Shown piece by piece: positions 1 through 64,000 of a DNA stretch of 64,000 bases. Within the stretch, counting starts at the first letter, position 1. Every line of letters starts with the position of its first letter. The DNA comes from Eledone cirrhosa. Taxonomy: Eukaryota. The notes below the pieces were generated by a model. That model did not search any database and was not told the DNA's origin. It saw only the letters and a program-made list of their open reading frames with translations. The stretch is taken from the NCBI GenBank assembly GCA_964016885.1, contig OZ024759.1, positions 20,894,001 through 20,958,000 on the forward strand, given 5' to 3'. The translations under genes and the position numbers were made by a program.

Positions 1-394
1 TTGAGATAATTATTGCCTTTCTTTTCTAAAAGATAAAAGAAAAGAGAAAATAGAGAAAGAGGAAAAAAGTAGAAAAGAGAAAGACTTGCCATATTTTCAC
101 ACTCGTCTCATTAGCTAGTTAATGGAGGACTTTATGTAAAACAAATGTAAAAAGCACAACGAAAAAGAGACGAACGAACACATCGAGGTTGTATGTATAG
201 CATGACAGACAGCAGCAGCTTGCCCCCATCCTCCAACAACCCGTCCCGACCGTTTTCATCAAAATAATCTTGGGGTAGAAAAGCTCTCAAAGTCATTCGT
301 TCGGGCCATTTATATTTACGATTTGATTGACGCTTGTGAGACACATAACACCGCACAATTCAAACATGGCTGACAATATCGTCTGCGTTCTGCT

Positions 395-521
395 CTTTCT
401 GTCTATGTCTATGTCTCTGTCTCTGTCTGTCTCTCTGTCTCTGCCAGCCTCTCTCTCTCTGCCAGCCTCTCTCTCTCTCTCTCTCCTCCCTCTCTTTCTC
501 TCTCCTCCCTCTCTTTCTCTT

Positions 522-557
<36 letters not shown>

Positions 558-625
558 ACTTTCTCTCACTCTCTGTTTCACACTCTCTCCATCTCTGTCT
601 CTCTTTGATTCGTTCTCACTCCCAC

Positions 626-708
<83 letters not shown>

Positions 709-951
709 AACACACACATACACACACACACATGCGCGCGCACTCTCTCTCCGCTCATTTCGTATCGTTTACCGCCGTTCGCCGTTTTCAAGACTCAAAC
801 ATTAGACAGGGGTGTGGAAGTGGGTAGACGAGATACCTGGGTTGTTCTTGCAGTTGTTGTTGATCTTCATTTTTTTTCTTTACTGTTGTTATTGGCTATT
901 ATTCAGATTTATGTATGTCGTCTGCATGGGTGAGTATACATACGTGTGTGC

Positions 952-992
<41 letters not shown>

Positions 993-1382
993 CATACACG
1001 TATATATATGTATATACATGTGTGTGTTTATATAGATGAGCGTATGTGTATGCCAATATGTATATATTACAATTGAGACTTTCAATTAGAAGAGCAACGC
1101 TGCTGTTGTTGTTGTTGTCGTCGTCGTTGTTGTTGTCGTTGTTGTTGTTGTCGTCGTTGTCGTCGTTGTTGTTTCTCCTCCCTCTAAACCCCCCCCCCCT
1201 CTTTTCCTCGTCTTTATCATTTCTCTTTTTCCGCCCCCATCCCCCTCTCCACCCTTCCCTCATATATCTCCTCTCTCTCTCTCTCTCTGTCTCTCACACA
1301 AACTCTCTCTTCTCTCTCTCTCTCTCTTACACATATACAAACTCTCTCTCTCCTCTCTCTCTCTCACAGATACACACTCTCT

Positions 1383-1414
<32 letters not shown>

Positions 1415-1635
1415 TCTCTTTTCTCTCCCATCTCTCTCCCCTTTCTCCCACCCTCCCATCTCTCTCTCCCACCCTCCCATCTCTCTCTCCCACCCTCCCA
1501 TCTCTCTCTCCCACCCTCCCATCTCTCCTCACCCTCCCATCTCTCTCCTCTTCACTCCCTCCTCTTCACCCTTCCCTCTCCCTTCTCTTCACCTCTCTCC
1601 CTCCCTCCTCTTCACCCCTCCCTCTCTCTCTCCTG
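395..1635. repeat. Compound (CT)n/(TA)n/(GTT)n microsatellite cluster
   Basis: Directly visible di- and trinucleotide runs; 20-bp CCCACCCTCCCATCTCTCTCT-like repeats at ~1447-1545. Confidence 0.95.
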
Positions 1636-1895
1636 GCACATTACCAAGTTAGTTAAGACAATAAATAGAACAAAACATTATTTTTTAACCGATTTCAGTA
1701 ATTTGACTGCGGCCATGCTACAATACAGTCTACAAATGATTTAGTCGATCATATCAACAGCAATATTTATTTTTTCATGTCTGGCAATTATTTTATCGAT
1801 CTCCGTTTTCGAACCGCAAAATTGTAGGACATTAGCAAACAGCAAACAGTAAACTTAAACACAGACACAGGCACACACGTGTATTTATATATAGA

Positions 1896-1989
1896 CAGGG
1901 TGTTTCAAAAAATGTATACACATTTCAACAGCATTCTAATAAATATTACTTGTACAGCTAATCAAAATGTGTACACGTTTTGGGACATA

Positions 1990-1992
<3 letters not shown>
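1896..1992. mobile_element. Tc1/mariner-type MITE (97 bp)
   Basis: Imperfect TIRs CAGGGTGTTTCAAAAAATGTATACACATTT / AAATGTGTACACGTTTTGGGACATACTG followed by TA. Confidence 0.6.
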
Positions 1993-2039
<47 letters not shown>

Positions 2040-2043
<4 letters not shown>

Positions 2044-2300
2044 AGATCAAAAGATGGTTAAAGGAGTTCCATGTATTTTATTATGCGCATTTCAAAAACA
2101 AACATCATCATGCAATAATATTTGTGTTTTCATCAGATAAAACAGGAGAACATGATATGAAGGCTAAAAAACACTTGTGGATAGTGCAGTTTTAAATCAA
2201 AATCTTATATTATGTATACTCCAGTCCTACAAACTGTAGAGTGCTTCTTATCCGATATCTGCATTGCTTTATTGTACTACAATAAAACTCACCTCCTACA
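2040..2300. mobile_element. Penelope-like foldback element, family A (hammerhead-bearing), internally inverted
   Basis: Matches 38871-39292, 47400-47562 and 37706-37800; flanked by (TA)n; segment 2200-2300 is inverted relative to the 38871 copy. Confidence 0.75.
2076..2142 (-). ncRNA. Minimal type I hammerhead ribozyme (family A)
   Basis: Minus strand: TTTTAT-CTGATGA-stem II-GAAA-TGCGCA-T-A-ATAAAA; complete core, palindromic stem III. Confidence 0.85.
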
Positions 2301-2318
2301 TATATATATATATATATA

Positions 2319-2513
2319 TAACAAACAGGGTGTGGTAAGATACCAGGTGGACCATAACGCACCAGAGTACTTAATACTTAGGGTAGTAGAGTGGGTAATA
2401 GGAAAAGAGTCAGGACCCCGACGGTTGAGCTCCGGCCGTTTAGACAGCTAGATCAGAATTCAGATCTCGAAAAGGCCGGAGCTCAGCCGTTGGGATCCTG
2501 ACTCTTTTCCTAT
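2319..2513. mobile_element. Foldback element family C (Penelope-like), copy 1
   Basis: GTGGTAAG..CCAGGTGGACCATAACGCACC..GTAGTAGAGTGGGTAATAGG body plus terminal inverted arm, in (TA)n. Confidence 0.7.
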
Positions 2514-2530
2514 ATATATATATATATATA

Positions 2531-2732
2531 TAGGAGTAAGTAAGACCCCGACGGCTGAGCTCAAGCCGTTTCGACGGCTAATTCTGTACTCGAATTACAG
2601 AATTAGCCGTCGAAACGGCTTGAGCTCAGCCGTCGCGGTCTTACTTAGTCCTATTACCCACTCTACTACCCTAAGTATTGAGTACTTTGGTGCGTTATGG
2701 TCCACCTGGTTCCTTACCACTTTTCCCTCGCT
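2531..2732. mobile_element. Foldback element family C, copy 2 (opposite orientation)
   Basis: Reverse complement of family C; palindrome centred ~2594; TA flanks. Confidence 0.7.
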
Positions 2733-3074
2733 ATATATATATATATATATTTATACTCAATACTTAGGGTAGTAGATATATATATGTGTGTGTGTGTATG
2801 TTTCTGTGTGTAAAAAGTAAACAGAAATAACAAAGCAAACGACGCAGTACAATGAAGAAATATATTAGTTTTAAGCTTGATATAGTAGGAAAAGAGTCTT
2901 AACGTTTCGGATGGTAGTCCTTCATGAGAAAATAGAATGTGAAATTAAAGAAGAAATAGAAAGATAGAGAAGAGTGAGCAGTGGCATATATATATATATA
3001 TATTGTGTGTATTTATGTACATATAATAGCACCACTGACGATGTTGCAGATGTGCAACGAAAGAACTTTGTTAG

Positions 3075-3268
3075 ACTATATATATGTGTTTGTGTCTATA
3101 TTATATCTGTATTTTTTACCGTTGGTCAGTCAATGGTAGCATTGAGGACCGAATAAATTAAATTAACCGATATAAAAGACACAGAAGCGAAAACCAACCA
3201 AACAGTGAGTGTGTTCTGTTATTAATTCTGGTAATATTATTACACAAATACGACCCTCTCCAAGTATA
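3075..3268. mobile_element. Dispersed ~190-bp TA-flanked repeat of unknown class
   Basis: Near-identical to 54545-54731, partial copy at 51080-51195. Confidence 0.7.
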
Positions 3269-3301
3269 ACCATATATATACATATATATATAACTAAGTA
3301 A

Positions 3302-3777
3302 TGTTCAGAGCCATGCTCAGCATTCTCGTGTAGCACCCATCCACCATCTGAGTAAGTTTCTTAGTCAGTGTCCAAGTCTCAGACCCATACAGCAGCACAG
3401 ACTCCACTACAGCAATGAAGAGGTGGATTTTCAGGTCTTTACGAAGGTTCGACTCCCACACCGATCTCAAGCTGTGGATTAAAAACTCAGAGCTGTATGG
3501 GAGCCTCCCAAAAGTCAGCTCAAAAGTGACACAGAGGAGACTGAGGTTAGCTGGACATGCTCACCGACATCCAGAGTTGACATTGCACTCAGTGCTCCTT
3601 TGGGAGCCCCTACATGGACACACTAGAAGAGGAAGACCAAGGTTAACGTATGTTGATGCCCTAAGGACAGACACTGGTCTGTTGGAGACGCAGGACATGG
3701 CAGCGATAATGAGGGACAGAGACCGCTGGAGAGAACTCGTCCATGGATCTCGGGAATTTTACCCGCCTTAGAAAAGA
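3302..3777 (+). mobile_element. RTE-clade LINE 3' fragment with 5' inversion and 12-bp TSD
   Basis: 3302-3479 minus strand encodes ..ESVLLYGSETWTLTKKLTQMVDGCYTRMLSMALNI; 3478-3771 plus strand encodes IKNSELYG..RRLRLAGHAHRH..RRGRPR..DRDRWR; TSD ATAACTAAGTAA at 3290-3301 and 3778-3789. Confidence 0.9.
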
Positions 3778-3789
3778 ATAACTAAGTAA

Positions 3790-3940
3790 GGCGGAGAATT
3801 GGCAGAGACGTTAAGACGTCGGATAGAATGCTTTACAGCATTCGTTCCACCTGAGTTCAAATAATCTCACCGGTGTCAACTTTGCCCTTCACCCGTTCGA
3901 GGTCGATCAAAAAATACCAGTCCAGTACTGCGGTGGATTC
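3790..3940 (+). mobile_element. tRNA-derived SINE, Nin-domain type
   Basis: TGGCAGA A-box-like head, GAGTTCAAAT B box, AACTTTGCC..GGTCGAT..TACCAG core. Confidence 0.75.
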
Positions 3941-4361
3941 TTCCTCTGTGTTCAGCTCTAGAGAAGGTTGGGCTCCGCCAGATTTAAATGTGCCCTAGAC
4001 ACGCCGTATGATGGTGCCTCTACGATTCTACAAGGAATTATGTGAGTACTTATAGATATTGAGTATTTATTCTCACGTCTGTCATCATTACAGACGTAAT
4101 GTATATCTGTGGGCGTGTGTGTTTCGAAATATCTGTACAAGGCTGTAGAAATATAGGAAGATCCCATCGATCGTTCGTTTTTTTTTTTTAACCGTTTCTA
4201 CTTCACATTTGACAAAAGGGGGTTAGCCCCGAAATATTATGTTGAAATTTGTTTCATTTGTCAACCTTTAGCCTTTATATATTTCTACCGCGTTGAACCG
4301 GCTTTTATCAACTTATCAGTCATTTGTTACATATCTCACAATGCTTCGTATTATTATATAT

Positions 4362-4760
4362 TTGGCAGTATCGGTAGAGGGTTGGACGCCATGCTTTGAT
4401 GCATAGAGTTACGGCCCTTGCCATTCTGAGTTCAAATCCCGCCTAGGTTAACTTTGCCTTTCATCCTTACGGGGGTCGATAAAATAAAGTACCAGTAATG
4501 CACTCGGATAATTGCTGGCCTTGTGCCAAAAGTAGAAACAATTATTATATATATGAAATATATATAATGGCGGTGGATTGGCAGTATCGGTAGAGAGTCG
4601 GACGCCATGTTTTCCAGCATAGTTACGTCCCTTTACGATCTCAGTTGAAATCCCGCCGAGGTTGACTTTGCCTTTCATCCTTACGGGGGTCGATAAAATA
4701 AAGTACCAGTAATGCACTGGGTAAATTGCTGGCTTTGTGCCTAAAGTAGAAATAATTATT
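4362..4760 (+). mobile_element. Two tandem Nin-type SINEs (4362-4545, 4568-4760)
   Basis: Each has TGGCAGTATCGGTAGAG head, B box, GCCTTTCATCCTTACGGGGGTCGATAAAATAAAGTACCAG core and GTGCCAAAAGTAGAAA-like tail. Confidence 0.85.
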
Positions 4761-4767
4761 ATATATA

Positions 4768-5022
4768 TGAAAAGATTAAGGGCCCCCACGGCTGAGCGCC
4801 GGCCGTTTCGAATACTAGATCCGAACTGAGTGGGTAGACGAGATATCTAGGTTGTTCTACAATTGATGTTGTTGATCTTCATTTTTTAGTTCGGCTCTAG
4901 CTATCGAAACGGCCGGAGCTCAGCCGTTCGGATCCTGAATCTTTTCATATTACCCACTCTGCTACCCCAAGTATAGAGTACTGTGGTGGTTTATGGTCCA
5001 CCTGGTATTTTACCACACCCTT

Positions 5023-5025
<3 letters not shown>
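4768..5025. mobile_element. Foldback element family C, diverged copy with ~60-bp loop insert
   Basis: Inverted arms 4768-4827 / 4888-4950; loop 4829-4887 matches 819-877. Confidence 0.7.
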
Positions 5026-5084
<59 letters not shown>

Positions 5085-5432
5085 AAGATATATACAAATA
5101 TAGATAGAAAAATTATCTTTTTAAATAATATTTATTTCCTTACACATGTTTCAATACATTCAATTATCTGAAATGTTATGAAACAATTCACATAATCAAT
5201 ATACATACACAAGCATTGATATATAGGTATATATAATATATAAACACACCGAGCTAATTCTGAAAAGACGTAGCAATTCTATACTATATATATATATATA
5301 TATATGCAACTAGTTCTTTGAGAAAACAACACCAAACGTCACCACTGCACTGAGCGTATAAAAAAAAGTCGAAATAACAGAAGTAAACTTTATTCCATCG
5401 TTATGTTTTTCTGTTTTATGTTGAAATTCTAG

Positions 5433-5490
5433 CTATCTGATGAGGTCATAGCTGTTGCATAATGGTTATCACCGAAATATATATAACAAC
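5433..5490 (+). ncRNA. Degenerate hammerhead ribozyme
   Basis: CTGATGA-GGTCATAGC..GTTATCACC-GAAA-TATATA-TA; homologous to 26310-26365 but stem I mismatched. Confidence 0.55.
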
Positions 5491-5549
5491 GAAAATATGA
5501 ATAGACGAAGTTAATTTTAACCTGTTGACTTACACTTCTTATTTATATA

Positions 5550-5765
5550 TATATATAGTAATAATAATAAATGTGAAGACTAAAATCCAAAGAGGGCTCG
5601 ATAAGGATAAATATATAAGAACCCTAGAGCAAATATTTATTAAAATAACAGATTAAAGTTTAAGCAAAGAATCGCTGCTTTCACCCTTAACGGGATCTTC
5701 TGAAGATCCCGTTAAGAGTGAAAGCAGCGATTCTTTGCTTAAACTTTAATCTGTTATTTTAATAA

Positions 5766-5768
<3 letters not shown>
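5550..5768. mobile_element. Foldback element family B with 135-bp near-perfect palindrome
   Basis: Arms 5634-5700 / 5702-5768; family copies at 37535-37700, 51210-51282, 53650-53706. Confidence 0.75.
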
Positions 5769-5830
<62 letters not shown>

Positions 5831-6151
5831 TATATACATACGCGCGCGCACATACACTCACACACACGCAACGTGATTGAGGTATTTCCACAACGTGATT
5901 GAGGTATTTCCACATCTGTGTGTTTGTGTGTCTGTGAATATGTTTGTACGTGTGTCTGAAACACGAAGGAGACCAGATGTAAATGAGTAGTACTCAATAC
6001 ATCTGTAGAGAACATAATTCTTCTTCTTCTTCTTCTTTTTCTTTTTCTTTTTCTTTTTCTTTTTCTTTTTCTTTTTCTTTTTCTTCTTCTTCTTGCAGAA
6101 CAACTCTCACGGAATTTACCAGAATTCCTTTCGTACAGTCTACCAGGGATT

Positions 6152-6184
<33 letters not shown>

Positions 6185-6531
6185 CACACACACCACACAC
6201 ACACATATATATATATACACACACGCACAGATACACACACATATATATATATATATATACACACACACAGATACACACATATATACAAAGATATACATAC
6301 GTATTCATCGACATACACAGAAACCTTGCCACACACTCACACACATATATACACTCAAACAGGCGAACGCATACACAGACCAGAAACCCCCCACCCCCCA
6401 CCCCACATTCCTACTCCGACAAAATCTCTCTCACGCGCACACACACACACACATACACACACACCGAGATACACTCGCATACTCACATAGACATAGACAC
6501 ACACAAGCAAGCAGCCCCCCACTCCCATCCC

Positions 6532-6575
<44 letters not shown>

Positions 6576-7059
6576 TACAGTTAAAGTTATTGAACCTAAT
6601 TAGTTATCAATCGAAGGCGACATGATGTCTGTATCGGAAATCAGAAATAATAATAATAATAATAATAATAGTAATAATATTTTTTTATTTGCCACAAGGA
6701 CATTGTATGAAGACAAACTTACTATGAAGGTCGGGGTTTTTATATGGATAAGAAACTACTACTACTACTACTACTACTTCTTCTTCTTTTTCTTCTTCTT
6801 CTTCCACTACTACTACCACTACTACTACTAATAATAAATAATGATAGTGGTGGTGATTTCTTTATTAACCACAAAGGGTTTACAAAAAGATACATTAAGG
6901 ACGGCACAATGCGAATAATAATAATAATTTAATGATAGTAATGATTTAATAATAATAATAATAATAATTTAATGATAGTAATGATTTAATAATAATAATA
7001 ATAATAATAATAATGATTTAATAATAATACTAATTATAACAAATAAATAAATAAGTAAT

Positions 7060-7375
7060 CGATAAAAGCCGAAATTAAAACCGAGAAATGGCGGCCAATA
7101 ACGAGATAATATCGAGGGCGTTAGTTGGTCGCGCGAGATTAAATAGGCTTATCAAAGTAAAAAGCATCACGTGATATGGTTTTGATGAATACCCGGTTAA
7201 ATTGTATACCCCGTTTGGTGTAGAAATTCGATTTAATGCAAGGATTGAGCGACCAAAATCGAAGTTAATTGATAGAAATTTGCTTGAAATTGGTTTCTAG
7301 ATCGACAAAAATTTACTGCTAAGATGGCTCCGTACTTTTGGCGTCAAGTTTATTGCAGAAGAGGTCAATAGGTTA
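7060..7375. promoter_or_regulatory. CpG-enriched island with promoter-like motifs
   Basis: AAATGGCGGC (YY1-like) overlapping CCAAT, TCGCGCGAGA, TCACGTGA E-box and AAGATGGC within ~300 bp of non-repetitive DNA. Confidence 0.35.
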
Positions 7376-7377
7376 CG

Positions 7378-9170
<1,793 letters not shown>

Positions 9171-9409
9171 ACATAGAATCCATTTATAAGTCTCTCTAGT
9201 ACCGGATGTGTTAAGTGCCCTCTAGTAGTAAATATGTTTAACAAATAGGGGTTAGTTAGAGTCATGGTTGCAGATGAGGGTTGGTGGGAGTTATTGACGG
9301 AGGAGAGGGAGACGAAGTGATCAGATAAAAGATTATAGTTGTTACCTCTCTTCATTTTGAGATCGATAAAAGGAAGTACCTGTAAGTACTGGGGTCCACT
9401 TACTCAACG

Positions 9410-12400
9410 ATCTTCTTCGTCGTTGTCCTGCGAAGTTGTTGGGGGTGGACAGAGTCCTCGAGCACTCCTTCCGGCAGGTCTTGTCAGAAGCAACGGTCTG
9501 CAACTGATCCGACTCGATCTCCAAGCGAGACCAGCCGACTCATGGATGTTATCCAACCATCTTGTACGGAGTCTACCTCTGGGTCTCCTGCCGGTTAGTG
9601 TTGCCCGTAAAATCTATCCAGCGATTCTTTCCTGAGACATTCTAACCATATGTCCATAGTATCGGAGCTGTGATATCTCAATTCGGAGAAGTAGCAGCTC
9701 TACCTGGAGTGACTCTCTGATGTGCGAGCTACAAATCTGTCCAGCGATTCTTTCCTGAGACATTCTAACCATATGTCCGTAGTATCGGAGCTGTGATCTC
9801 TTAATTCGCAGAAGTAGCGGCTCTACCTGGAGTGACTCTCTGATGTGCGAGCTACAAATCTGTCCAGCGATTCTTTCCTGAGACATTCTAACCATATGTC
9901 CATAGTATCGGAGCTGTGATCTCTTAATTCGCAGAAGTAGCGGCTCTACCTGGAGTGACTCTGATGTGCGAGCTACAAATCTGTCCAGCGATTCTTTCCT
10001 GAGACATTCTAACCATATGTCCATAGTATCGGAGCTGTGATCTCTTAATTCGCAGAAGTAGCGGCTCTACCTGGAGTGACTCTCTGATGTGCGAGCTACA
10101 AATCTGTCCAGCGATTCTTTCCTGAGACATTCTAACCATATGTCCATAGTATCGGAGCTGTGATCTCTTAATTCGCAGAAGTAGCGGCTCTACCTGGAGT
10201 GACTCTCTGATCTGCGAGCTACAAATCTGTCCAGCGATTCTTTCCTGAGACATTCTAACCATATGTCCATAGTATCGGAGCTGTGATCTCTTAATTCGCA
10301 GAAGTAGCGGCTCTACCTGGAGTGACTCTCTGATCTGCGAGCTACAAATCTGTCCAGCGATTCTTTCCTGAGACATTCTAACCATATGTCCATAGTATCG
10401 GAGCTGTGATCTCTTAATTCGCAGAAGTAGCGGCTCTACCTGGAGTGACTCTCTGATCTGCGAGCTACAAATCTGTCCAGCGATTCTTTCCTGAGACATT
10501 CTAACCATATGTCCATAGTATCGGAGCTGTGATCTCTTAATTTGCAGAAGTAGCGGCTCTACCTGGAGTGACTCTCTGATGTGCGAGCTACAAATCTGTC
10601 CAGCGATTCTTTCCTGAGACATTCTAACCATATGTCCATAGTATCGGAGCTGTGATCTCTTAATTCGCAGAAGTAGCGGCTCTACCTGGAGTGACTCTCT
10701 GATGTGCGAGCTACAAATCTGTCCAGCGATTCTTTCCTGAGACATTCTAACCATATGTCCATAGTATCGGAGCTGTGATCTCTTAATTCGCAGAAGTAGC
10801 GGCTCTACCTGGAGTGACTCTCTGATCTGCGACTTACAAATCTGTCCAGCGATTCTTTCCTGAGACATTCTAACCATATGTCCATAGTATCGGAGCTGTG
10901 ATCTCTTAATTCGCAGAAGTAGCGGCACTACCTGGAGTGACTCTCTGATGTGCGAGCTACAAATCTGTCCAGCGATTCTTTCCTGAGACATTCTAACCAT
11001 ATGTCCATAGTATCGGAGCTGTGATCTCTTAATTCGCAGAAGTAGCGGCTCTACCTGGAGTGACTCTCTGATGTGCGAGCTACAAATCTGTCCAGCGATT
11101 CTTTCCTGAGACATTCTAACCATATGTCCATAGTATCGGAGCTGTGATCTCTTAATTCGCAGAAGTAGCGGCTCTACCTGGAGTGACTCTCTGATGTGCG
11201 AGCTACAAATCTGTCCAGCGATTCTTTCCTGAGACATTCTAACCATATGTCCATAGTATCGGAGGTGTGCTCTCTTAATTCGCAGAAGTAGCGGCTCTAC
11301 CTGGAGTGACTCTCTGATGTGCGAGCTACAAATCTGTCCAGCGATTCTTTCCTGAGACATTCTAACCATATGTCCATAGTATCGGAGCTGTGATCTCTTA
11401 ATTCGCAGAAGTAGCGGCTCTACCTGGAGTGACTCTCTGATGTGCGAGCTACAAATCTGTCCAGCGATTCTTTCCTGAGACATTCTAACCATATGTCCAT
11501 AGTATCGGAGCTGTGATCTCTTAATTCGCAGAAGTAGCGGCTCTACCTGGAGTGACTCTGATGTGCGAGCTACAAATCTGTCGAGCGATTCTTTCCTGAG
11601 ACATTCTAACCATATGTCCATAGTATCGGAGCTGTGATCTCTTAATTCGCAGAAGTAGCGGCTCTACCTGGAGTGACTCTGATGTGCGAGCTACAAATCT
11701 GTCGAGCGATTCTTTCCTGAGACATTCTAACCATATGTCCGTAGTATCGGAGCTGTGATCTCTTAATTCGCAGAAGTAGCGGCTCTACCTGGAGTGACTC
11801 TGATGTGCGAGCTACAAATCTGTCGAGCGATTCTTTCCTGAGACATTCTAACCATATGTCCATAGTATCGGAGCTGTGATCTCTTAATTCGCAGAAGTAG
11901 CGGCTCTACCTGGAGTGACTCTCTGATGTGCGAGCTACAAATCTGTCCAGCGATTCTTTCCTGAGACATTCTAACCATATGTCCATAGTATCGGAGCTGT
12001 GATCTCTTAATTCGCAGAAGTAGCGGCTCTACCTGGAGTGACTCTCTGATGTGCGAGCTACAAATCTGTCCAGCGATTCTTTCCTGAGACATTCTAACCA
12101 TATGTCCATAGTATCGGAGCTGTGATCTCTTAATTCGCAGAAGTAGCGGCTCTACCTGGAGTGACTCTCTGATCTGCGACTTACAAATCTGTCCAGCGAT
12201 TCTTTCCTGAGACATTCTAACCATATGTCCATAGTATCGGAGCTGTGATCTCTTAATTCGCAGAAGTAGCGGCACTACCTGGAGTGACTCTCTGATGTGC
12301 GAGCTACAAATCTGTCCAGCGATTCTTTCCTGAGACATTCTAACCATATGTCCATAGTATCGGAGCTGTGATCTCTTAATTCGCAGAAGTAGCGGCTCTA

Positions 12401-13600
12401 CCTGGAGTGACTCTCTGATGTGCGAGCTACAAATCTGTCCAGCGATTCTTTCCTGAGACATTCTAACCATATGTCCATAGTATCGGAGCTGTGATCTCTT
12501 AATTCGCAGATGTAGCGGCTCTACCTGGAGTGACTCTCTGATGTGCGAGCTACAAATCTGTCCAGCGATTCTTTCCTGAGACATTCTAACCATATGTCCA
12601 TAGTATCGGAGCTGTGCTCTCTTAATTCGCAGAAGTAGCGGCTCTACCTGGAGTGACTCTCTGATGTGCGAGCTACAAATCTGTCCAGCGATTCTTTCCT
12701 GAGACATTCTAACCATATGTCCATAGTATCGGAGCTGTGATCTCTTAATTCGCAGAAGTAGCGGCTCTACCTGGAGTGACTCTCTGATGTGCGAGCTACA
12801 AATCTGTCCAGCGATTCTTTCCTGAGACATTCTAACCATATGTCCATAGTATCGGAGCTGTGATCTCTTAATTCGCAGAAGTAGCGGCTCTACCTGGAGT
12901 GACTCTGATGTGCGAGCTACAAATCTGTCGAGCGATTCTTTCCTGAGACATTCTAACCATATGTCCATAGTATCGGAGCTGTGATCTCTTAATTCGCAGA
13001 AGTAGCGGCTCTACCTGGAGTGACTCTGATGTGCGAGCTACAAATCTGTCGAGCGATTCTTTCCTGAGACATTCTAACCATATGTCCGTAGTATCGGAGC
13101 TGTGATCTCTTAATTCGCAGAAGTAGCGGCTCTACCTGGAGTGACTCTCTGATGTGCGAGCTACAAATCTGTCCAGCGATTCTTTCCTGAGACATTCTAA
13201 CCATATGTTCATAGTATCGGAGCTGTGATCTCTTAATTCAAATAAGTAGCGGCTCTACCTGGAGTGACTCTCTGATGTGCGAGCTACAAATCTGTCCAGC
13301 GATTCTTTCCTGAGACATTCTAACCATATGTCCATAGTATCGGAGCTGTGATCTCTTAATTCGCAGAAGTAGCGGCTCTACCTGGAGTGACTCTCTGATC
13401 TGTGAGCTACAAATCTGTCCAGCGATTCTTTCCTGAGACATTCTAACCATATGTCCATAGTATCGGAGCTGTGATCTCTTAATTCGCAGAAGTAGCGGCT
13501 CTATCTGGAGCAACTCTCTGATCTCCGAACTACACACTCTATCGAGTAACGTTAATCCAAAGACCCTTCGGAGGAACTCCATTTCGGCCGATCGTATTCA
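9410..13600 (-). mobile_element. RTE-clade LINE 3' fragment hosting an internal tandem array
   Basis: Minus strand AEMEFLRRVFGLTLLDRV..QLRYYGHMVRM.., then unique GRRPRGRLRTRWLDNIH-like end and GAAGAAG tail at ~9410. Confidence 0.9.
9614..13535 (-). repeat. LINE-derived tandem array, 32 units of 123 bp (six are 121 bp)
   Basis: Marker C(C/G)AGCGATTCTTTCC recurs from 9618 to 13419 at 123/121-bp spacing; unit = 41 codons SSHIRESLQVEPLLLRIKRSQLRYYGHMVRMSQERIAGQIC. Confidence 0.98.
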
Positions 13601-13958
13601 AAGTGGAAGCCGTACTCTGCCAAAAGTGCGTACTCTCACCTGTCCAGTTCATAATTTTCATGAACAGGTTTGACATGCGCAGCTGGGCTGGAAGTGTGTA
13701 TATTCTACATATATAGATGTGTGTGTCTGTGTGTGTGTACATATATATGTGTTGTATACGAAAGATGTGATGCCCTAGAAGACACCATTTCTAACCATTT
13801 CAAACACAATAAGATCTTCGGCTGACATAATGTTGCGATCAGTTGTTCAGTTATTCCAGATGGAATGCTTCAACCGTAAATCCACAGAACCCCTCGCAGC
13901 CATCGCCCCATCAACCCCCTTATAGCTACCACCATCTGGCAACCGGTTCACTAGGGAG

Positions 13959-13959
<1 letters not shown>

Positions 13960-14014
<55 letters not shown>

Positions 14015-14081
14015 CTGTCTATCTTTCTCACTATCTCTTTCTCTGTCTGTCTCTCATCATCTTTCTCTTTCTCTCCCTCCG

Positions 14082-14113
<32 letters not shown>

Positions 14114-14497
14114 CCTCCGTCTCTCTCTGTCTCTTTATCTTTCCATCTCTCTATCTTTCTCTTTCCATCTCTCTATCTTTCTCTCTTTCTCTCCGTCTCT
14201 CTCTCTGTCTCTCACTCTCCGTCTCTCTCTCTCCGTCTCTCTCTTTATATTTCTCTCTCTCTATCTTTCTCACTGTCTCTTTCTATGTCTCTCTCTCTCT
14301 CTCTCCGTCTCTCTCTCTCTCTCTCTCTCTCTCCGTCTTTCTCTCTCTCTCTCTCTCTCCGTCTTTCTCTCTTTCTCTCTCTCTCGCTCTCTCCGTCTTT
14401 CTCTCTTTCTCTCTCTCTCTCTCCCTCCGTCTTTCTCTCCGTCTTTCTCTCTCTCCGTCTTTCTCTCTTTCTCTCCCTCCATCTCTCTCTTTATCTT

Positions 14498-14562
<65 letters not shown>

Positions 14563-14790
14563 ATCTTTCCATCTCTCTATCTTTCTCTCTTTCTCTCTTT
14601 CTCTGTCTCTGCCCTCTCTCTCCCTTTCTCTCTCTCTCCCTCCGTCTCTCTCTTTATATTTCCCTCTCTCTATCTTTCTCACTGTCTCTTTCTCTGTTTG
14701 TTTCTCTCTCTATATATATATCTTTCTCTCTCTCTCCTTTTCTCTCTCTTTCTATGTCTCTCTCCCTCTATGTCTCCGCCCCCCTCTCTC
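13960..14790. repeat. (CT)n-rich polypyrimidine tract
   Basis: Directly visible; a comparable (CTTT)n/(CTT)n tract at 28725-29325. Confidence 0.95.
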
Positions 14791-15850
14791 ACCAATTCCC
14801 TTACAATATTATCTCAACAACTCTTGACAGCATTGATAACAATTTATAAGGATCTAACAGCGAACACTTCTAAATCTTTCGTCACGAATTCCCCATAAAA
14901 TACACATCCAATACATTCCAATTAATTTTGAAAATGATAAAACATTTGTAAGGATTTAATAATTTTGTCATTAGTAATCCGTTGTTTGAAATATTACTTT
15001 AAATAAAATTATGATTTAATGTTTTTCTATGAAAAGGAATGTTTAAATATGAGCAGTTTTGTATAATAAAACCAGAAGCTAAACGGGCATACACAAACAG
15101 TGGGGTTGGGATTTGTTGGGGATGTTTAAGGAGCGTTTGGTCCGAACGTGGAAGAGCCGAACTCCCACTGTCATCGCCTTCCTCATCTCTCTGTATGGGG
15201 AGCAAATTGGGTCCCACGTGCTGGTCTCCCCACAGCCCCGGCAGACAGAATGAAGAAGGCGTTTCCCCGGAGGATGGTAAGAGAGATTCGCTGGAAGAGC
15301 CATTCCATCTCGTGAGGCTCACACCTGCGGCTAGTCAGCTCAGTGCCTATGGTAGTGAGTAGGATGTAGCCCTAGGGCCAAGGACACTAGAAGTCTCCAG
15401 TGCCAAGGGCACGACCTCAAACCTATCGGAGAGCGACCGGTACTTGGAGAGACTAAGAACGTGTCTCTCGATGAACCATATCAACAACATTAAACATTTT
15501 CTTTTATAAATTTTCATGCATAATTATTCTTGTGTAACCTCGGCTTAAAAGCAAAATGGTGTCATGTGAAACCATGCCAGCTGTTGTTGCAGTTGCATAA
15601 CTGCAGTGCACTGGTGTTCCCTGTATCATGCCCCATGGATTACACCCTGGAAATAGATTCCTGCATAGTTTGACCTGAATATCCCTGCGGGATGAAAAAC
15701 ATCACCCGTCAAAGGAACTCAATAGAGTCAGCGGCCATCCAATACATCTTTTTTTTTTTTTTTAGCGAGAGTCTGTTCGCCTTCATTAAGACCTCTCTCT
15801 AGGAGAAGGTCAAGCTGATATGAAGTCGTGTTGCAGCTATCATATATGTC

Positions 15851-15931
<81 letters not shown>

Positions 15932-16019
15932 GTGTGTATGTATGTATGTGTGTGTGTGCATATATATACGTATATGTATATATGTGTGTATGTATGTGTG
16001 TGTGTGCATATATATATAC

Positions 16020-16053
<34 letters not shown>

Positions 16054-16115
16054 GTGTATGTATGTATATGTGTGTGTGTATGTTTATATATATATATATG
16101 TATATATATGTGTGT

Positions 16116-16157
<42 letters not shown>

Positions 16158-16198
16158 ATATGTATGTGTGTTTATATATGTATATATGTGTGTGTGTT

Positions 16199-16229
<31 letters not shown>

Positions 16230-16382
16230 ATATGTGTATATTTATATATATAGGTATGTGTATATATATATGTATATATATGTGTGAGTATATGTGTATA
16301 TGTATGTGTGTATATATATATATATGTATATATATATATGTATGTGTATATATATATGTATGTGTATATATATATGTATGTG

Positions 16383-16413
<31 letters not shown>

Positions 16414-16414
16414 G

Positions 16415-16474
<60 letters not shown>

Positions 16475-16635
16475 AGCACACACACATTAGAGAGAGAGAG
16501 AGAGAGAGAGAGAGTAACAACGTGTTAAATAGATAGCTATTTGAAAATGTACCTGCATCGGATCGTGTGTATGGATGAGAAGAAAGAAGATATGTGAAGG
16601 CGGAGGGAGGGAGAAAGGTGAGACGAAAGGGAAAG

Positions 16636-16700
<65 letters not shown>

Positions 16701-17657
16701 TGTGTGTGTGTGTGTGTGTATCAGAAAATGAATGATAGGTTAAGATTAGAAAGATGTGCTGTGTGTGTGCTGTATATAGAGTTCCATGGAAGGTACGGGC
16801 AGCAGCCATGTCTTATAGAAAATTTCAATAACAGCAGACGACAGCGAGTCGATCACTTTACAAAATGGTGAACTTCTTACTGTCGGTCGACAGTGTGTAT
16901 GTATATGTGTGTGTTAGTGACTGTGTGTCTGTATTTATGTATGTATGGGTGTATGTATGAATTTGTATTGCATTTATGTATGTATGTGTGCATGCTTGCA
17001 TCTGTATTTAGGTATGAGAGTGAGTTTATGAAGGTACACATGATTTTTCCTCTATGTGTATATGTATTTCTGTGTGTGTGTTCGCTTGTTTCTGTGTGTA
17101 TTTATGTATGTATGGGTATATGTATGTATCTGTCTATGTATGAGCGTGTGTATTTATGTATGTATGTATCTGTGTAAGTAAGAGCGTGTACTTATGTATG
17201 TAAGTATGTATGTTTTGTCTGTATGTATATAAAAGATATTGAATATGTGTGTGCGCGTGTTTGTCTGTAAATGTATTTATGTATGGGTATGTATGTGTGT
17301 TTGAATGTATTAATGTATGCATGGGTATATGTATGTATAAGTGTATGCATGTATTTATGTATGTATGGCTATTTTTATTATGTCTGTATGTATGTATTTA
17401 TGTATGTATGGGTATATGTAAGAATCTGTGTATGCATGTATGTATTTATGTATATATGGGTATGTGTAAGAATCTGTGTATGCATATATGTATTTATGTA
17501 TAGGTATATGTATGTATGTATGTATGTATGAGCGTATGTGTGTATTTATGTATAGGTATATGTATGTATCAGTGTATGTATGTATGTGTGTATGAGCGTA
17601 TGTGCCCGTGTATGTATTTATGTATCCATAAATGTGTGTGTGTGTTTATGTATATAT

Positions 17658-17694
<37 letters not shown>

Positions 17695-18223
17695 TGACAC
17701 GGTATGTTTGTGTGTGTTGGCGCTCAGCCTTTTATGAGCAGACATATATCATAGACACAGAAGTCCATGCATGACTCTCCCGTCGATACCTTGTGTGTAT
17801 GGAACCCAGGAGCAGGACCCATTTATTGTACGCGTCTGCATGTATGTATGTATGTCTGTGTGTGTATAGATATGTATATATATATATGAGTATGTGTATA
17901 TATATATGAGTGTGTATATATATATGTATATATATGAGTGTGTGTGTGAATGTATATATATACGTGTGTATATATATGAGTATGTGTGTATATATATGTG
18001 TATATGTGTGTATATATGTGTGTATATTTGTATATATATATATATATATATGTGTGTGTATATATATATATATATATATGTGTATATATATGTATACATA
18101 TATGTGTATATATGTATACATATGTGTATATATGTATATATATGTGTATATATATATGTATATATATATATATATGTTTATATATGTATACATATATGTG
18201 CATATATATATATATATGCACGG

Positions 18224-18278
<55 letters not shown>

Positions 18279-18310
18279 TATATATGTATACATATATGTG
18301 CATATATATG

Positions 18311-18375
<65 letters not shown>

Positions 18376-18682
18376 AATAAGTTGCACCAATGGTAGAAGA
18401 CTGGACTCTATGTTCTATGACTACGGCTGTTGTATGGAATGCCCAGCTATTTACACGTTAATTTCACGATAGGGGGCTCTGCTGTAGATCGAATAATTGG
18501 AATAGTCCTCGCAAACCAAAGGATAGGAAAGGTTCAATCATATTTGTATAAATATATATATATATATAATGTATATAAGTATGTATATATATATTTTAAT
18601 ATACGCATGTATATATGTATACATGTATATATATTTCTGTGTATATAGAAATATATTTATGCGTATGTATAAATATATTTAC

Positions 18683-18721
<39 letters not shown>

Positions 18722-18799
18722 TGTATATATGTATAAATATATTAATGTATATATTTATATATATATTTATGTATATATTTATATACGTAAGAATATACA

Positions 18800-18841
<42 letters not shown>

Positions 18842-19030
18842 TAATTATGTAAATATGTATAAATATATTATTGTATATATTTATATACGTAAGAATATAC
18901 ATGAATATATATATATATAGAGAGAGAGAGAGATATATAGATATATATAGATATAAAAATATATGAATAAATATTTGTGTATCTTTGTGTATATATATAT
19001 GTGTGTGTGTGTGTGTGTATATTTATATAC

Positions 19031-19065
<35 letters not shown>

Positions 19066-19098
19066 TATATATATTTACATACATATATGTATTTATGT

Positions 19099-19224
<126 letters not shown>

Positions 19225-19469
19225 TCACGCAGACACTCACGCATAAAGAGAAGAGACGTTATGATATGAAAAGGAATATATGATAAATCATCGTTGATAT
19301 CGGAATACATAATGTAAGCACAACAATAACAACAACACCAATAAAGAAGATATTACTTGTAATAAAAACACAATAAGAATCTACCCGAAAAATATGTAAA
19401 AAAATTAGAAGATATTGAAGTGACGATAACATAGCACCGTAAGATATGTAATATATTGTATATTTTATA

Positions 19470-19576
<107 letters not shown>

Positions 19577-19627
19577 TTATATGTATGTATATATATATAT
19601 GTATGTATATATATATGTATATATGTT

Positions 19628-19725
<98 letters not shown>

Positions 19726-19867
19726 TATATATATATATATATGTATATGTATATATATATATACACATGTATATATATATGTGTGTATATATATATGTGT
19801 ATATATATATATATATGTATGTGTATATGTATATATATATACATATATATGTATACATATATATATG

Positions 19868-19898
<31 letters not shown>

Positions 19899-19913
19899 GT
19901 ATATATATATATG

Positions 19914-19944
<31 letters not shown>

Positions 19945-20197
19945 GTATATATATATGTATATATATATAGGTATATATATGTATATATATATGTATACAT
20001 ATATATGTGTATACATATATGTGTATATATATATACATATATATATATATTATATATATTTATATATATATACATATATATAAATATATATTTATATATA
20101 TATATATATTTATATATATATACATATATATATTTATATATATACATATATATATTTATATATATATATATACATATATATAAATATATTTATATAT

Positions 20198-20242
<45 letters not shown>

Positions 20243-20319
20243 GCATAAACACGCAGATAATTATATATAAGTAATATAGTGTGTATACATATTTGTGTGA
20301 GTGTCTGTATATACATGTG

Positions 20320-20373
<54 letters not shown>

Positions 20374-20405
20374 AATATATACATTACACACACAGACACA
20401 CACAC

Positions 20406-20453
<48 letters not shown>

Positions 20454-20578
20454 GGTAATATCTTTAAAAATGTGCTGAATACAACGAACCGTCATCATTC
20501 ATAAAGGAAGAGATGGACATGACTATCACAGAACACAAAATAGATAGGATTAATGGTGTGATAATACATATATACATA

Positions 20579-20638
<60 letters not shown>

Positions 20639-20668
20639 TATGTATATCAATATATGTATGTATATATG

Positions 20669-20725
<57 letters not shown>

Positions 20726-20770
20726 ATATATATATATGTATGTATATCAATATATGTATGTATATATGTT

Positions 20771-20839
<69 letters not shown>

Positions 20840-21042
20840 ATATGTTTATTTATATATATATATATATATGTGTGTGTGTAGGTATGTATATATATGTAGG
20901 TATGTATATATATATATGTAGGTATGTATATATATATATGTAGGTATGTATATATATATATGTAGGTATGTATATATATATATATATATGTATGTAGGTA
21001 TGTATATATATATATGTATATATATATGTAGGTATGTGTATA

Positions 21043-21094
<52 letters not shown>

Positions 21095-21175
21095 TGTGTG
21101 TATATGGGGGGAGGGGTACATGTAATACGGGAAATGTAAATAGACAGGAATGTATGTATTTAAATAAATATCCAC

Positions 21176-21244
<69 letters not shown>

Positions 21245-21374
21245 GAAATTCAATATAAAATATAATGACAATGGATTAACATGAGGAGATATATATATAT
21301 GTGTGTGTATGGTTATATGTATTATATATGTATTGTATGTATATGTATAATATATATATATAAATTTTAAAAAA

Positions 21375-21409
<35 letters not shown>

Positions 21410-21480
21410 CTCAAACGCGTGTATATTTAAGCACGCACAAACATATACATATATGCATGAATTACACACATATATATATA

Positions 21481-21522
<42 letters not shown>

Positions 21523-21785
21523 CACACACATATATATATGCGTGTATATATATATATACATGTGTGTGTGTGTAGAAAGAGAGATAATATCCAAATACAG
21601 GTGATATAACATGGCAAAATGTAGAATGTAGTCGGTAGGAAAATGTCTGTGGTAAAAGTAGATGAGGTAATATAGAGACAGACTAGAGACTACATAAGTG
21701 GGAGTGAAGATTGCTAGGACACGGCTGACACCTCTCACTTGCAGCTGTATCATCTACGGTTATCTCTCTATCTATCTGTCTATCC

Positions 21786-21841
<56 letters not shown>

Positions 21842-22232
21842 CTCTATATATAAATATATAGATATATATGCATACAAATATATATATACATGTATGAATA
21901 TATGTATGGACATATATGTATATATATATATACATTTATATGTATACAATTGTTTATATATATATATTAACATGTGTGTGTGTATATATCTATATATATA
22001 TTTACATATATATATGTGTGTGTGTGTATATACATATATATATGTATATGTATATATATGTGTGTATATACATATATATATATATGTCTATATATATTTA
22101 TATGTATATGTAAATATACAAATATATTTGTATATTTATATATACAAACTACATTATATACATTTATACAACATACATATATATACACATACATACTATA
22201 ATATATATATTTATCTATGTGTGTATATATCT

Positions 22233-22421
<189 letters not shown>

Positions 22422-22427
22422 TATAAT

Positions 22428-22465
<38 letters not shown>

Positions 22466-23026
22466 TATAATCCTATATATATATATAATCCTATATATAT
22501 ATAAGTTATATATCTATATACATAAGTTATATATAAATGAATATAATGGAATATTTCTCTAGTAAGATGAGAAAACCTCAATTCCTGATTAAGGTCCTCA
22601 GAACACAAGGAATTCAAACGATCGATATATTGCTCCGAATATTAAAGTCGTTGCCGTTAAGGGCAGGGGGGGAAGCAGAGTATAAATGTTTAAAATGAGG
22701 AGACGAACATTTTTCAAATTAAATTCGTTTTTAATACCTACGATAGTTTGTATACAGGTGATATATATATATACACATGCATGCATACATACATATATAC
22801 ATAGAGAGAGAGATAAAAATGTATATATATATATATGAAACCGGTAAAAACTTAAAAACTTAAAACCACAACTGAATACTAACCCATACAATCACTAATA
22901 CTCTTTTATTCCTAATTAAACCATTTTTCAACTGTGAACAATTTGTCAGCATTTTCTATTCCGTTTACCAATATATATATGAATATATATATATATATAA
23001 AAAATATATAGAGAGATAAATATATA

Positions 23027-23091
23027 TATTTTGTCTGATGAAGGCATACCATAATTTAATTTGGTATCCCTGAAATATGTATAATGAAATA
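23027..23091 (+). ncRNA. Minimal hammerhead ribozyme (family E)
   Basis: TATTTTGT-CTGATGA-AGG..CCT-GAAA-TATGTA-T-A-ATGAAATA; stem I kept through G-U pairs; paralog at 26574. Confidence 0.7.
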
Positions 23092-23224
23092 AATATGGTT
23101 TTATAAATATAGTTTCCATTTATTAATATCGTATATCTACTCCAAATACTTGTCCAGTGCTTTATATCAGTTATAAAAATATTTACTTGTTGTATCCCAA
23201 CAATTTTAAATAGAACTTTTGCAT

Positions 23225-24420
23225 ATATATGAATATATATATAGATAAATATGTGTATATATATACATATGAATATATATAGAAAAAATATATAGAGAGA
23301 TAAATATATATATATGAATATATATATATAGATAAATATGTGTACATATATACATACATATGAATATATATTGAAAAAATATATAGAGAGTTAAATATAT
23401 ATATATATGAATATATATATAGATAAATATGTGTATATATATACATATGAATATATATAGAAAAAATATATAGAGAGATAAATATATATATATGAATATA
23501 TATATATAGATAAATATGTGTATATATATACATATGAATATATACAGAAAAAATATATAGAGAGATAAATATATATATATGAATATATATAGAGATAAAT
23601 ATGTGTATATATATACATATGAATATATATAGAAAAAATATATAGAGAGATAAATATATATATATGAATATATATAGAGATAAATATGTGTATATATATA
23701 CATATGAATATATATAGAAAAAATATATAGAGAGATAAATATATATATATGAATATATATATATAGATAAATATGTGTATATATATACATATGAATATAT
23801 ATAGAAAAAATATATAGAGAGATAAATATATATATATATATATATATATATGAATATATATATAGATAAATATGTGTATATATATACATGAATATATATA
23901 GAAAAAATATATAGAGAGATAAATATATATATATGAATATATATATATAGATAAATATGTGAATATATATACATATGAATATATATAGAAAAAAAATATA
24001 TATATATGAATATATATATAGATAAATATGTGTATATATATACATATGAATATATATAGAAAAAATATATAGAGAGATAAATATATATATATGAATATAT
24101 ATATATAGATAAATATGTGTATATATATATATATGAATATATATAGAAAAAATATATAGAGAGATAGATATATATATATGAATATATATATATAGATAAA
24201 TATGTGTATATATATACATATGAATATATATTGAAAAAATATATAGAGAGATAAATCTATATATATGAATATATATATAGATAAATATGTGTATATATAT
24301 ATATACATATGAATATATATAGAATAAATATATAGAGAGATAAATATATATATAGATAAATATGTGTATATATATATACAATGAATATATACAGAACAAA
24401 TATATAGAGAGATAAATATG
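23225..24420. repeat. ~87-bp AT-rich minisatellite, ~13-14 units
   Basis: GAAAAAATATATAGAGAGATAAA recurs at 23282, 23373, 23460, 23547, 23632, 23717, 23803 etc.; unit length varies with TA number. Confidence 0.9.
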
Positions 24421-24509
24421 TATATATATAGAGAGAGAGAGAGAAAGAGAAAATATATATACAGATAAATATGTATATATAGATAGATATAATTATATAT
24501 ATATATATA

Positions 24510-24700
24510 AATAATTGTTTCTACTTTTGGCACAAGGCAAGCAAATTACCCAGTACATTACTGGTACTTTATTTTATCAAGGCAAGCAAATTACCCAGTA
24601 CATTACTGGTACTTTATTTTATCGACCTCGTAAGGATGAAATAAAGTACCAGTAATACACTGGGTAATTGCTGGCCTTGTGCCAAAAGTAGAAACAATTA
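24510..24700. mobile_element. Foldback Nin-SINE 3' halves with internal 45-bp duplication
   Basis: Minus-strand SINE tail/core 24510-24640 joined to plus-strand core/tail 24640-24700. Confidence 0.8.
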
Positions 24701-24817
24701 TTTATATATATATATAATTATAGCTGTCTATATATATATACATATACATATATATCTCTATAATAATAATTTATAAGGGAACAAAGAATCATTGTTGCAT
24801 CATATACATATTTAATT

Positions 24818-24909
24818 ACATATTACATATGTTTCACTGCCGATCAGCTCGAGGGACGATCTATTAATGATCGATCCTGGATCTGGAATCGGAAGCTCCT
24901 CAGATATGT
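24818..24909 (-). ncRNA. Type I hammerhead ribozyme with long stem II
   Basis: Minus strand ACATAT-CTGAGGA-GCTTCCGAT..ATCGGCAGT-GAAA-CATATG-T-A-ATATGT. Confidence 0.8.
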
Positions 24910-25236
24910 GTTAACATATAGAGTCGCGCCCAAGAGCGAGTTGGTTGGATAGTTAGATATTTATCCCGGTTCATCAATTTAGGCTGTCACACACTCTGCT
25001 AAAGGAATGTGTTATAGCCATATTCCTCCTGTTAAATTGTATTCGAGTGCTCATCTTGGCATACTGTGTACGGACGCAATTAATTTGCACCTCTAATACC
25101 TATATATATATATATGATGAAGGGCTTATGTCTGAAATGTCGCAACCACACAGTCCCACTCTCACCAAGCGTGAAATTAATAATATTTGTAACATTCACT
25201 TCTGCGTTTGTCTGTTTTTTGTTTTCTTTTATTCCG

Positions 25237-25279
<43 letters not shown>

Positions 25280-25280
<1 letters not shown>

Positions 25281-25435
25281 CGATTAAATAAAGTACCAGT
25301 AATGCACTGGGTAATTGCTGGCTGAGTTCAAATAACGCCGAGGTTAACTTTGCCTTTCATCCTTACGGGGTCGATAAAATAAAGTACCAGTAATGCACTG
25401 GGTTTTGCTGCCCTTGTGCCAAAAGTAGAAACAAT
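25280..25435 (+). mobile_element. Permuted Nin-type SINE
   Basis: 3' core fragment precedes B box-core-tail. Confidence 0.75.
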
Positions 25436-25941
25436 TATATTATATACATCACAAAAGTGAACAGTCCTTTCTCTTCAGTCAACCTCTATAATGGATATCA
25501 CAGTAGTCTTTGTTCATTAAGATTGATACTGTTTATTCTTATGTATATTGGGGCTCAACAAAACATGGCGACACAGGAAAAGTTTTGCCTTTTAGCGAAT
25601 TATACAAATGAAGACGAAAAAATATATATATAGTTAAACCAATGCTACAAACCAATGTGTTGGAACTGAGAGGAAAGACATAGAAAAGTGGGGCAAGGTA
25701 GTTTCGCCAAAATAAGGAAAAACAGGAAGGAGACAAATATATATTTGGAATATAGTCATATGTACTATGACGAAGACCTCTGAGTACTGAGGGCCAAAAC
25801 AAATACCGCAACATGTTCAAGGGATTCTGTCTATTCTATTAAGACCTCTTATTATTTCCTGCTATTTTAAGCGTTAAACTGATATATTCCTTCCATAGAC
25901 TGTACCGATTGTGTTGTTATTTCTGTTTACCTTTTACATAC

Positions 25942-26224
<283 letters not shown>

Positions 26225-26226
26225 TG

Positions 26227-26266
<40 letters not shown>

Positions 26267-26309
26267 GACGAAACATAAGTCAATTGCATGAACTCATAAT
26301 CCTTTATTT

Positions 26310-26365
26310 ACTGCTATATATATTTCGATGATAGCCATTGAATGGCTATGACCTCATCAGGCAGT
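26310..26365 (-). ncRNA. Minimal type I hammerhead ribozyme
   Basis: Minus strand ACTGC-CTGATGA-GGTCATAGCCATT-C-AATGGCTATCATC-GAAA-TATATA-T-A-GCAGT. Confidence 0.85.
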
Positions 26366-26404
26366 TAGTCAGTTCTTAGATATGCCAGCTCTGTGTTTAG
26401 AGTG

Positions 26405-26458
<54 letters not shown>

Positions 26459-26573
26459 GAGGTTGTATTTAATTTGTTGGGATTAAAAATAAAGGAAGCT
26501 ATCCAGGAAGCTCCAACCGTTAAGGTTGTCTTTTTTTCCGGGTATGTCAATATTTATTTATAAACCAAATCTG

Positions 26574-26639
26574 TATTTTATCTGATGAAAGCGCACCATA
26601 ATTTACCTTGGTTGCCCTTGAAATATGTATAATAAAATA
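26574..26639 (+). ncRNA. Minimal hammerhead ribozyme (family E)
   Basis: TATTTTAT-CTGATGA-AAG..CTT-GAAA-TATGTA-T-A-ATAAAATA; perfect 8-bp stem I. Confidence 0.85.
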
Positions 26640-26670
26640 AATATGGTTTTATAAATATAGTTTCCATTTA

Positions 26671-26734
<64 letters not shown>

Positions 26735-26737
<3 letters not shown>

Positions 26738-26875
26738 CGGAGGAAATGTGGTAAGGAACCAGGTGGACCATAACGCACCAAAGTACTCAATACTTTGGGT
26801 AGTAGAGTGGGTAATAGGAACGAATTAGCCGTCGAAACGGCTTGAGCTCAGCCGTCGGGGTCCTACTCGTTCCTA
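26735..26875. mobile_element. Foldback element family C (long arm truncated before inversion)
   Basis: Same body; inverted arm again ends CCTA-(TA)n. Confidence 0.8.
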
Positions 26876-26900
26876 TATATATATATATATATATGTGTGT

Positions 26901-26941
<41 letters not shown>

Positions 26942-26993
26942 TGTATGTATATATATATGTATGTATATATATATGTATGTATGTATATATATG

Positions 26994-27027
<34 letters not shown>

Positions 27028-27095
27028 TGTATTTATATATATATGTATTTATATATATATGTATATATATATATATGTATATATATATGTATATG

Positions 27096-27126
<31 letters not shown>

Positions 27127-27271
27127 GTATGTATATATATATGTATATATATATATGTATGTATATATATATATGTATGTATATATATATATGTATGTAT
27201 ATATATATATATGTATGTATATATATATGTATGTATATATATATATGTATGTATATATATATATATGTATG

Positions 27272-27307
<36 letters not shown>

Positions 27308-27697
27308 TGTATGTATATATATATATGTATGTATATATATATATATGTATGTATATATATATGTATGTATATATATATATATGTATGTATATATATATAT
27401 ATATAAAGAGAGAGAGAGAGAGAGATTATACAGAGAAAAATCAGGATTTTGCCAATTTTAACTAGTCAGACTGTTACTCAACAGAGTACTCAAGGTTTTG
27501 AATAGTAGGGTGCTACCTAACGATATTAGCCTGACGGAGAGCTCAGTCGACAAACCCTAACACTCTCTAATATATCTATACCTATATATATTGGTTGGAC
27601 AGACAACACAAATTAAAGATGCAGGAGGATGATATATGTATGTGTTTGTATATATATGTATATACATATGTATATATATATATATATGTGTATATAC

Positions 27698-27763
<66 letters not shown>

Positions 27764-27766
27764 GTA

Positions 27767-27827
<61 letters not shown>

Positions 27828-28054
27828 TTATACATATATATATATGTTTATACACATATATAAATATGTATATACATATGTATATACATATATATATATG
27901 TATATACATATGTATATATATATGTGTGTGTGTGTGTGTATGTATATATATATATGTGTGTGTGTGTATATGTATATATATATATACATAGATATATGTA
28001 TATATATATATATACATAGATATATGTATATACATATATACATAGATATATACA

Positions 28055-28098
<44 letters not shown>

Positions 28099-28131
28099 TA
28101 CATACACACACACACATACATACATACATAC

Positions 28132-28164
<33 letters not shown>

Positions 28165-28290
28165 CATACATACATATATATATATAAACATACATACATA
28201 TATATATACATATATACATATATATACATACATACATATATATATACATATATACACATACATACATACATACATACATACATACATACA

Positions 28291-28324
<34 letters not shown>

Positions 28325-28755
28325 CATATATATATACACATACATACATATATATATACATACACATACATACATATATATATATACACATACATACATA
28401 TATACATACCACCCACCCACCCCTTACACAGAATACACCCAGGCTAAACAAAACAATGCTGAAGTTACCCACTGCCGAAAATACGAGAATCTAGTTAGCC
28501 ACCATTATGGGCGGGGAGTCATTTTGATTGTCACTCTAGCGTTTCTGTTAAATCGCCGCCAACGTTGTAGATATAATTAGAGGACCTTGGAAGCAGCTAT
28601 TTGAAAATTAATAATCAGCCGAGCGGAATATTCCAAATTCCAAGCCATATTCTTTAACCAAACATTTTGCACAGTTTTATAGCGTTTGCCGCCAAACCTA
28701 GTCAACCATGAACGAATATTACATCTCTTTCGCTCTCTTTCTTTGTCTCCTTCCC

Positions 28756-28799
<44 letters not shown>

Positions 28800-28855
28800 T
28801 TTCTTTTTCTTTTTCTTTTTCTTTTTCTTTGTCTCTTTCTATCTTTCTTTGTCTC

Positions 28856-28911
<56 letters not shown>

Positions 28912-29836
28912 TCGTTGTCTCTCTCTTTCTTTCTTTGTCTCTCTCTCTTTCTTTCTTTCTCTCTCTCTCTCTTTCTTTCTTTTCCTCTTTCTTTCTCTCT
29001 TTCTTTGTCTTTCTCTCTCTCTCTCTTCGTGTCTCTTTTTTGTTTCTCTTTCTCTTTGTTTCTCTTATTCATTTGTTTATTTATTTATTTATTTATTTCT
29101 ATCTTTCTTTCTTTTTTTTCTCATTCTTCTTCTTTTGTTTGTTTTTTTCATTTCTTTTTTTTTTGTTTTTAATTTTTTCTATCTTCTATTTCTTCTTTTT
29201 CCCTCATCTTTTCTTCGTTTTCATCTTTTTCTTAATTTTCTTCTTTTTTCTTAATTTTCTTCTTTTTTTCTTCTTCTTCTTCTTCTTCTTCTTCTTCTTC
29301 TTCTTCTTCTTCTTCTTCCCTTCATCGCCTGTCATCTTTTGTAACAGTGTTATCATTGCAGTTGTTATTATTGTTGTCTTCATTTGTTATACCCCCCCCC
29401 TCTCTCTCTAGATTTCATAACCTTCCTCCATCCCTATTTCTCGGCTGCTACACACACTTTCATACCTGTATATATATATATGTGTATATATATACACATA
29501 TGTGTGTGTAAGTATGTATATATATATACACACATACACACTTTTAATACATACACACACATATATATTTACATATATACAAAAAAAAAGTGGACAAACA
29601 CACACGTGTAATTTGCACGCATATATGCCCTCATATATACACTATATACACTCATATATACACTATATACACTATATACACTATATACACTCCGTTTATT
29701 GGATTCAGTAGGTGAATTACTTCTTGAACCGTGGAATTCCGGAAATGTCTTTAAAAAGGAGTAAATATCATCACCTATACACACACATACACACACATAT
29801 ATATATATATACATACATACCCATATATATATATAT

Positions 29837-29928
<92 letters not shown>

Positions 29929-30082
29929 GCATGTATACATACATACACACATATATTTATATATACACACATGCATGTATACATATATAAGCACACATAT
30001 ATATATATTTATACATACCCACATGCATGTATAAATACACACACACACACATATATATATATATACACATATATATATATAC

Positions 30083-30117
<35 letters not shown>

Positions 30118-30202
30118 CATAAATATATATATATATACATGAATATATATATATATACAAAAATATATATATATATATACATAAATATATATATATATAT
30201 AC

Positions 30203-30237
<35 letters not shown>

Positions 30238-30287
30238 ACTATACATAAATATATATATATATATATATATATACATAAATATATATA

Positions 30288-30329
<42 letters not shown>

Positions 30330-30434
30330 TATATATATATACATATATACACACACATATATACATACATGTAGAAATACACATATACGGATATATACAT
30401 GAATGCAACTCCCATCTTCTGTCTTTGACTCTAT

Positions 30435-30435
30435 T

Positions 30436-30466
<31 letters not shown>

Positions 30467-31550
30467 CCACCACCACCACCACCACTACCACCACCACTAT
30501 CACAATCGTCACTAGCATCATCGTCATAACCAGCAGCAGCTTTCAGTTCAACCACAAACACCATCGTCATCATCATTCGCCACCATCACCACCACTACTA
30601 CTATCACCACCACCACCACCACCACCACTGCCACCATCACCACCACTACTACTATCACCACCACCACCACCATCACCACTTTTACCGCTACCATCGCCAC
30701 CACCGCCACCATCACCATCACTATCACCAACCCTACCACCACCACCACCATCAACCCCACCACCACCCTACCACCACTACCACCACTACCACCACCACCA
30801 CTACCACCACTACCACCACCACCACTACCACCACTACCACCACCACCCTACCACCACTACCACCACTACCACCACCACCACTATCACCACCACCACTACC
30901 ACCACCACCACTACTACTATCACCACCACCACCACCATTACCATACCGCCACTACCCCACCACCACTACCACCACTACCGCCACTACCCCACCACCACCA
31001 CCACCACCACCACTACTATCACCACCACCACCACCATCATCCCCACCACCCCACCACCACCCTACCACCACTACCACCACCCCCACTACCACCACTACCA
31101 CCACTACCACCACCACAACTACTATCACCACCACCACCACTACCACCACCACCACTACTACTATCACCACCACCACCACCATTACCATACCACCACTACC
31201 CCACTACCACCACCACCACCACCACCACTACTATCACCACCACCACCACCATCACCACCTTTACCGCTACCATCGCCACCACCGTCACCATCACCATCAC
31301 TATCGCCAACCCTACCATTACTACCACCACCCCTACCACGACCATTACCATACCGCCACCACCACCGCCACCACCACCACCACCACCACCACCACCACCA
31401 CCACCACCATCATCGTCTACCAATGCCGTTGTTATTGTCTTTTATTAGTAATATCAACATGGTTGTATTTCATCTTTAGAATTATTGATTTTGTCATCAT
31501 CATCATCACCACACCACCACCACCATTATTATTATTATTATTATTATTAG

Positions 31551-31585
<35 letters not shown>

Positions 31586-32473
31586 TTGGTGGTGGTGGTA
31601 TTGGTATCGTTTGTTGTTGTTACAATAACCTGGATTAATTGACTCTCCCAAAGCAAATGTTCTAATTAGCTAAAAACAGTCATAAAAATATTTTTATTGG
31701 AAAATTATCAACAACAACAACAACAATAACAATATCAACAACGACAATAACAACAATAACAATATCAACAACGACAATAACAACAATAACAATATCAACA
31801 ACGCCAACAGTAATAACAACAATATCAACAACAGCAAAAACAATAACAATATGAACAACAAAAATAACAACAGCAATAACAACAATGACAACAAAATCAA
31901 CAAAAAGTACATTAACAAAAAAAGATACATATATAACAACAGCAGCAACAACAATAAAACCACCAACAACAACAACAAAACCAACAACAACAACAACAAC
32001 AAAACCAACAACAACAACATTAACAACAGATTTATTAATATTTTATTTGTTTGTTTGTTTTAATCGTCCCGAAATTTGATTTTCAGTTAATTTATTGTCA
32101 TATTGTTTTGTGACACGTTGTGTTGTTATGTTTTGTTATGTTGTTGTTATGGTTTTGTTATGTGTTGTTATGGTTTTGTTATGTTGTTGTATGGTTTTGT
32201 TATGTTGTTTTTATGTGTTATGTTGTTGTTATGTGCTGTTATGGTTTTGTTATGTTGTTTTTATGTGTTGTTATGTTGTTGTGTTGTTATGTGTTGTTAT
32301 GGTTTTGTTATGTTGTTATGTGTGGTTATGGTTTTGTTATGTCGTTGTTGTGTTGTTGTGTTGTTATGTTGTTGTGTTGTTATGGTTTTGTTATGTTGTT
32401 GTGTTGTTATGGTTTTGTTATGTTGTTGTGTTCTTATGGTTTTGTTATGTGTTATGTGTTTATATGATAGTGG

Positions 32474-32504
<31 letters not shown>

Positions 32505-34625
32505 GGGGAGTGATAGTGTTGTTGTTGGTGGTGGTGGTGGTGTATTACTGGAGGTGGTAGGGTTGGGTTGGTGGGTTTCTGAAGAAAAAGGAAATGTAGG
32601 GTTTAGGGCCACTGGATATTGTTTCTTAGTGATGCATGTCATGTAATGGCGGTGGTGGTGGGGTGGGGTTGGTAGTGGGGGAGGGTGATATGGTGGTGGT
32701 GGTGGTGGTGGCGGTAGTAGTAGTAGTGGGTTGTATGGTGTGGTGGTGGTGGTGGTGGTTGGGGTAGTAGCAGTGGGGTGTATAGTGTGGTGATGGCGTT
32801 GATGTGGATATGGCGGTGATGGGGTGGTGGTGGTGGTGGTAGTAGTGGGGTATACAATGTGGTGGTGGCGTTGATTTGTTGGTGGCGGTGATGTGGTGCT
32901 GGTGCTGCTGGTGGTGATGTAGTGGTGGGGGCGGTGATGTGGTGGTGTTGGACTATGGTGGCAGTGTTGGCTGGTGAGGTTGGTGGGAAGTATGGTGGTG
33001 GAGATGCTAGAGGTATTAGTAATAGTAGTAGTAGTGGTGGTAGTAGTAGTAGTATTAGTAGTAGTAGTAGTAGTATCGTGATGGTGGTGGTGGTGGTAAT
33101 CGTAAAACTATTGGTAGGGGGAGTGTTGATAGTGGTGTTTATGTATGTGGTGTTGGAAAGGGGAGATAACCTCATGTTGTGGTTATCAAGGAATATTGTG
33201 GCTGTTATGGTTTATGAGTTGTCAATGGTTGTGTGGTTAAGGCAATGGAGTAACTATTGGTGGTGGTGGTGGTGGTGGTGGTGGTGGTAGTGTTGTGGTG
33301 GTGGAGGTGTTGTTGTTGTTGTTGTTGTGATGGTGGTGTGGTGATAGTGATGTGGAGGTAGTGGTGGTGGTGTGGTGGTGTTGTTGTTGTTGTTGTTGTG
33401 ATGGTGTTGTGGAGGTAGTGGTGGTGTGGTGATAGTGTTGTGGAGGTAGTGGTGGTGGTGTCGTCGTTGTAGTGGAGATGGTTGTGATGAGCTATTGGTG
33501 GTGGTGGTGGTGGTGATATGTAGTGGTAGTAGTAGTAGTAGTAGTAGTAGAGTATTGTAGTGGTGGTGATGGTGGCGGCCGTAGTAATGGCTGTGGTAGT
33601 AGTAATAGTAGTAGTGGTGGTAGTAGTAGCAGTGACAGTAGTAGTGCTGGTGGTAGTAGTGGTGTGGTGGTGACGGTGACGGCAGTAGTAATGGCTGTAG
33701 TAGTAGTAGTGGTAACTGTGGTGTGGTGGTGGTGGCAACATTAGTTATGGCTGTGGTAGTAGTGGTAGTGGTAGTAGTGTTGGTGGTAGTAGTGGTGATT
33801 GTTGTGGTGGTGGGTTAGAGAAACAACAACAACACAGAGGTTATATTTTATGTGGTTGTAATAGATGTAGTAATGATGGTGGTTAATATTGGTGGTGGTG
33901 TTGTTGTTGTGTCTAGTGGTGGTGGTGGTGGTGGTTGTGGCGGAGTGGGGGTTCGTGATGGTGGTAGTGTGGTTGTGTCTGCAGTGCTAATGGTGGTGCT
34001 GGGGGGGGGGGTACTGATGGTGGTTGTGGTGGTGGTGGTGGTGGTTGTGGCGGGGTGGTGATCGTGATGGTTGTGGTGGTGGCGTAGTGGTTGTGGTGCT
34101 GGTGGTGGTGGTGGTGGTGGTGGTGGCGTAGTGGTTGTGATGCTGTTGCTGGTTGTGATGGTGGTGGTGGTGGTGGTGGTGATGGCGTAGTGGTTGTGAT
34201 GGTGGTGGTGGTGGTGGCGTAGTGGTTGTGATGGTGGTGGTGGTGATCGTGATGGTTGTGGTGGTGGCGTAGTGGTTGTGATGGTGGTGAAGGTTGTGAT
34301 GATGGTGGTGGTGGTAATCGTCGGGATAGTGGTGATTTTTATGAGGGTGGTGGTGGTGGTGGCTTAGGTGGTAGTCGTGATGATGGTGTCTGTCGTGATG
34401 GTAGTAGTCTGGTTGATAATGATGATGGTAATAATGACAGTGGTGTGGTTGTCGTAGTTGTGCTTACGGTGGTGATTTTAATGGTTGTTGTTGTTATTGT
34501 TTTTGTTGTTGTGGTGGTGGTGGTGGTGGTGGTAGGATGTATTGGATGATGAGATGAATAATGTATCTCATTTGCACTATGGGTGTCGCTGCTGGTAGTG
34601 GTGGTGGTGGTGGAGGAGGAGGAGG
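30435..34625. repeat. Trinucleotide low-complexity block (CAC)n-(AAC)n-(GTT)n-(GGT)n
   Basis: Directly visible; internal ~130-bp duplication 30620-30750 vs 31200-31330. Confidence 0.95.
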
Positions 34626-34894
34626 AGTCGAGTTACTTAAACACGATTGTGGTGTGAGGTAAGGAGGGGAAGAAGGAGGAGGAGAGAGTTTCATGCAAAT
34701 ATAAACATGGCCGACCTTATTTTGAACGTGTTACACTAACTTTCCTCGTCGCCATTTTGTGTCTAATATCTTTGTTGATATTTGTCTCCCAAATCAACCC
34801 TCCTCGAGAAAAAAAACCCTATTATCAAGGCGTTCTAGCCGTGTCATGATCACCGAGACTTTTTTTGTTTTTATTTATTTATTTATTTATTGCG

Positions 34895-35080
34895 TTAGAC
34901 ACCATGCTTTGCAGCATAGAGTAACGGCCCGATACGTTCTGAGTTCAAATTCTCTCGAGGTTAGCTTTGCCTTTCATCCTTTCGGGGTCGATAAAGCAAA
35001 GTACCAGTAATACACTGGAGCCGATTTAATCAGCTTTCCCCTCCCCCCAAATTGCTGGCCTTCTGCCTATAGTAGAATCA
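34895..35080 (+). mobile_element. Nin-type SINE
   Basis: GAGTTCAAAT B box and GCCTTTCATCCTTTCGGGGTCGATAAA..GTACCAG core. Confidence 0.8.
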
Positions 35081-35824
35081 TTGTTATTATCATTATTAAT
35101 ATTAGGGCGCTGAATAGGCAGTATCGGTCTTTCATAGACAACCTGTAAACTTTTCAGCCGACCTTCGTGTAATCGAAGCCGTCACTACCACTACGTATGA
35201 ATATCCTATTTATTTTTGTTTTAGGGAACCCACATGCGCAATATCTAGACGTTAGGGTATGATTTGAGATAGATTTGGCTGCTATTTCTAGCAGATTGAG
35301 ATTGTAAGTCGGGAAGGGATGTTAAAAATGTTTCTTAGATGTTTTAAAGTAGTCACACAAATATGTGCGTACGCATATGTTCATACACACTTACGGACAT
35401 AAACATACGCACACATACAAACACACACACACACATGCATATAGATATAAATATATATATATATATTAATATATATATATATATATATTTATATGCATAT
35501 GCATGTGTGTAAATGTATATATACGAACACATGCAAACTAATACCCATATACGTCCACATAAAGATACATAAACTTAAATACACAGTTTATATAAACACC
35601 TCTACAAGCACACCTATCAACTCACACATCCGTGCACAATCTTTGTGCCCCATACACACATACATCCATGCACAAATATTGTTCCTCCTTACTCATATTG
35701 TTCTGCTACATACACACGCACACAGTATACACAATATATACGCACTTCCGTAATATACACCCATACATATAACTAATAATGTGCAAACAAGCGTAAACGT
35801 TGATAAAATTAGGCTGCTGACAGC

Positions 35825-35861
35825 AATAATAATAACAATAATAATAATAATAATAATAATA

Positions 35862-35899
<38 letters not shown>

Positions 35900-36465
35900 C
35901 ATCATCATCATCATTATCATCCGCACAACCACCATCATCATCTCCATCACCATCCGCATCATCTCCGCCATCACCATAATTACCATCATCTCCACTATCA
36001 CTATCATCATCATCATCTCCATCACTATCATCATCATCAACATCATTCCACCATCATCAACAGCATCATTACTATCACCATCACCACCACCATCATCACC
36101 ATCATCACCACCACCATCACTATCATCACCACCATCATCATCGTCATCACCATCATCATCATCATCACCATCATCATCATCACCATCATCATCATCATCG
36201 CCACCATCATCATCAGCAACATCATCGTCATCACCATCATCATCATCATCATCACCACCATCATCACCATCATCACCACCATCATCATCGCCACCACCAT
36301 CATCACCACCATCATCAGCACCACCACCATCATCACCACCATCATCAGCAACATCATCGTCTTCACCATCATCATCATCATCATCATCATCTTCGCCACC
36401 ATCATCACCAACATCATCACCATCATCATAACCATCATCTCCGTCATTATCATCATCATCACTAT
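35825..36465. repeat. (AAT)n/(CAT)n/(CAC)n tract
   Basis: Directly visible. Confidence 0.95.
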
Positions 36466-36609
36466 TATTTTATTGTTGTATGAAATCTAACAACAACAAC
36501 AACAACAACAATGGCAGCAAGTACAGTAAAAACAACGAGAACAACAATAATGTCTAATCTGTTGATACATTTTACGACGTTAGTTTTCATTATTGGCCCA
36601 TGTTACGAT

Positions 36610-37140
36610 GGTGCTGTGGCAGAGTCGTTAGAGCGTCGGACAAATGATTAGCAGCATTTGTTCCAGCTCTTTACATTCTGAGTTCAAATCTCGCCGAAGT
36701 CAACTTTGCCTTTTACCCTCCTGAGGTCAGTATGAAGTACCAGTCAAGTACTAAAAGCCTAAACTCTCTTCAGAGCCCGGAACATCATCAGGTCGGTCCT
36801 CATCTTAATTTTCTGTGGTGTTAAGCGACTGTGAGTACAAGACTTCACCCCAGATAGGACGCCAGTCTGTCACAGGGTAAACTCCTCCCCCCCCCCCCAG
36901 CTATTACTGGTATTCATTTTCAGCTGAGTATACTGAAACAATGGGAATTCAAGTGTTTTGCACAAGAACACAACCCACAATGCATTCCAGGAATCGAACC
37001 TATGACAATAGGTTCGTAAGCCTAACACCCTTACCACTAGGCCACTCGCATCAAGAGACAAGTACTGAGGTCGATATATTCAATGCGTGTCCCCTCCCCC
37101 CTTCCGCCCCCCAAAAACTGTTGGCTTTAGGCCAAAATTA
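36610..37140 (+). mobile_element. Nin-type SINE split by a nested SINE
   Basis: Head/core 36610-36752, resumes 37059-37140. Confidence 0.75.
36753..37058 (-). mobile_element. tRNA-derived SINE with CORE-like and Meta/V-like domains, 8-bp TSD
   Basis: Minus strand TGGCCTAGTGG A box, GGTTCGATTCC B box, CTTGTGCAAAACACTT, CCCTGTGACAGACTGGCGTCC; TSD CAAGTACT at 36745 and 37059. Confidence 0.8.
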
Positions 37141-37834
37141 AAAAGCAATATTGGCGTATTTTAATTAAGTGAAGGCACGTGACTTGGTGGTTAGGATGTT
37201 CACCCCACGAGCACGATGTCGTTCGATTTCTGCGTTGTGTCCTTCAGCAAGACTCTTTATTTCCCGTTGCCCTAGTCAAATCAACAGATGGTGGTGGTAT
37301 TGTTGTTGTTGTAGAGATGGTGTGGTGGTGGTGGTGGTGTCGTGGTGGTGGTGTGGAGGTGTTGTGGTGGTGGTAGTAATGGTTGTGATAGTAGTAATAG
37401 TAGTAGTAGTAGTGGTGGTAGCAGTAGCAGTGATAGCAGTAATGCTGGTGATAGTAGTGGTAGGTAGAAGTAGTGATATGGTAGTGGTGGTGACGGCAGT
37501 TGTAATGGTTATAGTAGTAGTAGTGGTAACTGAGTTTCAGAAGAGCCCGTTAAGGGTGAAAGCAGCGATTCTTTGCTTAAACTTTAATCTGTTATTTTAA
37601 TAAATATTTGCTCTACGGTTCTTATATATTTGATATATATTTATCCTTATCGAGCCCTCTTTGGATTTTAGTCTTCACATTTATTATTATTACTATATAT
37701 ATATATGTAGGAGGTGAGTTTTATTGTAGTACAATAAAGCAATGCAGATATCGGATAAGAAGCACTCTACAGTTTGTGGGACTGGAGTATACATAATATA
37801 TACATTTATTATTATTACTATATATATATATGGA

Positions 37835-38022
37835 GGGCGGTGGATTGGCAGTATCGGTAGAGGGTCGGACGCCATGCTTTCTAGCATAGTTACGTCCCTT
37901 TACAGTCTGAGTTCAAATCCCGCCGAGGTTAACTTTACCTTTCATCCTTACGGGGTCGATAAAATAAAGTACCAGTAATGTACTGGATATTTGCTGGCCT
38001 TGTGCCAAAAGTAGAAACAATT
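37835..38022 (+). mobile_element. Full-length Nin-type SINE in TA tract
   Basis: Same subfamily as 4568-4760. Confidence 0.85.
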
Positions 38023-38024
38023 AC

Positions 38025-38073
<49 letters not shown>

Positions 38074-38363
38074 CTTCCATATACTGTACCGATTGTGTTG
38101 TTATTTCTGTTTACCTTTTACACACACACACATACACACACACACATATATATATATATTAAGAGAGAAAGTGTTTCGCAAATGCTCTGCTCCAGGCCTT
38201 AATTGATTAAGATCGGTACCGACTATGGTGCCTATTGGCTCATCAGCCGCGTAGAAGATGTATATACATATATATGAAATAAAGATGCCTATACTCTTCC
38301 AACATATTGAATACCTTCTTTAGCTGTGGTCACCTCCCCCCTGATTACATTCGGGAATCTAAC

Positions 38364-38414
<51 letters not shown>

Positions 38415-38507
38415 TTATTCCGGGTTGAATCGGAGGGAACCACAGTAAGTAAGGTACTCAATACATAGCAGAGTATAAATGTTTTAATATAGAAAACCTT
38501 TTCTATA

Positions 38508-38579
<72 letters not shown>

Positions 38580-38580
<1 letters not shown>

Positions 38581-38831
38581 CGAGGGAAAAGTGGTAAGGA
38601 ACCAAGTGGACCATAACGCACCAAAGTACTCAATACTTAGGGTAATAGAGTGGGTAATAGGAGTAAGTAAGACCCCGACGGCTGAGCTCAAGCCGTTTCG
38701 ACGGCTAATTCTGTGAATTAGCCGTCGAAACGGCTTGAGCTCAGCCGTCGGGGTCTTACTTACTCCTATTACCCACTCTGTGAATTAGCCGTCGAAACGG
38801 CTTGAGCTCAGCCGTCGGGGTCTTACTTACT

Positions 38832-38836
<5 letters not shown>
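38580..38836. mobile_element. Foldback element family C with duplicated inverted arm
   Basis: Inverted arm present twice (38714-38779, 38780-38836). Confidence 0.8.
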
Positions 38837-38870
<34 letters not shown>

Positions 38871-38873
<3 letters not shown>

Positions 38874-39292
38874 GGAGGTGAGTTTTATTGTAGTACAATA
38901 AAGCAATGCAGATATCGGATAAGAAGCACTCTACAGTTTGTGGGACTGGAGTATACATAATATATAAGAACAGAAGATGGTTAAAGGAGTTCCATGTATT
39001 TTGTTATGCGCATTTCAAAAACAAATATCATCATGCAATAATATTTGTGTTTTCATCAGATAAAACAGGAGGACATGATATGAAGGCTAAAAAACACTTG
39101 TGGATAGTTCAGTTTTGATATGTTGATTTAAAACTGAACTATCCACAAGTGTTTTTTAGCCTTCATATCATGCCCTCCTGTTTTATCTGATGAAAACACA
39201 AATATTATTGCATGATGATATTTGTTTTTGAAATGCGCATAATAAAATACATGGAACTCCTTTAACCATCTTCTGTTCTTATATATTATATA
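38871..39292. mobile_element. Penelope-like foldback element family A, ~330-bp palindrome
   Basis: Arms ~38956-39116 / 39130-39291, each with a hammerhead. Confidence 0.85.
39181..39247 (+). ncRNA. Minimal type I hammerhead ribozyme (family A)
   Basis: TTTTAT-CTGATGA-AAACACAAATATTAT..GATATTTGTTTTT-GAAA-TGCGCA-T-A-ATAAAA; mirror copy 38999-39065 (-) has one stem I mismatch. Confidence 0.88.
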
Positions 39293-39589
39293 TATATAAA
39301 TCAGGAAAGAAGGTTGACATGGTTTGCTATACAAAAAAGGTTTTTAATCTCATAGCTGACAATTGTTTCTCTGAACTGGTAGGTCTAGAGATCGCTATTC
39401 GCTTGTTTTCACGTTACTCGATCGCCAATACAAGTGTTTACAACATAGGAATTACAGCATACCCGCAGCATCACTATGAAAACGCCTTGTTGAGTCAAAC
39501 CAAGCCAAGCGTTGATATCATCCACTACCTGGAATACCATAACTGGACTATACCTAAGTGGACTGCATTTAACTATTATTTGTTACCCC

Positions 39590-39677
<88 letters not shown>

Positions 39678-40044
39678 CGTTGATGATATGGCGTCGATTT
39701 GACTTATGAGGGTTCAACTGTCTTTTCAGTTCATTGATTTATGTTTATGCCTCAAATGGCACTTCAATCCAGCTGCTGACTTACACATCAATTACCCTTC
39801 CGAGGTTGATAAAATATAGTCCCCATCAAATTTTGTACTCCCTTCAAATTTGCTGGCTCTGTGCCAAAATTAAAAATCAATTTCCTGTATCAAGAGTTGA
39901 ATTATTTAATGTGTCGATCATTTGCGGAACAATTGACTGCTATTTCTTGCACGTCGATCGGATATCTGGGTGGTTCCTTCGTTGTTAAGTGTTTTTATGT
40001 TTTGCGTAATAAAAATACAGCATTTTTATCCACAAATAGAATAT

Positions 40045-40270
40045 TTTATCGACCCTGGAATTTGAACTCAGAACGAAAGGGTCTTAACTATGTGCCAGGT
40101 GACGGATGTAATACTGTTTTCTGATTTAGGCACAAGGCCAGCAATTTGAAGGGAAGGGGAAAATTTATGAAACTGACTCAGTGCATTACTGGTACTTTAT
40201 TTTATAGACCCTGCTAGAATTAAAAGCAAAGCTAAGTTCGGTGGGATTTGAACTCAGAACGTAAGGGACA
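40045..40270 (-). mobile_element. Nin-type SINE fragments
   Basis: GGCACAAGGCCAGCAAT..CTGGTACTTTATTTT..ATTTGAACTCAGAAC; a similar minus copy lies at 46045-46189. Confidence 0.75.
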
Positions 40271-41080
40271 TTACTATTTGCTGTGAGACAGATGTAATAA
40301 TGAAACATTGACCGTAGAGGTTAAGTTATTTTCTCCTGGAATGGACTCATCCTAAATTAAATTCTTCTGTTAGACATTATAAAAGGAATTAATCCTGCTC
40401 TTTCAGGTTTCTTCCTGTACAAGGAGACCTTTTCTGTGTGGATTTTCTGTGACCCTAAACCCTTTTTCTAAACGGATTTACGCTTTTCAGTTGACATACA
40501 GTCTGCTCTGTGGACAACCCCGTGCCCACAATAATAACTTTCATCTTTTCATTTCAGACAATTCTGGCCACCAGCTAACAATAGCCATTTTGGAATAACT
40601 ATATACCTACCTTGTTTACCAACAACCAACGCCTCACCTCGATTTTTTTCCAGCATATTTCGAGTTACACTCTTATACACAGCTTTTGTCTTTTATTCGT
40701 GAACTTTAACAACGCCAACAAATTAACCCAAATTCTCATGAACGCTGAACACATAAATATATAAAAACATACACAAAGAATGGTATGCTCATTCTTTCGT
40801 CCGTCGCAACAACATGGATTTAACATTGAAAGGAACTCTGCACTCAACTAGTCTCGCCATGAAATTAATATATTCTTAGCTGAACGAATCTGCTAGTTGA
40901 TGTAAGTACAAAAGTTTCTTATAATATATTTCTATAGCGAATATTATTAATTTTAACCGTTTGACATGCAAAACTAATATTTATATTCACATGTAAAATT
41001 TTGTTCTCATAAATGTTTCAATTTTAAAAACTTCCATATTGCTGACTTATTAAACTCTGCATTTATCATCTGACGTACTA

Positions 41081-41140
<60 letters not shown>

Positions 41141-41359
41141 AAAAGGAATGCAGTATGTTAGAATCTTATAACATCTTATTAATTTCTTCATTGCTGTCGT
41201 ACGTATTTCGATGGTATCAATTATTCAATAGATACGAACTCATCAGGCAACTATAGTGTAATTTTTTTAATATTTATACTGTGATATGTCCCTGGCGAGT
41301 GAGTTGCTGTTGCTCCTTCAGCGCGCAGTTTACATGTCTTACGTTTACAACTCATACTT

Positions 41360-42325
41360 GATCATCATCATCATCATCATTCGTCGACTACTGTCGAGAT
41401 GATGGATCTCACTCTCATGCCCCCGAATTCCCTGTCCCCCATCGCTGCCCCCAGGTCCTGTCTACTGATTCCCGTATCCCTAGAGATAACGTCAGGAAAT
41501 GACAGCTTCCTACTCATGGTCAGGCTGGAGTCAAGGTTCCAGAGTAAGAGAGCGGATATGATTTCATTGCTGGCACGGTGACAGTGGCCAGCAAATTGAG
41601 CTCCCCGGGATTTTAGAAGGGCAGAGGCTCGAGGGAGTTTGCCATAGATTTTAGACAAGGTGGGATGTCGTTTCCAGGATAGGTTTTGCACTCTCATTAA
41701 GAGGCGGGTATATGTGCCATCCAATCTCCTCTCAAGTTGTGATGTTAGTGTCCAAGTTTCGGATCCATAAAGTAATATGGGCTTAATGGTTGCTTGGAAT
41801 ATTTCCAGTTTTAGCTTGTTGGTAAGTTGAGATGTCCATATGGCGTGCATGTCATTGCACGCTGACCATGCCATACCCTTCCTGGTTAGAAAATCTTTTT
41901 TGGAGGAGGAGATATATGAGCCAAGATACTTGTAATCTTCCACCTGCTTAAGGGTGGTACCATTAAGGGTTCTGATGGGGTAGTTTGGGCTGTTTGCGCA
42001 TCTGTTCACACACTCAGTCTTGGATTCGTTGAGGTACAGTCCAACACAGTTGGACGCTTGCTCTAATGACTTCAAAAGACTCTCAGCATTTTCCAGTGAC
42101 CGACTGATCAATGTGATGTCGTCAGCAAAGTCGGTGTCGGTCAACTATTTTGCTGGGTAGCGTGAGCTTCTCCTAGGCTGTAGTTGGTATCCGCTATCCT
42201 GAATCCTATCCACAGACATGCGCAAAACATAATCCACAACAATGATAAATAGATACGGAGCAAGCGTATCGCCCTGTAAAATTCCAGCGAGGATTGAGAA
42301 AGGTGGTGTTTCCCCATCTTGGAAA
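41360..42325 (-). pseudogene. 5'-truncated RTE-like LINE reverse transcriptase
   Basis: GILQGDTLAPYLF, FADD, YKYLGS, LLYGSETW, FAGHC motifs; in-frame stop at 42145; (TGA)n 3' tail at 41360-41380. Confidence 0.92.
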
Positions 42326-44654
42326 TGTTTCATCGAGAAAAGCGTTAACATAATTTTGACTCACCCTGTGTGTGCATATATATATATATATATGTATATA
42401 AACAAACACGATAAATCAATTTTCATACTTTATATTTTAAATTTATTTCCTGTTTTCCTGTTAATTCTTTCAAGAAATTTGTAAAAGTTTTCTTCATATT
42501 GTTTATATTACACCTATATACCGTTGAGTACTATCCAAGTGATTCTATATTATAATTGGAATTATGCCCAAGACGTTGAGTGCGTATCATGCTTATAGCT
42601 CTATTTATTTATTGGAACGACGCAAATGCAACACTGATTAGCGATTAATTATACATTTAATAAGACCACTATATATATATGCGATGTTAACGTATCAATA
42701 CATATTTAATATGTATGCCGATCATGTTTCTCAATATATCAGCTCAATGAACCTTGGTTCAGAGCAACAATATTTCAAATTTGTCATTGACTTTCACAAG
42801 CAATATATGATTTTCTTTCCATATATCTTTTAGATTTGAATTATATATATATATATATATGGGTGTTTAAATATTTGAAAGCCCTACAATGCGTACAAGA
42901 TTAAAAGGGCCAAGGTAATAGGAGTTATAGAGGAAAGAATGATGATAGAATTTTACCTTAGCAAATTCAATATATTTATTTATATGAGCTGATGGTGTTA
43001 CCTCTTATACTTTTTTGTTTTTATTTCCCCAGTCCAAGGGACCTTTTTACCTTTATTATACCTGATGCGGTGACGAGAAATTGATTGATTATAGATTCAT
43101 ACCTCTTGTTATTGAAACATATGTATTATAAAAATAAATGTTCTAAAGCCCTATGGCGTCGGACAACATGCTTTGCAGCATAGATTTGCGAATGAAACAG
43201 TTCTTGTCCCGTAGTTATTTAGTCTTTATGAACGACCAGTTCCTTTTCGTGTCGGTAACCGTCGAGACCTCTGGTGGGTTCAGCCACCGAGCTGCTAGGC
43301 CCCACCTGCCTCCATTTCCCCTCAAAATTGTTGGAAGGAATACATCCTTCCCAAGAAAAGACCTCTGCAAGGTGGAGTGGCTGATGAAGCGGGTGTCACT
43401 GGCTGTTGTTCTCCGTGGCAATGCTTTCGTCAGTTTGTTCACAGTGCGTAACTAAGGTATACCGCACTGGCTGGGGTGTAGAGTCTGTTGTCCCCACTCC
43501 ACCTCATTTTCCCCCACCCTACCCCCTTTCCCCCCACCTCACCCCCCTTCCCTCCCTTAATTTCGTTATTTAAATTTAATTTCTCTTTATTGAGTGTATA
43601 GTTTATATTATATATTACTCTTTTACGTGTTTCAGCCGTCTGGCTGAGGCCATGCTGGGGCACCGCCGTTATGTACCTATTCATACCTATTTATTTTTGA
43701 CATGCCTGGGGGTCAGTGAAAAGTCACGAATTCCACGAGATGGGGGTTAATCGATGGTTTAAAATGTCTGGGGAGGGGATCCCTGCTCAACATGGTCATT
43801 TCGGTCTACTAGAAATAGCAGTCAAATCATACTTTAAACATCTTTAGACAAAAAAAAATAAAAAACAAATAAAAGAATAAAAGTAGGACGTATTGGATAA
43901 TGAAGTCTTAAATACAATATGTGAGAAATTAAAGACGGGATGGCCTCGGCTTGAATGCCTTTGATCATAGATTTGATGGATAACAGCTGACCTGGGGCTA
44001 AACAACAGACAAAATAGCAACCAACACAACCCACAAATACAATGAGCAGCCGACAAAGAACGCAGAATCACATAAAATAGGCAGAACGTTAAAATGTTTA
44101 CGACCACCATTTTGTTTTAACGTTTCGACCACCGCCGCCATCACCAGCAGCTCTATAATTTGATTCTTTTCATCCACTATACGCCCCACCTCTCTCCCTC
44201 CCTCCCTCTACTATGTTTTCCTCTCTGCTTCCCTCTTTCTTCTATTTCAGTCTATCACCCTCACTATCTTTCCATGCCATCGCTTTCTTCTTCTCAAAAG
44301 TGGCCAAGATAAGGTTGTTGTGAAAAGGTTTCCGGCTGACGATAATAATCTGAGAAAACGGAGCTAATAAACGGGATTAAAGAAAACAATACCATCATCG
44401 CCACCACCATTATCATCATCATTATCATCATCGATAACTGCAACAACTAATGGTTTGAGTGATTAATGTTTTGGGTCCTTAAAACAACCTCCTAAATAGG
44501 GATCTTGGGACGTATTGAGACCCCTTCATGTCTTTCGTTTATTCTTCCTATTTTCGTCATAAACAAAAGAGAACGGGGAATTTGAAGGGTGCGTTCTGTA
44601 TGAGAAAGAAACGAGACAGTCGTCGTCGTCTGATCGGACGCTGATATAAAACTA

Positions 44655-44881
44655 CAGAGTGGGCCAGAATTCATGACTCATCGATTAAATTCATGACTCA
44701 TTGATAAATAAAAAAACCAAAAAAACCTGCGAGGCATATTCAGAAATAAAATAATAAATTAAGAAACCTGCAAAGCAGATTAAGAAAAAAAACATAATAA
44801 ATGAAAACAATACAATAACAACAAGATAAGCATGTTAAGAAATATAACTAAGAAGCGAGTCAGGAATTCTGGCCCACCCTG
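44655..44881. mobile_element. Tc1/mariner-type MITE (227 bp)
   Basis: TIRs CAGAGTGGGCCAGAATTCATGACTC / GAGTCAGGAATTCTGGCCCACCCTG, TA on both sides. Confidence 0.85.
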
Positions 44882-45726
44882 TACATTGAATTTCGTTTAT
44901 TGTCGATGATGCAGTTGATGTTGTTGGTGTTATTGTTGTTGTTTTAGCCCCTGGTCGACACTGGAATCTAATAATATAATCATAAACACCCCATACATAT
45001 TCTCTCGCCACGCTCCACTCCTCTCCCTTTCTCTAGAACCTGATGATAATCGATCTTATTATTTCTGCACCCCCCCCCCCCACCCCCACCCACCCCACCC
45101 CGTTTCCTTTAGACAGAACAAATCTAATTGTCGTGATCATATTTAAGACTGCATTGTCGTACAATTTGATTGAACAGTATTGGAAACGTATGTATATGCA
45201 TGTATGTATATATATATATATATGTATGTATGTATGTACATCTATGTATGTATGTATGTGTATGTATGTATGTGTATGTATGTGTGTATGTATATGTATA
45301 TATGTGTATATGTATGTGTATCTATGTATTTATATGTATGTATATATCTATATATATAGGTATGTGTATATCTATATAAATATGTCTGTGTATATCTATG
45401 TATTTATATGTATATATAAATGTATATACATGTATATATATATATGTCTGTGTGTATATGTGTATATATACGTGTGTGTGTATATGTGTATGTATGTGTG
45501 TGTGTGTGTATATATATATGTGTGTATGATTGTGTATATATGTGTGTGTGTATATATCTTGATCATCTTGACCGACCAGTCTGTCGGGCGTCCATTCAGT
45601 TGTCGAGTGGTACCCGCGAGAGCGGAAACGACTACTCGGAAGGCCTCCACGAGGGTGGAGTTACGATTTTAAGAATACGATTGGGAATACATGGATCAGG
45701 AAAGCACGATCCAGAGAGGAATGGAC

Positions 45727-45782
<56 letters not shown>

Positions 45783-46193
45783 TTAAGAAATGAGTAAACT
45801 TCATATTTACCTTATTAAGAATGCTCCGCTTAAAATTGGCAATTATTAATAATGGAAGAAATAGTCATAACGCAGTACAGTGCTAAAATATACACACTGA
45901 TAGTATTGTTTAACACGTGAGTCTTAGAGGTGCCATAGTGACATAATACGTGCCGCGGCCATTTTAAACTTAGCTGGATCTCTAAGCGAGACCAGCGAAA
46001 GACGTGAAAGAAAATTGTTGAGAAAGAATCGATCCTTGCAATGGAGTAGACTGGTAATGTTTCATCGACATCGAAAGGATGAAAGATAAAGATGGCTTCA
46101 ACGGGTTTTGAACTCAGAGTTTAGTGAACCGGAACGAATACATCAAAGCATTCTATCGGACGTTCTAAGGATTTTGCTAATTCGTCGTCTTAA

Positions 46194-46408
46194 CCCCTTA
46201 GTATTTAAAGTATCCGGCCAGAATTCTCCCACCTTTTTCTGTTCAAACAAACCATAACCAGCTGCTCATACTTATGTTAAGGTATTGTTCTCAAAATAAC
46301 TAATATCAAAATCTTATAGATTTGATATTGTGTGAGATAATTATGTGAGGTAAAGCCTTTACTATGTAAATATAATAGTATATATAGAGTAATGTAAACG
46401 CTAAAGGT
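46194..46408. mobile_element. piggyBac-like MITE
   Basis: TTAA flanks, CCC start, imperfect TIR; paralog 52834-53096. Confidence 0.7.
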
Positions 46409-46678
46409 TTAAATATACCGATACCGACGATTGAACTTTAACATAATAACGTATAAAAGCCCGTTGGAAATGTAATCATAAAATCGGGTGGAACATACGC
46501 CAACATCCCGTCCTACAGAAGATGTGACTGTGAAGTTGTAGAAACGTTGAGCGTGTGTTTGAGAACTTTGTTGTTACAAATCATAGGAAAATATAGAAGA
46601 AAAATGTTTGAATTAATAAAACCCTTCCCCTAAAACATGGTCGTGGTTTCAGTTACGCACACACACACACACACACAT

Positions 46679-46755
<77 letters not shown>

Positions 46756-46812
46756 CACGCACGCATGCATAGATAATCATATACAGACACATACACACAC
46801 ACACACACACAT

Positions 46813-46861
<49 letters not shown>

Positions 46862-46998
46862 CGCACGCATGCATAGATAATCATATACAGACACATACAC
46901 ACACATACACACACATATATATATATATATATAAATTCACATATACATTACTTACATGTGAGGTCTTATATATACACACACACACACACATATATGTA

Positions 46999-47030
<32 letters not shown>

Positions 47031-47089
47031 CACAAACACGCACACTCACATATATATATACACACATATATATATATACATATATATAT

Positions 47090-48455
<1,366 letters not shown>

Positions 48456-48742
48456 TACACGGGTCCGTATATATGTTTATGTACTTATATGTGTAAGTGT
48501 ATATGAAGATATAGATGTGTAACAGACCGATTGTACAGTGTGTGTGTGTGTGTGTGTGCATGTGCGTGTGCGTGTGCGTGTGTGTGTTGCAGGTGGTATG
48601 GTGGGTGGTCTTTTTACTTGCATAATAAAAAGATGAATGGCTTAGAATCTGCATGTAAGCGCATTAAAAATACATATTGTCAAAGCTGTGAGATGTGTGT
48701 ATGAATTCATGTGTATATATGTGTGTGTGTGTATGAATCATC

Positions 48743-48775
<33 letters not shown>

Positions 48776-49235
48776 ATGAATTTGTGCATGTATGTGCATA
48801 AATGTTAGGTAGTGCGCGCGGGCGTTTATGCTTGTGTGGTTGTGTGTGTGTGTTTATACTTGTGTGTGCGTGTGTGATTATGGTTGTGTGTGTGTGTGAT
48901 TATGGTTTTGTACGTGTGCGCGCTTATGGTTGTGTGTGTGCTTATACGTGTGTGAGGGTGTGTGCGTGTTTATGGCTGTGTGTGGGGGGGGGGGTGCTTA
49001 TGAGTGCGTGCGTGTTTATGGTTGTGTGTGTGTACTTATGCTTTTGCGTGTGTGATTATGGTTGTGTGTGTGATTATGGTTTTGTACGTGTGCGCGCTTA
49101 TGGTTGTGTGTGTGCTTATATGTGTGTGGGTGTGTGTGCTTATGAGTGTGTGCGTGTTTATGGTTGTGTGTGTGTGTGTGTGTACTTATGCTTTTGCGTG
49201 TGTGCTTATGCTCGTGTGTGTGTGTGTGCTTATGC

Positions 49236-49270
<35 letters not shown>

Positions 49271-49688
49271 TATGCTTGTGTGTGTGTGTGCTTTTGCTTG
49301 TGTGTGTGTGTGCTTATGCTTGTGTGTGTGTGCTTATCGTTGCGTGTGTGGGCTTATGCTTGTGTGCGTGTGTGTGTGCGCTTATGTTTGTGTGTGCTTA
49401 TGTTTTTCTCTGTGTGTGTTTGTGTTAGGTAGCGCGTTGTAAATTATAGTATTACAATTTTCAGCGAAAGACAAACAGAAGCAGGGAGATTTAAGGGGTC
49501 CGCCAAAGTGAAAGTGAAAATTCGATTACGCATGCGCGTCAATTTATCATTCGGTTCACCTGACCCCTTGATGTCAAGAAACTCATTCTTCACGTCACAT
49601 TCGTAACGTGGCACTCCCTAATTCACTCTCCCTACCATAAACACTGCCCTCACCGCTAATACCCCCGCTAACATCATTGCAACGCACT

Positions 49689-49739
<51 letters not shown>

Positions 49740-49744
49740 CTATC

Positions 49745-49797
<53 letters not shown>

Positions 49798-50100
49798 ATC
49801 TCTCTCTCTCTCTCTGTCTCTATCTCTGTCTCTATATCTCTCTGTCTCTCTCTCTATCTATCTCTCACTCTCTCTATCTCTCACTCACTCTCTCTATATA
49901 TCTCTCTCTCTCACTCTCTCTCTCTATATATATATCTCTCACTCTCTCTCTATATATATATCTCTCTCTCACCATGTCCACTCTCATACTCTTTCTCTCC
50001 CGTTCTTTTTTTTTCCGTCTCTGTCCCTTTTCTCACCCCTTCTTTATATCTTTTTATTCCTCGTTTTCGCTCTCTCTCTCTCTGTCTCTCTCTCTGTCTC

Positions 50101-50197
<97 letters not shown>

Positions 50198-50615
50198 CAA
50201 ACAAAACGCAGGAATTATACACAGTTATATTAGGTTCACTCTCTATGTCTGTATATATATATATATATACACACATATATATATATATATATACACATAC
50301 GTAATTATCTATCTTTCTCTTGATCAAACTATCCCAGAAGGAACTTGTGTGTGTGTAACTAAGACCAGCAATTGTCTTCATTTTTGTCTCAACTTCCATA
50401 TAAATACATCCGGATGAAATCGAATCCAACGTAAACTATACAACTATAATGTTGACTCCATTCAGCAGATTCGGATCACTTAAAGATGAGTTAAACCCCG
50501 TACATCCTTCTGTGTCCCCCCACCGATCATATAATGGTAAAAAAACTAACAGAAGAGGTGGTCAGCAGAAAGTCTCCATAGAAATCTCATACCACTATAT
50601 ATATATGTGTGTGTG

Positions 50616-50656
<41 letters not shown>

Positions 50657-50986
50657 CGAGAGAGAGAGAGCTTTTAAAAAGTTAGTTCCAGGAGATTCCT
50701 AGCAGAACATTCTAAAATAAACCAGCTCTACCGTTAATCTCGCCATTACTGCAGTTTCGTCTAGGAAAGAAAATTTCTGTATCTCAGTGACAAATACCTT
50801 TCTGTTTGATTTTTAATTTTAATTATATCTCATATAAAATAATACAACTGGCTTTCCACAAAATACATATAGTTAGCACCCCAAACATTAAATTGGGATT
50901 ATACTAAGGTATATCCTAATGTTTGTTGAGTGAGATGGTAGCCAGTCAGAGTATAGCTTAAGGCTTTCTCTGTTATTGTATTGAAA

Positions 50987-51039
<53 letters not shown>

Positions 51040-51277
51040 AGGTTTTTTATATGAAATCGTGTGTCGAAACATTAAATAACGAATAAATTAAATAAAAGAG
51101 ACAGAAACGAAAAGCGAAAACCAACCAAACAGTGAGTGTGTTCTGTTATTAATTTTGGCAATAATACACAAATATGACCCTCCCCACGTATAACTATATA
51201 TATATATATAAAAACCCGTAGAGCAAATATATATTAATTTACAGATTAAAGTTTAAGCAAAAAATCGCTGCTTCCAC

Positions 51278-51330
<53 letters not shown>

Positions 51331-51639
51331 CACTCACTCACTCACTCACTCACTCACTCACTCACTCACTCACTCACTCACTCACTCACTCACTCACTCA
51401 CTCACTCACTCACTCACTCACTCACTCACTCACTCTCTCTCCAGGGCCTTCTCCCTCCTGTTGGAAGAACCCCACTGCTTTCTGTTTGGTTTTGTCAGGG
51501 CTGTAACCCTACTCACCAGGCTTGGCTAATTGCGGGTTGAGGATATTTAACTCCTAGTTGGGGTTGATGGCCGTAGGTTCTAAGGAGCTCGTACACTCTT
51601 TTAACAGTTTTCGTCCATGGAATTCCATTCACAATGCAT

Positions 51640-51742
51640 TGGCTGATCTGAGGCTATAATAGAAATCTCTTATCCAATATGCCACGCAGTGGGACTGAAT
51701 CCGAATCTACGTGATTGCAATAGAAACTCCTTAACAGAGCCA
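51640..51742 (-). mobile_element. CORE-type tRNA-derived SINE fragment
   Basis: GAGGCTATAATAGAA..GCCACGCAGTGGGACTGAA = reverse complement of B box plus CORE. Confidence 0.6.
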
Positions 51743-52006
51743 TAATTCTGACTGTTATTGAAATAAAATAAAAGATTTCCTTCATATTCAATTTCTCTCT
51801 CTATAAACCTACTACCGTATTTCCAGGCGTCAAAGACGCTATTTTCCCCCCCTGAAATAAGTCTCGAAACTCTTCCATGCGTCCTGGAGGCGGAAGGTTG
51901 CGTTTCTTATAGACATATCCTATCCCCAGGGGACAATTATCTATGCTTGACAGTAATATAAACTCTTGTATATAACCACTCAGTGAAGTGTGTAAATTAT
52001 ATTTAG

Positions 52007-52633
52007 TTCTTTTTCTTGTTTTCTTCGCCTACTTATTCCTGAGAGGGTCGTGGGGACAGTGCTCAAGCACTCCCTCGAGCGGATCCTGTCTGTAGCAACC
52101 ATCTCAAACTGATCCGGCTGGATCCCCAAGCCGAAATGGAGTTCCTCCGAAGGGTCTTTGGAGTAACATTACTCGATAAAGTGCGTAGGTCGGAGATCAG
52201 AGAGTCATTCCAGGTAGAGCCGCTACTTTTCCGAATTGAGAGATCACAGCTCCGATACTATGGGCAGATGCTTAGAATGTCTCAGGAAAGAATCACTGGA
52301 TAGAGTTGTAGCTAGGAGATCAGAGTCGCTCCAGGTAGAGCCGCTACTTCTTCGAATTGAGACATCACAGCTCCGATACTATGGGCATGTGGTTAGAATG
52401 TCTCAGCATAGAATCACTGGATATAGTTTTAGCTCGGAGATCAGTCACTCCAGGTAGAGCCGCTACTTTTCCGAATTGAGAGATCACAGCTCCGATACTA
52501 TGGGCATGTGGTTAGAATGTCTCATGAAAGAATCGCTGGACAGATTTTACGGGCCGAACCAACAGGTAGGAGACCCAAGGGTAGACCCCGAGCAAGATGG
52601 TTAGATAACATCCATGAGCTTGGCTGGTCATGC
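52007..52633 (-). mobile_element. RTE LINE fragment (family of 9410-13600) with 5' inversion and 3 tandem units
   Basis: GAA-rich tail and 3' end on minus (52007-52132); 52133-52633 inverted; candidate TSD TTATATTTAG / TTATGTTTAG. Confidence 0.85.
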
Positions 52634-52833
52634 TTATGTTTAGATAAAGTAGTAAATAAACAAAAGTATCATAAACAATTTTAAATATATACGCAATCAC
52701 AAAAATTAATTCCTCTATGTGCAGAGTCTGGTAGATTAGGTAACAAACGAGTGATATTTTTACATGTTGTGTATCAATATTGCGGGTATTTTCACTCTCT
52801 TCAAACTACCCGATTTTAAGGGAACATTATTAA

Positions 52834-53096
52834 CCCTTTAGCATTTAAACCGGCCATATCCGGCCAGAGTTCTCTCACCTCTTTCTGTTCAAACCGGTTG
52901 TAACAAACCACTCATATTTATGTTAAGGTATTGTTCTCAAATTAAATAATTCCAAAATCTCATAGATTCAATATTATGTGAGATAAAGTAAATATAAAGA
53001 AAATATAAATATAAAGTAAATATAAAGAAAATATAAATATAAAGTAAATATAAAGTAAATATAAAGAAAATATAGAGTAATGTAAATGCTAAAGGG
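52834..53096. mobile_element. piggyBac-like MITE
   Basis: TTAA-CCCTTTAGCATTTA ... TAAATGCTAAAGGG. Confidence 0.75.
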
Positions 53097-53511
53097 TTTT
53101 AAGTGACAAAAGAAATAAAACTACGGTATGTTAAAAGGGTTTACCAGCAAATATTTGACAACGAGACTTATTTTTATGTTTATTAATTCTTTTCAAATTC
53201 GGGGTTGTCAAAATTGGGGTGAATCCTCGAGGGCGAAGCGTCTTCGACGAAGGGAAATGGGGTAATTGTGTTTCACAGTCAGTTACCAAACACTACAGTG
53301 TTCATACAGTCAACCATTACATGTGCCCGTTTTAATACCACCTCCTATCGTGAAAATCAATCAATACATCCACCCTCCCCTTCGAAATCCATATATATAT
53401 GCTATCAAAATCGTTGACGACTTTTCAATTAACGAATTTACAATTGTACCAAAAAATCTATTACAAGAAAGGATATTTAAAGAATACTGCCCCTCACACA
53501 CACACGCACAT

Positions 53512-53551
<40 letters not shown>

Positions 53552-53859
53552 ACGCACGCACGCACACACACACAACTATATACAATACCTTGTGTTTTTG
53601 TATCTTGTATGGTGTGTGAGTGTGTGTATATATATATAGAGAGAGAGATTCAGAAGATCCGGTAAAAGAGTGAAAGCACCGATTCTTTGCTCAAGCTTTA
53701 ATCTGTACACACACACACACACACGTGTGTGTGTGTGTGTGTACTCTGAACAGCTGATTGCAACTGCATTACTGCAATTCGGCAGATTCAATGAGGTAGA
53801 TATTGGTCGGAGCACGTTGACTTGATACCACCGATATTCGTTATATATATATATATATA

Positions 53860-54069
53860 TGAAAAGGTTCAGGAACCCGGCTGCTCAGCTCACGCCGTTT
53901 CGGCAGCTAGATACGAACTAAAGCGCTTAAGTTCGGAATGGAGCTGTCGAAACGGCTGCAGCTCAGCCGTCGGGGTCCTGAATCTTTTCATATTACCCAC
54001 TCCACTACCCTAAGTATCGAGTACCCTGGTGCGTTATAGTGCACCTGGTATCTTACTACACCCTCTTTG

Positions 54070-54072
<3 letters not shown>
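53860..54072. mobile_element. Foldback element family C, diverged
   Basis: Inverted arms centred ~53925; reverse-complement body; TA flanks. Confidence 0.75.
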
Positions 54073-54122
<50 letters not shown>

Positions 54123-54521
54123 AGTATGTATGTATTTCATAAGGAAAGTATATACTTTCGAACGTTCAACCATCTGGCAGAAGGGTATACGGTGCTGATG
54201 ATAGCTAACAAGCTTGAAACTAGTACATCGTTCCTGTGTCAGTGTTGAACAAAAAGGTGACGTGGTTGCCTTAACACCGTACGGCATAAATTCAGGCTGT
54301 CAGTTTGTTTACAAACGGACAAAGCGGGCGTTATAATAAGCGTCCGCTAAACTGATACGTACATATATGTATGTGTACCTGTATGTATATATATATATAT
54401 ATGCATGCTACTGTACGTCTGTATACATATATGTATGTACGTATACATACATACTTACATTTAAGTAAGTGCCGTACTAGGAGTGAGAAATGAAATTTCG
54501 TTTTCATTTTATTACAACTTG

Positions 54522-54554
<33 letters not shown>

Positions 54555-54728
54555 TTGTGTCTATATTATATCTGTATTTTTTACCGTTGGTCAGTCAATG
54601 GCAACATTGAGGACCGAATAAATTAAATTAACCGATATAAAAGACACAGAAGCGAAAACCAACCAAACAGTGAGTGTGTTCTGTTATTAATTCTGGCAAT
54701 ATTATTACACAAATATGACCCTCCACAA

Positions 54729-54759
<31 letters not shown>

Positions 54760-54760
<1 letters not shown>

Positions 54761-54941
54761 TGGGGAGCTGAAAAGTTCCTGGCTTTGAGGAAAAGAAAAT
54801 ACAGGACTTTCAGTTAGTTATGATTTTATTCAACATATTCCATCTCAGATTCACACACATATTGCAGCGGTCTTACCTCCCCTGTAAAGATAACAGCTCT
54901 ACCGTTTCGCGATACCCTTAAGGTACGAACTTTTCAGCGCC

Positions 54942-54945
<4 letters not shown>
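54760..54945. mobile_element. Mariner-type MITE
   Basis: TIRs GGGGAGCTGAAAAGTTC / GAACTTTTCAGCGCCCC. Confidence 0.75.
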
Positions 54946-54975
<30 letters not shown>

Positions 54976-55181
54976 CTCGCGAGTGTCTGTATTGGCGTTT
55001 TCTGTTTGCCTAAGCCCCGTAACTTACCGGTTCGATAAAGAGAGATCGATAAAATAAGTACAAGACGTGAAAAGAAAGTAGCGAGGCTGGATATGATTGA
55101 AATAGGTAAAATAATATTTATATATAGTATTTATTTATAACACAAACACACACACACGTGTGTTTACGTGTGTATGTATTA

Positions 55182-55221
<40 letters not shown>

Positions 55222-55531
55222 CGCATACACAAAGGGACACACTGACAGACATTCACAGACGGGCAAACACACACTGACACAGGCATATGTACACACACAC
55301 ATACAGAGGCGCATGCACACACACATTGACAGACACACACACACACACACACACACTGACACATAGATAAAGAGTATAGCCCATTGGACACCAAGGCGGA
55401 TGTGTTAAAGTCCCACATAAGCGAATGCCTTTCTCACACGCTACGACAGCCAATGACGTATGGAAGCTGGAGCAAAGGTCATATCGTTTAGAACGCTCAA
55501 TGTATTTGTTTTATATATAACAATAGGTGGT

Positions 55532-55589
<58 letters not shown>

Positions 55590-56940
55590 GTGGTGATGGT
55601 GGTGGCGAAAGTGGTGGTGGTGGTGATGGTAGTGGCATAAATGGTGATGGTAGGTGGTAGCATTGATGGTGGTGGTGGCAGGGCGTGGGAGAAAGGGTGG
55701 TGGTGATGGTAGTGGCATAAATGGTGATGGTAGGTGGTAGCATTGATGGTGGTGGTGGCAGGGCGTGGGAGAAAGGGTGGTGGTGATGGTAGTGGCATAA
55801 ATGGTGATGGTAGGTGGTAGCATTGGTGGTGGTGATGGTAGTGGCATAAATGGTGATGGTAGGTGGTAGCATTGATGGTGGTGGTGGCAGGGCGTGGGAG
55901 AAAGGGTGGTGGTGATGGTAGTGGCATAAATGGTGATGGTAGGTGGTAGCATTGATGGTGGTGGTGGCAGGGCGTGGGAGAAAGGGTGGTGGTGATGGTA
56001 GTGGCATAAATGGTGATGGTAGGTGGTAGCATTGATGGTGGCGGTGGCAGGGCGTGGGAGAAAGGGTGGTGGTGATGGTGGTGGCATAAATGGTGATGGT
56101 AGGTGGTAGCATTGATGGTGGCGGTGGCAGGGCGTGGGAGAAAGGGTGGTGGTGATGGTAGTGGCATAAATGGTGATGGTAGGTGGTAGCATTGATGGTG
56201 GTGGTGGCAGGGCGTGGGAGAAAGGGTGGTGGTGATGGTAGTGGCATAAATGGTGATGGTAGGTGGTAGCATTGATGGTGGTGGTGGCAGGGCGTGGGAG
56301 AAAGGGTGGTGGTGATGGTAGTGGCATAAATGGTGATGGTAGGTGGTAGCATTGATGGTGGCGGTGGCAGGGCGTGGGAGAAAGGGTGGTGGTGATGGTA
56401 GTGGCATAAATGGTGATGGTAGGTGGTAGCATTGATGGTGGCGGTGGCAGGGCGTGGGAGAAAGGGTGGTGGTGATGGTAGTGGCATAAATGGTGATGGT
56501 AGGTTGTAGCATTGATGGTGGTGGTGGTGGTGGTGATGGTAGTGGCATGAATGGTGATGGTAGGTGGTAGCATTGATGGTGGTGGCGGCAGGGAGTAGGA
56601 GAAAGGATGGTGGAGGTGGTAGTGAGAGTAATGGTGAAATAGATGGCGGTGGAAGTGGTGGTGATGGTAGTGGTGAAATAGGTGGTGGTGATGGTAGTGG
56701 TGAAATAGATGGCGGTGGAAGTGGTGGTGATGGTAGTGGTAACATTGATGGTGGTGGGGGCAGGGAGTGGGAGAAAGGATGGTGGTGGTGGTGATGGTAG
56801 TGGTGAAGTAGATGGCGGTGGAAGTGGTGGTGATGGTAGTGGCATAAATGGTGATGGCAGTGGTAGCATTGATGGTGGTGGAGGCAGGGAGTGGTAGAAA
56901 GGATGGCGGTTGTGGTGACACTGGTGGTGGTGATGGTATA
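55590..56940. repeat. 80-bp G-rich minisatellite (~11 homogeneous units plus diverged units)
   Basis: GTGGCATAAA at 55921, 56001, 56081 ... 56481, exactly 80 bp apart. Confidence 0.95.
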
Positions 56941-57302
56941 TAATGGTTGTGTGTGTGTGTGTGTGTGTACGTGCGTATGATAATGCATGAGTGTATGTGG
57001 CAAGTGTATGCGGCAAGTGTACATGTATGGTAGTGTCGAATTCTTAAAGAGTCGGCTCGAATATTCTGCAGTACCTGATCCGACTTTGTATGTCCTGAGT
57101 TCAAATTCTACCTCCTTCTGTCAGGAGTTGTGACCAGCAGATAATAACAACAATGGAAAGACCAATGGAAACAAGGTTACCTTTGTCCCATCTGATAATA
57201 CATACCTTTCCTTATATATATATATAAGCGTGAACCTAATAAACTCATATTTGTACTGTCTCTTTGATTTTGTTCCTGTCCAAGATTTAACTCTCTCTCT
57301 CG

Positions 57303-57369
<67 letters not shown>

Positions 57370-57378
57370 ATGTGAAGA

Positions 57379-57491
57379 GGCGTGGCTGAGTGGTTAGAGA
57401 ACTGGATTCGCAATCGTGGGGTTGTGAGTTCGATTCTTGGACCGAGCAATACGTTATGTCCTTGAGCAAGACACTTTATTTCACGTTGCTC
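57379..57491 (+). mobile_element. CORE-type tRNA-derived SINE
   Basis: TGGCTGAGTGG A box, GAGTTCGATTC B box, TGTCCTTGAGCAAGACACTTT CORE; related copy 37172-37272. Confidence 0.8.
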
Positions 57492-57638
57492 TTTCTATCT
57501 GGAGTTGCGACCGATAGATAGCATCAGCAATTGGAAAGACCAATGGAAAGATTGTTTCAAGCGTGAAACTAATACACTTCATGTTATTGCATCCTCTTGT
57601 TTGTTCGGTTTTTGTTTCCTTCACGCACTGTCACACGT

Positions 57639-57693
<55 letters not shown>

Positions 57694-57987
57694 CAGTGAC
57701 ACTTAAGTTAAGACTAGCAGATAGTATCAGCAATGGAAAGACAAATGGAAATATTGTTTCCTTGGTCCGATCTATATCCGTATGTGGTTGACGGCTGAGA
57801 GAAAAAAAGCACTCAATACCGAAGTAGAGTTTTAATATTCATTTTATTAAGGCTAAATAGTGAGTCTTGTTATTCTGGAGTTTTACCTGTTTATCACAGG
57901 GTCATCAGACACATTCTTGTCTGATAAAATATATGTATATATATAAACAGTGACACTTTTTCACGAGGATGTGATTAGCAGATAGTA

Positions 57988-58173
57988 AAAGCAATGGAAA
58001 GACCAATAGAAACATTGTAAAGCAATGGAAAGACCAATAGAAACATTGTAAAGCAATGGAAAGACCAATAGAAACATTGTAAAGCAATGGAAAGACCAAT
58101 AGAAACATTGTAAAGCAATGGAAAGACCAATAGAAACATTGTAAAGCAATGGAAAGACCAATAGAAACATTGT
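57988..58173. repeat. 31-bp perfect tandem repeat x6
   Basis: AAAGCAATGGAAAGACCAATAGAAACATTGT. Confidence 0.95.
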
Positions 58174-58618
58174 ATCCTTGGTCCAATCTGTTAATCAGTT
58201 CTTTTACTTTCCGTCTGAAGTTGTGACCAGTAGATAGTATCTGCAATGGAAAGACCAATGGAAACATTATTTCATTTGTCCGATCTAATGACACCTTTCG
58301 TTATATATATATATATATTGCACTCGGTAGATTGTATCAGCAATGGAAACATGGTTTCCTTGGTCCGATCTGATGATCGGCTCCTTCCCTTTCTCTTTTC
58401 TGGGGTGTTGGTCAGATTGCTGTAAGCAAGTCCTTCTCTTACTCACTTTGATGTAATTCATGTGTGGGCAGTTAGAGGTGACATATGAGAGGTTGTGTAC
58501 GTGTGTGTTGTGGTGGGGGCTGACTGTTTCTGTCGGAGGTATCGGTTTGGGTTTGTGGGGGAGAGAGAAAAATGATGTTGAAACTTCCATTTCATATGTA
58601 ACACACAACAGAGTATAA

Positions 58619-58658
<40 letters not shown>

Positions 58659-58832
58659 GTGTATACATGCATATATATGTACATCTATATTTGTATATCG
58701 GTTTCAACACACGTTTTCAGATAAAGAATCTTGCTAAACAAATTCAGAAACAAAATATATATATATACATATAATGTGCTTGTATGTACCAACATATATA
58801 TATATCGTATGCATATATTTGTATATGTAAGC

Positions 58833-58892
<60 letters not shown>

Positions 58893-59699
58893 ATGTATGT
58901 GTGTATACAATAATGTGTATGTGTGTATGTATGTGTGTATACAATTATGTGTATGTGTGTATGTATGTGTGTATACAATTATGTGTGTGTGTGTGTGTAT
59001 GTGTGTATACAATTGTGTGTGTGTGTATGTATGTGTGTATACAATTATGTGTGTATGTATGTGTGTATACAATAATGTGTGTGTGTATGTATGTGTGTAT
59101 ACAATTATGTGTATGTGTGTATGTATGTGTGTATACAATTGTGTGTGTGTGTGTATGTGTGTATACAATTGTGTGTGTGTGTGTGTGTGTATGTATGTGT
59201 GTATACAATTATGTGTGTATACAATTATGTGTGTATGTATGTGTGTATACAATAATGTGTGTATGTATGTGTGTGATATCTTAAGGAGTTTTTATATATG
59301 AAGTAATATATGTAATGTTCGTTTGTCATTTCTAAAAGATCTCGAATAAGATAATGGTAGATTTGACTACAGCAGGCAAGAACCATCAAAGAGAGGGCTG
59401 AAGACGGGTGTTAGGGTGGGCTTTATAATTTTGAGAGGGGGGGTATCCTCTGGTGAATAGAGTAATGTTTGTAATTTTGGCAGAGGTGTATAGGGTGGTG
59501 TGTATAAATTTGTGGTGGGGCTGTAACCAGGGTGGTGGGTAAAGTTTGGTGGGGCTGTACCAGGGTGATGGGTAGAATTTCGATGTGGTTGTATAGGGGG
59601 GACAGGTTTTGTTGGTGAAACGTGGGTGGGAGAGATAGACGGAGAGGAGGGAAAATGAGAAATAGTGTGTGTACATATAGATACACACACACACACATG

Positions 59700-59824
<125 letters not shown>

Positions 59825-60253
59825 ATATATATACATATATACATTTTTACAAATATATACATATGTATATACCCCCCCCCCCCCCCTCGCACACATATGT
59901 AGATAGATATACATAGATATTGAACACATATATATATATTTATATATATCTATATATATACACACATATATATATATATGTATATACCTATGCAACTCTC
60001 TCACTTCGTATGTGTGTGTGTATATAAATATGTGTGTATATATATATATATGTGTGTATATATATATATACGTATATATATACATATATATATATACGTA
60101 TATATATACGTATATTTATATATATATACGTATATATATATAGGTATATTTATATACGTATATTTATATATATATACGTATATATATATAGGTATATTTA
60201 TATACGTATATTTATATATATATACGTATATATATATAGGTATATTTATATAC

Positions 60254-60287
<34 letters not shown>

Positions 60288-60429
60288 GTATATTTATATA
60301 CGTATATATATATATACGTATATATATATACGTATATATATATATATACGTATATTTATATACGTATATATATATATATACGTATATATATATATATACG
60401 TATATTTATATACGTATATATATATATAC

Positions 60430-60475
<46 letters not shown>

Positions 60476-60559
60476 GTATATTTATATACGTATATATATA
60501 TATACGTATATTTATATACGTATATATATATATATATATATACGTATATATATATATCT

Positions 60560-60848
60560 ATCTATCTAAGGCGGGTAAAATTCCCGAGATCCATGGACGA
60601 GTTCTCTCCAGCGGTCTCTGTCCCTCATTATCGCTGCCATGTCCTGCGTCTCCAACAGACCAGTGTCTGTCCTTAGGGCATCAAAATACGTTAACCTTGG
60701 TCTTCCTTTTCTAGTGTGTCCATGTAGGGGCTCCCAAGGGAGCACTGAGTGCAATGTCAACTCTGGATGTCGGTGAGCATGTCCAGCCAACCTCAGTCTC
60801 CTCTGTGTCACTTTTGAGCTGACTTTTGGGATGCTCCCATACAGCTCC
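60560..60848 (-). mobile_element. RTE LINE 3' fragment, near-identical to 3490-3771
   Basis: ELYGSIPKVSSKVTQRRLRLAGHAHRH..REFYPP; (TAGA)-like tail; embedded in TA tract. Confidence 0.9.
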
Positions 60849-60881
60849 ATACGTATATATATATATACATATATATACTTA

Positions 60882-61577
60882 TCATCACCTCCACGTCATG
60901 CAAATCTCTCAGATCCCTCGGCAGCTTGTTGAAGAGTTGAGGGCCCTTGAATCCCAGGCTATTGCAATACCTGCTCCTTATTCTAGATGTGGAAGACGGG
61001 ACCTTTGGCACCACACAGTGACGTCCTGTTCGACGGTTGGTCCAGCTCCCAATGCCAAAGTTTGGTGCTATTCCCTCCAGGATTTTCCACATGTAGATCA
61101 CTGCGTATCTCTCCCGTCTTCGTTCCAAGGAGTAGAGGTTCAGTTCCTTTAGCCTCTCCCAGTAGCTTGCCTCCTTCATCGTGGCAATCCTCTTGGTGTA
61201 GCTTCGCTGGATTGCCTCAAGCACCGTGGTTAGTTTGACACTATGGGGTGACCACAACTGGGAGCAGTAGTCCAGACGGCTTAGGACAAATGTCCTCCAT
61301 AGTGTCAACATGGTGTCTCAGTCTCTTGTCCGGAAAGTCCTCAAGATCCAGCCAGCGAGTCGTCTGCACATTGTCGACACTTTCATGTTGTGTGAAGAAA
61401 AATATGCATCATCGCTCATGTCTATACCCAGGTCTCGTATCGATTTTGACACGGGGATATCGGTCCCTCCTGGTCCTGTGTAGTTGTGTTCTACTATATT
61501 TGTGTTTGCAGGTTTGTTTGGAGGTTTGTATTGTAGGGCTTGGAATTTGCCAGCATTAAACTGCATGTTGTTTTCTA
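60882..61577 (-). pseudogene. CR1/L2-group LINE RT C-terminal fragment
   Basis: [40 protein letters not shown] motifs; in-frame stop at 61318. Confidence 0.88.
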
Positions 61578-61580
61578 TAC

Positions 61581-61611
<31 letters not shown>

Positions 61612-61640
61612 CATATATACACATATATATACATATATAT

Positions 61641-61803
<163 letters not shown>

Positions 61804-61828
61804 AATATATATATATATATATATATAT

Positions 61829-61871
<43 letters not shown>

Positions 61872-61896
61872 AATATATATATATATATATATATAT

Positions 61897-61939
<43 letters not shown>

Positions 61940-61962
61940 AATATATATATATATATATATAT

Positions 61963-61993
<31 letters not shown>

Positions 61994-62040
61994 CAAATAT
62001 ATATATATATATATATATACAAATATATATATATATATAT

Positions 62041-62082
<42 letters not shown>

Positions 62083-62698
62083 CTCTCTATGTATATGTAT
62101 GCCTGTGTATTCTAAATAGCCTGTTATGTAGTATTAATCATGTATGTATGTATGTATTAGATATACAATACCTCCCCTTCCACCTATGTTTTTCCTTGTA
62201 TGGTATAACGTAACTTATGATTTATAGAGCATGTAATAACTACAATGATATATATACTGGCAATATGTAGAAACATGGCAACCTCTTACATCGGTCGACT
62301 ATGCTACATGGACATTACATAATACCTGACGATCTGTGTGTATGTATATGTATATATATATATGTGTGTGTATGTATAAACACGTATATATTTATATATA
62401 TATTTATATATATATTTATATATATATTTATATATATTTATATATATATATATATGTATAAACACACTCTTACACACACATATATATATATATATGTGTG
62501 TGTGTATAAACACGTATATATATATATGTTATATATATATGTATACACGTGTATATATATGTAATATATATATATAAACACTCACACTCTCACACACACC
62601 CACACACACACATATATATATACATGTATATATGTAATATATATATAAACACACTCACACACACACATCTACTTTTATATATATATATATATATATAT

Positions 62699-62864
62699 AA
62701 CGAAGGAAATGTGGTAAGGAACCAGGTGGACCATAACGCACCAAAGTACTCAATACTTAGGGTAGTAGAGTGGGTAATAGGAACGAGTAGGACCCCGACG
62801 GCTGAGCTCAAGCCGTTTCGACGGCTAATTCTGAACTCAGCCGTCGGGGTCCTACTCGTTCCTA
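62699..62864. mobile_element. Foldback element family C
   Basis: Body plus short inverted arm ending CCTA-(TA)n. Confidence 0.8.
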
Positions 62865-62909
62865 TATATATATATATATATATACACTCACAACGTACAC
62901 ACATATATA

Positions 62910-63411
62910 TCTATATATATAAAGTTGTATTCCAGTCTGTCTGATTGTTTGTTTGTTCACGAACACCTCCTATGGTTTTGGAGATAGACCCGCATAACCA
63001 TATATATTCTGAAACTACATTTCCCAGGGTACTTGGATAAGTATATTTCATTTTAATCAAAGGGTTCCCCGGGGACACAAACCCCCGCTGAAAATGTTTT
63101 CCCTCGATTTATATGAAATGTAAACCATAGGTAAATGACAAGATATGATGCCTATTCACAAAAGTTTTGAATTTATATTTTGAAAAAAATTATTTACAAG
63201 AAACGAAATAAGAATAATATTTAATATAATTTTGATTTGATATATTACAAAAAAATGTTTTCCAATTTTTCATGCATTACATTTTACATTGAGTAATATT
63301 GAAATGCAGAGTTTTTCTCCATAAATTACATCACTGATTTAAAATCAATCATCATTTTCTTAGAAAAAAAAAAATGTGTGAAACGCAGCAAGGCGCGGGT
63401 AATTCGGCTAG
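62910..63411 (+). mobile_element. Non-autonomous Helitron
   Basis: A|TCTATATATATAAA start with GTCT/GTTT microsatellite; GC-rich subterminal hairpin remnant then CTAG|T. Confidence 0.65.
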
Positions 63412-63565
63412 TATGTATACATACATACACTTGTATTCAGGTGTATCAAAACGAGTCATCCGATTTTATTTACAATTTTTACAAATGGTCAATATGAAAA
63501 TAATTTTATAAAAATTTATTTAAGATATAAGAAGAACATTTTATATTCAGACATGTATTGTACCA

Positions 63566-63766
63566 CAGGCATGTCAAAGTGAGGGTCCCCCGAGGGCTAC
63601 ATGGATCACATATGTGTTTTCTGAGGGCCACACTCGACATCTAATTGCGCACATTACAACTAATATCTTTTTATTTTATATTACGAAGATAAAACATGCT
63701 CGCGCTATAAAAACCTTTGTATGGGCCGCAGGTGTTCTTGTAAAGGGCCGCATGTTTGACATGCCT
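63566..63766. mobile_element. hAT-type MITE
   Basis: TIRs CAGGCATGTCAAA / TTTGACATGCCT; approximate 8-bp TSD TTGTACCA / TTGTACGA. Confidence 0.7.
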
Positions 63767-64000
63767 TGTACGATTTACCGCATGAATATATGGTCATTTG
63801 TTTAAAAAAATATAACCTTTTGAAATTTAGACACAGGGTGTATCAAATATATATGAATTTTTTGTTCATCTTTGACCCTTTTCGAAAGCACCCCGTCCTC
63901 TCATATTTTAGGAATGTATAGAGACAATGGTTTAGCTACGAGGGTCACTTGAAAAGTTTATAGCATAAAGGTCCATAGCCTGACCAAGATACTCTCATGG

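Follow-up and report, generated by a model that had tools for sequence, protein, structure and literature searches.

In the squamate SINE-derived satellites (sSats), an internal part of a retroposon is arranged in tandem at many loci with the ends of the element kept, units from different loci resemble one another more closely than the parent copies do (89% versus 64% in cobra), and several unit variants and a subtelomeric bias have been described (PMC10702118). On the Drosophila X chromosome, 1.688 clusters have been entered by the Rsp-like satellite; a rare junction is common to many loci there, and this spread into resident homologous repeats was proposed to proceed via interlocus conversion or eccDNA (PMC7403614). 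For human TE-derived tandem repeats, 5,747 of 5,932 clusters are single-locus and growth is ascribed to in situ duplication (PMC3389668). LINE-related satellite monomers include chicken HinfI/CR1, hamster PROsat/L1 and the cetacean common satellite (PMC9659126), and LINE-related satellites are also catalogued in a review (PMC6947457). How a tandem repeat spreads beyond its first locus has usually been argued from few loci.

Analysis of a 64,000-nucleotide stretch of the Eledone cirrhosa genome (the window; C20, 37 Mb, in a genome of 3.0 Gb) revealed an array of a LINE ORF segment, and LINE copies inserted at hundreds of unrelated positions in the genome carry arrays of the same segment. The junction types are few (123, 65 and 70 bp) and the arrays are crowded on the smallest chromosomes. 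As in the sSats, an internal part of the parent stands in tandem at many loci with the parent ends retained. We consider it probable (roughly 60%) that the window array belongs to a multi-locus family whose members are nested in aged, truncated copies of a single LINE, and that its junction was copied by homology from another array, after which the dimer expanded in place. The relevant features of the window are as follows.

9410..9609, minus strand: LINE 3' end, comprising the ORF end, a short 3' UTR and a decayed GAA-type tail
9610..9732, minus strand: last unit; positions 9 and 11 in common with interior units, private substitutions at 37, 58 and 117
9733..13410, minus strand: 30 interior units of 123 bp, six with a 2-bp deletion; an 11-unit block is repeated
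9924..11663, minus strand: repeat frame of 579 aa stop-to-stop (565 from the first ATG)
11763..13010, minus strand: repeat frame of 415 aa stop-to-stop (401 from the first ATG)
13411..13533, minus strand: first unit, which alone has substitutions at unit positions 5, 22, 23 and 30; 47 and 54 in common with interior units
13534..13599, minus strand: non-tandem LINE ORF, 65 bp, upstream of the array
13596..13701, plus strand: twin-priming-like 5' inversion, consisting of an upstream piece of the array's own LINE (about -500 to -600 relative to the unit)
52023..52635, no single strand (units plus): second family copy, whose three units keep the 123-bp register of the array and adjoin an inverted, twin-priming-like 3' end

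Tandem Repeats Finder places the array at 9610-13534 with period 123, 32.0 copies and 98% matches, in agreement with the original prediction of 32 highly identical 123-bp units. The spacings between its 32 anchors are 123 bp in 25 cases and 121 bp in six, each of the latter being a 2-bp deletion, and together with the minus-strand frames they bear out the predicted 565- and 401-aa repeat ORFs broken by such deletions. The unique LINE sequence expected on both sides was also seen, as non-tandem LINE of about 65 bp upstream and about 190 bp plus the decayed tail downstream. The segment at 13596-13701 is reversed relative to seven of the eight long family copies that match it (nine were tried), and no target-site duplication was found at the array insertion. 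The copy number of 32 is an assembly figure; a read-depth test gave short contigs common to the whole family. Inflation of this number by the assembly is nevertheless most improbable, given that the array contains 16 distinct unit types in an ordered pattern, that two other samples show the joint in their raw reads (329 and 313 reads), as do four contigs of a second organism, and that arrays of 2 to 62 units, some running past the sequence examined, occur at many loci.

Other repeats were noticed alongside the array. A 214-bp tandem of 1.9 copies at window positions 4362-4772 consists of an abundant short repeat with matches in 161 of 347 loci and is probably a SINE dimer. Stop-free stretches at 41380-42144 (minus strand, 255 aa), 3352-3768 (plus strand, 139 aa) and 60811-61317 (minus strand, 169 aa) resemble pieces of further LINE families. 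Outside the window, long stop-free RT frames of another LINE family, apparently a younger one, were found in L120 (2-2188, plus strand, 729 aa) and L153 (3795-5486, plus strand, 564 aa).

The unit corresponds to the LINE frame SSHIRE...LRYYGHMVRM...AGQIC. Its assignment to the C-terminal domain of the LINE is upheld by alignment: the 5' LINE part plus the first unit is 68% identical to residues 928-989 of a 1047-aa endonuclease and RT protein, downstream of the RT domain of that homolog (613-859). The closest homologs are endonuclease and RT proteins of about 950-1050 aa, many of them from fish, whose names lack the term RTE, and a longer family copy (L017) matches RVT_1 with E=5e-8. No full-length copy of the array's LINE family was found; the longest extends some 1.2 kb beyond the unit on its upstream side. 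The LINE soon reaches its stop codon and then a GAA-type tail, leaving a very short 3' UTR that ends in a simple repeat. The parent is tentatively placed in the RTE clade as a Rex3/Expander-like element. Features described for RTE elements include a single ORF with endonuclease and RT (PMC2887409), and the architecture and tail inferred for the parent would fit this label.

The units of the window array differ in age. Of 112 non-CpG sites compared, 10 distinguish the first unit from the last, which indicates that the dimer is old, and the interior unit, carrying two last-unit and two first-unit substitutions, is a recombinant of these two long-diverged edge units. The interior units show only 1.5% pairwise divergence, the downstream flank departs from the family reference at 18 of 164 sites (11%), and all 25 matches to the window's unit variant lie inside the window; together, these values indicate an old dimer that expanded recently in place, as the claim of a recent local expansion had held. 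The accompanying claim of a one-off birth at this locus is not supported: a 19-mer spanning the junction has 1464 matches in the genome, none of them on C1 (control, 0), the canonical junction has a microhomology of only 0-1 bp, and the dimer is old. Since the window's unit variant is absent elsewhere, no donor can be pinpointed, and this weighs against the reading in which the junction was copied from another array.

Nine of 29 other top-match loci are arrays in the same register, one of them at 52.1-52.6 kb of the window. A last-unit pattern that occurs once per array has at least 143 matches genome-wide, with six on C1-4 (the four largest chromosomes, which hold 54% of the genome sequence), another 25 on C6-18 and 69 from C19 through the first 13.6 Mb of C24; the remaining 43 lie further down. 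The single-unit junction has 1722 matches, and the initial 214 Mb of C1 hold at least 100 of these; first-unit patterns fall on C1-4 in 1 of 14 duplicated copies versus 92 of 156 single ones (Fisher p=3e-4). In a junction-blind sample of 67 loci, arrays were present in 11 of 12 copies on C24-27 and 2 of 14 on C14-22, while the 37 copies on C1-12 and C28 included one single duplication and no multi-unit array, and none of four unplaced copies had one; the pattern used is CpG-decayed and hence biased toward methylated regions, and the C24-27 figure stands on 12 loci. Matches on large chromosomes lie in many cases, but not all, near the ends. A search with a 92-bp last-unit pattern gave no matches.

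In the array set, overlapping stretches of one array were counted once, and L298, L310, L234 and L235 were dropped. Spread by segmental duplication was rejected, as only four 3' flanks are shared among 165 loci and the insertion sites are independent. L297 and L298 (C28, 123.8 and 135.7 Mb) share 225 bp of 3' flank at 100% identity 12 Mb apart, which reflects either a very recent duplication or an assembly duplication. Unit lengths of 84 bp (L033, C2, 397.66 Mb), 102 bp (L071) and 97-99 bp (L209) are deletions within 123-bp arrays. A deletion of about 21 bp between short repeats, about 82-105 downstream in the LINE, recurs in the array loci L067, L096, L147, L150, L155, L160 and L163; in that form it was not seen in 59 singles. 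Unit position 80 and upstream position -6 are non-CpG sites where G and A both segregate, at 25-60%, among singles as well as arrays; they were discarded as subfamily markers because, although they looked linked in small sets, 28 of 100 singles with -6A carry 80A. A seeming cluster of 5' ends within unit positions 1-15 was likewise set aside, about 5 of 12 having proved to be deletions or another junction.

The spread of one junction over so many insertions could reflect retrotransposition of a master element that already carried the in-frame 41-codon duplication, with expansion and homogenisation of its dimers limited to regions of high recombination. An in-frame junction is expected of a dimer-bearing master, and this weighs against the copying reading. 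Across 17 dimers, 12 non-CpG changes are common to both units versus 56 and 65 private ones, so the duplication did not arise by late copying of the unit already in place; the two units have diverged independently and are about as old as the insertions, as such a master would predict. Array flanks are of the same age as those of singles, some copies have an inversion breakpoint inside the unit (L024), and 26 of 50 arrays were called with a 5' end inside the unit (about four of these are internal deletions on inspection). However, singles are truncated inside the unit about equally often (17 of 52 non-duplicate singles, positions 1-85). A master should also have seeded C1-4, yet the junction is absent from C1 and from the 100 copies listed out of 184, which lie on C1-C8. 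Furthermore, no fixed flank difference separates 76 arrays from 59 singles (seven irregular arrays left out), so that a diagnostic flank site is lacking, and the unit variants are chromosome-specific. We therefore regard a master element as unlikely, notwithstanding the points in its favor.

Independent duplication at every locus, by microhomology slippage at a hotspot that acts more often on small chromosomes, is less plausible still. The 65- and 70-bp junctions are located on short matches, microhomology deletions are numerous at array loci, and one lone 101-bp duplication occurs on C6. Reads also carry many shorter back-joints, and nearly all of the 15 listed in the unit region are nested within the unit. 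The 123-bp junction behaves differently: it had been described as joining two similar sequences, but these motifs lie 124 bp apart (8 of 12 positions alike) and are out of register with a joint at 123, where microhomology is 0-1 bp. That this joint is nonetheless base-identical at 143 or more sites points to a single origin. Late local duplication would also predict private changes shared by both units, which are rarely seen, and independent events cannot yield haplotypes common to several loci; for the 123-bp type, independent slippage is thus disfavoured. The canonical joint was not among the joints listed for one further read run, X1. A separate back-joint of 35-36 bp in the LINE 3' end (L011, 1808-1843) was found only in reads of the second organism (run X4) and is perhaps a species-specific array type.

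Exchange of units between loci is where the copying reading finds its main evidence, and the signal is strong for the 65-bp type and modest for the 123-bp type. The 65-bp type has 85 matches (32 on C25, eight on C26, nine on C27 and eight on distal C28), from which 70 loci were analysed and 60 entered the final test. Middle units at these 60 loci are 6.0% apart between loci and 4.4% apart on the same chromosome, whereas the downstream LINE flanks of 65-bp loci are 16.3% apart and the same 65-bp segment in single-unit copies 14.3%. The haplotype CAGA is present at 25 of 26 C25 loci versus 2 of 110 singles, and a 1-bp deletion marks all seven independent C28 loci of this type versus none of 53 elsewhere. 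Retrotransposition would copy and scatter flank and unit together, and the pattern therefore needs movement of units between resident copies, mostly within one chromosome. The 5' ends vary among the C25 loci, and the interior haplotype is missing from 9 of 22 first and 4 of 44 last units of the 65-bp type. Downstream flanks share slightly more within a chromosome (0.088 versus 0.063), with four alleles enriched on C25, which may reflect conversion tracts reaching into the flank or a subfamily. The 70-bp type has nine matches, four of them on C24.

For the 123-bp type, 96 of 143 loci were analysed, 75 of which have interior units, and units are 9.5% apart between loci versus about 14% in singles. 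Excess sharing was detected within C23 (p=0.002) and C24 (p<0.001), with none within C19, C20 (four loci), C21 or C22, and across 59 arrays of this type alleles were not shared in excess overall (p=0.10). There is good support for exchange between arrays that already exist. Homogenisation of existing arrays alone does not prove that single-unit copies are invaded; it is from the near-saturation of C24-27, together with absence on C1, that we infer such invasion.

A mechanism is proposed where the 123-bp junction was made once by a rare duplication and units were carried into resident LINE copies by ectopic gene conversion, with another array serving as template for break repair. Re-integration of an excised circle could be an alternative carrier. 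Transfer would take place mostly within one chromosome, unequal exchange or slippage would then lengthen each array, and the shorter unit types could arise by microhomology deletion. A link to recombination rate is suggested by the general tendency of small chromosomes to recombine more per base. More tentatively, and at somewhat less than even odds, the LINE-ORF fragment may be a self-spreading repeat for which thousands of dead parent copies serve as landing pads, with rival unit strains (123, 65 and 70 bp) sweeping chromosome by chromosome until most copies on the smallest chromosomes have been converted; such a conversion drive would map ectopic recombination neighbourhoods.

The open reading frame itself had been put forward as raw material for a repeat protein or a small-RNA locus. 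The window unit is indeed stop-free, which gives the 565- and 401-aa frames, but the array contains six frameshifts and its variants comprise 3 synonymous versus 12 non-synonymous changes. Among 350 units at other loci, 245 have a stop, 42 a frameshift and only 63 are open, and the unit majority is open in only 14 of 75 loci. Retention of the frame as a repeat protein, or of the array as a small-RNA source, is accordingly very improbable; the 579-aa frame is a by-product of the in-frame unit. Pfam searches of the repeat frames gave nothing above curated cut-offs, Rfam gave no matches on 9300-10200, and unit folding is no better than that of shuffles (z=+1.1 to +1.3). A circular-RNA or ribozyme origin was dismissed on the lack of an Rfam match, of an unusual fold and, by eye, of splice signals at the junction. 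Judged by sequence, the arrays are most likely non-coding and either selfish or neutral.

The window alone is modest; the whole family is a good test bed. At each of hundreds of loci the LINE flank serves as a built-in clock and the unit haplotype as a marker; which locus donated to which, the restriction to chromosomes and the part played by recombination rate thereby become directly testable. The window array also advises caution: an in-frame array that looks young at a single locus does not have to mark a birth event or a nascent gene.

A literature search covering mainly open main texts gave no description of this LINE-nested family, and the available text of PMC13282606 does not mention satellites. 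The arrays here have 2 to 62 units, unlike the very long heterochromatic arrays of classical satellite DNA. Dispersed VNTRs expanded inside retroposon copies have reportedly been found before, as a mouse B1-derived family (Bois 1998) and as Alu-derived minisatellites (Jurka and Gentles 2006); these are said to have very short units and to have expanded independently, with no inter-locus spread. The chicken, hamster and cetacean satellites form classical arrays and, in the available text of PMC9659126, are not described as hundreds of arrays nested in parent copies. Human TE-derived repeats resemble the present family in being TE-internal arrays with variable unit number and hotspots inside TEs, mostly without flanking direct repeats, and differ in being mostly single-locus, with no genomic hotspots reported in the available text (PMC3389668). 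The Rsp-like case shares with ours a single junction at many loci, and the same kind of spread is proposed here. There, as far as the available text of PMC7403614 describes, a satellite invades an unrelated satellite at tens of loci and the spread was examined by synteny and eccDNA tests, whereas here a LINE piece would invade copies of its own parent at hundreds of loci and spread is judged from sequence. The sSats and the Rsp-like case are the closest matches. As in the sSats, units are closer between loci than their parents are (6.0% versus 14.3% for the 65-bp type, 9.5% versus about 14% for the 123-bp type). The parent here is a LINE ORF rather than a SINE, both of its ends are usually kept, and arrays favour the smallest chromosomes, where the majority of copies sampled on C24-27 have been converted. 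The present family is further distinguished by chromosome-specific haplotypes and the unit-versus-flank test, and the term gene conversion does not occur in the main text of PMC10702118. By analogy, the LINE-nested arrays thus appear to work like an sSat without being one.
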